Positions 1-64,000 of a stretch of DNA of 64,000 nucleotides are shown piece by piece (the first letter of the stretch is position 1; every line of letters begins with the position of its first letter). A model generated the notes under the pieces. The model worked only from the letters and a program-made list of their open reading frames with translations, was not told the DNA's origin and did no database searches. Both the position numbers and the translations under genes were made by a program. This DNA is from an uncultured Planctomycetota bacterium. Its GTDB lineage: Bacteria; Planctomycetota; Planctomycetia; Isosphaerales; Isosphaeraceae. The stretch lies in NCBI GenBank assembly GCA_963823665.1, contig CAWGMQ010000006.1, positions 224,001 through 288,000 on the forward strand, written 5' to 3'.

Positions 1-120
1 AAGTTGCCGTTTGACCAGCCAGTCACGGTAGCTGGGATCATTCGTCCCGAATATGACTGCGTCTCCACCCTTGAGTCGCCGAACCGCGGCACGAAACAAG
101 TCTGGTCTCAAGTACATCAT
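1..120 (-). CDS. hypothetical protein, 5' part (runs off window start)
   Basis: Minus-strand ATG at 120, open to the window edge (MMYLRPDLFRAAVRRLKGG...), co-oriented with the upstream gene. Confidence 0.3.
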   Translation of the reverse strand, partial: MMYLRPDLFRAAVRRLKGGDAVIFGTNDPSYRDWLVKRQL

Positions 121-161
121 GGCGGTATGCCTTAGCGGAGCGCTCGCCCGTTAATCACGCG

Positions 162-1586
162 CTACTTTTTAACCCCGCCCGCACCACTTTCGGAACCGGA
201 CGCGAGAAACGCGATGATATCGCGCACAGCCGCGTCCCCGAGTTGGGCAGCCAACCCGACCGGCATGACGGACGTGCCGCTCGGCCGGATCTGCGCGATC
301 TTTCCGCGGTCAATCAGCGTGGCTCGCGCATTCGTGTCCGTCACGCGGATTGCGGTCGGACCCTCGGCGCGAACCACACCCACCACAACCTGTCCATCCT
401 TGGTCGCGATCGTGTAGGAGGTGTAGTCCGGCTCAATCGACGCACTGGGCGCGGCGATGCTGCGATAGATATCGGCCCGGCCTTTCTTGCCGATCTCAGT
501 CAAGTCAGGTCCCACGGTGCCCCCTTGCCCTCGGAACGCGTGGCATTGCGAGCACCGGGCTCCTTCGCCCGAGAAAAGTGCCTGACCTCGCGCAGGGTCG
601 CCACCCGAGAGATCCGGCAAGACCAGAGGCGCCTGCGCCGCGGCCTCCGGCGGCAAGGGCGCCCAGGGTACGATCACCTGGTCGCGCTCGATTGCGTGGT
701 CTTTGCGGGTCTTATCCTCGGCCAGGCGGTAGGAAGCCTTGAGCACAAACGGGCGCCGGTCTCCGCCGGTCTGCACGCGAACCAAGAGGAACAACGGCTC
801 GCCCTTCGCCTTCGGCTCGACGGCCAGCTCGACGCTGTTCAGCCCGTCGGGACCCTTGGCGGCGGCCGGCTCCCCCTGGCTCTCGCCGAGCGTGGCTTCC
901 TCGATCGTGCCGGTCGATCGCAGTCGAAATGCCGCGGCTCCTGCGGGTAGACGCACGAGCGCAGAGAGCGTGAGCCGGCCCGGCTGCGCCAGGAGCGCCA
1001 GGCTCGCTTCGTGCGGCCGCGAGCCCTGCGTCAGGCGCCGAGTGGTCTCGAGGTCGAGCGAAGGCCACCAGCCCTGCGATTGAGGGTCGTCTCCGGCGTC
1101 GGCCGCCGCGGGGCTCCATCCCCATTCGACTCCAGAAAGATCATAAGCTGCTTCCGGTGCGCGCGCCCTGCCGGTATCGTCATTAACCCGAAGCGCGCCC
1201 AGCGGCAGGACATAACGCGCCTCGCGCGGATGCGGGTCCGTCGCGATGAATAACGTTCGCCCGGCGTCGCCCGTGCGGACATCCACGATCCGCAGAGCCC
1301 CTGCACGCCGCACTTGCTTGGCCGCCGTGGCGTTCTCAACTCCAGCGGGCGCGAAATAGGCGATGCTCTGGCCCACCAGCGTTTTCGCGCGGACCGGATC
1401 GACCGGCTCGTCGAATGCCGCGACCACATCGAGCGGCCCCGCGGGCCAGGTCGCGACGGGAGCCTCACCTCGCGTTCGTACGCTGGCTGCCGTTTGCGCA
1501 TTCGCCTCTTCCTTGCCCTGCACGAGAGCGATGAGCGCCACACTAAAGATCCACGAAATGGAGGCTGAATACGGTGAGTGCATCAA
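162..1586 (-). CDS. secreted protein with C-terminal PVC-type putative heme-binding cytochrome c domain
   Basis: 474-aa ORF, hydrophobic N-terminus; GDPARGQALF...CSQCH...VGPDLT...SVMP cytochrome c pattern. Confidence 0.85.
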   Translation of the reverse strand: MMHSPYSASISWIFSVALIALVQGKEEANAQTAASVRTRGEAPVATWPAGPLDVVAAFDEPVDPVRAKTLVGQSIAYFAPAGVENATAAKQVRRAGALRIVDVRTGDAGRTLFIATDPHPREARYVLPLGALRVNDDTGRARAPEAAYDLSGVEWGWSPAAADAGDDPQSQGWWPSLDLETTRRLTQGSRPHEASLALLAQPGRLTLSALVRLPAGAAAFRLRSTGTIEEATLGESQGEPAAAKGPDGLNSVELAVEPKAKGEPLFLLVRVQTGGDRRPFVLKASYRLAEDKTRKDHAIERDQVIVPWAPLPPEAAAQAPLVLPDLSGGDPARGQALFSGEGARCSQCHAFRGQGGTVGPDLTEIGKKGRADIYRSIAAPSASIEPDYTSYTIATKDGQVVVGVVRAEGPTAIRVTDTNARATLIDRGKIAQIRPSGTSVMPVGLAAQLGDAAVRDIIAFLASGSESGAGGVKK

Positions 1587-1781
1587 TCTCGAGCTGCCTT
1601 CGCCTGGCTGCGGTCAACAGGAATCAGTAAAACTCGACGGTCGTCTCATCCTATCCGCACGTCCACGTTGCAGACCAGGGCCATTGGCCCCGTGTTTTTT
1701 CGGAATTGACGCTTCCGGGCGATTGATCTAGATTCTGCGAACCTGCACGTCGCGACGCTGTAAAAACGAAGGGAGGGAGCC

Positions 1782-2326
1782 GTGGCCTGGCGCTGGAATG
1801 CGAGGCGGTTGATCGTTTCTGCGTTCGTCATCCTTCATCTCTCTGCGATCAGCCTGTGGACGATGCCTCCTTGCTTTATCAAGGGTCACCTCGAGCCCTT
1901 TTACAAATACTACGTGCTGCCGAGCGGCGTGTGGCAATGGTGGGCGATTTTCGCACCGATCCCGTGCGCGACACGATGGTCCTGGACGCCGAGATCGTCG
2001 ACGCCAAGGGAATGCGGCACATCCATGAGTTTCCACGGCTCGCCGAGCTTCCCTGGTGGCAGAAGGTCCCGCGGTATCGTCAGCCGAAGTTCACCGGCAA
2101 CATGGCCTCGCCCGAGTACTATACATCACGCAAGTTCGTCGCCCGCTACGCGGCGCGGCAAATGGATCTCAAGGCGGAGTCATTTCCGGTGTGGGTGAGC
2201 CTCTACTATCAGATCAAGGATACACCACCGCCGAGTGCGACGGCCGTCTCCGACCCGATGGCTCCCCCGCGCATCCATATGATCGAGCGGTTCGAGTTTG
2301 CTTCGATCGAGGAGGTGACGAAATGA
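1782..2326 (+). CDS. DUF5819/SdpA-like membrane protein (apparent 1-bp frameshift near 1957)
   Basis: GTG after GGAGGGAG; ORFs 1782..2198 and 1856..2326 join to give QWWAIFAP-DP, the W-x-x-FAP-x-P motif typical of HTTM partner proteins; stop overlaps the next ATG (ATGA). Confidence 0.65.
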
Positions 2327-3357
2327 ATCCCATCCGGGCATGGAATCGCCTGTTCTTCGCGCCGGTCTCGGCTCGCCCGCTCGGTGTCTTTCGCATCGTC
2401 TACGGCGTGCTCATGCTGATGTATCTGGGCTTGATGATCCCCGAATTCGACTTCTTCTACACCGGGGCGGGGCTGCTCCGAGGCGCGGAGTCGCGCGAGG
2501 CGGCCGGCCCGCTTCGTATTTCCGCCCTTCAGTTTACCGATAGCCCGACCGCGTCCTATGCCGTCTGGGCAGTAACCACGGCAGCAGCCGTTGGGCTCAC
2601 CCTCGGCTGGCGAACCCGGATCATGAGCGTGCTGCTCTATCTTGGTATGATCACTCTTTATCACCGAAACGTCATGTCCAACGGTGGCCCGGACGCGGTT
2701 CCCCTGCTGCTCAGCTTCTACATGATGTTCTGCCCGAGCGGGGCTGCCTGCTCGCTCGACGCCATGCGTGCCGCCCGCAAGCGCGGAACCGTTGCGGAGC
2801 CGCTGATTGTGCCCTGGGGAATGCGCCTCCTCCAGATGCAGATCTGCTTGATCTACTTCCAATCGTGCGTGATCAAGTGCCGGGGGCCCCTCTGGCTGGA
2901 CGGCACGTCGGTCCATTACGTGCTCTTCAATCGTGAGTTCGGCATGTTCAACCTGGAGTGGCTCGCGCAGTATCCCTTGCTGGTCAACATCATGACTCAC
3001 AGCGCCCTCTTGTTCGAATTCTCAGTGGCGTTCTGGCTCTGGTTCCGTCCCACCAGGCGCTGGGCGATCCTGGCCGGAATCATGCTGCACCTGGGAATCC
3101 GTCCGGTGTTGAATATTCCGGGCTTCGGCGAAGCGATGATTGCGACGTATTTGACTTTCCTGGCGCCGGACGAGCTTGACGCCCTGCTGCGACGCCTCGA
3201 CCCGCGGGCCGCGCTCGCTCGGTTAGCCTCGGTCTTCTCGCTCCCCAACTTATGGCCGGCCGGCCGCCAGGTATCGATACCCGCGCTGCAAAAGCTGGAG
3301 TTCCCACGCGACTGGGCCGAAGGCCGCTCCGGTGCCGAGCCGGTCGCGTTTGGTTGA
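2323..3357 (+). CDS. HTTM-domain protein (vitamin K-dependent carboxylase-like / SdpB-like)
   Basis: ATG 2323 after GGAGG; multi-TM; ARPLGVFRI, SLDA, RLLQMQICLIYFQSCVIK...WLDG, LHLGI motifs. Confidence 0.85.
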   Translation: MNPIRAWNRLFFAPVSARPLGVFRIVYGVLMLMYLGLMIPEFDFFYTGAGLLRGAESREAAGPLRISALQFTDSPTASYAVWAVTTAAAVGLTLGWRTRIMSVLLYLGMITLYHRNVMSNGGPDAVPLLLSFYMMFCPSGAACSLDAMRAARKRGTVAEPLIVPWGMRLLQMQICLIYFQSCVIKCRGPLWLDGTSVHYVLFNREFGMFNLEWLAQYPLLVNIMTHSALLFEFSVAFWLWFRPTRRWAILAGIMLHLGIRPVLNIPGFGEAMIATYLTFLAPDELDALLRRLDPRAALARLASVFSLPNLWPAGRQVSIPALQKLEFPRDWAEGRSGAEPVAFG

Positions 3358-3427
3358 AAATCGCCAGGAGTTCTCCGGCGCGACGCGGATCCTTCAGGAA
3401 CGCTTTCGCCGCAACCACAAAACCTCT

Positions 3428-3452
3428 CGTTCCCACGCTCCGCGCGGGAACG
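3428..3452. repeat. REP-like palindrome CGTTCCCACGC-TCC-GCGCGGGAACG
   Basis: 11-bp arms with one mismatch and a TCC loop, intergenic. Confidence 0.65.
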
Positions 3453-3528
3453 TCCCCCATGCCGCTCTGCGGCGCAGAGCGCGCGAGTCCGCGCAAGCAA
3501 TCGCCGTTCCATTGTCGCCCTTCGCTCC

Positions 3529-5180
3529 GAGGCTGTGATTTTTTCGGCGTTGGGGTTGATTTTGTATAGTGTTCACGTTCTAATACCATGCATGTAGTCC
3601 GCCGCATGAGCCCCACGCAGCCCCGGTGTTGCAGGACGAGCGTCATGACACTTCCTCTCTTTAGCCCAGAAGACTTGCCCGATCAGCCCTCTCCCGCCCA
3701 GGCTGCCCAGTCGATGCCAACTGGCAAGCCGCGGCTGCGGTGTCCCGTACGCGACCAGATCGAGATGCGCTGGGCATCGCTCGATGAATTGCTCGAGGCC
3801 GACCATCCGGCCCGGGTCGTCTGGGCGGCGGTCTGCAAGCTCGATCTGAAAGCCTGGCTCGGCGAGATCAAGGCCGTCGAGCGACATGTCGGCCGAGATG
3901 CCACCGACCCGCGCTTGCTGGTCGGATTGCGGGTTTTCGCCACATTGAAGGGAGTCGGCAGCGCCCGTGAAATCGAACGGCTGTGCGAAAAGAACCAAGG
4001 GAGTCTGCCGTACCAGTGGCTGTGCGGCGGCGTAACCGTCAACCACAGCATGTTGTCCCACTTCCTCGCTTGTGGGGGCGAGAAGTTGAACGAACTGCTC
4101 ACGCAGATCGTGGGCACCCTGCTCCATGCCGGGTTGGTGAAAATGGACCGGGTCGCTCAGGACGGAATGAGAGTGCGTGCCAGCGCGGGCAAGAGCTCGT
4201 TTCGTCGTCGCGGTAGCCTGGAGGAGTGCCTGAAAGCGGCGAAGGAGCAGGTTGAGGCGCTGAAGAAACTGGCCGAGGAGGACACAGCAGAGCTGACTCG
4301 ACGGCAGCGAGCGGCGCGGGAGCGTGCCGCCAACAAGCGACAGCAACGGATCGAAGAAGCGATGCGGCAGTGCGAGGAGCTGCAACGCGAACGTGACGAG
4401 TCCTACGGCCGCAAGGGGCGGGAAGCGCGTGCTTCGACCACCGACCCCGACGCGAGGATCATGAAGTTTCCAGACGGAGGATTCCGGCCGGGATATAACG
4501 TTCAATTCACAACAGACACCGAAAGCGGTGTGATTGTGGGTGTGGAGGTGACCAACGCAGGGAACGATGGCGAAGAACTTCCGCCCATGCTCGACCAGTT
4601 GGAGGAGCGTTACGAACGAATTCCGGATGAGGCATTGGTTGACGGTGGCTTCACGACCAAGGACTCGATCGATCAGGCGGCCCAACGCGGCTGCATCGTA
4701 TACGGGCCGATCAGAGACGAGAAAAAGAAACAGGCAAATGGAGAAGATCCCTACACCGCAAAGAAGGGCGACAGCGAAGCGGTTGCCGCTTGGCGGATCC
4801 GAATGGGGACCGAGGCCGCGAAGCTGATCTACCGGCTGCGAGGCCAAACAGCCGAGTGGGTCAACGCCCAGGCTCGCAATCGAGGATTCTGGTTTATGCC
4901 CGTGCGTGGCCAACCGCGTTGCCGCGCCGTCGCATTGTTGTTTGCAATTGCTCACAACCTGGTTGTCGCAGGGAGACTGCGCCCAGCGATGGGCAAACTG
5001 GCGGAATGAGCGGTACTTTGCAAAAAAGGGACAAAATAGGAAAGCGCGTTTGCGTCAACGGCTGGGCTATTGGAGAACTGGCGTGAATCGGCGGCACTAA
5101 CCGAGCGACCAAGCGGTGAATCACAGCCGACTAGGCCCAACGGCCGAGTTACCGCAACGCGGCCAAAAGATGACAGCCTC
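3529..5180 (+). mobile_element. IS1182-family insertion sequence, copy 1 (1652 bp)
   Basis: Terminal inverted repeats GAGGCTGTGATTTTTT / AAAAGATGACAGCCTC (14/16); flanked by TCC direct repeats (3526-3528, 5181-5183); near-identical to 7960-9612. Confidence 0.9.
3645..5009 (+). CDS. IS1182-family DDE transposase
   Basis: SLDELLEADHPAR (DUF772-like), SAREIERLC, YQWLCGG, DGMRVRASA, STTDPDARIMK, GYNVQ, LVDGGF, YRLR...AEWVNA; ORF open from 3588, ATG 3645 has the better RBS. Confidence 0.9.
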   Translation: MTLPLFSPEDLPDQPSPAQAAQSMPTGKPRLRCPVRDQIEMRWASLDELLEADHPARVVWAAVCKLDLKAWLGEIKAVERHVGRDATDPRLLVGLRVFATLKGVGSAREIERLCEKNQGSLPYQWLCGGVTVNHSMLSHFLACGGEKLNELLTQIVGTLLHAGLVKMDRVAQDGMRVRASAGKSSFRRRGSLEECLKAAKEQVEALKKLAEEDTAELTRRQRAARERAANKRQQRIEEAMRQCEELQRERDESYGRKGREARASTTDPDARIMKFPDGGFRPGYNVQFTTDTESGVIVGVEVTNAGNDGEELPPMLDQLEERYERIPDEALVDGGFTTKDSIDQAAQRGCIVYGPIRDEKKKQANGEDPYTAKKGDSEAVAAWRIRMGTEAAKLIYRLRGQTAEWVNAQARNRGFWFMPVRGQPRCRAVALLFAIAHNLVVAGRLRPAMGKLAE

Positions 5181-5301
5181 TCCGCGAAGGGTCACCAAAG
5201 TCTGGCAGCACCGGGTGGGGCTCCAGGCACGCTCTCGCTCCAGCCTGACACCGCGACTACAATCGAGTGCCACGAGTTTGCTTCATGTGGGAGTTCGTTC
5301 T

Positions 5302-5976
5302 GTGGCCGACATCTCTTCGCAAGATTTGAACGTTCCCCCGATCAAAACCGAGGAACAGCTCGTCGCGCAGTTGATCAAGCATCGGGACGAAATCCGCAAC
5401 GGAGCGGCGCTCTTCAACGGCGTGCCCATCAATTACGAAACCGAGCTCACTCGATTCGTGCGTGCGACCGGCTTCTTGCATTTGCGCATTCGGACATACT
5501 CGGGTTATCTCGTTGTTGACCAGGAACCACTCGAATCCCTTCGACGAACCTATATCGTCTCTTCCCTGATGTTGGGTTGGTGGTCCATCCCGTTCGGTGT
5601 GATCGATACGGTGAGCGCTGTCGGAACCAACATGAGGGGAGGAATACGATCTAAAGTCAGCGACCTGATCGGAGGAGACGACGTCGTCAAGCTCAGCAAA
5701 CGCGCGGCAGAAGCGGCGGTCAAACAGATGGCCGAGCGCGGATTTCCACCGGGCTCGGCGCTGCGGCTCGACGTGACCGGCAGAAAGAGGCCGCTCAAAT
5801 ATGAAATCACGTATGACGACGCGCCGCCGCTGGGCGGTCGCGACTGGATTATCGAATCGAACGGATTGACCATCCTCGTCTTCAGAAGGGACGCGCCTCG
5901 CGTCAAAGGGCTCACGGTCGACTTTCAACAGGGCGCATACACCTTCCACGAGGGCACGTTTGCCTCGCCCGAGTGA
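5302..5976 (+). CDS. membrane protein with C-terminal HesB/IscA-like domain lacking cysteines
   Basis: Part of ORF 5116..5976, GTG after GGGAG; LGWWSIPFG...NMRGG segment, then VKLSKRAAEA...ALRLDVTG...YEITYD...GLTILV...GLTVDF. Confidence 0.55.
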   Translation: MADISSQDLNVPPIKTEEQLVAQLIKHRDEIRNGAALFNGVPINYETELTRFVRATGFLHLRIRTYSGYLVVDQEPLESLRRTYIVSSLMLGWWSIPFGVIDTVSAVGTNMRGGIRSKVSDLIGGDDVVKLSKRAAEAAVKQMAERGFPPGSALRLDVTGRKRPLKYEITYDDAPPLGGRDWIIESNGLTILVFRRDAPRVKGLTVDFQQGAYTFHEGTFASPE

Positions 5977-6027
5977 GGGCGTGATAATACATCCGGTGAG
6001 CCATTACGTTTGATCGGAGGGCCGGAC

Positions 6028-6564
6028 GTGGAAAAGCACCTCTGTCCGAACTGCAAGTCGTCGACCGTCGTCCCGGGCCAATTGTTGACTGGCGAGCTTT
6101 CTGGATTCTGGCTCTTCTCATCCCACACGAGCGGGCACGGAGTGAGTCTGACGGGGAGCTTCCTTTCCTGCTGGTCGTGCGGCCATGTCTGGACGAGTGT
6201 GGACCCAGCGAAACTGCGTGCCTGCATCGCGACGAATGGCAACGAGCTGATCAAGGAACAACTCGAGCCTTTCGCGCACGATCCGTTTTATGGCCTGCCG
6301 GATTTCCCTGAAGCGCACGTGGCCGCGAACGGCGTCGCCGAGATCGACAGTCTCGTTTTTGCAGGAAAGATTGTCGAGGCAATTCGCCGCTATCGCGAAC
6401 TGACCCATACGCCGTGGGGCCCGGCAGGTGACGACATCCGAGCCTGGCACAGCCTGAAACGTCCGCGCAAGCTCGCAATGTTCGGTTGGCACGAAAAGGA
6501 AGAAGCCATCGACAAGGAATCGTTTGCCAAAGACCCCATGCGCGACCGCTGGATTGACGGCTAA
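6028..6564 (+). CDS. hypothetical protein with Zn-ribbon (CPNC...CWSC)
   Basis: GTG after GGAGG; two CxxC pairs; C-terminal DPMRDRWIDG tail. Confidence 0.7.
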   Translation: MEKHLCPNCKSSTVVPGQLLTGELSGFWLFSSHTSGHGVSLTGSFLSCWSCGHVWTSVDPAKLRACIATNGNELIKEQLEPFAHDPFYGLPDFPEAHVAANGVAEIDSLVFAGKIVEAIRRYRELTHTPWGPAGDDIRAWHSLKRPRKLAMFGWHEKEEAIDKESFAKDPMRDRWIDG

Positions 6565-6768
6565 CGGTCGTCCGAGCCTCATGTCGGCGCGCAGAGAATA
6601 CGACGAGCCCGGACGACAACCCGCGTGTGACCACGGTCGTCAGCCCGTGGTTCAGACGGGAATGTGTGCCTCGCACGTAAGTGCGAGCTGTGCGCCAGGG
6701 GGCGCCACGTCCACGCCCCACGCCAGACATCATGCGTCACGTCCGAGCCGCGCAACGAAGCACACGGT

Positions 6769-7188
6769 TCAAGCGATTTCGAACACCCGATCCAGCCGCG
6801 TGAGACGAAACACCTCCAGCAAGCTCGGGCTGACCCCCCGAAGAATGAGCTTCCGCCTGAATGCTCGGGCTTCGCGCTTGAGGCTGATGAGCCTGCCGAG
6901 CGCCTCACTCGAGATGTCTTGAACCTCGCGGAAATCGATGACGAGCCGAGCCCCGATCAGTAATCCCGCCGCCTCGAACGCCGCATTCAATGACCCAGCC
7001 TCAAGTCGCGTGCCTTCGAGCAAAACCACCTGGGCATCGCCGTCTTCGCGGAGGTCAAACCAGATGAGATGCCCACACTCCGGACAGGGCGCGTCTCCGC
7101 CCGGAAAAGAAGGTTCGATCGCAACATCGGCCCCACAAACCAGGCACCGACCCGACCGGCCTTCAGGAGTTCTCGAAGAGATGGCCAT
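6769..7188 (-). CDS. Zn-ribbon + STAS (anti-sigma factor antagonist) protein
   Basis: CLVC...DAPCPECGHLIWF then LVIDFREVQDISSEALGRLI...VFRLTRLDRVFEI. Confidence 0.85.
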   Translation of the reverse strand: MAISSRTPEGRSGRCLVCGADVAIEPSFPGGDAPCPECGHLIWFDLREDGDAQVVLLEGTRLEAGSLNAAFEAAGLLIGARLVIDFREVQDISSEALGRLISLKREARAFRRKLILRGVSPSLLEVFRLTRLDRVFEIA

Positions 7189-7218
7189 CGATTCGCTCAC
7201 CTCGCATGATCGAGCACG

Positions 7219-7707
7219 CTACATGCGCGGCACAAACGGCTTCAATGCGAACTGGTAGGTGAGAAGGGCAACGATTGCCGCGTCTGCCAGCAACAGCGCG
7301 CGATCTCCGGCACGATTGACCCGCACGAGAAGGTGCGGCGTGACAAAGCAAAGCCCAAAAACAGCAGCCGGCAAGAGCACGGGAACGATTCTGTCGAACG
7401 TGTCGGCGCGCAGACTCAAGAACGACAACGTGATCACGCACGAAAGCGCGAATACGCTCGCGAGCTGAGCGGGCGTGTGTTTCCGAATTGCAAAGACAGC
7501 CAGCGAGCCCAGGATCATCCAGAGGAGAACCGCTGTCGTTACGTATTCCTCGACAAAGGCTGGGGCACCAAAAGTCGGAATGCTTGCATAGCACCTCTTG
7601 ATCTGCACAACGACCCCACACGCCCCCGCAATTGCCGTGACGAACAGGAGCAATGTCGCCAAACTGAAACTCAGTGATTCGGGCCGCTCGGCTTCCGTTG
7701 TGCTCAT
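7219..7707 (-). CDS. hypothetical membrane protein
   Basis: ATG after GGAGA; about five hydrophobic segments; FSLATLLLFVT N-terminus. Confidence 0.7.
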   Translation of the reverse strand: MSTTEAERPESLSFSLATLLLFVTAIAGACGVVVQIKRCYASIPTFGAPAFVEEYVTTAVLLWMILGSLAVFAIRKHTPAQLASVFALSCVITLSFLSLRADTFDRIVPVLLPAAVFGLCFVTPHLLVRVNRAGDRALLLADAAIVALLTYQFALKPFVPRM

Positions 7708-7872
7708 GGCTTTCTCCAACAGACCGTTCGCTGTGATACGTCGACGATCCCATCATAGCCGGATTCGCGACCGATTGTGATTGCCGACTCCACATGCCGG
7801 AAGAGGGACCTCAACTCGCCCGTGCGGGCCGAGTTCACCGAGTCAATCCGAATCGTTCGGGTCGGGCGACCG

Positions 7873-7896
7873 TTCGCGGAGCGAAGGGCGACAATG
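7873..7896 (-). repeat. empty REP-like IS target palindrome (inverted copy)
   Basis: Reverse complement CATTGTCGCCCTTCGCTCCGCGAA is identical to the reconstructed empty site of both IS copies. Confidence 0.85.
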
Positions 7897-7959
7897 AATG
7901 TTGCACGAAATCGCAGACGTTCGCTCGGCAAAGGCCCGGCCATTGTCGCCCTTCGCTCC

Positions 7960-9612
7960 GAGGCTGTGATTTTTTCGGCGTTGGGGTTGATTTTGTATAG
8001 TGTTCACGTTCTAATACCATGCATGTAGTCCGCCGCATGAGCCCCACGCAGCCCCGGTGTTGCAGGACGAGCGTCATGACACTTCCTCTCTTTAGCCCAG
8101 AAGACTTGCCCGATCAGCCCTCTCCCGCCCAGGCTGCCCAGTCGATGCCAACTGGCAAGCCGCGGCTGCGGTGTCCCGTACGCGACCAGATCGAGATGCG
8201 CTGGGCATCGCTCGATGAATTGCTCGAGGCCGACCATCCGGCCCGGGTCGTCTGGGCGGCGGTCTGCAAGCTCGATCTGAAAGCCTGGCTCGGCGAGATC
8301 AAGGCCGTCGAGCGACATGTCGGCCGAGATGCCACCGACCCGCGCTTGCTGGTCGGATTGCGGGTTTTCGCCACATTGAAGGGAGTCGGCAGCGCCCGTG
8401 AAATCGAACGGCTGTGCGAAAAGAACCAAGGGAGTCTGCCGTACCAGTGGCTGTGCGGCGGCGTAACCGTCAACCACAGCATGTTGTCCCACTTCCTCGC
8501 TTGTGGGGGCGAGAAGTTGAACGAACTGCTCACGCAGATCGTGGGCACCCTGCTCCATGCCGGGTTGGTGAAAATGGACCGGGTCGCTCAGGACGGAATG
8601 AGAGTGCGTGCCAGCGCGGGCAAGAGGCTCGTTTCGTCGTCGCGGTAGCCTGGAGGAGTGCCTGAAAGCGGCGAAGGAGCAGGTTGAGGCGCTGAAGAAA
8701 CTGGCCGAGGAGGACACAGCAGAGCTGACTCGACGGCAGCGAGCGGCGCGGGAGCGTGCCGCCAACAAGCGACAGCAACGGATCGAAGAAGCGATGCGGC
8801 AGTGCGAGGAGCTGCAACGCGAACGTGACGAGTCCTACGGCCGCAAGGGGCGGGAAGCGCGTGCTTCGACCACCGACCCCGACGCGAGGATCATGAAGTT
8901 TCCAGACGGAGGATTCCGGCCGGGATATAACGTTCAATTCACAACAGACACCGAAAGCGGTGTGATTGTGGGTGTGGAGGTGACCAACGCAGGGAACGAT
9001 GGCGAAGAACTTCCGCCCATGCTCGACCAGTTGGAGGAGCGTTACGAACGAATTCCGGATGAGGCATTGGTTGACGGTGGCTTCACGACCAAGGACTCGA
9101 TCGATCAGGCGGCCCAACGCGGCTGCATCGTATACGGGCCGATCAGAGACGAGAAAAAGAAACAGGCAAATGGAGAAGATCCCTACACCGCAAAGAAGGG
9201 CGACAGCGAAGCGGTTGCCGCTTGGCGGATCCGAATGGGGACCGAGGCCGCGAAGCTGATCTACCGGCTGCGAGGCCAAACAGCCGAGTGGGTCAACGCC
9301 CAGGCTCGCAATCGAGGATTCTGGTTTATGCCCGTGCGTGGCCAACCGCGTTGCCGCGCCGTCGCATTGTTGTTTGCAATTGCTCACAACCTGGTTGTCG
9401 CAGGGAGACTGCGCCCAGCGATGGGCAAACTGGCGGAATGAGCGGTACTTTGCAAAAAAGGGACAAAATAGGAAAGCGCGTTTGCGTCAACGGCTGGGCT
9501 ATTGGAGAACTGGCGTGAATCGGCGGCACTAACCGAGCGACCAAGCGGTGAATCACAGCCGACTAGGCCCAACGGCCGAGTTACCGCAACGCGGCCAAAA
9601 GATGACAGCCTC
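7960..9612 (+). mobile_element. IS1182-family insertion sequence, copy 2 (1653 bp)
   Basis: Same terminal inverted repeats and TCC direct repeats (7957-7959, 9613-9615); one extra G near 8626 relative to copy 1. Confidence 0.9.
8076..9441 (+). pseudogene. IS1182-family transposase, frameshifted (+1 G near 8626; may be a sequencing error)
   Basis: CAAGAGGCTC versus CAAGAGCTC in copy 1; ORFs 8019..8648 and 8608..9441. Confidence 0.8.
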
Positions 9613-9697
9613 TCCGCGAAGGGGCATGCATACCGAACGACGGCACACGCCTGCGGGCTCCACTTATCCTCAACGGCCGCAGCACCACTTCAGGCGG

Positions 9698-9991
9698 TCA
9701 TCCGCCCCCAAGCTCCTTGACAAACCATTTGTCTTTCGTCACCTCTTCCTCATCGGTGTCGAGCCCGTCAGAGACCTCACGCTGGAAGAGACGCCAGAGC
9801 ACGTCGGCGTCCTGATCCTGGTCAAAGACGCCCAATTGCGGCGGCTGGCCGCGGATCAAGTCGAATAGCTCACCAACGCGGATATCCGGCGGAGCATGCT
9901 TTCCGGCCAGCCAATCAATCTGCTCCTGCCTGATTCGCACCCCTACGCGCCGTTCCAGCCGAAACGCCAGGTCGATCAGGCACCATCCCAC
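9698..9991 (-). CDS. small acyl-carrier-protein-like hypothetical protein
   Basis: GTG after AGGAG; MGWCLIDLAFRLERRVGVRI resembles the MGLDxVELVMxxEExFGI family; ends ...EEEVTKDKWFVKELG. Confidence 0.55.
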   Translation of the reverse strand: MGWCLIDLAFRLERRVGVRIRQEQIDWLAGKHAPPDIRVGELFDLIRGQPPQLGVFDQDQDADVLWRLFQREVSDGLDTDEEEVTKDKWFVKELGGG

Positions 9992-10030
9992 GACGCTCCT
10001 CCTTGCACCAGCATCATCCGACGTCGCAAC

Positions 10031-10612
10031 TCACCTGCTCACCGGCAGTGGCTCCGCTTCCTTCCAATCATCCCGGATCGGAAACCGCTCGCGAATCGTC
10101 TTGATCAACCGCATGACCTCCGACTCGGATAGCCCAAACCCGAACTGGTACTTCTTGGTGTCGTAGTCACATGCAACCGAGCTCGAGCGACTGTGCCTTT
10201 CGGCGCGAGCTCCGTCCGAATTGAACGAAGGCGCCGGCCGCAAGTTCCTGACCTTGCTCAGCTCGAACATCCGCTCCCTGCGAAAAACCGAGAACTCCTT
10301 GCGCAGAATCAGCGACTTTCCCTCGATGATCACCGTATCCCGCCGCAGCCAGAGTCCGCCCGCAACAAGCGCGAAGCCCAGCCCCAACATCATCCAGATC
10401 AAGAAAAACTTGATCCCTTCCACATTGCCGCTCAAAGGCCTTCTCGAAAGACCCAGCAGCACGAGCCCCATCACGAGAACCCAGATCGCCAGAACGATTC
10501 CCGACCCCACCCAGGCCTTCGCCGCGGGCGGAATGGTGATCCGAAACCCTCCAAATTCGTCGTCCGTGACAATCGACCGCACAGTTGGCATTGTTTTAAA
10601 ATCTGTGGCCAT
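10031..10612 (-). CDS. hypothetical membrane protein (2 TM plus soluble domain)
   Basis: ATG after GGAGGG; two hydrophobic helices; YQFGFGLSESE tail. Confidence 0.7.
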   Translation of the reverse strand: MATDFKTMPTVRSIVTDDEFGGFRITIPPAAKAWVGSGIVLAIWVLVMGLVLLGLSRRPLSGNVEGIKFFLIWMMLGLGFALVAGGLWLRRDTVIIEGKSLILRKEFSVFRRERMFELSKVRNLRPAPSFNSDGARAERHSRSSSVACDYDTKKYQFGFGLSESEVMRLIKTIRERFPIRDDWKEAEPLPVSR

Positions 10613-10672
10613 CACGTCCCTCCGTCGCGCTCGGTTGAGCCCAACAGTACCTCGCCAATCCCCCCTCCACAT

Positions 10673-10710
10673 TTTCGAATTTCGGATTTCGAATTTGAGA
10701 GATCGGATTT
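10673..10710. repeat. degenerate heptamer tandem repeat (TTTCGRA)
   Basis: tttcgaa tttcgga tttcgaa tttgaga gatcgga. Confidence 0.55.
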
Positions 10711-11227
10711 AGTCCTTTGTTCTGGTGAGCGCACAAATCTGCTCCGCAAAAGCCGGATAAAGCCCGACCAATTCCTCCCGGCGCCCTTGTTCGTAATCCG
10801 CATAATCAAACCCGGGTGCCATCGTGGCCCCCAGCAGCACGAAGTCGAATCCCGGCTCGAGCCGCGAGCCCTGCCACACGCCCGCCGGCACGACGAGCTG
10901 CGGCTGCTGGCCCTTGGCGATATCCGGCCCGATGACAATCTCCCGCCCTGCCCCGCCAGGAAAGAGCTGAAGCATCCGCACCGGCCCACCCAGGTAGAAA
11001 TGAAAGATCTCCTCCGTCGGCACCCGGTGCATCTCGGAGAAGGTCTCGGCCGTCAGCAAGTAGTAAATCGCGGTCCCCATCGACCGCCCGGCACATGGTA
11101 GATACCCGCCCGGCAGGCCATCTCCGGGAATCACCCCCGTCGATCGATAGGTCTCGCGGAAATAGCCACCTTCGATCGGATGCGGCTTCAGATCGAGGGC
11201 CGCAATGATTTCATCGGCAGTGGGCAT
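10709..11227 (-). CDS. cupin domain protein (Cupin_5/DUF985)
   Basis: LKPHP-EGGYFRETYRS, TAIYYLL, HRV..EEIFHFYLG, PQLVVPAGVWQ, MAPGFDYADYE. Confidence 0.92.
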   Translation of the reverse strand: MPTADEIIAALDLKPHPIEGGYFRETYRSTGVIPGDGLPGGYLPCAGRSMGTAIYYLLTAETFSEMHRVPTEEIFHFYLGGPVRMLQLFPGGAGREIVIGPDIAKGQQPQLVVPAGVWQGSRLEPGFDFVLLGATMAPGFDYADYEQGRREELVGLYPAFAEQICALTRTKD

Positions 11228-11338
11228 GACGGAAGGCCCGGAACAAGAGGAACACCCTGGATACATCCCAGCGGTTTGGTTCATCTCTATTCTACTACTT
11301 CGAGCCCAATTTGCCGCAACCAGTGGGCGCGAATCGTT

Positions 11339-14074
11339 TCAAGGGAGCTCGAACCGGTGAATGGTTCTCACACCGTCGAACAGGAGCAGCCCGCGGCCGT
11401 CGGGGGCGAGGAAGGGCATCCACCATGCATTTTCATGTCCTGCGGGAACGAACTGTCCGAACGGCTTGCCGGCGGCGTCGAAGAGAACAATCGCCTTGTT
11501 CGCGGTGATCGCAAATCGCTTGCCGTCATACGCGATGCGGGGGAAAGACCACTCGATGCTCTGGGGCAGTGTGAAGGTGAAGACCGGCTCGGCCTGCGGC
11601 GAATAGACACTCACGGCAAGCTCGCCATCGTCGAGTCGTCGTCGGCCCTTGCCGCGCGACAGCACGGCGATCGAGCCGTCGGGTGCCGTCGACGCTCTCT
11701 CGGGGTGTTCGAGCCACAAGCCGTCGGCGCGGCGCGTGATGGTGCGAGCCACAGCCCCTTTTTCGTCGATCAAGTGGACCTTCTCGTACCCGAGCACCCA
11801 CCGCCGTGCCGTTCCCGGCTGGGCGTACCAGTTCTCGCCGATTTCATCCAGCTTCGCTTCCTCGATCGCGACGCGCTTGCCCTCCGGCGAGTAGTGAAGC
11901 ACTCGGCTCTGCAAGCCCATGCCGAGATAGATATCGCCGGAATCGGAAACGCTGAGGTGCGGAAGCTGAAGCTCCTCGGAGACGTCGCCGGCCTCCGGCA
12001 GGCAGACGCGAAGCCAGGCCCCGTCGGGCCCGAAAACGTGAACGGCGCCGGTCCGGCCGACGACCGCGTAGATCCGTCCTTTGCCGTCGACGGTCACGCC
12101 GGCAGCCTCGTCGAACCTGAGCGACTCGGGTGATTCTCCGAGCACGCGGCCGACCATGCCTGATTCAAGCAATCGGTACAACGTGTGCCCGTCGCTGACC
12201 CAGAGCACCCCGTCCGGCGCCACCTCGGCGTCACGCAGATCGATCTTCCGGCCATCTTTGAGCCGTGGTTTCACTTGCCCCCGGATGGTCCCGTCCGCGC
12301 TCATCCGGACGATTGGCGGGTCTCCGTGGAAATCGTGGACGACGACTCCGCCGTCGCGATCGGCCGAAAGCCCAGAGGCATAATTCGGCTCGCGCCCCCA
12401 AGCCTTTTTCAAGTCAACCGTGTGATGATGTTTGCCGGCTCGGTCAAAGAACTGGAGCGTCTTTCGAATCTGGTCGACAGCGGCAATCATGCCGTCGGTC
12501 GTGATCGTGACATCCTCGGTGCTGAAGAGCGCGGCGGGGTTCTTTGGATCGCCATTTCCCGGGAGCGAACCGAGCAGTTTTCCTGTGCCGTCAAAGGACC
12601 GCAGACTACCGTCGCCGGTCGCACCACCCTTGAAATAAATCAGCCCGCCGACGACCACGAAGCCGCCGTCGGGATAACCCGCAACCTTGGAGACAGCGGA
12701 TGTCGTGAACCCCGGAATCGGCGTCGTCTTCCCGGTCGTGACGTCAACGATCGCTCCTTCCATTTTGCCGCGTTCGCCCGGAAGTTCCCGAAGCAGAAGA
12801 TAACTGCCGGTCCCGACGCAGGTGAGCTCGGACCACCCCGCCCGGCCATCCGCATGAGCGGAAGCAAGCGGAACCGTGTGGATCACCTTTCCCTGTTGAT
12901 CCACGACCACCAGCACCCGCGAGTTATTCTTGGACCACCCCAGGTAGGCGATCCGGCCCTGGGTGTCGAACACGAAGTCATGCACATCTCGGACCTCAGG
13001 CACCGGCGCTTGTGACGGGCCCTTCAGCACGATGCGCCCGGCCGCGCGAAGTGCGAGGAGTGGAATCTCGGCCGGCTTTTTCGCAGGAGTCGCGGTCTCG
13101 ACGAACGGACGCCGCGCAACCTCGGAAACGACCCACGCCCCGCCCGCCTTGCGGACAACGGAATAGGTAACACGCTGGCCGCTTTTCGCGAATCGCAGGT
13201 CGAACCGCCCGGGCTCGTCCGATCCCAATATCCCGCCGCTCCGCCGCACGGATGCGATCAGCCGTTCGTCCGCGTTTTCGTCGCCGCCGGATTCGTAATC
13301 GTCGGGGAGGTCCAGAGACCAGACCTGCTTTCCGTCGGGCTCGATCAGGGTGAAACGCGCACCTAGCTTGCGTCCACGCGGCCTATCGTATCGCCACCAG
13401 TGCACGACAGTGAGCGGCGTCCCCTTCACCGGCTTGACATTCATTATGTAGGGCGTCGGCCCCGGGTCGGGCATGAGGTCCTTTGGCCGGAAGGGTTTGA
13501 GCGCGGTTCCGGTCGAGAGCTGGTAGACCCACCAGGACTCGCTCTGACGGTTGAGGTCCACGTCATGCACCCGCACGACCAGTCGATCGTTTGCCGCGTC
13601 CATGACGAGGCCGGCGCCAAGCGGATTGGGCGGAGTATGAAAAAACCGACTGTCCTCGCGATTGGTCGCGTGGTTCAGGCGCTCCTTGCCCTGTGGGTCG
13701 ATGATCACGACGCGGAAGTCACCCATTCCATCTTTGAAGCCGGCTTCGGAAAAACCTCTCCAGCCGTGGGAGTAGGCATAGCCCGCCGCAACTCCATCGT
13801 CGCCAACACACGCGTCCCAGAGCGTGTAGGGCTTCTCCGCCGACCAGACTTCTCGACCCTCGAGCGTTAAACGGTACGTAGCTTTGCCGCGGCCGTAGAG
13901 GTCGCTCGGATTGACGAAGAGCGCGTATCTGCCCGACGGCGAGGTGTAATGCTTCGGGTTCAAAGTCGGCGGGGGTCCCTCCGAGGCGACCGCCCGGCCG
14001 TGCGTTACCCAGAGAACCAGTCCGCACAGCAGCGCGGTGATCGCAGCCCGACATCGCCTCGGAAAAATGCACAT
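11339..14074 (-). CDS. large secreted beta-propeller (NHL-repeat-like) protein
   Basis: 911 aa, signal peptide; repeated GVTVDGKGRIY / DVTITTDGMIAAVD / VAPDGVLWVSD blades. Confidence 0.7.
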   Translation of the reverse strand: MCIFPRRCRAAITALLCGLVLWVTHGRAVASEGPPPTLNPKHYTSPSGRYALFVNPSDLYGRGKATYRLTLEGREVWSAEKPYTLWDACVGDDGVAAGYAYSHGWRGFSEAGFKDGMGDFRVVIIDPQGKERLNHATNREDSRFFHTPPNPLGAGLVMDAANDRLVVRVHDVDLNRQSESWWVYQLSTGTALKPFRPKDLMPDPGPTPYIMNVKPVKGTPLTVVHWWRYDRPRGRKLGARFTLIEPDGKQVWSLDLPDDYESGGDENADERLIASVRRSGGILGSDEPGRFDLRFAKSGQRVTYSVVRKAGGAWVVSEVARRPFVETATPAKKPAEIPLLALRAAGRIVLKGPSQAPVPEVRDVHDFVFDTQGRIAYLGWSKNNSRVLVVVDQQGKVIHTVPLASAHADGRAGWSELTCVGTGSYLLLRELPGERGKMEGAIVDVTTGKTTPIPGFTTSAVSKVAGYPDGGFVVVGGLIYFKGGATGDGSLRSFDGTGKLLGSLPGNGDPKNPAALFSTEDVTITTDGMIAAVDQIRKTLQFFDRAGKHHHTVDLKKAWGREPNYASGLSADRDGGVVVHDFHGDPPIVRMSADGTIRGQVKPRLKDGRKIDLRDAEVAPDGVLWVSDGHTLYRLLESGMVGRVLGESPESLRFDEAAGVTVDGKGRIYAVVGRTGAVHVFGPDGAWLRVCLPEAGDVSEELQLPHLSVSDSGDIYLGMGLQSRVLHYSPEGKRVAIEEAKLDEIGENWYAQPGTARRWVLGYEKVHLIDEKGAVARTITRRADGLWLEHPERASTAPDGSIAVLSRGKGRRRLDDGELAVSVYSPQAEPVFTFTLPQSIEWSFPRIAYDGKRFAITANKAIVLFDAAGKPFGQFVPAGHENAWWMPFLAPDGRGLLLFDGVRTIHRFELP

Positions 14075-14132
14075 CCGTGACCTCGATCGCGCAGTTCGCT
14101 TCTAAGAATCCGGTTGGCCTGTCTCGGCCGCC

Positions 14133-15296
14133 TCACCCCACGCGAAACTTCTCGATCCCAGCCTCGTTGAGCTCGATCCCCAATCCCGGCCCATCCGGAA
14201 CCGCCACGCGACCGGACGCAGCGCGAATGGTCTCGGTGATCGAATTACGGAGCGTGGTCCCTTCTTCAACGACAAATTCGAGAAGGCCCAGTGTGTTCGG
14301 AATGCTCGCCAGGAAATGAAGTGCGGCCGCAACGTTCAAGTATGTGGTGAAACCATGATTGACCACAGGCAGCCCGCGGTCGGCCGCCAGTGCCGCAATC
14401 TTGATGGCCTCGGTGAACCCGCCGCAGCGGGTCAAGTCCACCTGCACGACGTCGATCTGGCCCACGTCCATGAGCTGGAGGAACGACTTCCGCTCACTTT
14501 CCTCCTCGCCAGCCGCGATGCGCAGGCTGCTGGCCGCCGCCAGCTTGGCGTAGCCGGCATAGTCATCGGGAAGCAGCGGCTCCTCAAACCAGAACGGGTC
14601 GTACTGCTCGAACGAGCGCGCCCGCTGGATCGCCGTCTTGGCGTCGTAGACGAGCCCGGCGTCGATCATCAGGTCGTAGGAGGGCCCGAGCCCCGCGCGG
14701 GCTTCGCGCACCAGGGCGATATCGGTCTCACGATCCTGTCCCATCGGATCCCAGCCGAATTTCACGGCGGTGAAGCCCTGGTCGGCGAACCGTCGGGCGC
14801 GATCGCCGGTTTCCGCAGGCGTGGCGCCGAACAGCGAGCTGGCATAAGCCCGTAGCGACTTCGTAAATCCACCGCCAAGCAGCTTCCAGACCGGCATGCC
14901 CAGCGCCTTGCCCTTGATGTCCCAGAGAGCCAGGTCAATCCCGCTGATCGCATGGATGCCGATCCCGCGGCGCCCGCCGTAGATATTGGCCCGGTACATC
15001 TTGTGCCAGAGGTACTCCGTCTGAAACGGGTCTTCGCCGACAACAACATGCCCGAGCCCCGTCGCCGTCGTGTGCGAGAACGGCCCCTCAATGCAGCCCT
15101 TCACGGCGATCGGGTTCGAATCGACCTCGCCATAGCCGGTGATCCCGGCATTGGTGCTGACTTTCACCAGGAGCGCATCCTGCCCGCTGTCGCACTGGGT
15201 TTTCACCTCCGGCAGCCGCAGGTAGATGGCTTCGACGGCGGTGATCTTGAGGTCGCTCAACGGAGACAATGATTGCTCGCTCTTAGTTTTGTTCAT
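14133..15296 (-). CDS. mandelate racemase/muconate lactonizing enzyme family protein
   Basis: AISGIDLALWDIKGKALGMPVWKLLGG, LMIDA, WFEEPL, IAAGEE, GPGLGIE. Confidence 0.93.
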   Translation of the reverse strand: MNKTKSEQSLSPLSDLKITAVEAIYLRLPEVKTQCDSGQDALLVKVSTNAGITGYGEVDSNPIAVKGCIEGPFSHTTATGLGHVVVGEDPFQTEYLWHKMYRANIYGGRRGIGIHAISGIDLALWDIKGKALGMPVWKLLGGGFTKSLRAYASSLFGATPAETGDRARRFADQGFTAVKFGWDPMGQDRETDIALVREARAGLGPSYDLMIDAGLVYDAKTAIQRARSFEQYDPFWFEEPLLPDDYAGYAKLAAASSLRIAAGEEESERKSFLQLMDVGQIDVVQVDLTRCGGFTEAIKIAALAADRGLPVVNHGFTTYLNVAAALHFLASIPNTLGLLEFVVEEGTTLRNSITETIRAASGRVAVPDGPGLGIELNEAGIEKFRVG

Positions 15297-15351
15297 ATGC
15301 GTTTATTAATTGGATCGGTTGTGGAGGCAGTCTTTGTTGTAAAACGACGTC

Positions 15352-16425
15352 TCACGCTCCTGCTGGCGCTGGCATCCACTCGGCTGGCGAATGGCTGATT
15401 TCCGGAATGCATTCGTTGTCTGTCCAGCAAAGAGCGTCTGATTCAGTCGCGACTCGGATTGAGTCTGCGCACGATCCGGCCAGTCGCTGAATACTCTCAA
15501 TCTCCAGTCCCTCGACTGTTAGGAGAAGGAGCTCTTTCTCGTTCGCGATGAACACGTCATCGGCTTGCACCGACATTTGGCGGTAATGGAGCAACCGGTC
15601 GGATCGTTCACCATCAAAATACCACGATGCGAAGTCCGGTATCAGAGTGAGCTGTTCGCTGGTCAGTACGAACAGATGCCCCATTGCAGCGCGAATGGCG
15701 TAGGGTGTCCCTTGAATCCCCTCAATTCGAATCATCTGAAGCTGAACGTCCATGAGCAGGTTTCGAACGATCACCACCGAGCCGTCACGGCAGAGCGCAG
15801 CAACGGCGCACGGCTGCCGCACCCTATCCAGAGCACACACGTCGACAAAATCAACATCGGGAGCCGTGAGCCTCGTGATGTCAGACTTTGTGTTGGCCGC
15901 GTCAAGCTGAATGCGGAAGAGTCCATCATTGCGACCAGCGCACGCCAAGACTTCTTTCTTCGCGTGCTCCCCCAACGGGGCCAACATATAAAAGTTCAGT
16001 AACGCTCCAGCGGCGCTCGCGGTCCAACCGCGAGGGCCGCCTTTTGGTGTTAAGTCAACGCACAGGAGGCCATAGATCCACATCGGCGCCAGGAATTGGC
16101 CGGTCGTCGTCGCAACGATGCAGTGAGCACCACCGGGACCCGAGTACACGAGATCGAAGCCGTTCGGGACTCTGCGGTACACAACCACTTCGCTGCGTGT
16201 GCTTACGCCGATGAACTCGTTCCAGAAAGCGATTCCGTTGATCGCATCCACAGCCAGCGTTTCAGAACTCGCGGCTTCGTGCAAATGACCAGAGTCGCCC
16301 AAAAAGAGAACTTTCCCGCTCATCGCACCGAGGCAGTAGTTACCTGTCCATGGGCATTCGCCGGCCCAAGTGATTTCGTCATCTGGAATACGAACGGTCC
16401 GGCGTTCCGCCAGTCCAGGCTTCAT
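15352..16425 (-). CDS. hypothetical protein (possible beta-propeller)
   Basis: Long ORF (open from 16659), ATG 16425 after GAGG; beta-rich pattern; visibly lower GC than flanks. Confidence 0.6.
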   Translation of the reverse strand: MKPGLAERRTVRIPDDEITWAGECPWTGNYCLGAMSGKVLFLGDSGHLHEAASSETLAVDAINGIAFWNEFIGVSTRSEVVVYRRVPNGFDLVYSGPGGAHCIVATTTGQFLAPMWIYGLLCVDLTPKGGPRGWTASAAGALLNFYMLAPLGEHAKKEVLACAGRNDGLFRIQLDAANTKSDITRLTAPDVDFVDVCALDRVRQPCAVAALCRDGSVVIVRNLLMDVQLQMIRIEGIQGTPYAIRAAMGHLFVLTSEQLTLIPDFASWYFDGERSDRLLHYRQMSVQADDVFIANEKELLLLTVEGLEIESIQRLAGSCADSIRVATESDALCWTDNECIPEISHSPAEWMPAPAGA

Positions 16426-16666
16426 GTCCGCCGCCTCTAAACCACCGCCAAGGGGTGCAAAGTTATAGGACTGCATTCTATCCAAACCCGATCTCGCGCG
16501 GCGACAACCCCCAATATCTCGTGCGTGGCCGCCTTGGTCGTCCCAATCCACACCTCCGCCACCAAAAATCCACAATTCCCGATGCCGCCGTAGCCGATGT
16601 AACGTATTGACGGGTTTTAACGACGGTGCGTCGACCCGCCCCAACGGTAAACGAGACAAACGCTCG

Positions 16667-17673
16667 ATGCCACGCGCGTGGTTCGCCGGCTCTCTAGGGC
16701 TCGTTCTTTGCTGGGCCGGTTTGGCCTACGCTCAGGATCCGCCTGCCCTTGAGGCCCCTGCCGACGAATCAGGAGCCGCGAAGCCCGCAACGCCTCACCC
16801 AAAGCCCCAAACACCGGCCGCGAAGCCCACGACGCCTGCCGCGAAACCGCCGGCAACACCACCCGCCTCCGCTGCTTCTCCCACGCGCGCGAACCCTCCC
16901 GCTTCCCCAGGTTCTCAGGTCCGGCCGATGCTGGTGATCCCCGGCGTGACGACTCCCAGCTCGCGGCCCCCGGTGACGTCTCGCCCGTCCGTGCCCAAAG
17001 GCTCGCGGTCCGCCGGCAGTTCGGGCTCCCCACCGCCCGGAACCGGGCCGTCGCTCGTGGCCCCATCGCCGGGAAGCTCTCCGTTCGGCGGGGCGACGGG
17101 GCGACCGAGCTCCCGCAGCCTGCCCGAACCGCTCGGCCAACCGATTCCAATGACGATCGAGCCGCTCGAGGATGAACCGCAGCCCGAGCGCGACGGCCGC
17201 TCCGGCCGGACTCCGTCGCGGCCGCCGGGGTCACAGGAGCGCCCGCGACCTGGCAATGCTCCAGCCGCCGGGAGGCCCAGACCCAACGATTCATCCGAAG
17301 ATTCACCGGCGGCTTCCGGTCGTCCTCGCCCATCGCAGCGGCCATTCCCAGGAATACTCGGCCGGTTCTTCCCGCCACCCCCGGGCTCCGCCGCGGCGAG
17401 CCAAGAAGTTCAACCCCAGCGGCCCGCCAGAAAGAAAAGGCTGCCGACCGCTCCGAGCCGGAAGGCGACGCGGCGATCAAGCGCAAAATCGAAAAGCAGA
17501 TCCGCGACACCCTGGGCGACCGCGTCCGATCGGTCGAGGTGCGCGTCAGCGGCAAGAACGTCCTGGTCGTCGCGCAGGCCACCCGTTTCTGGCAGAAACG
17601 CGCCGTCCGACGCTCGCTGGAGACTCTTCCCGCGCTCGATGGCTACCGCGCACGGGTCGAGCTTGGCGACTGA
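16667..17673 (+). CDS. secreted Pro-rich protein with C-terminal BON-like domain (frameshift near 17430)
   Basis: Signal peptide (AYA-QD), Pro/Ser-rich linker; shifted frame reads AIKRKIEKQIRDTLGDRVRSVEVRVSGKNVLVVAQATRFWQKR...ELGD, stop at 17673. Confidence 0.65.
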
Positions 17674-18965
17674 GTCGCATCAGCGTCCGTTGCGTGCATT
17701 GGACCGCCGGTTTTCGATGTCGATGCACATTCCGCCTCGCGCAACCTGCTCAGTCCTTGCTGCGCGAGAGCGTCAAATGGTTCTTGTCCGATCGCCAGCT
17801 CGTACCATCCGCGCACTTCCTCACGCAGCCCGGCCGCCTCGCATGCCTTTCCCAGCCGGGTCAGATCGCCGCGGTCGTTCTCGCGGTCCGGCCTGCTCAC
17901 GCGGTTGATCAATTTGTAGACGTCGTCAAGCCTGCGCGCATGCGTCATGAATGATTCGGCCGCGGGCCGGTCACCGGCAAGCAGAAGCGCCTTGCCGAGC
18001 TCCGAGAGCGCGACCCGGTCGCTCGGGAGGTCCGATAGCGCCTCCCGAAAATACGTGATCGCCGCGGCGTGATCGCGCCGCAAGAGCGCTGCCCGCCCTC
18101 GCAGCCGGGCCAGCCGCGGCCCGCTCCGCGGCGCTTTTTCGAGCAACGAATGAGCCTCCTCGAGGCGCCCGTGCGCGAGATTCAGCTCGATCCGCAAGGC
18201 CACCGCATCGGGATCGTCCGTGGGTAGCGCCTCCAGGACTTGCTGGACCTTGAGTGCCATATCGGGCGCGTCGAAAAGCAGGGTTGCCAGCGCCAGGCGA
18301 CTATGGCGGTCGTCGGAGTCTGCCTCGATCGCCGCCTCGAGCTCCGGAGCGATGCCACTGTCCCAGTCGGTGAAATGCGTCAGCCCCCACGTGAACAGGT
18401 CATGGTGTGTCAAGTGCGCCAGCCGCGCGAGCGCTTTGAATTCCCCGTCAATCTCGCGCTTGCGAAGCTGGATTCCGTAGATATAGATCAGCTCCTTGTG
18501 GGCCTCGATCAGTCCCGGTTCGCTTCTCAGCGCCTTGCGAAGCGATGTTTCGGCGCGGCGCAGCCGGTGCAGGCGCCGCTCGATCCGGCCGGCGAGAAGC
18601 GCGGCCTGCGCAGCCATCGAATCGGATTCGGGCACGTTCCCGAGCGCCTCGAGCGCCTGCTCGTCCCGTCCGAGGCCGGTTGCAACCTGAGCGCGGAACA
18701 ACCAATCGAGCGGAGTGGGCCGTCTCAGCCGCTCGAGCCTCGTCAGGGCGGCACGCGCCGCCTCGAGGCGGCCGCTGCGCAAGGCCGCCTGACCCTCGGC
18801 CCAGACTCGGTCCGGGTCGGCAAAATCAAGCGTTCGAACAAGCAGAATGAACGCGAATGTCAGCCCCGCCAGGCCGAGGAACAAAACGGCTGACCGGAAT
18901 CCGAGCCGAGGATGGGCCACGATGCTTGACCTGTCCAACCGTGTCGCCTCGCCAGGAAAAGGCAT
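17643..18965 (-). CDS. tetratricopeptide repeat protein
   Basis: N-terminal TM followed by Ala/Leu/Arg helical TPR-like repeats. Confidence 0.8.
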   Translation of the reverse strand: MPFPGEATRLDRSSIVAHPRLGFRSAVLFLGLAGLTFAFILLVRTLDFADPDRVWAEGQAALRSGRLEAARAALTRLERLRRPTPLDWLFRAQVATGLGRDEQALEALGNVPESDSMAAQAALLAGRIERRLHRLRRAETSLRKALRSEPGLIEAHKELIYIYGIQLRKREIDGEFKALARLAHLTHHDLFTWGLTHFTDWDSGIAPELEAAIEADSDDRHSRLALATLLFDAPDMALKVQQVLEALPTDDPDAVALRIELNLAHGRLEEAHSLLEKAPRSGPRLARLRGRAALLRRDHAAAITYFREALSDLPSDRVALSELGKALLLAGDRPAAESFMTHARRLDDVYKLINRVSRPDRENDRGDLTRLGKACEAAGLREEVRGWYELAIGQEPFDALAQQGLSRLREAECASTSKTGGPMHATDADATQSPSSTRAR

Positions 18966-18974
18966 CCGGGAGTG

Positions 18975-19433
18975 CTACCTGCCCTGTTTTCCCGTGCCGA
19001 AACCCTTGCCGCGCTTGCCGTCGGCCTTGCCCTCGATCGGGTACAGCGGTTTCTTACCTCCTCCTTCTCCGAGCAAGTCAAAATCGGCCTTGTTCTCGCC
19101 GGCGGCAACGTCAACGGCCTCCCTGAGCAGCCCCACGCCGCGATTTTTCGCAGCAACTTCGCCATCAAATGTGACCTGGTTGACGCCGATATACGTCTTG
19201 ATCGTGTAAGACCCGTCCGGTCCGATCTGTGCCGTGCGCGTCGCCACAATGCGACCGGAATTGCTGGGATTGAACAGGATCGTTCCGCCGCTCGCCGGCT
19301 TGCCCTTCACCGACACAGTTCCGCTGACGGTGCACTCCGTGAGCTTCGTCTCCACCCAGGGCTTGCCATCTCCGCATCCCGCCGCGGCGCAAATCGCCAG
19401 GCAAACCATCGTCTGGGGAATCCGTTTGTTCAT
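18975..19433 (-). CDS. lipoprotein typical of DUF1559 operons (carboxypeptidase regulatory-like fold)
   Basis: ATG after GGAGA; AAAGC lipobox; [16 protein letters not shown]...IGPDGSYTI. Confidence 0.8.
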
Positions 19434-19462
19434 CGACGTTTCTCCAACTGGGTCGCCGAGCG

Positions 19463-20534
19463 TCAATACTGGTCCGACGAAATCACCTCGCCCGCGTTGC
19501 GCGATCCCAGCGCCCACCACGTGGGGATGTTGACGGACGATTTGATCACCTTCACCGATCCGTCGAGCACCAGCATGTTGACGACACCCGGATGGTAGCT
19601 GTTGGCGACGTGCGACATTTGCAGCCCCGACCGGCAAGTCCACGTATCCGGCGGCATGACGTGCACATAGCGGGTGCAAGACGGCTGCCCGGAGCACCAC
19701 ATGGCGCCGGAGATGTTGTCGTCGATGAAATTGGCCCAGTCCTGGTTGCCCGGTGCGGGTGTCGGGGCCATCTGGCTGCATTGCTGGTAGTAGGCCTGCG
19801 CCGTGAGACTCCAGGTTGTTGGCCACGCCGGGCGTGTTCGAGATCGAGGAAGTCGGTCTGCCGCCGTCGAATGGAGCACTGGTGGCGGTGAAGTTCGAGC
19901 CGATCGCCTTGATGCGCTCGCTGAACGCCGCGGTATTGCTCGTGCCGTCGGTGATCGCCGCCAGCGAGATGAACGTGCCCCCGACCGTGGTGACGGTGCC
20001 GTTATCCGAATAGATGAACGGCCCGGCCACCGGGCCGTTCCAGCCCTGGACGCCCCCATTCCCGGCATACATCGAGTTTGCCCCGGATCCGGAATTCGCC
20101 ATGTAGTTATTGTGGCCGTTCGGGTCGGTACACCGGTCTGAATCCGACGGGCAGCTAAAGGCACCGACTTTAGTATAAGTTGCCGTCGTGTTGATCGGGT
20201 TGTTGATGTTGAACGGCGCACCGCCGAACGGGAGGGCATTGCCGAAGTTGATCGAGTTGTAGAGCGGCCCTTGCTCGAGATAAGGAAGCAGCATCGTGTG
20301 GGCCGACCACTCGTTCCACCACGGTCCGTCGCCCCAGGGGAGCGAGCCGCTGGCGCTCACGTAGTTATGAACCGCCAACCCGAGCTGCTTGAGATTGTTG
20401 ATGCACTGCGCTCGTCGGGCCGCCTCCCGCGCCGACTGCACCGCCGGCAGCAAGAGGGCGATCAGCACGGCGATGATCGCGATCACCACCAGGAGCTCGA
20501 TCAATGTGAATCCAGCAAGTCTGCGCACGCGCAT
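19463..20534 (-). CDS. DUF1559 prepilin-type protein (frameshift near 19810)
   Basis: [50 protein letters not shown]; shifted frame ends [16 protein letters not shown]...EVISSDQY. Confidence 0.9.
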
Positions 20535-20724
20535 GCTAGCTCCTTCCTCGAACCACGCCGCGGCGCCCTCCGCGCAGGGTCTTCCGCGGGTTCAGCAATG
20601 TGTAAGCCGGAAGAATCGAACTAACGAATGAAGGACGGCGAAGAGAAGCGAATCAATTCAACCAATCGCGAAGCCTGGGGCCAGTCGCCAGAACTGGCGA
20701 CCGGAGAGACGCCCTCGGTTACAA

Positions 20725-20750
20725 TCAGCCGGAGACAGGTGCCTTGTAAC
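20725..20750 (-). promoter_or_regulatory. candidate ECF-type promoter for the DUF1559 operon (GTTACAA-N11-CCGGCTGA)
   Basis: Same bipartite motif occurs on the opposite strand at 20820-20844. Confidence 0.45.
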
Positions 20751-20819
20751 GCAAAAAATTGACAACCTGACGTTTTTTTAATTCTGATTGACTTCGTTCA
20801 CTGTTCGTTCGCCAAGCGG

Positions 20820-20844
20820 GTTACAAATCGCCCCAGCCGGCTGA
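20820..20844 (+). promoter_or_regulatory. candidate ECF autoregulatory promoter (GTTACAA-N10-CCGGCTGA)
   Basis: Motif shared with 20725-20750, upstream of the sigma gene. Confidence 0.45.
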
Positions 20845-21002
20845 CTACTAGTAATATCAGTGACGGTTTGCATACCCGCCGCGCCGCATCGCGCAAGCGC
20901 GCGTACCGGCTTCATGAGTGAATCCGCTCGAGGATGGATCGAATGCGACTCAGGCACCCAGCAGGTCGACGGCTCTCGCGCCCGGCCGGATCCAGGGACT
21001 CG

Positions 21003-21560
21003 GTGGATGCCGAAACGCCCGCCTGCGCGTGCGGTCAGGAAGACCACCGGGCCGACTATCCCACGCTTCTGAGGCAGCACCAGACCCAGCTCTTCGGTTA
21101 TATTTATTCGCTGGTCCGCGACCTGGACGATGCCGATGACTTGTTTCAGCAAACCAGCCTCGTCCTGTGGGACAAGTTCGAGCAGTTCGACCACGGCAAG
21201 AGCTTCATCAACTGGGCGTGCGGAGTGGCGCGATACGAGGTCCTCAACTTTCTCCGGTCCCGCAGCCGAAAACGGCTCTACTTCAGCGACGAGCTGAATC
21301 TGGCGCTCGTGGAAGCCCACGAGTCGCTCGAGCACGAGCAGCTCGAGGAGCGGCGCACCAGGTTGGCAGACTGCATGAAAAAGCTGCGCCAGAAAGATAG
21401 GGAGCTGCTCGAGGCCTGCTACGAGCGCTCGGCCAGCCTGCGAGAAGTTGCCCAGCGCGAACGGCGTTCGACGCACAGCATCCACAACTCGCTGCGCCGG
21501 ATTCGCCGCGTCCTGTTCGAATGTGTGCAAAGAGGAATGGCCCGGGAGAGGATTGTATGA
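21003..21560 (+). CDS. ECF sigma-70 factor (PVC type)
   Basis: LFGYIYSLVRDLDDADDLFQQTSLVLWDKF, FINWACGVARYEV, region 4 SLREVA...LRRIRRVLFECV. Confidence 0.92.
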   Translation: MDAETPACACGQEDHRADYPTLLRQHQTQLFGYIYSLVRDLDDADDLFQQTSLVLWDKFEQFDHGKSFINWACGVARYEVLNFLRSRSRKRLYFSDELNLALVEAHESLEHEQLEERRTRLADCMKKLRQKDRELLEACYERSASLREVAQRERRSTHSIHNSLRRIRRVLFECVQRGMARERIV

Positions 21561-23206
21561 ACGGCCAGTGCGACCCAGATGGTGATTTCCCAGAGCTCGT
21601 CGACGCCTATTGCTCCGGGCTGATCGACGACGACGGCGTCCGCCGGCTCGAGGCGATCTTGCTCGCAGACGCCGGGCGGCGACGGGAGTTCGCCCGTTAC
21701 TTTCACCATCACACCGAGATCCAGTTTGCCGTGCGGGCCGGCCACGCGACCGACGCGGCACTCGACCGGCTTTCGCGGTTTGCCCCCGGGCCGTCCCCGC
21801 CCACCAGGATCGTTCGCTCCTGGCTGCCGCGTCCGCGGGCAAAGTTGCTCGCGGGCATCGCCGTGGGAATTGCCCTGGCGCTCTTCGCCTTCGCCGGCCT
21901 GCGCTTCTCTGGCCTGATCGGGCCGATTCGGCCGCGCCAGGACCGTAGCGTGCCCGAGCCCGCGAACGTTGCCTGGTTGATCAACGCCCAGGATTGCCGC
22001 TGGGTGGGCTCGGATCAGAAGCCCGGGCGAGACATGCGATCGGGGAAGCTGCTGCGCATGGAGCAAGGCCTCGCCGAGATCGAATTCGAGAGGGCGCTGC
22101 GCATCATCCTCCAGGGCCGGTCCGGCGTCGAGCTGGTGTCCGCGACCACAGTGCGACTTCTGTACGGCACGCTCACGGCCCGCGTGCCCGTGCAGGCGCA
22201 CGGGTTCACGGTGATTGCGCCGAGCGGCAGAATCGTCGACCTCGGAACGGAATTCGGGCTGTCTGTCGCCGACGGCGGCTCCACAAGCGTCAAGGTCTTC
22301 ACGGGCCTGATTAAGGTTTTTCCTCTCGCATCCTCCGGCAGCGGTGAACCCGGCGTGACGGTCGCACACGACCACACCGCCCAGATCAATGGCGGCACAG
22401 TGGCCCTTGACCCGCGCGTCTCCGAGAACGACACGGTATCGTACGTCCGCGCCATCCTCCCGCCTCCCGTTCGCGTGGCTCGCACGGTGAATCTCGATTT
22501 TACCAGTCCCACGCGCGGAACCTTGCTCGACTCGGGCGGCCGCGGCACCGGGCTGACGCACCGTCTGCCGGGCACGGGCTCTGCCCTCGCGGCGCGCGAC
22601 CCGAATCTTCGTCTGAGCCCTCTTCGACACGCTTTGGAGCTGACGACGACGCGCAGCGATCTCAACACCCAGGACAAGCTGCCCACCGGCGAATACCTGG
22701 GTTTCCGGCTGGCTGATCTGGGCTTCACCGGCAAGGAAGATTTCGAGATCAGCGCGCTTCTTCCCGATATCCCCGGTCTCAAGGTTGTCGGCCAGTTCGG
22801 GCTGTACGCCGGTTCTCGCAGCAACAAGAATATTCGCGGCGGCCTGATCCGCCGGCCCGACCCAGCTTCGTATCGATTGTTCCTGGTGAATAACCCCGAC
22901 GGCAACGACACCGACATCGACGAGATCGGCCTCATCACCATCGGAGACGACTTGCGGCTCACCCTCCGCCGGGTGAGCGGCCGCTACTCGCTCGAGCTCG
23001 AAAACTTGACGAGAAACAGCTCGAGCACGCTGGAAATCGCTCACGCGGCGTTCCTGGACGACGAGAAAGAGCTCCACGCCGGGCTCTTTGGTGCCAACAC
23101 CCAGAGCGATCACCGCGAAACCCTCACGATCCGCGAGTTGAAGGTCACCGTCTGGACGACGAAGCCCGCGAGTCCGACAATGGCCCAGAGAGCCACGAAG
23201 AACTGA
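21557..23206 (+). CDS. FecR-domain anti-sigma factor
   Basis: ATGA overlap with the sigma gene; N-terminal anti-sigma helix, TM, GFTVIAPSGRIVDLGTEFGLSV. Confidence 0.88.
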   Translation: MNGQCDPDGDFPELVDAYCSGLIDDDGVRRLEAILLADAGRRREFARYFHHHTEIQFAVRAGHATDAALDRLSRFAPGPSPPTRIVRSWLPRPRAKLLAGIAVGIALALFAFAGLRFSGLIGPIRPRQDRSVPEPANVAWLINAQDCRWVGSDQKPGRDMRSGKLLRMEQGLAEIEFERALRIILQGRSGVELVSATTVRLLYGTLTARVPVQAHGFTVIAPSGRIVDLGTEFGLSVADGGSTSVKVFTGLIKVFPLASSGSGEPGVTVAHDHTAQINGGTVALDPRVSENDTVSYVRAILPPPVRVARTVNLDFTSPTRGTLLDSGGRGTGLTHRLPGTGSALAARDPNLRLSPLRHALELTTTRSDLNTQDKLPTGEYLGFRLADLGFTGKEDFEISALLPDIPGLKVVGQFGLYAGSRSNKNIRGGLIRRPDPASYRLFLVNNPDGNDTDIDEIGLITIGDDLRLTLRRVSGRYSLELENLTRNSSSTLEIAHAAFLDDEKELHAGLFGANTQSDHRETLTIRELKVTVWTTKPASPTMAQRATKN

Positions 23207-23289
23207 TCAAGAGATCACGGCCGCGCACCGAAGGTGCCGTCCGGCAAGCCACCGTCAACCGACGTGCACCCTCGAGAGACCGACCAACC

Positions 23290-26200
23290 ATGCCACGCAC
23301 GCTCACACTGGCACTCCTGCTGGCCCTCTCCGTCACCCCGCTCGGACGCGGCGCGATGCAAGAGCGTGCCAACCCCAAACCCTCGCAGACGCCCCTCCGC
23401 GTTCTCTTTCTCGGCGACCGCGGCCACCACCGGCCCGCCGATCGGGCCGCCCAGTTGAAGCCCGTGCTCGCGGGCAGAGGCATCGACGTTACGTACACCG
23501 AGAAAGCCTCGGACTTGAACCGCGAGAACCTGCACAAATATGACGCTCTGTTAATTTACGCCAACACGGAATCGATCACGCCGGAACAGGAAAAGGCTCT
23601 GCTCGATTACGTCGATGAGGGTGGCGGCTTCGTGCCCCTGCATTGTGCGTCGTACTGCTTCCTCAACTCTCCAAAATACATCGCCTTGGTCGGAGCCCAG
23701 TTCCAGCGCCACGGCACCGGTGTCTTCGACACCAAGATCGTCGACGACAAGCATCCGATCATGAAAGGCTTCGAGCCGTTCCGCACCTGGGACGAGACCT
23801 ACGTCCACCGCAAGCACAACGAGCAAGACCGGCACCTGCTCCAGGTTCGCTCCGAGGGGGGCAAGGACGAGCCGTGGACCTGGGTGCGCACCCAGGGCAA
23901 GGGCCGTGTCTTCTATACCGCCTACGGCCACGACGCGCGGACCTGGCAGCAACCGAGCTTTCAAGACCTGGTCGAGCGCGGCATTCGCTGGGCCTCGGCC
24001 AAGGGAGAGGTCTTCGACAGCCGCCCCCGGGTCGCATCGGGGCTGCCGCCGTTCACCTTTGCCGAATCTCCTGTGGAGATCCCTAACTACCTCCCCGGCC
24101 GCCAGTGGGGCACGCAGGGCGAGCCGATCCGCCGGATGCAAAACCCTCTGTCACCGCAAGAGTCCAGCCGCCACCTGGTTCTCCCGGCGGGATTCGAGGC
24201 GAAGCTCTTCGCCGCCGAGCCCGAGATTTTTAAGCCGCTCTGCATGACGTGGGACGAGAAAGGCCGGCTCTGGATCGCCGAGAGCACGGACTACCCCAAC
24301 ACCAAGCGCCGCGACGGCCAGGGCCGTGACCGCATCACCATCTGTGCAGACACCGACGGCGACGGCCGCGCCGATTCGTTCAAGGTTTTCGCCGAGGGGC
24401 TGAACATCCCCACCAGCTTGCTCTGCTCGCAAGGCGGCGTGATCGTGCAGCAGGCGCCCGACACGCTCTTCTTGAAAGACACTGACGGCGACGGCCGCGC
24501 CGATCTGAAGAAGGTGCTCTTCACCGGCTGGGGAATTGGCGACACGCACGCCGGCCCCAGCAACCTGCGCTGGGGCTTCGACAACTGGGTCTGGGGCATC
24601 GTGGGCTACTCGGCGTTTCGCGGCAAAGTCGGCGGCGAGGATGTGCGGTTCGGGCAAGGTCTCTACCGCTTCAAGACCGACGGCTCGAAGCTCGAGTTCC
24701 TGCGCAGCACGAGCAACAACTCCTGGGGCGTCGGCTTCAGCGAAGAGGGGCTGGTCTTCGGATCGACGGCCAACGGCTGCCCCAGCGTGTACTTGCCCAT
24801 TCCCAACCGTTATTACGAGGCCGTACGGGGCTGGTCGGCCGTCAAGCTCGAGAGCATCGCGGCTTCGAATTCGTTCTACCCGATCACCGAGCGGGTGCGC
24901 CAGGTCGACTATCACGGCGGTTTCACCGCGGCGGCCGGCCACGCGCTCTACACGGCGCGTACCTATCCGCCCCATTACTGGAATGCGACGGCGTTTGTCA
25001 CCGAGCCCACCGGGCACCTGATCGCCACCTTCACACTGGACCGCAACGGAAGCGACGTCGCCGATTACTACGGCTGGAACATGCTCGCCAGCGACGACGA
25101 ATGGACCGCGCCGATCTGCGCCGAGGTCGGGCCCGACGGCAACGTCTGGGTAATCGATTGGTACAACTACATCGTCCAGCACAACCCCACGCCACATGGT
25201 TTCCAGACCGGTCGCGGCGCTGCGTATGAAACGCCGATTCGCGACAAGACCCACGGGCGGATCTACCGGCTCGTCTTTAAGGACGCCCCGGCCAGGCCCC
25301 ACCCCGCGCTCGATCCACAAACGCTGCCGGCCTGGTCGCCGCCCTCCGCGACGACAATCAGCTCTGGCGCATGCACGCCCAGCGCCTGCTGGTCGAGCGT
25401 GGCAAAACCGACGTCGTGCCCGAGCTGCTCAAGATCGTTGCTGGACAATTCGGTCGATGCGATCGGACTGAATGCCGGGCGCGATCCACGCCCTCTGGAC
25501 GCTGCATGGCCTGGGAGCGCTGGGCGCATCGTCTCCTTCGGCTGAATCGCCTCCTTCGGCTAAGTTTGCCGCAATCGCGGCTTTGCTCGCATCCATCCGC
25601 GGGAGTGCGTCGCAACGCGATCCAGGTTTTGCCCGTCGAGCCAGTCTCGGCTCAGGCGATCGTCAAGGCCGGGCTCTTGCAAGACAGCGACGCCCAGGTC
25701 CGGCTCGCGGCCTTCCTCGGGCTGGCCGATCAGCCCGCAACCGACGAGGCAGCCAAAGCCGTCGTGGCCGCGCTCCGTGGCGGAGCCGTCGCGGGCGACG
25801 TGTGGCTGCCGGAAGCGGCCACGGCCGCCGCGGCCCGCAACGACGAGGCGTTCTTGAAATCGCTTGCCGCGCACGGCGAGAAGCCCGCCGGGCCCGAGCT
25901 GATCGCGATTGCCACCCGCGTCGCCGAGCACTGGGCACGTGGCGGTCCGGTTGACGGCGCTCAGGGCTTGCTGGCATCCATGGCCGGCGGCGACCAAGCG
26001 GCCGACCGAAGCGATCATCCGCGGACTGGCCCGCGGCTGGCCCAAGGACAAGCCCGCGCGGCTGGACAAGGCGGGTGAAGAATCGCTCAAGCGGCTGATG
26101 GTCGATCTGCCGCCGGCCCCGCGGGGGCAGCTCGTGCGGCTGGCCGGGCTCTGGGGCAGCCGGGCTTTCGAGGAGCTCGGCGCCGAGATCGCCGAGCTCT

Positions 26201-27769
26201 CTGATCGCGACCGCGAAGAACGAGAAACTCGCCGAGCCCGCTCGCCTCGAGGCTGCTCGACAGCTCATCGAGCTGCGAGCCTCGGAAGGCTCCGTCGCAC
26301 GGCAGTTGCTGGACTTGATCGCCGCCGGCGGCTCGTCCGAGCTTGCGGCCGGTCTGCTTGACGCCGTTGCCCAGAGCAAAGCACCCGAGGTGGGTGCCGC
26401 GATCGCCGACACGCTGGCGAAGCTCAGGCCCCGCGAACGATCGCGCGGTTTGAGAATCATGCTCGGCCGCGCCGATTGGAGCCCGGCTCTGGTCGACGCG
26501 CTCGAGAACGGCAAGGCGCAGATCTCCGAGCTGGCCCTCGATCAGAAGCAAGCTCTTTCGGTGCATCCCGACCAGAAAATCGCCGAGCGTGCCAAGGCGC
26601 TGCTGGCCAAGGGAGGCGGCCTGCCCGACCCCGATCGGCAGAAAGTGCTCGATCGCCTCGCTCCGCTGCTCAAGGAGGGGGGCGACTCCGTTCGCGGCAA
26701 GGTCGTCTTCCAGGAACAGTGCTCCAAGTGCCACCGGCATGGCACGATTGGCGGCCAGGTCGGCCCGGACTTGACGGGCACCGGTGCCCTGCCGCGGCTC
26801 GAGCTCTTGACCCATATCGTCGACCCCAGCCGCAGCGTCGAGGGAAACTTCGTCCAGTACACCGTCGCCACCACCGACGGCCGCGTGATCAACGGCCTGC
26901 TCTCTTCGGAAACGAAGACCTCCGTCGAGCTGATCGACGCCGAGGCCAAGCGCCAGGTCGTGCTGCGCGAAGACATCGATGAGATGAAGGTCTCCAAGAA
27001 GTCGCTCATGCCCGAAGGATTTGAGAAGCAGGTTTCCACCGATGACATCAAAAACCTGCTCGCGTTCCTCACCCAGCCGATGAAGTTCCTCCCGCTCGAC
27101 CTGCGCAAGGTGGCCACGATCGCCAGCACCAAAGGCATGTTCTACGACGAGAACTCCGACATGGAGCGTCTGGTCTTTGCCGACTGGACGCCGAAGACCT
27201 TCTCCGGCGTTCCGTTCGCCCTGGTCGACCCCGAGTCGGGCAAAGTTCCGAACGTGGTCTTGCTCTACGGCCCGGACGGAAAGTTCCCACCCCAGATGCC
27301 GCGATCGGTCGAGCTTGCCTGCAACGCGAAGGCGAAGGCGATCCACTTCCTGAGCGGGGTCAGCGGCTGGGGATACCCTTATGGGACGAAGGGAAGCGTC
27401 TCGATGGTGGTGAGGCTCCATTACTCGGGCGGCTCGGTTGAAGACCACCCGCTGGAAAACGGCGTTCATTTCGCGGATTATATTCGCGTGGTGGACGTGC
27501 CCGGCTCGAAACTGGCATTCCAGCTGCGAGGCCGGCAGATCCGCTACCTGGCCGTGACCCCCAAGAAAAACGAAGTCATCCAGCGCATCGAGCTCGTGAA
27601 GGGCCCCGACCAGTCCGCGCCGATCGTCGTGGCGGTGACCGTGGAAGTCGCCGACGGAACCTGGAACCGCGCCCGGCAACCAGGATGTTGTGAGGCTCGC
27701 TCCTTCTCCCTCTCCCTCCGGGAGAGGGTCGGGGTGAGGGTGCTCCCCCAATCGTCCCTTGCGCCATGA
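23290..27769 (+). CDS. PVC-type membrane-bound dehydrogenase-like protein: ThuA + beta-propeller + HEAT + cytochrome c (several frameshifts 25320-26210)
   Basis: ThuA (GGGFVPLHCAS, GRVFYTAYGHD), propeller (WDEKGRLW, DTHAGPSNL, GPDGNVWVIDWYN), HEAT, CSKCH...VGPDLT...SLMPEG; true stop may lie earlier than 27769. Confidence 0.85.
27706..27740. repeat. REP-like element CTCCCTCTCCCTCCGGGAGAGGGTCGGGGTGAGGG
   Basis: CCCTCTCCC-TCC-GGGAGAGGG hairpin plus GGGGTGAGGG tail, at a gene end. Confidence 0.6.
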
Positions 27770-27835
27770 ATCGGTTCCGGGACGCTCGACACGCGACTTG
27801 CCGCAATAGCCGATCACTTAACCCGGAGCTCGCCC

Positions 27836-30800
27836 ATGTCAGGATCGAAACGTGATTTGTTCCTGGTGTGTTTTTGTGTCCTTACACTCGGCGGGCCACT
27901 CGCAAACACGCCGGCCCAGGCCCGCCAGGATGCACCAGCCCCCGAAGCAGACGCCGAAGACCTCGGCCCGTTCGTCCCGCCCCCCGGCGACCCCTGGTAT
28001 TCACCGCCCATGCAAGCTCGCCCGGGGCGAACAGGCCCCGGCGACGCCCTCGTCTCGAAAGCCCGCATCACCCCGCACTGGTTCCACCAGAACGATCGAT
28101 TCTGGTATCGCAATGATCTGACCGCAGGCAAGCGTGAGTTCATCCTGGTCGACGCCGAACGCGGCACGCGCGAGCCGGCCTTCGACCACCAGAAGCTCGC
28201 GGCCGCTCTGACCAAAGCCAGCGCTGCGGCTGGCATCTCCGCCGAAAAGCTCCCGTTCGACGCGATCGAGTTTGCCGACGATGGGAAATCCATCCGGTTC
28301 CGCATGGGAGAAACGACCTGGCGCTGCGATCTGAGCACCTACGAGTGCACGCGATCCCAGGGAGCAATCACGAACGATCCTCCGGCCGGTCAGGCCGCAG
28401 ACGCCGGCCGCGCTCGCCCAGGGAGACGTGGCGACGGATCGTTTGCTCGCGCGGGAAAGTCGGAGCAATCGCCTGACAAGAAGTGGACTGCCTTCGTCAA
28501 GGACCACAACGTCTACCTGCGCCGTGAGGGAGAGCCACTCGAGACGAAGCTCACCGAGGATGGCAAGGAGGGCATGGCTTACGATCGCCTCTCGTGGTCG
28601 CCCGATTCGAGCAGGGTCGTGGCCTGGCGCGTCGAGCCCGGCGATCGCAAGGAGGTTTACCTCATCCAGTCGTCGCCGCCCGGCGGCGGCCGGGCGAAAC
28701 TGCAAACGCACCGCTACCCGCTGCCCGGCGATAGGTTTGATGTTTACGAGCTCAACCTCTTCGACGTCGCGGCGAAGAAGGGCACGAAGCCCAAGGTCGA
28801 CCGGGTCGATTTCGAGTCGCCAAGAATCCGCTGGCGAAAGGACGGCCGTCACTTTACCTACGAGAAAATCGACCGCGGTCATCAGCGGTTCGGCCTGATC
28901 GAGGTTGACTCGCACACCGGAGATTCACGCAACCTGATCGATGAGAAGACAAACACGTTCATCTGGACGGCGCACCGCGAGGCGCTCAACGTCGGCACCG
29001 TCACCTGGCTCGATTCCGACAACGAGATCATCTACGTCACCGAACGCGACGGCTGGCGGCATCTCGACTTGATCGACGCAAACACCGGCAAGCTCAAGAA
29101 CGTGATCACACCCGGATCTTACGTCGTGCGCGGCGTCGATCAGATCGACGAGGACAAGCGCCAGGTGTGGTTCCGGGCCAGCGGCAAGAACCCGGGCGAG
29201 GATCCATACCTCATCCATTATTATCGCGTGAACTTCGACGGCACCGGACTGATCGCGCTCACAGAGGGAAACGGCAGCCACACCGCCCAGTATTCGCCCG
29301 ACCGCCGGTTCTTGATCGACAGCTTTAGCCGCATCGACATGCCCCCGGCACATACGTTGAGGCGAGTCTCAGACGGTGGCCTGGTTTGCAAGCTTGAAAC
29401 GGCGGATGCAACCGCGCTCCTTGCCACGGGCTGGCAGCCGCCGGAGGTGTTCGTCGCCAAGGGCCGGGACGGCAAGACCGACATCTGGGGCATCATCTGC
29501 CGGCCCAAGGGGTTCACGCCGAACCGGAAATACCCGGTGATCGAGCAGATCTACGCCGGCCCGCAGGGATCGTTCGTGCCCAAGACTTGGAGCACCGGCG
29601 AGCAGATTCTCGTTCTTGACCGACCTGGGCTTCATCGTCGTGCAGATGGACGGCATGGGAACCGCCAACCGCTCGAAGGCCTTTCACGACGTTTGCTGGC
29701 ACGACTTGAAGGACGCCGGTTTCCCCGACCGCATCCTCTGGCACCAGGCCGCCGCGAAGAAATACCCGTACTACGACCTCGATCGCGTGGGCATCTACGG
29801 CACTTCCGCCGGCGGCCAGAATGCCACCGGCGGCGTGCTGTTTCATCCTGAATTCTACAAGGCGGCCGCCTCGGCCTGCGGCTGCCACGACAACCGGATG
29901 GACAAGGCCTCGTGGAACGAGCAGTGGATGGGATACCCGGTCGGTCCCTGGTACGCCGCCTCGTCAAATATCGACAACGCCCACCGGTTGAAAGGCAAGC
30001 TGCTCTTGATCGTCGGCGAGATGGATACGAACGTGCCGCCCGAATCGACCATGAGGCTGGTCGATGCACTCATCAAGGCCGACAAGGATTTCGAGCTTGT
30101 TGTCGTGCCGGGCGCCAACCACGGCATGGGCGGCGCCTACGGCCAGCGCCGGCTGCGCGACTTCTTCGTGCGGCACCTGCTCGATGACGCGCCGAACTCG
30201 CGCGACGCGTCACCGCCGCCCGTCGCGTCCACCGCGCTCGCTTCACTCCGCGCGCTCGATGACACCGCCGTGAGTGGGCGTTCACAGGCTCATGATTCCT
30301 CGAGCGCGGGGCTCGACCTCGCGGAAATGAGCAACGACCGCAGCGAGCTTCGCGGTGCGATCGAACGCCACGAGACGGATCGGGTAACCTTGCAGCGCTC
30401 CCTTCCGCCTTCTGCCTCGCCGCGCCGCGATGAGCGGTTGCGCGAGTTCACGAAACACTGGCTTGACGAGCTTGGCAATCTCGACTTTTCACCGATTGAG
30501 CCAGGACGGAAAGGTCGACTTCCTGCTCATGAAGAACCAGCTTGCGCACGAGCTGCGCCAGCTCGAAATTCGCGGCAAGGAGACAGCCGAGTCGGCCTCG
30601 CTCGTCCCGTTCGGCACCACGATCCTCGAGCTCGACCTGGCGCGCCGCCAGCTAAAGCCGATGACCTGGTCAACAGTCGCCGGCGATCTGACCAAGCTCG
30701 CCAAGCAGATCGGTGACGCTCGATCGGCCCTCGAGCGCGACTCTCGCGGCAAAGACGCGGCCAAGCGTGTGGTGGTCAATCGCGCACTGGCCACGACCGA

Positions 30801-32115
30801 AGGTCTGCGCATCGACGCTCCGCGGCTGGTTCAGCTTCTATGACGGCTACGACCCGATGTTCACGTGGTGGGTCGAAGAGCCGTACAAGGCCGCCGACGC
30901 GGCGATCGATGCCTATGCGACGGCCCTTCGACAAAAGTTCGGTGCTGTCGCGCGTGGCCCCGGCGAAGGATTCGGCCCCGGCGGCGGCCGGCGCCGCGGT
31001 CCTGGAGCCGGACCAGGCGGACCACCGCGCGAAGACGCCCAAGCAGCCGGCGCAGCCCGCACCGACCCCACGGCAGCGCGTCAGAGTGAAATCGTCGGCA
31101 ACCCGATCGGCCGTGATGCGCTCCTTTCCGAGCTCCAGTACGAGATGATCGCGTACACTCCCGAAGAGCTGATCGAGCTCGCCCGCACCGAGCTGGCGTG
31201 GTGCGAAGACCAGATGAAGAAGGCTGCGCGCGAGATGGGCAAGGGCGACGACTGGAAAGCTGCGCTCGAGCACGTGAAGACCCTGCACGTCGAGCCCGGC
31301 AAACAGCCGCCAGTTGATCCGCGACCTGGCTCTCGAGGCGATCGAGTACATGGATCGAAATCAGCTCGTCACCATTCCCCAGCTCTGTCGTGACGCCTGG
31401 CGCATGGACATGATGACTCCCGAGCGCCAGCTCGTGAATCCGTTCTTCACCGGCGGCGAGGTGATCAGCGTCTCGTTTCCGACCAACACGATGCCGCATG
31501 AGTCAAAGCTGATGAGCCTGCGCGGCAACAACATCCATTTCTCGCGCGCCACCGTCTTTCACGAGGTGATCCCCGGCCATCATCTTCAGGGCTACATGAC
31601 CTCTCGCTACAAGACCTATCGCCGCGCTCTTCGACACTCCATTCTGGGGCGAGGGCTGGGCACTCTACTGGGAGCTCCTGCTCTGGGATAAAGGCTTCGC
31701 GAAATCACCCGAAAACCGCGTCGGCATGCTCTTCTGGCGCATGCACCGCTGCGCACGCATCATCTTCTCGCTGGGCTTCCACCTCGAGAAGATGACGCCC
31801 AAGGAGTGCATCGACTTCCTGGTCGACCGCATCGGCCACGAGCGCGACAACGCAACCGCGGAAGTGCGGCGCTCGTTCACGACATCCTACGGACCGCTCT
31901 ACCAGGCAGCCTACCTCCTGGGCGGCCTGCAGCTCCGCTCGCTCCATCGCGAGCTGGTCGAATCGGGCAAGATGACCGACCGCCAGTTCCACGACGCGAT
32001 CCTCAAAGAAAACGCGATCCCGATCGAGATGGTCCGCGCGCTCTTGTCCGATTCCAAGCTCACACCCGACTGGAAGCCGGAGTGGAAGTTCTACGCGAAG
32101 ACGGCCACAAAATGA
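27836..32115 (+). CDS. S9 (DPP IV-like) peptidase fused to DUF885 domain (several frameshifts)
   Basis: DPPIV_N propeller, GTSAGG nucleophile, DTNV and PGANHG; same frame runs into DUF885 ([21 protein letters not shown]). Confidence 0.8.
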
Positions 32116-32160
32116 TGTTGAACAAGGAGGTGCTCAGGGTGTGATGCCACTCTAACGAAA

Positions 32161-32322
32161 GAATGCTCGCGCTTTGATTCCCCCCCTTGAGAAGGGGGGG
32201 CCAGGGGGGGGTCGAGTGCGGATGACCGCAGATCCTGACTGACAAAGGAATGCTCGCGTTTAATTTCCCCCCCTTAAGAAGGGGGGGCCAGGGGGGGTCG
32301 AGTGCGGACGACCGCAGATCCT
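32161..32322. repeat. two tandem ~87-bp units containing a poly-C/poly-G hairpin
   Basis: GAATGCTCGCG...CCCCCCCTTRAGAAGGGGGGGCCAGGGGGGG...GTCGAGTGCGGA.GACCGCAGATCCT at 32161 and 32248. Confidence 0.85.
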
Positions 32323-32377
32323 CCTCCTTCGCACAGACAGAACCCAGCAAATCCTTCGAACGCTGGAGCAGCGCACC

Positions 32378-34611
32378 ATGCCGATTTCACGCCGAACCGT
32401 GTTGAAGTCCCTGGCCACCCCGGGAGCAGTGCCTCTTCTCGGCGTGCCGCTCGCCACCACGACCGCCGCCCTGGTCATCGCCGGCAAGCCGGTCGAGCTC
32501 ACGGTCACCCCTGTCGGCGACCGCATCGTCCGGATCAGTCTGGTGCCGATCGAGGCCGGCAAGGCGCAGGCCATCCCATCGACGGGCGCTCTGGTCGAGT
32601 TCCCCGCCGAGGCCCCTGCCCTTCGCGTCACCGAGCTTCCCGAGCCGGGGGTGGTGGCATGTGCGGACGTGGGGGTCAGCCTGTTCCCCGGCCCGCTCGT
32701 GATTCGCGTCGCGCGGGCCGATGGAAGCATCGTGCAAGACTTGCGCTTCGACGAAGCCACTGGGGGTTTTTCTTTTGCTCTGGGATCTGGTCCTGTTCTT
32801 GGCATGGGCGAAGGCGGCCGGCAGTTCGATCGTCGCGGCGCCCTTGACCGCATGCGCAGCGGCCAGGGTGGATACAGCCTGCGCACCCATGGCGGCCGGG
32901 TGCCCGTGCCCTGGCTGATCGGTACGAGCGGCTGGGCCATGTTCGTGCACCAGCCCGGCGGCACATTTGATTTGACGGCAGACCCGGGAAAATTCGCACC
33001 GATGCGCAGGGCGCAGCGCTCCCGCTCGACATCTTCATCGTCACCGCGATCGAGCCGGAACGCATCCTGGCCGAATATGCGCGCTTGACCGGCTTCCCCG
33101 AAATGCCGCCGCTCTGGTCGCTGGGCTACCAGCAGTCGCATCGCACGCTCGCCAGCCGCGAAGTCGTGATGTCGGTTGCTCGCACGTTTCGCGAAAAGAA
33201 GCTTCCCTGCGACACGCTCATCTATCTGGGCACCGGCTTCTGCCCGTCCGGCTGGAACACCGGCCACGGCTCGTTCGAATTCAATCCACGGGTGTTCCTT
33301 GACCCGAAACTGATGCTCGACGAGCTGCACAAGCAGCATTTTCACGTGGTGCCGCATGTCGTCATCCGCGCCAAATCGGTGAGCGGCCGCGCGAGCGATC
33401 CGTTCGACAAGGACCGTACTGATGAGTCAAAAGCGGGAAGCTACTGGAACGCTCATCGTGGCGTCTTCTCCAAGGGCGTCGACGGCTGGTGGCCCGACGA
33501 GGGCGACCCACTCGACGGTCCATCTCGGCTCGCGCGTATTCGGATGTACTACGAAGGATGCCAGATCGACCGCCCCGACACCCGCCCTTTTGCCCTCCAT
33601 CGCAACGGCTATGCCGGCATGCAGCGCTACGCGGCATTCCTCTGGTCGGGCGATGTCTACTCGACCTGGCCGACCTTGCGAGCGCACGTCTCGGTGGCGA
33701 TCAACACCGGCCTGACAGGAATCTCCTACTGGGGCACGGATATCGGCGGATTCGTGCCGACCCGGGCATTGACGGGCGAGCTATACGTCCGTTGGTTTCA
33801 GTTCGGCGCATTCTGCCCGCTGTTTCGCTCGCACGGCCGCACCTGGATGCTGCGGTTGCCCTGGGGCTGGAATACCGGCACGCTCGGCCCGGACGAGATC
33901 CGCACCTACGGCGACGCCGCCAATCCTGATCCTCGCGAGCTTCACAATGCCGAGGTCGAGCCAATCTGCCGCAAGTTTCTCGAGCTCCGCTATCGCCTGA
34001 TGCCCTACCTCTACAGCGTGGTGCGCGAGGGATGCCAGACTGGGTTGCCGGTGATGCGTGCGCTCTGGATTCACCACAGCGATGACACGAAGGCGGTCGC
34101 TCGGGGCGACGAGTATCTGTGGGGCCCGAACATCCTGGTCGCACCCGTATTCGATACAAGGTTCGTACCCCGGAGCATCTACCTGCCGCGTGGCGTCTGG
34201 TACCACTTCTGGTCCGGTCAACCGGTCCAGGGCGGCCGCGAATTCAGGGTGTCGACGAACCTTTCCATCATGCCGCTCTACGTCCGCGCGGGGACAATCC
34301 TGCCCTTGGGCCCCGTCAAGCAATATACCGGCGAAGTGGTCGATGGCCCCCTCACGCTTCAGATCTACCCCGGCGCCGACGGCAAATTCATGGTGTACGA
34401 AGATGACGGCATCTCGTTCGCCTATCGCACCGGCGATTGGATGGGCCTCGACCTGCGCTGGGACGATAAGGCCAAGCGGTTGTCGATCGGTCTCGCCCCG
34501 GGCTCGCGCATGCGCCCGCCCCTCGAGCGCCCGCTCGAGCTGCTCCTGATGCCCGAAGGCAAGCCCCGCCCGGTCGTATTCAAAGGCGAGAGGCTCGAAA
34601 TAACCTTGTAG
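32378..34611 (+). CDS. GH31 glycoside hydrolase, Tat-exported (frameshift near 32990)
   Basis: SRRTVLK Tat motif; LTGFPEMPPLWSLGYQQS, GWWPDEGD, WSGDV, WGTDIGGF, RWFQFGAFCPLFRSHG. Confidence 0.9.
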
Positions 34612-34639
34612 GTCAGGCTTTAGCCTGACGATTTCCCGA
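34608..34639 (+). repeat. GTAG-type REP (GTAG-GTCAGGCTTTAGCCTGAC), copy 1
   Basis: GTAG foot plus perfect 8-bp hairpin; repeated at 36114. Confidence 0.8.
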
Positions 34640-34689
34640 CTCCAGCCCAAGGGCGTTCGATTCAGTCGGTCCACGAGGAGGTTCTCGTC

Positions 34690-36117
34690 ATGTTCTTCCG
34701 ATCCGCCTGGTCGCTCTTACTCTTCGTGATCTGGCCCTCCCTGCTCCTGGCGCAATCGCCACCTCACCAGACCGATTTCCCGCCCGAGGAGTTCCAGTCG
34801 AGATGGAACATCATCTTCGACCGCATCGGCGATCATGCCGTCGCTATCATTCAGGGCGCCCCCAAGACCAACGGCTTCCTCGTCCCGAGGCAGAGCAATG
34901 AGTTCTATTACCTCTGCGGGATCGAGACACCTCATGCCTACCTGATTCTCAACGGCAAAGAACGCAAGGCAACCGTGGTGCTTCCACCGCGCGATGCGCG
35001 GCTCGAGAGCGCGGAAGGAAAGGTCATTTCCTCAAGCGACGCCGAGCTGGTGAAGCAGATCACCGGTGCCGCGGCTGTTCTCAGCTCGAAGGAAATGACC
35101 GAGGAGTCGATGCGCAACATCGCGGGCGGTTCGGGCACGATCCTTTACACTCCGTTCGCGCCGGCCGAAGGAAACGGCCAGAGCCGCGACGAGCTGCGAA
35201 GTGCCAACACGGCGATCACTTCCGACCCCTGGGACGGCCGCCCGTCGCGCGAGGCCCATTTCCAGACTCTGCTCAAGTCCCGATTTCCTGTCGCGGAGAT
35301 CCGTAATCTCAACCCGATCCTCGACGAGCTCCGCTCGGTCAAGTCGCCCCGCGAAATCGCGCTCATTCGCCGCGCATCCCAGCTCGCCGGCCGCGGCTTG
35401 ATTGAGGCCATGAAGAGCAGCCGCCCGGGCGTGTTTGAATATCAGCTCGACGCGGCGGCCGCGTTACGTCTTCCTCGCCGGCGGCGCTCGCCTCGAAGGC
35501 TATCGCTCGATCACCGCCGCCGGCACGGCCAACATCTGGAACATGCACTACTACCGCAACACGGCCGCGCTCAAGGACGGCGACCTCGTCTTGATGGACT
35601 TCGCTCCGGAATGCGGTTATTACACCAGCGACGTCGCACGCATGTGGCCGGTGAGCGGGAAGTTCAGCCCTGAGCAGCGAGAGATTCTGCAATTCGTTCT
35701 CCATTACCGCAACGCGATCATGACGCGCCTGCGCCCCGGTGTCACGCCACGAGCCATACGCGATGAGGCCAAGGCCGCCATGGAGAAATCTTCAAGCAAG
35801 CGAAGTTTTCCAAGCCGATCTACGAGCGTGCCGCCCACCGGCTGGTGGATACCGGCGGCGGAGTGTTTTCGCACCCGGTGGGCATGGCAGTGCACGATGA
35901 TGGATCTTACGCACGCGGCGTGCTCAAGCCCGGCCACGTCTTCTCGATCGACCCGCAGCTCCGCGTTCCGGAGGAAACGCTCTACTATCGCTATGAAGAC
36001 GTGGTCGTCATCACGGCAACCGGGTACGAGAACTTCACCGATTTCCTGCCCACCGAGCTCGATGAGATCGAGAAAATCGTCGGCCATGACGGGATCGTTC
36101 AACGGTATCCGAAGTAG
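34690..36117 (+). CDS. Xaa-Pro aminopeptidase (M24B), secreted (two frameshifts, near 35460 and 35790)
   Basis: AMP_N (RQSNEFYYLCGIE), LRSVKSPREI, LMDFAPECGYYTSDVAR, HPVGMAVHD, RYEDVV. Confidence 0.88.
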
Positions 36118-36145
36118 GTCAGGCTTTAGCCTGACGATTTTCCGA
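36114..36145 (+). repeat. GTAG-type REP, copy 2
   Basis: Same hairpin and near-identical tail as 34608. Confidence 0.8.
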
Positions 36146-36172
36146 TTCGTACCGGCCATTCAGGACCAACTC

Positions 36173-37120
36173 ATGCGTATCGCCCGCCGCTGGCTCGTTC
36201 GGCTACTGTCCGTCGTTCTCCTCATCCTCACCAATTTGATCGCTACCGAACCAGCGTTTGCCGACGAGCCGGCACCAGTCACCGCCCCTCCCAAAGACCT
36301 CGGCCTCGACCCGTTCTACACCAAGTACATCAGTGCTCACGGCTTGCCCATCGTCGGCTCGGCCAAGGTCTCGGATTTTGCGCTGCGCGAGGCAGCCTAT
36401 TTGGTGAATCATATGCTCGAGCACCGGCCAGATGTCCGCGACGCGCTGATCAAGAACAAGATCCGCGTCGCCGTGATGGCCTACTCGGAGCGCACGACCG
36501 ATATCCCCGAGCACCGCAACATGGAGCCCAAAGCCTACTGGAACTTTCGGGCGCGCGGCCTGGGTGCCAGCCGGCGAGTTCCGGTTGTCAGTTGCGCCGA
36601 GGAGAACTTGCTCAATTATCGCGGTGATCCTTATTCCACGGAGAACATCCTGATTCACGAGTTCGGCCACGGCATCCACGGTGTCGGCCTGGCGGCGGTC
36701 GACCCGACATTCGCCCCGCGGCTCCGCAAAGCCTACAAGGATGCACAGGCCAGAGGGCTCTGGCGTGGGACCTATGCCGGAAGCAATGCGGGCGAATACT
36801 GGGCCGAGGCTGTGCAATCATGGTTCGATACCAATCGGCAGAACGACTCGCAGCACAACCACGTCGACACGCGCGCAGAGCTCAAAGCCTACGACCCCGA
36901 CGTCGCGAAGCTGTGCAACGAGGTTTTCGGCGATGGCCCGTGGCGCTACGTTCGCCCCGATCGTCGCCAGGAACGCGCCCACCTCGCCGGCTTCGACCTG
37001 AGCAAGGCCCCGAAGTTCCAGTGGGAGCCGGAATTGCTCGAGGCCCGGCGGAAGCACTACGAGGAAGTCGAGAAGAAGAGCAAGAAGGAACGCGAATCAG
37101 CGACCAAGAAGGACCCTTGA
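36173..37120 (+). CDS. secreted zincin-like metallopeptidase
   Basis: Signal peptide; RARGLG, EENLL, ILIHEFGH, EYWAEAVQSWF. Confidence 0.8.
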   Translation: MRIARRWLVRLLSVVLLILTNLIATEPAFADEPAPVTAPPKDLGLDPFYTKYISAHGLPIVGSAKVSDFALREAAYLVNHMLEHRPDVRDALIKNKIRVAVMAYSERTTDIPEHRNMEPKAYWNFRARGLGASRRVPVVSCAEENLLNYRGDPYSTENILIHEFGHGIHGVGLAAVDPTFAPRLRKAYKDAQARGLWRGTYAGSNAGEYWAEAVQSWFDTNRQNDSQHNHVDTRAELKAYDPDVAKLCNEVFGDGPWRYVRPDRRQERAHLAGFDLSKAPKFQWEPELLEARRKHYEEVEKKSKKERESATKKDP

Positions 37121-37124
37121 TCGT

Positions 37125-38096
37125 TCAGGACGTCGGTTGGCGGATCGGCCGCCTCGCGTGCCTGAGAATTCGTCGAGCGCTCACCAGCGCAATCGCGAGG
37201 CCGGCGAAGGCCAGCGTCGAGCACTCCGGGATCGCGGCTGGAGCCGGCGGCGGCGCCATATCCGACGGAGTCAAAATGTAATCGTGCGAATCCTGCCCCA
37301 CCGCAAGGATCTGGCCGAGATTATTGATCGCCAGCGCGCCGGTAAGAACGATCGGAGGGGCGCCGCTATTGAGCAAGAGGTTCAAGTTATACATTGTGCC
37401 ATTTTCGTAGATAAATGCGTTGCTGAGTTGAGAGCTGTTGGGTACGAGTGGGCTGCCGGCGATCAAAGACCAGCCGACAACCTGTCCCTGATTATTCAGG
37501 CCCAGGGCGGCGGCATTCGCTCCGCCCAGGGTTCCGAGCTCGGTAATGTGTCCGTTCTGGAACAGGAAGGCGTTGGGATGGCCGTTCACGTCGCTAGAGT
37601 GGAATCCCGCGACCTGCCCTGACGCGTTGATCGCCGTTGGCGTCGACGCGAAGTATGGAAACACCGTGAACTGCCCGTTTGAATAGAACCAGCCTGCCTC
37701 GGCACCGTAGTTCGCGCTACTGATGTTTTGATTGGAGATCCCGATTTCCTGACCGGCTGCATTACTCGCCAGAGCGTTACTCCAGGAATATCCCGGCAGC
37801 GATACCTGCTCGGGCAACGCGCCCGTCGGCGTGCTGGCGACGGGAAAAGTCTGCACCGTTCCAGCATCCGGGCCTGAAGTCGTGTACACAAAATTCAGTG
37901 ACGACGAGTACTGGCCGATCAGGTTCCCAGATGCATTGAAGCCCGTAACATTGAGCGGATTGAGAGCGGACAGGTCCGTGACGTTATACGTGACCGGTGA
38001 AATCGGGTCGGCTCGCGCTTGCGACGTGGCCAAACCAATGAAGAAGAGCAGCATCGCGCCATGGGTTCCCCTCGCAAGTGGCCGTGCACGCATCAT
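37125..38096 (-). CDS. HAF-repeat extracellular protein with PEP-CTERM-like sorting signal (IPEC variant)
   Basis: Signal peptide (ARA-DP), [31 protein letters not shown] + TM + Arg tail. Confidence 0.85.
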
Positions 38097-38190
38097 TCCC
38101 CTCCTTGGGTTGGATCGTCTTGGCGAGAGAATTCGAAGGAACGAGCAGGAACGACGGCGCACAAGTCCGTGGTCACGACGCCCTGAAGGC

Positions 38191-39162
38191 TCACGAGTCG
38201 GATCTGGGCACGGACCAATTCCGCTTCCTTAACGCGGCGCGGAAGCCTAACGCGCCGATCGCCAGACCGACGAAGGCGAGCACCGAAGGCTCTGGCACGG
38301 CATCCGGCGGCGGAGGCGGCACGGTCGGCAAATTCGACGGAGTGAGCAGGTAGTCGTGCCCTCCGTTTCCACCGACCAGGATCTGACCGGCATTGTTGAT
38401 CGCAAACGCGCCCTGGAGATAAGGCGGAGTGTTTCCTGGAGCGATCAAATTATTCAGGTTATACATTATGCCATTTTCATAAACGAACGCAGTCGGTTGC
38501 CCACCGAACGGAGCGATGATGCCTGGAGGGGATGAAAGATTGGAAGAGCCCACGACAACCCCGTGATCGTTGATCCCCGAGATCTGGGTCTGAATTCCAC
38601 CGGGCAGCGTTCCAATGTCGGTCACCTGGCCATTGCTGTAGAGATACCCATGGGCATTTCCGCTGATGTCGTTGGCGTTGAAGACGACCTGGCCCACCGC
38701 GTTGATCTGCGGGTTATAGGGGTACTGCTGTGGAAATACGGTGAATTGACCGCCTGAATACTCCCACGCGTAGTAGACGCCCTGCTGTCCGTTACTGAGG
38801 GTCTGGCCGGCGAGCCCGGTAGCCTGGCCGGCCGCGTTCCCGCCGTACTGGGCAGTCCACGAGTATCCCGGTACATTGCCAGGGTTCGTGGGGTCGTTCC
38901 CATTCGCCGTAGTCGTCGGTGCAGTGGACGACAATTGCAGAGATCCCGCGTTTGAACCTGAGGTCGCAAATGTATAGTAGACGTTGTTCCCAGCGTACTG
39001 GCCGACAACGTTTCCGTTCGAATCGAAACCCGTCGCGATCAAGTGCCCCATATCAGTCACGTTGTAAGTGATTGGGTCGGCATGGGCTTGCGAAAGGACG
39101 GTGCCGGTCACGAACAGCAAGCCAGCGCATCGGTATGCAATCGTGAGTGGGCGAATCCGCAT
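38191..39162 (-). CDS. HAF-repeat PEP-CTERM protein (paralog of the neighbour)
   Basis: Signal peptide (AHA-DP), [23 protein letters not shown] + TM + basic tail. Confidence 0.88.
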
Positions 39163-39269
39163 TTTACCCCTCCGTGGGTAGGAGATGCTCGACGGATGTA
39201 ATAGAATGAAAAAAGTACTCTCAGTTGCCCAAAGCGTCAATGCGTAGTTGTACGAGGATTTATTATCCA

Positions 39270-40850
39270 ATGCAGCCAGCTTCCCGCCTTCACAAGATGT
39301 TCATCATGTTCGCCGGTGCGCTCCTCCTGGTGGCGGGTGCTGCGGCTGCGCCGGCCGAAAAAATGTTTCCCGCTGAGCAGGCTGCCGCTCTCGACCGGAT
39401 CACGGCCGACTCGCTCAAAGGGCACCTCTCGTTCCTGGCCTCCGACCTGCTCGAGGGCCGGGATACGCCGTCGCGCGGGCTCGATCTTGCGGCCGAGTAC
39501 ATCGCCGCCCAGTTCCGCCGCGCGGGGCTGGAACCGATCGGTGACGACGGCTATTTCCAGACTGCCAACTGGGAGCTCGCCGAGACCGCGCCGGGGGGTT
39601 TTGCGTTCGAGCTCGGCAATGGAGAAAACCCGTCCATTCAGGTCGGGAAGGAGCTGGTGAGCTTGCAGCGCCTGCGCGGGTTCAATGTCCGGTCTGCCCC
39701 GGTCTTCAAGATCGACGCCGGCGACACAAAGGTGCTCGAGTCATTGACATCCCAGCAGGTGGAAGGCAAAGCCGTGCTGGCCGTGATTCCGAATGTGGGC
39801 TCCAGAGACAGGGCCGCAACCCGGTCCGTCACTGCGTTCATGGCGCGCCTGGCCGCTCTCAAGCCCGCGGTCGTGGTGAACCTGAGCCGGCTCCCGGGCG
39901 CGGCGACGGGGTTTGCCCCCGGCCGGGCGACCGATCCGGAAAACCCACGGAGGTCCGCGTTTTCCGCAAGCGAGCGCTCCGGACCACCGCTCTTGACCGT
40001 TCACGATCCCAAGGTCCTCGCCGTCTATGACTCGCTACCGCTTGGCCCGGCGAAGAAGCTCACGCTTTCGGTACGCCTCGACGAGCCGGTGAACCGCCCG
40101 GTGAAGGTGCGGAACGTCGTCGGCTTGCTGCGAGGATCGGATCCCGATCTGAAGAATACGTACGTACTCGTCACCGCCCATTATGATCACGTTGGAAACC
40201 ACGGCGCACCCGGTGAGAAAGGCGACCAGATTTATAACGGCGCCAACGACGACGGCAGCGGCACGGTCTCGGTGATCGAGATCGCAAGCGCGCTGGCCAC
40301 GCTCAAGAGCCGCCCGAAGCGCAGCATCCTTTTCATGACCTTTTTCGGCGAGGAGCACGGCCTTCTGGGCTCAAGGTATTACGGCCGGCACCCTCTGGTG
40401 CCGATCAGGGAAACGGTGGCCGACATCAATCTGGAGCAGGTGGGGCGAACCGACGATTCCGAGGGCCCGCGTGTCGGCGCCGCCGCGCTCACCGGCCACG
40501 GCTACTCGAACGTCTCCGACGTCTTCGCTGCCGCGGGCGCGGCCGAAGGGGTCAAGCTCGAAAAGCACCCGAGGTTCAGCGACTCGTACTTCGGCCGTAG
40601 CGATAACCAGGCGCTTGCCGACCTGGGAGTGCCGGCGCACACGCTGTGCGTGGCGTTCGTGTATCCTGACTACCACGGCGCCGGAGACCACTGGGAGAAG
40701 ATCGACTACCCCAACATGGCCAAGATCGATCGCATGGTCGCCCGCGGCCTGCTCCTGATCGCCGACGACCCCGTCGCCCCCAAGTGGAACGCATCAAACC
40801 CGAAAGCGGCGAGGTATCTGAAAGCCTGGAAGGCCATGCAGAGCCCTTGA
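39270..40850 (+). CDS. M28 family peptidase
   Basis: FLASDLLEGR, VTAHYDHVG, NGANDDGSG, GEEHGLLGS, RSDN, DYH. Confidence 0.92.
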   Translation: MQPASRLHKMFIMFAGALLLVAGAAAAPAEKMFPAEQAAALDRITADSLKGHLSFLASDLLEGRDTPSRGLDLAAEYIAAQFRRAGLEPIGDDGYFQTANWELAETAPGGFAFELGNGENPSIQVGKELVSLQRLRGFNVRSAPVFKIDAGDTKVLESLTSQQVEGKAVLAVIPNVGSRDRAATRSVTAFMARLAALKPAVVVNLSRLPGAATGFAPGRATDPENPRRSAFSASERSGPPLLTVHDPKVLAVYDSLPLGPAKKLTLSVRLDEPVNRPVKVRNVVGLLRGSDPDLKNTYVLVTAHYDHVGNHGAPGEKGDQIYNGANDDGSGTVSVIEIASALATLKSRPKRSILFMTFFGEEHGLLGSRYYGRHPLVPIRETVADINLEQVGRTDDSEGPRVGAAALTGHGYSNVSDVFAAAGAAEGVKLEKHPRFSDSYFGRSDNQALADLGVPAHTLCVAFVYPDYHGAGDHWEKIDYPNMAKIDRMVARGLLLIADDPVAPKWNASNPKAARYLKAWKAMQSP

Positions 40851-40866
40851 GTTGCTGAACGCGGAC

Positions 40867-40884
40867 GGTCCGCAGTGGCGGACC
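40867..40884. terminator. GC hairpin after M28 (possible terminator)
   Basis: GGTCCGC-AGTG-GCGGACC; weak U-tract. Confidence 0.3.
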
Positions 40885-40888
40885 CTAC

Positions 40889-40939
40889 TTGACGCCTCAG
40901 GCATATTGCCTTACCATCAGCCTAGGCAATATGACTAGG
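40889..40939 (+). promoter_or_regulatory. sigma70 promoter with two BlaI-type operator palindromes
   Basis: TTGACG-N17-TACCAT; AGGCATATTGCCT (40899-40911) and AGGCAATATGACT (40924-40936). Confidence 0.7.
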
Positions 40940-40947
40940 AGGCTGCG

Positions 40948-41388
40948 ATGGCTCGCCGACCTGCTGAGGATGTGACCGACACCGAGCTGGCGATCCTGCA
41001 TGTGATCTGGAACGAAGGCCGGGCCACGCGGCGGCAGATCACCGATGTGCTGTACCCGCAGGGCGGCGAGGCGCACTATGCGACGGTGCAGAACCTGCTG
41101 GGCCGGCTCGAGCGCAAGGGATTCGTCCGCCACACCCGGTCCGAGGGGGTGCTGATCTTCACGACGAGGGTCGGCCGAGACGAGCTGATTCGCCGGCGGC
41201 TGCAGGGCGTGGCCGACAAGCTCTGCGGCGGTGCGGTTGCGCCCTTGCTCATGAATCTGGTCCGGTCTCGCCCGCTCTCCCCGGGTGAGGTCGAAGAGCT
41301 GTACGAGTTTCTGCGTAAAGAGCGCGAGCGGGTGCCAGGGTCAAAGCCTCGTCGTGATCCAGCCAGAAAGGAGCCCCGCGGTGGATGA
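40948..41388 (+). CDS. BlaI/MecI/CopY family repressor
   Basis: VTDTELAILHVIW...YATVQNLLGRLERKGFV...ADKLCGG...LLMNLV. Confidence 0.92.
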   Translation: MARRPAEDVTDTELAILHVIWNEGRATRRQITDVLYPQGGEAHYATVQNLLGRLERKGFVRHTRSEGVLIFTTRVGRDELIRRRLQGVADKLCGGAVAPLLMNLVRSRPLSPGEVEELYEFLRKERERVPGSKPRRDPARKEPRGG

Positions 41389-43555
41389 CCTGTTCCGGAT
41401 CGCCGTGAGCAACGCGGCGTGGGCCGCCGGGCTGGCGCTTGTCGCCGCGGCCGGGTCTCGCCTCTTTCGGCGCCGGCCGGCGCTCGCGCACACGCTCTGG
41501 CTCTTGGTGCTGCTCAAGCTGGTCACGCCTTCGGTCTTGAACGTGGCGCCGCCGTGGGGGAAAGTGCCGGTCATGGATGCGCGAGCCGGCGATCTGGCGA
41601 TCCATGTGGTTGTCCCGGCGGTGGAAATCACGTCATCCCGGTCGTCGGATGCCGGATCTCCGGAGAAGCGGGTACTCGCTCCGTCTCCGTTGCACGCGGC
41701 GTCAACGCCAACGGCGGGGACTTGGCCATGGCGGATCCTGATCGCTTTGGGCTGGCTGGCGGGTGCAGTCATCTGGTGGGCATGTGTTGTTCTGAGCATC
41801 CGGCGCTTTCGGAAATTGCTCCGCGTGTGCATCGCGGCTCCCGAAGCCCTGCAAGAGCGTGTCAAGCAAATTGCGGCGCGCATCGGGTTGGGCGCGCGCC
41901 GGCTTCCGCGTGTGATGATCATTCCAGCGCGGATTCCGCCGTTCGTCTGGGCTTCACTCACAGGCCGGCCCCGGCTTTTGTTGCCACACGAGCTCTGGGG
42001 CCGGCTTGATGAGTCTCAGCAGAACGCACTGCTCGCGCACGAGCTGGCCCACCTGAAGCGCGGCGATCACTGGGTGCGCTGGCTCGAGGCGATCGTGCTC
42101 GGGTTGTACTGGTGGGATCCGATCGCCTGGCTGGCCCGCCGGGAGCTCGAGCGCACGGAAGAGGAATCGTGTGACGCCTGGGTAGTCTGGTCGCAGCCGT
42201 CTGCTGCCGGTTCCTATGCTGAGGCTCTCGTGGCCACGGCGGCATTCTTGTCCGAGGTCCATCGTCCGCTGCCAATTGGTGGTAGCGGATTTCGAAGCAC
42301 GTCCGCAATCAAGAGGAGGTTGGAAATGCTCCTGTCTGACGCTGCCAAGCCGTCGATCGGCCGGGCTCGATCAATGAAGTTGCTGGTGCTCGCCGCTCTG
42401 TGCTTGCCGCTCCTGCCGGTGCCCGCGGGCGAGAATCGGAGTGTCCGGGCGGGCGAACCGACTGAACAATCGCAGGGCACCAAAGCCCAGGCAGCCGGAC
42501 AACGGGCCGTGGTTCCCGGTACGGTAGTCGGTGCGCCCATCGTGGGCGGACAGTTCGTTGTGATCCGGCCGGTTGTACGCCACGTTGGCGGTCAACTCGA
42601 ACTTGAGCCGTCGCCACTTCAACCAGCGCACCGCGTCGAGCTCAATTCCCCGATGAGTGGAACGCTGCAAAAAGCGCTTTGCAAACCAGGGCAGCAAGTC
42701 AAGAAAGGGGATGTGCTGTTCCAGTTTGACGCAAGGTCTGCCGAGCTCGAGCTGCAAAAAGCGGAGGCCGAGGTGATGCGGATGCAGGCTCGCTTGACCG
42801 GATTCGACCTGCAGCCCGGATCGAGACGGTCCGGCGAGGGACAAGCGCGGTTCGGCGAGGCGCAAGCAACCTTGCAAAGTGCAACGGCTGACCGAGATCT
42901 GATGAAGCTCAAGCTTGAGTCGACGCGGGTCAAAGCACCGTTTGACGGCGTGATCGCGCGCGTCGTCGGGTCCGAGGAGAGCTTCATCCAGGCAGGTGCG
43001 GCCCTGACAACGCTCAGGTCCGACGCGATGCTTGCTCTCGACGTCTACATTGAGGAACGCACCGCTCGCCGGTTCGACGCCCTCTTGCAGGACGGTAAGA
43101 ACGGCGCGGCCGACGTGGTTCGTATCGCTGTGAGAGACGAACGGGACTTTCCGCGCAAAGGCTTGATTGACTTCATTGATCGTGAAGTCCAGCCGCTGGG
43201 CCAGGTGCGACTGCGCGTGCTTGTCTCCAACGTCGATCGCTCACTCAGGCCAGGGCTACTGGCTCGAGTGCAGATTCAGGCGGGCGCGCCCGAGGATTCG
43301 ATCGTCGTGCCGGACTCGAGTCTCATCGAGAACAACGGCCGGCGATACGTATGCGTGCTGGCAGAAGACAACACGATCGTTCGCCGGTTTGTGGAAGCGG
43401 CCGAGCGAGTTGACGATTTGCGAATGATCGAACGCGGTTTGAGCGTGAACGACTGGGTGCTCGAAAGCAGAATCAATCCTGCGCTGATCGGCTCCAAGCT
43501 CTCCGAGCAGGCCATACTGCGCGTCGACGCCGCGGCGAAGCCGCCGATACCATGA
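41381..43555 (+). CDS. BlaR1-like M56 peptidase fused to an RND periplasmic adaptor (MFP) domain
   Basis: LWLLVLLKLVTP, LAHELAHLKRGDHW, EESCD, IKRRL; C-terminal GQQVKKGDVLF, TRVKAPFDG, LRPGLLARV, VVPDSSL. Confidence 0.88.
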   Translation: MDDLFRIAVSNAAWAAGLALVAAAGSRLFRRRPALAHTLWLLVLLKLVTPSVLNVAPPWGKVPVMDARAGDLAIHVVVPAVEITSSRSSDAGSPEKRVLAPSPLHAASTPTAGTWPWRILIALGWLAGAVIWWACVVLSIRRFRKLLRVCIAAPEALQERVKQIAARIGLGARRLPRVMIIPARIPPFVWASLTGRPRLLLPHELWGRLDESQQNALLAHELAHLKRGDHWVRWLEAIVLGLYWWDPIAWLARRELERTEEESCDAWVVWSQPSAAGSYAEALVATAAFLSEVHRPLPIGGSGFRSTSAIKRRLEMLLSDAAKPSIGRARSMKLLVLAALCLPLLPVPAGENRSVRAGEPTEQSQGTKAQAAGQRAVVPGTVVGAPIVGGQFVVIRPVVRHVGGQLELEPSPLQPAHRVELNSPMSGTLQKALCKPGQQVKKGDVLFQFDARSAELELQKAEAEVMRMQARLTGFDLQPGSRRSGEGQARFGEAQATLQSATADRDLMKLKLESTRVKAPFDGVIARVVGSEESFIQAGAALTTLRSDAMLALDVYIEERTARRFDALLQDGKNGAADVVRIAVRDERDFPRKGLIDFIDREVQPLGQVRLRVLVSNVDRSLRPGLLARVQIQAGAPEDSIVVPDSSLIENNGRRYVCVLAEDNTIVRRFVEAAERVDDLRMIERGLSVNDWVLESRINPALIGSKLSEQAILRVDAAAKPPIP

Positions 43556-43570
43556 TCGCGCGCGCCACGC

Positions 43571-45439
43571 TCAGACCGCGTGCGACCAGCCGGGCGGCCA
43601 CACCGTTTCGCGTGGAGCGCTCGAGGCCGGATCATCGACGTCAGCCGGTTCGAGGAAAAGCCAGCACGGAACTCGCTCCGGCTCGTCGAGCCGGAGCAGC
43701 CAGTAACCGATGCCGGCGGTTCCCGAGAAAAGCGATGGGTTCGGTCCGCCGCCGGGAAAGCCGGTCGGCCAGTTGTCCTGTTCGGAATAACGATCGATCA
43801 AGGTTTGAGCGAGGTCGCGCGAGCGGTCGAGATATGAGCGATCATCGAGCGCATGGACAGCCGTCAACAGCACCGCACCCAGCCCGGCGAGCCCGTCGCG
43901 AATCGTCGCGTCAAATCGTGGAACGGCGATGCGTGCATCGATCGCGCCGAGCACCGCAGTGAGCGCCGTTCGCGCCTGCACGAGGTGGCGTTCCCTGGAT
44001 TCAGCGTCTCGCATTGCGGCGCGCAGCAGGAACATGGCCGCTTCACGCGCACGGCCAGGGCCGTTCCGGATCGGGTCGCTGCTTGTCCGCTGCGGGCCGC
44101 TTACCGGCAGGCGCGATCGAGCCATCGCCCCCTGCGCAGTGCGCCGGAACTCTTCGTGACCGGTCACGGCGTGAAGATGCGCAGGAAGAGCGCGATGCCG
44201 GCGGAGCCTTCGCGCAGCCCGGGCCCGAGCGCCGCCGCGACCACGCCGGTTGGGCTCTTGCGCTCCGACTCGCCCATGCGCACTCGGCCGATCCAGTTGC
44301 AATAGCGCCCGGTCGAGTCCCAGACGGCTTGCCGGCAGAGCGACTCGCCGATCCGGATCGTGGCATCTCTCGCGGAGATGGTGCGTCGGCTTGCGCTAAC
44401 GCGAGCATCGGAAAGCGTCGTGCCCCGCGCCGTCGCTTCACACGCGATCGGCAGTTGAAAATGATCGATCGAGCCAGCTTGCAGATAGGGAAATCGCGGG
44501 TCGAGACCTTCCGCTTTGTAGACTGCTGCGAATGTGGCGGCGCGAGCCGCGCGGTCGCGGTCGCCGCGCAGAAACGACCGCCAGAGGGCACGCGCGGACA
44601 GGTTGCATCGGTGGTCTCCGAAGCTCACCGGGCCGGATGGGCTCTCGGCCGCGCCCAATCCTCTCGCGATGGGCTTCGTGAAGAGCGGCACGCTCTCCCG
44701 CAGCCCGGACTCGACGGCCGCGTGAATGTGCGCGATCGCATCGCGGGCCCGCGCGTCGTAGCGCCGCGCAAGAAGATCAAGCCCGCATCGGCGCGCCGAA
44801 CGCATGCGGGTCCGCAAGTACCTTGAGGCAGAATGGCACGTCGTCCGCATTGAGCCGCTCGGTTGCCGCGGCGATGAATGGAACCGCGGCCTCGCTGGTC
44901 AAGTGCCAGTAGTACCGGATGAGCGGCGTGGAATCGTCTGGACCGCACTCGTCCAGCGCCTCGCCGTCGGCAAAATAAAAACCAGGAACGCGAATCCGCA
45001 GCTCCTTGCCGACCCAGACGAAACACGTCTGGCCCGGCTCGAGTTTTCCGCACGGAGTGTAAACCTCCTGCGGCGCGGCCCAGATTGTGAGACCATCCTT
45101 GCTGAGCGTGGGGTGCCCCTGCGCATCCACTTCGCGCACGACCCAGCCGCTATGCCACGTTCCGCGCCCGGTATTGGCCGCGTGCAAGGCACATAGCCGC
45201 TGCCGCGAAGTCGGCTCACCGGAGGGGAACGGCTCGCGAAGGCGGCTCGGTCGAATGTAGAGCACGCGATACAGGACATCCGAGAGCGCGAGCTCCCACG
45301 GCGGGGCCGCCTCGCCGGGAAAGTCGTCCGCGGCTGGCGTGGCGAGCTCGCGATGTTCGCCGAGAACCGTGAAGCTCGCGGGTGAATCGATTACCACCGC
45401 ATCAAGCACGCTCCATAGATCGGGATGCAGCTCGGTCAT
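43571..45439 (-). CDS. HopA1-family (LanY-like) lyase fused to a shortened LanC-like domain (three apparent 1-bp frameshifts near 44795, 44768, 44185)
   Basis: HopA1: PGFYFADG, RYYWH, PFCLKVL, RADAGLIF, VPLFTKPIARGLGAAE, SFGDHRC; LanC-like: LCRQAVW...CNWIG, GSAGIALFL, PSLFSGTAGIGYWLLRL. Confidence 0.75.
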
Positions 45440-46559
45440 CAGTGCGCCGCGCCCCGTGGATGCCGAATAGCCGCGCGCGGGCGAGCTCCGGTTGTGAGAG
45501 CACGTTCGCGCTCAGTTGAAGCATGATCACCGATCGCGGATCGAGGACACTCAGCTCGCTTGAGATTTCGTACGCCGACTGGATCAATCGCACCGCCGAG
45601 AGCTTCACGGCCCGATCGAGCAAGAGCCGCAGTTCGATTTGATCTGCTTCCACCGCGACCTGATAGCCTTTCCACAGCGACCGGCTCAGAGCCTGGACGG
45701 TCTCGAACGGGAACTTCGCCAGCGCGGCGCGCTCGTCAATCGACAGATCGGCCGTCATCGGTATCGAGACGACCCAGGATTTCACGAAGGCCATCAAGGC
45801 GCCGGCCAAGTCCCACGCGGGGTCGCCGAGCTGGACCATCTCCCAGTCGATGAGCCGGATTTCCCAGGGCCCTTCGGTGCCACTGTTCTTGACGAGGACG
45901 TTGTCCGGCCGGAAGTCTCCGTGAATAACCGTCTCGGCGCCGCAACCCTCCAGCAGCGAATCAAGCTCCCGAGCGCAGCCCTCCTCCGTTTGAAGCACGC
46001 GGATCAGCTCGGCATTGGCCGGGCTGAGGATCGAGAGCACCTGGGGGGTGGGCCGATGGAGCGCCATCGCCCAGGGCGCCGCGCGTGAAAGCCAGGCCAG
46101 GCGCGGGCATTGCGCGAGCTCCGGCGTGCGGAAGGTCCGATGAACGGTGGCCAGGGCGCCTCCGATCGCGCCGGCGACTGCGATCGCCGATCGTTGGTCG
46201 GCATTTGGCTTGAGGAATGCGGATAGGGTCACCGCTTCACTCAATAGCCCAAGCGCGAGCACGGGGCCCTCGCCGTCATAAGCGATCAGCCGAGGTGCGA
46301 TCGCGGCCACGCGGGCGGCTGCGGGCTCGGACTGGCAGTATTGATAGAACGAAGCTTCGGCGCCGAGCGTTTCCCGGCTGCGCGCCTCCGCCTCGCCGGG
46401 TCGTTTGATCAAGAGCCCTGCTCCGCCGGGCCCCTCGATTAACAGGTTGGCGTTTCGTCTCGCGGCGTGTCGTATCGTGAGCGACCCGCCGATGATCCAG
46501 TCGGGATCGATCAGTCGCCGCGCGAGCAAGTAAGGCGCCGCATCGTCGAGAGAGAGCAT
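45402..46559 (-). CDS. APH-family phosphotransferase (LanK/TvaC-like kinase)
   Basis: RRNANL...LLIK, IHGDFRPDNVL, IDWE...GDPAWDLAG; stop likely near 45440 (TGATG coupling) if one indel is corrected. Confidence 0.85.
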   Translation of the reverse strand: MLSLDDAAPYLLARRLIDPDWIIGGSLTIRHAARRNANLLIEGPGGAGLLIKRPGEAEARSRETLGAEASFYQYCQSEPAAARVAAIAPRLIAYDGEGPVLALGLLSEAVTLSAFLKPNADQRSAIAVAGAIGGALATVHRTFRTPELAQCPRLAWLSRAAPWAMALHRPTPQVLSILSPANAELIRVLQTEEGCARELDSLLEGCGAETVIHGDFRPDNVLVKNSGTEGPWEIRLIDWEMVQLGDPAWDLAGALMAFVKSWVVSIPMTADLSIDERAALAKFPFETVQALSRSLWKGYQVAVEADQIELRLLLDRAVKLSAVRLIQSAYEISSELSVLDPRSVIMLQLSANVLSQPELARARLFGIHGARRTDDRAASRSMERA

Positions 46560-46662
46560 CGCGCGATCGCCTCAGCGAACGGTGTGAGAGCTCGATTGAT
46601 CGGCAAATAAGACAACCGAATGGCCGCGGCCGGCGGCCGGCGCGGGGCTTTTCCCGATTGAT

Positions 46663-47163
46663 CTACTCGGGCGGCTTGGGCCGCCGCGCCGCACGGTGAA
46701 GGTGGATGGGCTCCGTCACGACGCCGTGTGGCGGCGGAGGTGGAGGCGGAGTCTTTTCGACTACTGCCGGGGCCGAAGCCGATTCGATCGACCGTGCCAG
46801 GAATGATGCGACCAGGTGCCCCTTCAAGAATGACGCGGCCGTACTCGAGAGGGTCGTATGAACCACGAGGTGCGGCTGCGCCGCGGCGACGATGCCGACA
46901 TTCACCGGCTCGGTGGTATCTTCGCCGATCTTGGGCCAGATGTGCCGGATATCTTTGGTCTGGAGCTCGTAATAGGATTGAAAATCATGGTGGAGGTAGA
47001 GCCGGATATTTCCATCAATACTCGAGTGACCGGGGTAGCCGGTCAATGTAACCAGATGCTCGTGCTGATCTGGGTCTTCGTGGAGATTCGCCGCCAGCGG
47101 ATGCTCGAAGATGTCTTCGCCATCGGGGGTCTGCCCGAGATGGTGAACGTCTTTTTTCGCCAT
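46663..47163 (-). CDS. putative RiPP precursor-like protein (166 aa, His-rich, Pro7 tract, no Cys)
   Basis: ATG after GGAGG; LTGYPGHS..GNIRLYL...YYE and FLKG leader-like segments; low-complexity tail; first gene of the kinase/HopA1-LanC operon. Confidence 0.65.
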   Translation of the reverse strand: MAKKDVHHLGQTPDGEDIFEHPLAANLHEDPDQHEHLVTLTGYPGHSSIDGNIRLYLHHDFQSYYELQTKDIRHIWPKIGEDTTEPVNVGIVAAAQPHLVVHTTLSSTAASFLKGHLVASFLARSIESASAPAVVEKTPPPPPPPHGVVTEPIHLHRAARRPKPPE

Positions 47164-47325
47164 TCTGACCTCCGCCCGTGCCAGCGTTCGTCGACTGACC
47201 TGGTTCTGGGAGTTTGCCGCTTTGCACCAGTATCTTGGCAGTGCCTGGGGTCGCGGTCAAGGATGTGATGCCCCGGCCAGAGGGTCGCGGCAATCCGCGG
47301 ATGCGGCCAGGCGCAGGCCCGGCCG

Positions 47326-50300
47326 CTACGGAGAAGGGAGCGACCTGGCCACGCGGAAGCCGATCGTGAACTCGGAAACGCCCGGCTCGTACTTGGCGCG
47401 CACTGCCGACTGAGCGTCGGGCGGCCGGCTGCGATACGACCCCCCGCGCATCACGCAGTAACGGCTGTTGAGTATTTTATTGAAAATATAGTCCGATGAT
47501 TGGTCGTTGGCGAGGGCCTTGTAATCGTAGTCGGCGTCGTGGCACCACTCCATCACATTTCCGAGCATGTCGAAGAGGCCCAAGTCGTTGGGCAGCAGGC
47601 TGCCGGTCTTGAGCAAGCTCACCTTCTCCCAGTCGGTGAGCCGGGCATACTGCCGCAGGAGTGCCAGTGAATGACCGTAGTACCGACTGGTTTCCGTGCC
47701 GGCGCGGCATGCGTATTCCCACTCGGCTTCGGTGGGAAGGCGGTAGCCTCCGTTATCGAAGGCCCGGACATCGCAGCGCATTCCTTCGGCGAATTTGCCG
47801 TCGTCGTTCCTGGCGTACACCGGTTGCTTACCTTCTTTCTCGCTCAGCCAGTTGCAGTAGGCCGCCGCCATGTACCAGGTCACCCCGGCCCGGGGCAGGT
47901 CAAAGTCAGAGCCGGGGCCGAATTGCGGTTTGTCAAAACTCGCGGAATGGGTCTTCCAGAATTCGTCGAATTCCGAGATGGAAACCTCGGTCGCGGCGAT
48001 GGCAAACCGGCGGGGAATCCTCCGCTGGTGCTCGACCTCGTTCTGGTAATCGGGGTCGTTGCCCGCAACACCCATGCGAAACTTGATCGGGCCGTCCAGG
48101 TGCACCATCGTTTGACCGCTCGAATTGACCGACCAGCGTCTGTTTCCGATCTGCTTGCTCTGTGCCAGTGCGGAATCGATCTGCCGCAATTGTTCACCGA
48201 GATGCCAGCGCGAGAGGGTGTATCGGGCCGCGCCATGAATCCCGGGATCCTGATCGGTGCCGTAGAACTCGACCAGCATCTGGATGGCTCGCTCGCGATC
48301 CGGTGCCGGCAGGTGCGACGGGTCGTACTGCCCCACGATCAGGATGAGCGCACGGCGGATCGAAGTGTCCCCGTCGAACAGGGCCTTTCGATTGGGATCA
48401 CCCAGCGGCTGCTGCGCTTTGCCGGCGGGTGCCTCAGGCGGCGCATGGGCCGTGCCCGCGATGCCCGCGAGGCAAGCCTGCAACGTGCGCGGATCGTCGC
48501 CAAGCCGGGCGAGCCAGTGAATGAGAAAGCTCCGTAGCCGCGGATCACTCTTGTGTGCCAGGAGGGGCCAGACTCGCTCGGCCTCGCCCAGGCGGAAGAG
48601 GGCCACGGCGGCCCTGGCCTGGCGCTCGGCGCGGCGGTCTTTCTCGACTTCGCCTCGCGGCGGCTGGTCTGGGTCTTCGCGGATCGCGCGCTCGAGCAAC
48701 GGGAGCGACTGGTCCGGCCGCCGTGCGATCTCGGGGAAAACCAGGGCAAATTCCTTGGCGCCGGCTTCCTGGAGCAGCTCGACCAGCTCGTCGGGGTTTT
48801 CCGAGGCGTAGTCGACCAGAAAGTTCATCGCGTGCATGCGATCGGTCTCATCGCGGCCGTCGCTGCGCAAGATTTCCCGAAGCGCGGCTCGAAGCTGCTC
48901 CTTGACGGGCCGGAAGATCTCGAGCCACTGGCTCACATGGATCGGGTTCACCGAGACCATGGCACCGGCGACCTTGTTCGCAACGCCCTTCCACCGCGGG
49001 CTCGCGTGATCGAAACGCGCCAGCGCCCCGAGGCGCCCAGGATGCGCGTGTCGTCGGGGCCGTTTTCCTCGACCATTGCCCAGAGCCGCGGGCTCAGGGA
49101 ACTGGCGTGGCCCTTGAGGAATTCACAAAGTACAGCAAGCTCGACCGGGCCGGCATCGATCAATCTGCTCGACAGGTAATCGACTTGCGACGGATCTTCG
49201 CTCAGCAAGGCGAGGCTCGCCCGCAGCTTCCGATCCGGGTCGCTCGCTGAGCGCGCGAGCAGCTCTTGCAGCGCGGGGTCCGTCCACTTGCGATAGCCGC
49301 GCATCTCGGCGATGCTCTCGGGCACCCGGGCGATCTCGGCGCTTCGCAGCCGCAGCACCAGGTCCATTGCGTGGTTGCTTTCGTACGCCTCGTTGTAAAA
49401 CAGGCGAACCTGGAGGCCCGCGACCACGAGCGCGCAGATTGCAACGGCCGCGGCGATGCCGCGGATAGCGACTTTGCGGTCGGACTGCTTCATCATTCGC
49501 CGCTCGTGCTCGCTCCATGCGGCGGGCTTAGTGAACAGTCGTATAGAAACCCATTCTCGGGCCAGGGGAAGCTGACGGCTCTCGGGCTTCGCGTTCCAGA
49601 GAGAGGACCGCTCGGCCAGCAATAGCTCGGCCCGCCCACGACGCGTCGACTTCTGCTTGCGCGTCAACCATTCGCGCAGCGAATGCACGAGGTAATCGTG
49701 CGTGAGCTGATAGCAGCGGCCAGCCTGAGGCGACGGCGTGCTGGCGTCGTCCAGCGGATCCACCGGTGTGATCAGCCGGAGGTCGCTGTCGAGGATGCGG
49801 ATCAGATGGTCGAAGTCGTCCAGCCGGTCCTTGTAGCCGGAGGCGAGCCGGAGCTCCTCACTCGAACGCATGCGGCCCTTGATATCCGAGTTGCTCTCGG
49901 GAAGCAGCGATTTCAGCACCGCCTGCGCGGCAAGAGCGTGATAGCGATGTTCGGGATTGGAGCGGGCCGAGCCGAACGTCTCTTCCAGGAACCGCACGCC
50001 CACGCCGTCCATGCCGCCAACGTCGCGGAGCGTGGCCGGAGTCCAGGGCTTGCCCTTGACCATCTCGGCGAAGAGGGCCAGGCGCACCGGCACGATCCAG
50101 CCGTCCTGTGCCAGCCCAGGCGTCGCCTGGTCGAGGAACGCGTTCTGTTCGCGGCTCATGGTGGTGGGTTCCGTGGGCAAGCTCTCGTACGCGCGGCCGA
50201 ACGCCGCGAGTACCCGGCGGGCGTGCTTGACGTCAAAGAGGTCGACCGCAGCCACGTTGCGATGCGGGACCAGGTCGACTTCCAAGTCCCTCATGAACCG

Positions 50301-52010
50301 GGTCGCCGCCATCCAGAAGTCATCACGGACGAGGCAGAGAGCCTGGATGTGCTCGCCGTCGCACTGCCGCAGCGCGGTGATCAGCTCCGAGCCTGATTCA
50401 CGCCCGCGCGCGAAGAGCCACTGCTCGAACTGGTCGAGCACCAGGAGCAACTTGCGCTCGGCAAGGAGCGAATGGTTGCGCCTGAGGAATGCCATCGCCT
50501 CGAGCAGGCCGAGCATTAAGGGCAGCTCGGGAAACGCCTTGCGCAGCCCGCGCAGCAAGCTGGCCTCGGTATTCGCGGCGGTCGACTCGATGTACACGGG
50601 CTTGACGCGGGGCGAAAGCAGAGGCAAGAGCCCGGCCTTGAGCAGCGACGATTTGCCGCATCCCGAAGGCCCGTAGATGAGGCCGATGCGAAACGTCTTC
50701 TCGGCCTCGGGCGCCTCGATGCGGGTCTTCCAGAACCGGAGGCCGTCCGGCAGGCCGTCGCGGTCGCGAGGTCCGGGCAAGAGCTCGAGAAAGAAATCGG
50801 CGTCGTGCTCGTCGAAACAGCCAAGCCCGCGGGGAACAACCTTGATCGGACGCGGGGCCAGGTCGGATTGGGCCGAGGCCGGTGGCGAGGAGGGCGCTGG
50901 CTCGGCGGCGGGTGCAGCCGGAAGCAGCGGCAAGGGCGTGAAGGGCGCGAGCGCACCGCGGTCGCTTGAGATTGTGCTCAGATAGTACCTGAGGTCTTCG
51001 GCCATGTCGCGCGAAGTCGAGTACCGCTCGGACGCCCGCTTGGCGATCGCCTTCAGGCAAATGCGCTCGAGCTCACGGGGAATCGTGTCGTCGATCTGGC
51101 GGGGTGGACGCGGCTCGGTGCTCGTGATCTGGCGCAGGACGTGCTCGGGCAAATCGCCGCGAAACGGCCGGCGGCCGGTGAGCATCTCGTAGAAAACGAC
51201 CCCGATGCTGAAGATGTCGGACCGGCCGTCGACCAGGTGCCCCTCGCCGCGGGCTTGCTCGGGGCTGGTGTAGGCAATGGTGCCGGCGAACCGCGGGCCT
51301 TTGCCGTAGTCTTCGTCCTTCATCGCCAGCCCGAAGTCGGCGAGGTAGGGCACGCCGAAGTCGTCGATCAGGATGTTGGCGGGCTTGATGTCGCGGTGGA
51401 ACAGGTCGCGAGTGTGGGCGTAATGCATCGCGTCGCAGATGGCGGCGATCAGCCTGGCCGATTCCAGAAACGGCGGGCGGCCCAGCTTGAGCCTGGCTGC
51501 AAGATCGCCGCCCGCTACGAACATCGACACGACGTAGCCGCGGCCGTCGTCGGCGCGGCCCACGTCGTGCACCGGCACGATGTTGGGGTGGGAGAGCCGC
51601 GCGAGCACGCGCGCTTCGTTCAGGTAAAGCTCGAGATCGACGATCGCGCCGGCCCCGCGGGTGATCGGCACCTTGATGGCGACCTGCCGCTGTAGCTCGG
51701 CGTCGCGTGCCAGGAACACACGCCCGAACGCGCCTTGACCGAGCCGGCGAATCACCTGATAGCGGCCGATGGAGGCGGGATCGGCATCGGAGGGCCCGGA
51801 GGCGGGCCCTCGCCCCGGCGCACCGCCTGCCCCGTGCGCAGCGGCGGCCTCCGTGGGCAGGGTGCTGTACTCCTCCGCGGCGTGATCGAGCAATTCAGCC
51901 AGCCAGTCGTCCGCCCTTCCGGTGCCGCGGGCGGCAGACTGGTCCTTTCCGGCCCCGCCGGCGCCGGGACGCCGGGGGTGTTCAACAGGGTCCGGTAGGT
52001 CGGCTGACAT
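47326..52010 (-). CDS. Ser/Thr kinase - STAND NTPase - FGE-sulfatase (SUMF1) multidomain protein (frameshift near 49028)
   Basis: LGQGAFG, VAIK, HRDIKPAN, DFG; GPSGCGKSS, LVLDQFEQ, YQLTHDYL; YRLPTEAEWEYACRAG, PNDLGLFDMLGNVMEW, GFRVAR. Confidence 0.9.
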
Positions 52011-52021
52011 CGTTCAGGAGC

Positions 52022-54073
52022 TCACCAGATTCGCACGCGATGCTCCGGCGCCAGCCAGAGCTTGTCTCCCTCCTTGACGCCGAAGGCCGCGTAGAACTCC
52101 GGCAGATTCCGCAGCACGCCGTTGCAGCGAAACTCGGCCGGTGAGTGCGGGTCGGTGGCGATCCGCCGCGCCAGCTCGGCGTCACGGAATTTGGTGCGCC
52201 ACGCAAGGCCCCAGCCGATGAAGAACCGCTGATCGCCGGTCAAGCCATCGATCACCGGCGCCTCCTGGCCTTTGAGCGACCGCCGGTAGGCCTTGTATGC
52301 GATCGAAAGCCCGCCCAGGTCGCCGATGTTCTCGCCGATGGTCATGGCGCCGTTGACCTTCTGCCCGGGCAACTGCTTGGGCTCATACGTGTTATACTGC
52401 TCGATCAGCTTCTTGGCGCGGCTTTCGAATTCCTTGCGGTCGGGGCCGGTCCACCAGTTGACCATGTTGCCGTCGCCGTCGAACTTTGATCCCTGATCGT
52501 CGAAGCCGTGGCCGATTTCATGGCCGATGACCGCGCCGATGGCGCCGTAGTTGAATGCGTCATCGGCATTCATGTCGAAGAATGGCGGTTGGAGGATCGC
52601 AGCCGGAAAGACGATCTCGTTCATGCCCGGGTTGTAGTAGGCGTTGACGGTCTGCGGCGTCATGCCCCATTCCTGACGATCGACCGGCTTGCCCAGCTTG
52701 GCGAAGTTGCGTGCCCGCTCAAACGAGGCCGCTCGGCGCACGTTGCCAACCAGATCGTCGGGGTTGATCTCGAGCTTGGTGTAGTCACGCCACTTTTCGG
52801 TGTAGCCGATCTTGGGGGTGAACTTGGCCAGTTTCTCGAGGGCACGTTTCCGTGTCTCGGCGGTCATCCAGTCGAGAGATCGGATGTCTTCGCGGTAGGC
52901 CTCGATCAGGTTGGCGACCAGCTCCTTCATCCGCTCCTTGGCCGCAGGCGGGAAGTGCTTGGCGACATACAGCTTGCCCAGCGCTTCGCCCAGACAGGTC
53001 TCCGCGATCGCCACACCGCGCTTCCACCGCGGCTTCATCTCCGGCGAGCCGGTCAGCGTCTTCTGGAAGAAATCAAAGTCTTCTTCCACGAACTGCTTGC
53101 TGAGCAAGCTCGCCGCGTCGGTCAGGACCTGCCACTTGAGCCAGGCCTTCAGGTCGGCAAGCGGCGTATCGTTAAGGATGGTGCTGAGCGCCTTGAGGTA
53201 GTCGGGCTGGCGCACGACCACCTCGTCGACTTTGACGTCACCCACGGCGCTGAACCAGGCGTTCCAGTCGATGCCGGGCGAAAGCGAATCGAGCGCCTTG
53301 CGGTCCATCTTGTTGTAGGTGAGGGTGCGATCGCGGTTTTTCACGCGGTCCAGGTGGTGCTTGGCCAGAGCAGTCTCGACGGCCATCACCCTGGCCGCTT
53401 CGGTCTTCGCGTCGGCAATTCCAGCAAGCTTGAACATCTTCTCGACGTGAGCGAGGAACTTCTCGCGGAGCGGCTTGAATTTTTCTTCGCGATAATAGGC
53501 CTCGTCGGGCAGGCTGATGCCGCTCTGATTCAGGTAGAGGATGTACTGGTCGGACTTCTTCTGGTCGCTCGTCACGAATGCCGCGAAGAGCCCGGTGATT
53601 CCCTCGCGCTGAAAGCTCGCGATGGTAGGAATCAAGTCGGCCTTGTCCTTGATGGCGTCGACCTTCGCCAGGTCGGCTTCGATCGGCTTCATTCCAAGCT
53701 GCTCGACCCGCGCCTCATCCATGAAGCTCTTGTAGAAGTCGCCGATTTTCTTCGCTTCTGATCCCGGAGCGCTGCCAGTGGCCGCGGCGGCTTCCTCGAT
53801 GATCGCCCGGAGGTTGGATTCGCTCTTGTCTCTGAGCTGATAAAACGAGCCGTCAGCCGGCTTGTCCGCGGGGATCTCGGTGGTCGCGAGCCAGCGGCCG
53901 TTGACGTGGCGGAAAAAGTCGTCCTGAGGGCGAACCGAAGGATCAAAACCTTCGTGGCCTGCGGCCGCGCCGGCGGCCTTGGCCTTGCGATCGTCGGCGA
54001 CTGAGCTGGGGACGACAACCGCGGTGAAAAGAGTGGCGGCGAGGAGTGCCACGCTGGTCCGATTCGATTTCAT
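52022..54073 (-). CDS. pepO: M13 (neprilysin/PepO-like) metalloendopeptidase, secreted
   Basis: PQDDFFRHVNG, VNAYY, GHEIGHGFD, GENIGD, DPHSP. Confidence 0.93.
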   Translation of the reverse strand: MKSNRTSVALLAATLFTAVVVPSSVADDRKAKAAGAAAGHEGFDPSVRPQDDFFRHVNGRWLATTEIPADKPADGSFYQLRDKSESNLRAIIEEAAAATGSAPGSEAKKIGDFYKSFMDEARVEQLGMKPIEADLAKVDAIKDKADLIPTIASFQREGITGLFAAFVTSDQKKSDQYILYLNQSGISLPDEAYYREEKFKPLREKFLAHVEKMFKLAGIADAKTEAARVMAVETALAKHHLDRVKNRDRTLTYNKMDRKALDSLSPGIDWNAWFSAVGDVKVDEVVVRQPDYLKALSTILNDTPLADLKAWLKWQVLTDAASLLSKQFVEEDFDFFQKTLTGSPEMKPRWKRGVAIAETCLGEALGKLYVAKHFPPAAKERMKELVANLIEAYREDIRSLDWMTAETRKRALEKLAKFTPKIGYTEKWRDYTKLEINPDDLVGNVRRAASFERARNFAKLGKPVDRQEWGMTPQTVNAYYNPGMNEIVFPAAILQPPFFDMNADDAFNYGAIGAVIGHEIGHGFDDQGSKFDGDGNMVNWWTGPDRKEFESRAKKLIEQYNTYEPKQLPGQKVNGAMTIGENIGDLGGLSIAYKAYRRSLKGQEAPVIDGLTGDQRFFIGWGLAWRTKFRDAELARRIATDPHSPAEFRCNGVLRNLPEFYAAFGVKEGDKLWLAPEHRVRIW

Positions 54074-54334
54074 GGGATCTCTTCTGCTCCTGACCAATGA
54101 AGTTCCAGCGGTCTGACGCGATGTGCGCGTCAAACCCGACGGCTTGACCGACTCCGTTCGGCCTGTCTCCCGGTGACCGGCGGAGGATCGATGCTTTTTC
54201 TCATCCAGAACAGCTTCGATTAATAGCGGCGATTATGCAAGGTATATCCAGGGCGCGGGCGCTGGTGAGTCGGGCTTCCGGCCTGACATCCGCCGCGGAA
54301 GACGCGGATGATACGACCTGCCACTCGGCGCCAG

Positions 54335-55120
54335 TCAGCGCCGCTTGCGCCGGGACTTCCGCTTGCCGTTGGGCGGCCTGGCATCGGTCAGAATCTCTTG
54401 CAAGAAGGCGGGCACCGAATCCCAGGCCCTGTTGTACGTCTCTTCGAGAGGAATGTAGACGTAGTTCTCCGAGCTGAGGAAAAGCGGCATGTCGGGCAAG
54501 GTGTCGCCCACGGCGACAGGCTCAAGAAATACCTCGACTCCGGGGTACCCTACGTACGAGACACACGTGAGCGGCTTGTCTTCCGGCAGAGCGAAATCGC
54601 CGTCGCGACCCTGGCCCCAAATCGCGCGATGGATTCCCTCCGGATCGCGAGGCGTTGGAGGATACAAGTCGACGATTACGAGGTGAACGCCCGCCAGGAT
54701 CGCTTGGTCCGCTTTTCGCACGAACGCCGCGAACTCGGTCTGGCTGTTCTTGTTCCCCTGCGAGACGATCTCGATCATGGCGATGATCTGGTGATTGGTG
54801 GAGTGGCGGATCACCACCGTCTTCGCTTTTGCGGCATACATATCGACCTCGGTGCGCGCGTGGAAACGTGTCTTCGGGGGCGATTCGGCGACAGCGATGC
54901 CGCCTGCTGCGCCTGTTTGATCGCCGGCGAGCGACCCGGAGACTCGTTTGCAGAGCGTAAGCACATCCGGACCAATGCTGCCTGCAAATTGTTCAGCGAG
55001 CGCGTAGTATGCCGGCGGCAGCACACCTTGGTTCAACGATCGCTTGATCTCGGCGATCCATGAGAGGTGGAAGTCGTGGAAAATCCCCGCGCTCACTCGA
55101 GTCCAATCGTGGACCGGCAT
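54335..55120 (-). CDS. DUF4058 family protein
   Basis: MPVHDWTRVSAGIFHDFH, IEIVSQGNK, GVHLVIVD, LPDMPLFL, LEETY. Confidence 0.85.
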   Translation of the reverse strand: MPVHDWTRVSAGIFHDFHLSWIAEIKRSLNQGVLPPAYYALAEQFAGSIGPDVLTLCKRVSGSLAGDQTGAAGGIAVAESPPKTRFHARTEVDMYAAKAKTVVIRHSTNHQIIAMIEIVSQGNKNSQTEFAAFVRKADQAILAGVHLVIVDLYPPTPRDPEGIHRAIWGQGRDGDFALPEDKPLTCVSYVGYPGVEVFLEPVAVGDTLPDMPLFLSSENYVYIPLEETYNRAWDSVPAFLQEILTDARPPNGKRKSRRKRR

Positions 55121-55189
55121 GATTCGTCTCCACCCAAATCTCATCGCTGCCGACGAACCATCGTAGCATGTTCTGGCCGTCCTCGCTAA

Positions 55190-56788
55190 TCAAAGCTCCG
55201 CCGCAGCCATTGCCAGGTCTTCGTCATCGAAGTCTTCGGGCTCAGGCTCACCAGCCTGCGTTTTGGCGAGGGTCGCCCGCCGGCCCGGCAGCCAGAAAGC
55301 GCAGATGAACGAGATGGTCGCGAACAGCGTGATCAGGATGTAGACGTCGCGCAGAGTCGGGCCGAGATTGGCCTGCACGAGCTTGAGCTCGCTCGGTGCG
55401 AGATTCTTGTGCGTCTCGGGCCGGAGGGCCGACGACACGTCAATTCCCCCGCTGCCGGCCGCGCTCAGCCGCAGACCCAGACCGGTGGCGAGCACAGCGC
55501 CCAGCACGCCCACGCCGACAGCTCCACCGATCGTGCGGGTGAACGTCGCGGCGCCGGTGGCCACGCCGCGCTGGCCCCACGTCACCGCGTGCTGGATCGC
55601 CAGGATGAAGCTGATCGAAGTCGGCCCCATGCCCGTTCCCACGATCGCCAGACCCACGATGAAGAGCGGCCGCGACCATTCCGGCCGCGTTGCGCCGACC
55701 ACGAGCATCAGCATTCCCAGCACCACCAGGCCCGAGCCGATCAGCCCCGCACGGCGGAATCCGTGATGCACGAGAGCCCGGGCCGCCACGGCGACACTCA
55801 CCGCCCATGACACAAAGAGCGGCATGAGCGCCAGCCCGGAAGACGCCGCGTTACCCCCCTGCACTCCTTGAACGAAGAGCGGAACGAACGACTCGAGGCC
55901 GAAGAGAATTCCGCCGAAGAACAGGCTGCCGATCAAGCACGAGCCGATCACCGGGCGCGTCATCAGGTCAAGCGGAAGAATCGGATCGGCCGCATGGTGC
56001 TCGCGAATCACGAACAGAATCAGCAAGATGAGTCCCGCGGCGGCCAGCGTCACGTTCACGATCCATCCCCGGCGCGTGCCGTCCAAGACCACCCACAAGA
56101 GCGATGTCAGGCCCGCGGTCAGCAGACTGGCCCCCTGCCAATCGATGGGTGCCACCGATCGCTTGACGGCCGGCTCGGAGACGTAATACACGAGGAGCAG
56201 GATGGCCGTGACCGCGAACGGGACGCAAAGCAGGAAAACACAGCGCCAGCCCAGGTATTCGGTCAGATACCCGCCGACCAACGGTCCGCCGATGCTCGAG
56301 AGTCCCCAGACCGAGCTGAAAACCGCCTGAACCTGAGCCCGCTCCTTGAGCGTGAACATGTCTCCGAGCATGGTGAGGACGACGGGCCCCACCGCGCCTG
56401 CGCCCAGGCCCTGGATCGCCCTCATGGCGATCAATTGAGGCATGCTCATCGACGTGCCGGAAAGGACCGATCCCACGCTGAAGAGCCCGAGACCGAAGAG
56501 CAAGACCGGCTTTCGCCCGAAGAGATCGGCGAGCTTGCCGTAGATTGGTGTGCTCACGGTCGCCGCCAGCAGATAGGCGGATGCCACCCACGGAAAGATC
56601 TCGAACCCCTTCAACTGGGCGATGATGGTCGCCATCGCCGGCGACACCACGAGCTGCTCGACCGCCGTGACCATCATCGCGAGCAGGAGAGCCAGGATCA
56701 CCATCCGCCGCCCCCCGCTCCCGGAGGATATCCCTGGCGCACCGTCAGACTCTGTTTTCCTCTCCTCCGCTACGCTGGCTTTCTCCAT
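55190..56788 (-). CDS. MFS multidrug transporter (DHA2, 14 TM)
   Basis: WVASAYLL, PIYGKLADLFGRK, RAIQGLGAG, GPLVGG, RTIGGAVG. Confidence 0.93.
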   Translation of the reverse strand: MEKASVAEERKTESDGAPGISSGSGGRRMVILALLLAMMVTAVEQLVVSPAMATIIAQLKGFEIFPWVASAYLLAATVSTPIYGKLADLFGRKPVLLFGLGLFSVGSVLSGTSMSMPQLIAMRAIQGLGAGAVGPVVLTMLGDMFTLKERAQVQAVFSSVWGLSSIGGPLVGGYLTEYLGWRCVFLLCVPFAVTAILLLVYYVSEPAVKRSVAPIDWQGASLLTAGLTSLLWVVLDGTRRGWIVNVTLAAAGLILLILFVIREHHAADPILPLDLMTRPVIGSCLIGSLFFGGILFGLESFVPLFVQGVQGGNAASSGLALMPLFVSWAVSVAVAARALVHHGFRRAGLIGSGLVVLGMLMLVVGATRPEWSRPLFIVGLAIVGTGMGPTSISFILAIQHAVTWGQRGVATGAATFTRTIGGAVGVGVLGAVLATGLGLRLSAAGSGGIDVSSALRPETHKNLAPSELKLVQANLGPTLRDVYILITLFATISFICAFWLPGRRATLAKTQAGEPEPEDFDDEDLAMAAAEL

Positions 56789-57468
56789 CGCCTGAACTTC
56801 CTTCGTGGGTGCTCACTGATCCGCGCAATGTGGCATTGTACCCGAACCGGCAAGACGGACACGAATGCCACGTTCACGGATCGCGCGCTCCCCGCCGCAA
56901 TGGTCAACTGCCATGATCATGATTGCCACTATCGAAGCAATACTCCATTCAGGTACAAAGGCGCCACCGACGCGAAAGTTCAGCCTACACGATGTGTGGA
57001 TTTAGAAAGCTATATTAAGGCTTAAAATGGCGTATTAATCGGCATCGAGGGTTCGGACTCCGAAAGCTATTAGAATGCGCGCAAATGGCCGGATTCGGAG
57101 AGCAGCCAGCCGCGCCCGTTGTGGCGCGACCGTTATCTGACCACGGTCTTCGGCCACTCGGAGTCAGTCTTCGGAGCCACATCCTCGTGCTTCGAGGTCG
57201 ACGGCAGTTTAACCGCGAAGCGTGCGATTCGCGCCACACCCTGCGATATCGCGCGGTCAACTAAACCGGTAGACTGGACCAGCCAGGTTATTGGCGGTTT
57301 CACGTGGGCGGTACCGTCGTCACGAATCCGATCGCTTTCTCAATCGAAGGCGGGGACCGAATCGCGATCGCATCGGGGTATGCGATCTTTGTGTTTGGGT
57401 TGTGAGCGAGGTATCGCGGAAGGTGGGATTTGCAAGTGAGAGATCGATCTTTTCGAGAGGACTCAGCC

Positions 57469-58788
57469 ATGAGATTCTGGAAACGTGCGATTCGACAGGA
57501 TGACCGGTCTCACCGCGACTTCGCAAGGGCTCGGGGTCCGAGCCGTGAACGCCGACCAGAACTCGAGAATCTCGAGGAGCGGACGCTACTCACCCCGGCC
57601 TCGAACGCGCGACCGCAGGGCGGGGTGGTGGCGGGCGGTGCGGCGAGCATCACCACGACGCCTGCGGCGGTCGACATCAATCAGTCCTCTCAGTTTGCCA
57701 TCATCGACTGGAGTTCCTTCAATATCGGATCGCAGCAGAGCGTCATCTTCAACCAGACGAGTGATTCGGCGATCACGCTCATCCGCGACGACAGCAGCAA
57801 TGCCTCGCAGATCGCGGGCAACGTTGTAGCCAACGGTCAGGTCTTCATCGTCGACTCAAATGGTGTGCGCTTTTACGCTGGCTCGCGGGTGAATGCTTCC
57901 GGGCTGATCGCGACCACGGCCGGCATCACGAACGGCGATTTCATGGCCGGCAATATGAACTTCAGCCAGCGCGGCGATACGAGTGCGTTGATCGTCAACG
58001 ATGGCACGATCACTTTGAATTACGGTGGGGAGCTGGTGGGGCTCGTCGGGCCGACTGTGGAGAATGCCGGGGAAATCGCCGCAAGATTGGGCGACGTAAC
58101 GCTCGCGTCGGGCCACACATTCACGCTCCGCCTGGCGGGCGCGAACTCGATTACGGCGGCGGCGAGCAGCGATCTCACGGCGCAGCGGGTGAGCAACAGT
58201 GGCGAGATCGACGCGGATGGCGGCACGGTGACGCTCTCGACCGCGGCCGGCGGGGTGGTTGACAGTCTGGTCGCCAACACAGGCACGATCCAGGCCAAGA
58301 GCGTGGGGACCCAGAATGGCAAGATCATTCTCGCGGCGGCAAGCACAGGCGGCAGTCATGCCACCAACAGCGGCACGCTGACGGCCAGCGGCGCGGCCAT
58401 CGGCACCACCGGCGGCGCGGTGACCGTCACCGCCGATGATGTTGTGCTCGAATCGGGCAGCATGATCGATGTGTCGGGCAAAACTGGCGGCGGCTACGTC
58501 AAAATCGGCGGCGATTTCCACGGACGGGCCGGAACGCAAACTGCCCTCGATACGACAATGCAATCCGGCGCGACGATCAACGCCAGCGCGATCACCTCGG
58601 GCGATGGCGGCAGGGTCGCCGTTTGGTCCGACCAAAAGACGGTTCTCGACGGCGCCATCACCGCCCGCGGCGGCGCAAACTCCGGCAATGGCGGCGATGT
58701 GGAAACGGCCGGCCATTCTCTGACCTTGCACGGCACCGTTGATGTCTCCGCGCCGAAGGGAAAAGCTGGCACCTGGCTCAAGACTTGA
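57469..58788 (+). CDS. LEPR-xLL signal protein with filamentous-haemagglutinin (TPS) N-terminal domain
   Basis: RRPELENLEERTLL; PQGGVVAG, INQSS..AIIDWSSFNIG, FNQ, SQIAGNVVANGQVFIVDSNG, GGDVETAG. Confidence 0.85.
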   Translation: MRFWKRAIRQDDRSHRDFARARGPSRERRPELENLEERTLLTPASNARPQGGVVAGGAASITTTPAAVDINQSSQFAIIDWSSFNIGSQQSVIFNQTSDSAITLIRDDSSNASQIAGNVVANGQVFIVDSNGVRFYAGSRVNASGLIATTAGITNGDFMAGNMNFSQRGDTSALIVNDGTITLNYGGELVGLVGPTVENAGEIAARLGDVTLASGHTFTLRLAGANSITAAASSDLTAQRVSNSGEIDADGGTVTLSTAAGGVVDSLVANTGTIQAKSVGTQNGKIILAAASTGGSHATNSGTLTASGAAIGTTGGAVTVTADDVVLESGSMIDVSGKTGGGYVKIGGDFHGRAGTQTALDTTMQSGATINASAITSGDGGRVAVWSDQKTVLDGAITARGGANSGNGGDVETAGHSLTLHGTVDVSAPKGKAGTWLKT

Positions 58789-58869
58789 CGAACTTCCGCC
58801 GCTGTGGGCGGCGCTGATGTCGGCCGCCCGCGGGCTCCTGCCTGGCTTGCCTCGTCCTCTAAGTTGACG

Positions 58870-59712
58870 TTATTGGTCCCAGCCGCGAGGTAATTGCTCT
58901 TTGCCTGAGATGGTCGAAATTGCCTCGAAAACCGTGGGGTCGATCGTCTCGGAGAGAAAGCGGACCGATCCGTCTGCAAAGGCGATGTTCGCTCCACCCC
59001 GGTGGTTGCCGCCGAACTGACGCGTCCGGCCGATGTAGGGCTTGCGGTTTGGGTCTAAGCTGCGGACGGTCGCGGGTCCGCCTGCCGTCCATGGGCCGCT
59101 GGCTGTGGCCGTCTCGGCAAGCATCATCGTTGTGGATGCACCGTCAGTGATGTCCTCCATGCGAGTCACGCGACCGTATCCGAATACCCCTGCCCGCGGA
59201 TGCGGCGGTGCCAGGGTGACTCCGTCCGTGCCGAGTCCTGAGATTCCCGCGAAGGCTGATGGTGCCGGTGCGCTCGATGTTGCCGGGACGCGGTGCGACG
59301 GGCATTCGAGGAGATTGCGAGGACATTCCATCGCTGGTGTCGTGTACTCAAAACGGTCGTCGAGTGTGCTCCAATGTCGATAGAGCGGGCGGAGATTTGC
59401 AGGCGAGTCCCACGGCTCCTTGTAGTCGACGATCAGGCTCAAGCCTTGCGCAAAGTAGAGAAATACGACCACCGTCCAGCTCAGGCGGCGGTCTGGCGGC
59501 AAATTGATGTTGCCCACCGTTGCCGGCGGAAAACTGCCGTAGGCTGAATGATAGTTCGCGAGCGCCAAACCGACCATTTTGAGATTGTTGACGCACTCAC
59601 CGCGTCGCGCGGACTCGCGTGCACCGGCGATCGAGAGCGATGCTGTTGTCACGACGGCGATCACGGCCACCACGATCATCCACCGCCTGGTTGTCATTCT
59701 GAGCCTTTGCAT
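58870..59712 (-). CDS. DUF1559 protein
   Basis: ARESARRGECVNNLKMVGLAL.NYH, ITDGASTT, HRGGANIAFADGSV. Confidence 0.9.
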   Translation of the reverse strand: MQRLRMTTRRWMIVVAVIAVVTTASLSIAGARESARRGECVNNLKMVGLALANYHSAYGSFPPATVGNINLPPDRRLSWTVVVFLYFAQGLSLIVDYKEPWDSPANLRPLYRHWSTLDDRFEYTTPAMECPRNLLECPSHRVPATSSAPAPSAFAGISGLGTDGVTLAPPHPRAGVFGYGRVTRMEDITDGASTTMMLAETATASGPWTAGGPATVRSLDPNRKPYIGRTRQFGGNHRGGANIAFADGSVRFLSETIDPTVFEAISTISGKEQLPRGWDQ

Positions 59713-59926
59713 GGCTGTGACCTCGGCAAGTATGACTAGACCATTGAGTGAGAACATCGTACAATTGTCGTTGATCAAGGTACCGCGCTATGCGAGGCGT
59801 TGCAAGGACGAACAGAGGGATGGGGCATCATCCGCCCTAGAAGGGCGTGCGTTCCGGTCGTGAACCCGATAACGTGGCGTCTAGCGAGCAACTTCATGAT
59901 CCAGGCTTCGGCGCGGCGAATCAGGA

Positions 59927-60709
59927 ATGACCTCCATGTCAGCCGAATTCGAGAATGATCCGGAATTCAACGATGACATCCCGAAGGCAAAGCCGACGCC
60001 GAGGCGGAGAAACCGGCTGCTCGAAGCTGTCATGGTCGTCGGCATCATCTTGTTCCTGATCGCACTTCTGTTACCGGCCGTTCGTAGCGCTGGGCCCGCC
60101 GCACGCCGCGCCCAGTGCACCAACAACCTCAAGCAGATTGCGCTGGCTCTTCACAATTATGAACAGCTACACGGCGCCTTTCCGCCCGCTTACACCGTGG
60201 ATGCGCATGGCAAACCGCTGCACAGTTGGCGCACGCTGATCCTGCCGTATCTCGAGCAGGACGCGCTCTACCGGACGATTGATCTGTCGAAACCCTGGAA
60301 CGATCCGGCGAACGCGAAGGCGTTTGAAACCCTGGTTTCCGTTTATCGTTGCCCCGAGGCGGCTGGGCCATTGAACACGACGACCTACCTGGCGATCGTC
60401 GTGCCGAACGGGTGCTTCAAGCCCGGGGAGCCTAGACGCCGTGCAGACATCACGGACGATCCGAATTCGACGGTGATGGTGATCGAGGCCGGCGAAGAGA
60501 ATTCGGTCCCGTGGATGGCGCCCGTGGACGCGGACGAAGCTCTGGTGATGAGGCTTGGATCGACGAGCAAGCTTCATCATGTGGGAGGCATGAACGCGTG
60601 CTTTGTCGATGGCAGCGTGCATTTCTTGAAAGCCAGCACGCCGTCCTACGTGCGCCGCGCGCTCATGTCGATTGCCGGAAACGACGGACCGCGCACGGAT
60701 GAGTGGTGA
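59927..60709 (+). CDS. DUF1559 protein
   Basis: LLLPAVRSA..AARRAQCTNNLKQIALALHNY, HSWRTLILPYLE, HVGGMNACFVDGSV. Confidence 0.9.
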   Translation: MTSMSAEFENDPEFNDDIPKAKPTPRRRNRLLEAVMVVGIILFLIALLLPAVRSAGPAARRAQCTNNLKQIALALHNYEQLHGAFPPAYTVDAHGKPLHSWRTLILPYLEQDALYRTIDLSKPWNDPANAKAFETLVSVYRCPEAAGPLNTTTYLAIVVPNGCFKPGEPRRRADITDDPNSTVMVIEAGEENSVPWMAPVDADEALVMRLGSTSKLHHVGGMNACFVDGSVHFLKASTPSYVRRALMSIAGNDGPRTDEW

Positions 60710-60767
60710 TGTGAGCGGTTACTGCGCCCGTTGGCCAGCGATCCAGGCTTCGGCGGGGGTAAGAGGA

Positions 60768-61553
60768 ATGAGGTCGACGCCAGCCAAGCCAGACAATGAC
60801 CCCGACTTCAGCGCATTCGCCGCCAAGCCAAACCGAATCGGCCGATTGACGTTCATCGAAGCTGTCGCGATCATCGGCGTCATTGCGATCATGATCGGAC
60901 TTCTGTTGCCGGTGTTGTGCTCCGATCTAAGGTCTGCCCACGACCACCTTCGGTGCCCGAATAACCTCAAGCAAATTGCGCTGGCGCTTCACAGCTATGA
61001 ACAGGCGCACGGCGTTTTTCCGCCGGCCCACAGCGTTGATGCGAACGGCAAGCCGCTGCACAGTTGGCGCACGCTGATCCTGCCCTATCTCGAGCAGGAC
61101 ACACTCTACCGGACGATTGACCTTTCGAAGCCCTGGAACGATCCGGTGAATATGAAGGCGGTCACCACCGATGTATCCGTTTATCGTTGTCCCGAGTCGC
61201 GGCGACCATCGAACATGACGACGTACGTGGCGATCGTCGGTCCAAATGCGTGCTTCAAGCCCGAGGGGTCTCGGCGCCGGTCCGAAATCACGGACCATCC
61301 GCATTCGACATTGCTGGTAGTCGAGGCCGCGGACGAGGAATCGATCTACTGGATGGCGCCGGAGGATGCAATCGAATCGCTGGTGACTAACATTGGCCTG
61401 GGACCGAAGACCCAGATCCATCATGACGGCTTCACGAATGGGTGTTGCGTTGACGGTAGCGTTCGATTGCTGAAGTCCAACACCTCCCAGGAAGTGTGGC
61501 GGGCTCTCGTCTCGATTTCCGGAAACGACGACGAGATCACGAAGGATTGGTGA
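60768..61553 (+). CDS. DUF1559 protein (tandem paralog)
   Basis: ATG after GAGGA; long stretches identical to the upstream gene; HDGFTNGCCVDGSV. Confidence 0.88.
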   Translation: MRSTPAKPDNDPDFSAFAAKPNRIGRLTFIEAVAIIGVIAIMIGLLLPVLCSDLRSAHDHLRCPNNLKQIALALHSYEQAHGVFPPAHSVDANGKPLHSWRTLILPYLEQDTLYRTIDLSKPWNDPVNMKAVTTDVSVYRCPESRRPSNMTTYVAIVGPNACFKPEGSRRRSEITDHPHSTLLVVEAADEESIYWMAPEDAIESLVTNIGLGPKTQIHHDGFTNGCCVDGSVRLLKSNTSQEVWRALVSISGNDDEITKDW

Positions 61554-62196
61554 CGGGTGCACCCATCCTGCCTGTAAGCCGCCGCAGCTCGAAAGCAGCC
61601 AGCGGAACGAGCCAGCTTACCCAGACCGCGGCCGGGTCGAACCAGGAGGCCGTCACTCCGGTGACGGTTGCCAGCCCGCCCATCATCCTGAGCACGACGG
61701 CTGAGCATAGCAAAAGATAACAGCGCCACATCCAGCGTCGATGAGCCCCAAACCGCCGCGTTATGGCGCACCAGAAGCCGACAGAGACGCACGTCGCCGT
61801 GGCGACTGCCAGGCTCGCCAATCCAACTGCCGCGATGGGACCCGCGGCGGCGTGGTAGGCCATCGACAGTCCGCTGGGGGTCACCAGCAACAAGACAACT
61901 GCGACTTGAGCCCGGCCGAGATAACGATGCCAGGTCGGAAAACGCGCCCGAAAGCGCTCACCGATCAAGATCAACCCCAGCACGAGCGAAATGGGGCCGG
62001 AGACGATGTGAGTGTAAAACGTCCATTGATAGGAGCCGAAGAAATAGCTCTCTCGTCCGCGCAGGAAGTCAGACTCGAAATTGGGCGGGAAGTAGTCGGA
62101 GTACTTGGATAGGGCGCTTGCGGTCACCTTGAGGATCAACACGGCTGCGAGCAGAGTCAGGATACGACCAGGAAAAGTGTAATGATGTGGGCGCAT
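61537..62196 (-). CDS. DUF2306 membrane protein
   Basis: FYTHIVSG, WHRYLGR, HRRWMWRCY, WVSWLVP. Confidence 0.85.
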   Translation of the reverse strand: MRPHHYTFPGRILTLLAAVLILKVTASALSKYSDYFPPNFESDFLRGRESYFFGSYQWTFYTHIVSGPISLVLGLILIGERFRARFPTWHRYLGRAQVAVVLLLVTPSGLSMAYHAAAGPIAAVGLASLAVATATCVSVGFWCAITRRFGAHRRWMWRCYLLLCSAVVLRMMGGLATVTGVTASWFDPAAVWVSWLVPLAAFELRRLTGRMGAPVTNPS

Positions 62197-62249
62197 TCGT
62201 GCGTTGTCCCTTGACCGCATTCGGCTCGCATCTTCTCATTCTACTTCTT

Positions 62250-62492
62250 CTTCGTTGTCTTTGTTGCCTTCTGTTCAAAGCTGTTCTGCGGGCGGGCGGA
62301 AACTCGAGATCTCGTCAGCGAGTTCTACAAAGTAGAGGTTCGAGAGCGGTCCCTGATGAGACGAGCTCACAAGTGAATCGATCGGCTTTGGCGAATCAGG
62401 ATTGGAACAGAAGACGGCAGATGAGTTCGACGGAGAATTGATCGGAGTTGGGAAAAGAGATTGGAACAGAAGGTAATGGAGGAAACGAAGAA
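62250..62492. repeat. inverted pair of purine/pyrimidine-biased AACAGAAG-type repeats
   Basis: CTTCGTTGTCTTTGTTGCCTTCTGTTC is mirrored by GAACAGAAGGTAATGGAGGAAACGAAG; GATTGGAACAGAAG occurs twice (near 62400 and 62459). Confidence 0.5.
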
Positions 62493-62579
62493 TTCAGGGA
62501 GCTGTCAGCCGTCCTGCGCAGGTGTTGGGTCCGGCGGCGGAGGCGGTTGGCGAGAGGTTCGTCAGAGCTCCTTCCTGTG

Positions 62580-62800
62580 CAATGGGCCCGCTCGGCTTTT
62601 TCCACCAGGTCGCGGACCAGCGATTCCAGTCGATCGTGATTAAACGGGCTCACCGATCCGATCATGCTACCATCCCGATCGATCACGAAGCGGCTGGGAA
62701 AACCCGTGACGCCGTAGCGCTTGATCGTCGTTCCCTTCCCCGCTGGAGCCCTCGGCCGTATCAGGATCGGGCCCGTCGAGCAATAGTCGAATGGGAGCGG
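62580..62800 (-). pseudogene. C-terminal fragment of a TlpA/redoxin-like protein
   Basis: GTTIKRYGVTGFPSRFVIDRDG with no upstream CxxC half. Confidence 0.5.
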
Positions 62801-62801
62801 G

Positions 62802-63143
62802 TTACGATCCACAGGCTCCGGAAGAAGAACCAGAATCCCAGTGGCATCGTATGGATAGCGGCAACGGATTCGTCGAATTGCCATAGAGCGTGTCGACCAC
62901 GACCCCTTCGTCCACCCAGCCGAACACCGAACCGCAGAGGAAGAGAGGCGAGAACGAGGCGACTTTGAAGCGTCGCACGAGATCAAGGAAGATCCAGCCC
63001 AGCAGGCAATATGCAAACCAGGTGATCAGGAATTCCGGGAGCGTGTCCGCCGGTCGCCAGAAGGACCAGAAGACCCGTTCCGAGAAGAAAAACAGGATGT
63101 AGCCGTTGGCGAGGATGATGGCGGCTTTGCGGAGGAGGTCCAT
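62802..63143 (-). CDS. membrane protein, probably truncated
   Basis: Three hydrophobic helices (FFFSERVFW, GSVFGWVDEGVVV), then abrupt change of character. Confidence 0.5.
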   Translation of the reverse strand: MDLLRKAAIILANGYILFFFSERVFWSFWRPADTLPEFLITWFAYCLLGWIFLDLVRRFKVASFSPLFLCGSVFGWVDEGVVVDTLYGNSTNPLPLSIRCHWDSGSSSGACGS

Positions 63144-63342
63144 GCCCCAGGAGTCTCCTCAAGTATTCGCGATGGCGCTCTTCGTCGGTCCAGTCAGGGT
63201 GAAGTTGCCGGATGCGACTCTGAATCATGATTCGCGCGGATCGATGCGCGGAATCAGCCACGCCGACTCGTTCCGCAGGCGTCTTGGCCGCCAGGATGGC
63301 CGCATCAGCGCGATCGATCACTTCGATCCGAGGTTTCTGCAC
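62983..63342 (-). CDS. small hypothetical protein (true end probably near 63135)
   Basis: GTG after GGAGGA; IEVID...LAAKTPAERV...IRQLHPDWTDEE...RRL. Confidence 0.5.
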   Translation of the reverse strand: MQKPRIEVIDRADAAILAAKTPAERVGVADSAHRSARIMIQSRIRQLHPDWTDEERHREYLRRLLGHGPPPQSRHHPRQRLHPVFLLGTGLLVLLATGGHAPGIPDHLVCILPAGLDLP

Positions 63343-63633
63343 CGGCGCTCCTCCGAGTGATTCCTCAAGTGGAATTATAATGCGAGACGCCAAACACGTC
63401 ACTTCTTCTCCGAAGGCTTGGCCTCGGGATACTCCACGACGTGCCGGCAACGCCCATAACCAGCGTGAGCTCGACCAGGGCATGCGTTGGCCTCAGAGGG
63501 GAATCTTGTTACGTTCAGGGTTGCTCGGACAGGCGTCAAGCGAGTCGGTCTGCGTAAGAGTTCGCGTGGCTGGTGCGCCTGTTCGTTAGTCGGACGGGCA
63601 GGCGTTTGAGCCAGCGGAGAGGAATGCAGAAAC

Positions 63634-64000
63634 GTGTCGTGGTTGGTTGTATCCATCTTCCTGGTCGTTTGGGTCTGGGCCTGGGCTACTTCTATGCGCT
63701 TTCTCTACCACGTCGCTTCGCGTGCGCTCGCAAGATGGGCCGCCGAGAGTGGACACAGTATCGAAGAACAAAGGGCTTCATTCTGGCTACATGGACCTTT
63801 CGCCTTCGAACGCGATGGATGGCAAAGGGTCTATCGCGTCAAGGTGCGCGAAAAGAATGGAGTATTGAAGGACGGCTGGGTACGCGTCGGGAGACGGTGG
63901 TGGCCTTGCTTATCGATCGCGGATTGTCCGGTCGAGGTTCGATGGGACGGAGACGAGGCACAGCCGGAACCAGCCATTCCGCCGGCACCTCCCGTGAATG
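63634..64000 (+). CDS. hypothetical membrane-anchored protein (runs off window end)
   Basis: Own translation: MSWLVVSIFLVVW...LARWAAESG...GPF...QRVYRVKV...GWVRVG...VEVRWD; GGAGAGG upstream; absent from ORF track because no stop in window. Confidence 0.65.
   Translation, partial: MSWLVVSIFLVVWVWAWATSMRFLYHVASRALARWAAESGHSIEEQRASFWLHGPFAFERDGWQRVYRVKVREKNGVLKDGWVRVGRRWWPCLSIADCPVEVRWDGDEAQPEPAIPPAPPVN

Follow-up and report, generated by a model that had tools for sequence, protein, structure and literature searches.

A derived class V-type cassette with a cysteine-free precursor and a shortened, zinc-less LanC in a soil planctomycete

The window, by which we mean the whole 64,000-nucleotide stretch analysed, carries a precursor protein, a LanK-type kinase and a HopA1-like lyase (LanY) fused to LanC (Table 1). 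The known products of class V enzymes are ring-shaped antibiotics. We read this cassette, at about even confidence, as a conserved derivative of a class V system that has lost the precursor Cys and most of the cyclase, and that would phosphorylate and then dehydrate a Thr in the precursor tail, with no thioether ring. The cassette would act much as class V dehydratases do, but it lacks two marks of a lanthipeptide pathway, namely the Cys and the cyclase site. If this reading is true, a clade that dropped both together, and is yet conserved, would be using the same writer-eraser chemistry for another purpose on a protein.

The initial annotation described a three-gene modification system. The three co-oriented minus-strand genes lie where it placed them, including the 166-aa ORF; their count is a different matter, as the unit probably comprises four genes. 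The probable fourth frame break, the deletion within LanC, the absence of Cys from the substrate and the upstream kinase-STAND-FGE gene had all been overlooked.

Table 1. Features of the cassette and of the gene upstream of it
Feature	Positions	Strand	Basis or remark
Receptor-like gene: Ser/Thr kinase, nSTAND1 NTPase, hydrophobic helix, HEAT-like, FGE-sulfatase	47326..52010	-	Pfam Pkinase, nSTAND1, FGE; HEAT_2 below cut-off
Precursor/substrate protein, 166 aa: predicted folded β domain ~1-104, docking helices, Cys-free tail	46663..47163	-	
Precursor residues 105-130 with FLKG motif, predicted kinase-binding helices	46774..46851	-	Predicted complex interface
T138-x2-PPPP-x-H146-G147 motif, putative modification site	46723..46752	-	Clade conservation
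APH-fold LanK-type kinase	45402..46559	-	PF01636; the gene probably ends near 45439
LanY (HopA1-like lyase) fused to shortened zinc-less LanC, 620 aa via three breaks	43571..45439	-	
HopA1 lyase core	44482..44986	-	CaoY R187/K219/R229 equivalents kept; Tyr236 position is Phe
LanC remnant	43643..44376	-	Alignment, pairwise comparison, helices in model

Genes, frame breaks and selection

The kinase has the class V feature of a stand-alone APH fold with catalytic residues: it matches PF01636 above the cut-off (E 1e-17), contains the motifs HGDFRPDN, IDWE and GDPAWD, and its K52, H213, D215, N220 and D238 are invariant in 14 of 14 sequences. The HopA1 and LANC_like profiles both match the fusion, HopA1 over two ORFs (profile positions 8-67 and 84-170) and LANC_like as one piece at the operon end (266-347). 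The fusion of about 620 aa that had been proposed on the strength of three 1-bp repairs is borne out by a stop-free read-through of 620 aa, with X at each break, and by an intact 610-aa ortholog in G001, a genome of the same genus. Relative to this ortholog the window lacks one base each near 44798, 44765 and 44182, and the bases flanking the breaks are identical at 26-28 of 30 positions. The kinase extends 19 residues past its last L[FYL]G motif, against 1-8 residues in 13 homologs; a probable fourth break near 45452 would lengthen its C-terminus, and the kinase-STAND-FGE gene is probably split by a single-base break near 49030.

Three or four breaks within about 2 kb, with no contig bridging any of them, together with the loss of the cyclase site, are consistent with a decaying relic whose breaks are real in the window genome, and the complete paralog in G001 could have freed this copy. 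We nevertheless find this very improbable. The same deletion is present in eight other ORFs of 605-647 aa, which are 56-84% identical to the G001 copy, or closer to it; genome G000 contains no second HopA1 locus; dN/dS is below 0.45; and three of five essential genes checked in the same assembly are also split across frames (rpoB, rpoC and ileS, with valS and alaS whole). Given these split genes and the intact G001 fusion, the breaks in the window copy are most likely assembly errors, though no contig spans a break. Short exact pieces occur in four soil runs of low share, and no RNA run is listed as matching. The G001 sequence is itself broken at other places, in its kinase.

Between the window and G001, dN/dS is 0.22 for the precursor, 0.30 and 0.36 for the halves of the kinase and 0.19-0.43 for the pieces of the fusion; in the upstream gene it is 0.27 for the FGE part, 0.10 for the STK domain and 0.16 for the STAND domain. 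The precursor, kinase and fusion are under purifying selection, with values of 0.19-0.43 over the three genes that indicate that the clade is maintained; the constraint is looser than on the STK and STAND domains. Intergenic RNA structure was no better than in shuffled sequences (z 0.24, -1.02, 0.57).

Scans of the collections gave few loci, four from metagenomes and one from a genome. The fusion profile matches 24 of the 121 genomes of the window's family, and the precursor was detected in one of a sample of 400 other genomes of the phylum, with nine candidates scored per genome. Broader alignments gave no usable pattern.

The precursor and its predicted docking on the kinase

The 166-aa precursor contains no Cys, has no signal peptide and matches no Pfam or NCBIfam model. 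It belongs to a family of 679 clusters (E ≤ 0.001) for which Pfam has no model of the β-domain leader. Among the matches listed, the members of this family combine a conserved domain, about 110 aa long, with an FLxG motif and a tail of Cys, Ser and Thr that varies. L113 is nearly invariant and G115 invariant among 84 family members. The AlphaFold2 model has a mean pLDDT of 84.6, with a β-rich domain mostly above 90. Foldseek found no match to this fold among solved structures at E ≤ 0.001; the best VIA Z was 3.3, the weak matches being Hfq/SH3-like barrels, and all Atlas matches were below 0.9.

The proposal that a minimal system of LanK-type kinase and LanY-LanC fusion acts on this unusually large substrate agrees with two results. 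A member of the precursor family adjoins the kinase in 23 of 28 cassettes, the exceptions being L026, L027, L035, L036 and the short contig L037, and a model docks the precursor on the kinase. The predicted complex scored 0.77, against 0.16 for the best control; the mark for such scores was attained by 116 of 157 solved pairs and by 2 of 215 mismatched pairs, and across runs the contact agreement was at least 78% and the partner pLDDT at least 64. The FLKG helices (residues 105-130) are predicted to dock on the kinase C-lobe, which would leave residues 131-166 free as the core. The docking score may owe something to likeness to solved LanK complexes, because the LxmKY complex has been solved.

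After removal of six frameshifted or unrelated rows, 141 of 155 precursor-family proteins could be scored, and 16 of these have Cys-free tails. All but one of the 16 fall in one clade (support 0.967), and neither the window precursor nor the clade tails hold the core Cys from which class V (methyl)lanthionine is made. Among cassettes with a long fusion (described below) and a precursor, 20 of 21 have at least one tail Cys, the exception being L023b, which is Cys-free. A direct link between a Cys-free precursor and a short fusion is found at two loci, the window and L014; four more pairs are linked indirectly, through equal-sized contigs (45570, 698714, 542303, 55138). T138, P141-144, H146, G147 and the C-terminal E166 are present in all 14 full-length clade members, and Thr138 is the sole invariant Ser or Thr in residues 131-166.

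Several other family members are of note. P0017 has T-PPPPP-C-H and a C-terminal Glu and may be an intermediate; as it carries both residues, a simple exchange of Cys for His was rejected. The only longer fused precursor is P0019, a precursor-kinase join that probably arises from a frameshift. Metagenome contig L004 has the same gene order around a distant Cys-free member. In another planctomycete family, L040 encodes at 4860-5858 a precursor some 325 aa long, whose tail carries 23 Cys arranged in repeats; the lyase and LanC are apparently separate ORFs, and the receptor gene is absent. In the L036 cassette an S8 peptidase stands where the precursor would be, and at L027 (111-2636) a long fusion lies beside a TPR gene, with kinase and precursor undetected.

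The LanY-LanC fusion

The fusions fall into two size classes, of 605-647 aa (short) and 750-800 aa (long). In trees made with FastTree the short fusions form one clade (SH 1.0) nested inside the long forms, and a G475 cassette is the nearest relative in both the fusion and the precursor trees, with weak support (0.48 and 0.59). The short fusions lack about 165 aa, corresponding to LanC repeats 2-4 of seven hairpins plus the WCHG turn, so that LanC in the window clade is shorter by about two-fifths; the remnant keeps repeats 1, 5 (minus the WCHG turn), 6 and 7. The HopA1-LanC fusion of the initial annotation is present, but it is not a normal lyase-cyclase, since the full forms have 750-800 aa and the zinc site and acid His are absent.

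Residues were counted in nine full-length short and 24 long forms, excluding fragments P0169 and P0170. The GxSHG His (acid His) and the WCHG Cys (first zinc Cys) are absent from all nine short forms, which keep the CHG His in no case and the CHG Cys (second zinc Cys) in one; the long forms keep the first two in 24 of 24 cases and CHG in 23 of 24. All four residues corresponding to the zinc ligands C284, C330 and H331 and to the acid His H212 of NisC are absent or replaced in the window LanC, which in this differs from class Vb. Because the zinc site and acid His are absent and the substrate is Cys-free, the window fusion is unlikely to make lanthionine. P0182, a 770-aa fusion lacking only the CHG motif, is a possible intermediate.

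Loss of zinc is not in itself enough to exclude cyclisation: the ThurKC cyclase is described as metal-free, with an essential Asp771 at the zinc-His position (PMC10604976). A new cross-link might arise if the LanC remnant or the lyase joined dehydrobutyrine to a nucleophile other than Cys, be it His146, a Lys, another protein or a small thiol. His146 is invariant together with Thr138, and His-to-butyrine links are described in noursin (PMC10206099). The zinc-His position is Asp or Asn in seven of nine short forms, as with Asp771, and the remnant is conserved (67-71% identity in the clade) and modelled as eight helices in the G001 ortholog (mean pLDDT 74.7). However, the remnant has lost the acid His and three of its seven hairpins, the replaced positions vary (Glu in P0167, Ala in P0168), and the rigid polyproline spacer, about 25 Å by our own estimate, disfavours a Thr138-His146 ring. 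The missing hairpins and the rigid spacer make cyclisation a minority reading, and the cross-link seems to us distinctly improbable. In the preferred reading, dehydration with no ring, the LanC remnant would be structural only.

The lyase residues Arg/Lys/Arg, equivalent to CaoY R187/K219/R229 as mapped by spacing and by the LxmY alignment, are conserved in 33 of 33 sequences, all nine short forms included. In CaoY, K219A and R187A are described as abolishing or nearly abolishing elimination and R229Q as impairing it (PMC9486802). The structure modelled for the G001 ortholog has LxmY as a match, at E 4e-17 and with a TM by target of 0.74-0.77. The position of CaoY Tyr236 is Phe in all nine short forms; among the 24 long forms it is Phe in four and Leu in one.

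The fixed change from Tyr to Phe raises the alternative that the lyase is crippled too. In that case the cassette would only phosphorylate Thr138, ahead of the polyproline run, and the phosphorylated protein would be a signal to the kinase-STAND receptor encoded upstream. The corresponding Tyr of SpvC is described as participating in deprotonation (PMC9486802), and the single invariant Thr and the receptor linkage would suit phosphorylation only. We consider this unlikely, as Arg/Lys/Arg is kept throughout and the HopA1 core has a mean identity of 71% within the short clade, equal to the best of any region. The Phe is also carried by L017, L022 and L027, three long forms in which the zinc site is complete, and is therefore no proof by itself of a dead lyase. 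Under the preferred reading, by analogy with class V chemistry, the kinase would phosphorylate Thr138, and perhaps also Ser128 and Ser130, and the HopA1 domain would eliminate the phosphate to give dehydrobutyrine.

The architecture of kinase plus HopA1-LanC was already predicted in 2021 (PMC8153245), and it resembles class Vb. Eyles et al. (2021, PMC8153245) report 1,340 cases of HopA1, 96% of them with an adjoining phosphotransferase, and propose HopA1-LanC fusions as an uncharacterised lanthionine synthetase; their Families 11 and 20 likewise combine a phosphotransferase with such a fusion. The two Family 11 peptides compared are actinobacterial and of a different sequence type from the window precursor, and RLYL and YYEI, the hallmarks of the window's precursor family, do not occur in the peptide table of that paper. 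Class Vb is described as LanK, LanY and a separate LanC (PMC11186320). As presented for mSmoA, it shares with the window an APH kinase, a HopA1-like lyase and a LanC-fold protein beside the precursor, with no decarboxylase; the window cassette, by contrast, joins lyase and LanC in one protein, its LanC is missing three hairpins as well as the zinc site, its 166-aa precursor is Cys-free and predicted to be folded, and it has a linked kinase-STAND-FGE gene.

Class Va (CaoK/CaoY and LxmK/LxmY, PDB 9DK1-3) is alike in lyase fold, Arg/Lys/Arg and leader-kinase docking, the last as predicted here, whereas the window cassette has no flavin decarboxylase, LanX, reductase or methyltransferase, and its kinase lies far under the cut-off for LxmK NF038156 (68 bits against 315). 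The flavin decarboxylase, LanX and YcaO of class Va and thioamitide systems were found neither beside the window cassette nor in 56 flanking ORFs of 25 other cassettes. NHLP-type structured leaders, as described in PMC12537861, are also large folded leaders on a modified peptide; the window domain differs from them in being β-rich with no Pfam or PDB match, and in having LanK/LanY rather than LanM as partners. What is new here is the derived clade, with its zinc-less short fusion and Cys-free precursor, and the linked fourth gene. Neither a truncated-LanC clade nor the receptor linkage appeared in the titles and abstracts searched, which leave subscription journals largely uncovered. Long-form relatives from this family offer substrates ready for study of the LanY-LanC fusion.

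The upstream gene and its neighbours

Upstream of the precursor, at a distance of 162 bp, is the kinase-nSTAND1-helix-HEAT-like-FGE gene. Its hydrophobic 19-mer has a KD of 2.3 in the window and of 1.7-2.5 in 10 of 10 homologs. Of 27 cassettes that could be assessed, 17, from 10 genera, have a gene of this type immediately upstream; three others have a kinase-WD40 gene there and one a TPR gene with a weak kinase match. It was duplicated together with the cassette in G001 and G475, while the downstream genes vary. Genes of the kinase-STAND kind are widespread, with at least 14 in G000 and a presence in 65 of 121 family genomes, and FGE gave 52 matches, but the five best non-self STAND matches are all cassette-adjacent. 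In the tree of these genes 16 cassette-adjacent copies stand apart from 19 of 20 non-adjacent paralogs, the value of 0.948 supporting the node that includes L075 and not the 16 copies alone, and none of the 20 non-adjacent paralogs has a precursor or fusion within about 5.5 kb downstream. The linkage is one old, kept arrangement rather than many independent ones, and it may be just one inherited arrangement.

From this linkage we infer a functional tie between the receptor gene and the cassette, in which the product would work with the membrane protein in signalling and not as an exported antibiotic. A bolder form of this proposal is that a lanthipeptide pathway was turned into a signalling switch, the kinase writing phospho-Thr138 on the small folded protein, the cell's own phosphothreonine lyase turning it irreversibly into dehydrobutyrine (or a His/Lys cross-link) and the co-inherited kinase-STAND membrane receptor sending or reading the mark; we offer this tentatively and think it doubtful. 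With the helix as predicted, the FGE domain would be extracytoplasmic and so separated from the precursor, which lacks a signal peptide. Many kinase-STAND genes of planctomycetes are unexplained, and for one branch of them the long linkage suggests a testable role. No ECF sigma-like ORF was found upstream of the receptor gene in the window.

G001 has a second receptor and cassette unit about 15 kb away (L015, 3757-7875), with a four-Cys precursor and a 774-aa fusion that retains zinc motifs. G475 (L023) has two such units in tandem; no long-form relative is nearer to the Cys-free clade than its first precursor, which has PPPPP and one Cys. An M13-type peptidase with a likely signal peptide (52022-54133, minus strand) precedes the window receptor gene by 12 bp and is in the same place in G001, and at L021 an M13 peptidase, 71% identical, is directly downstream of the fusion; it is possibly a candidate protease for the system, or plain synteny. 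Downstream of the cassette are found HypF in L017, L019 and L028, and a DUF4166 and/or saccharopine-dehydrogenase-like gene in three other genomes. Convergent with the window cassette are a BlaI repressor and a BlaR1/M56 peptidase fused to an HlyD-type domain (40948-43555, plus strand). Beyond them, 37125-40850 encodes what we take to be two divergent secreted proteins with PEP-CTERM-like tails and an M28-like peptidase, and in G001 the counterparts of these genes follow the second, complete cassette.
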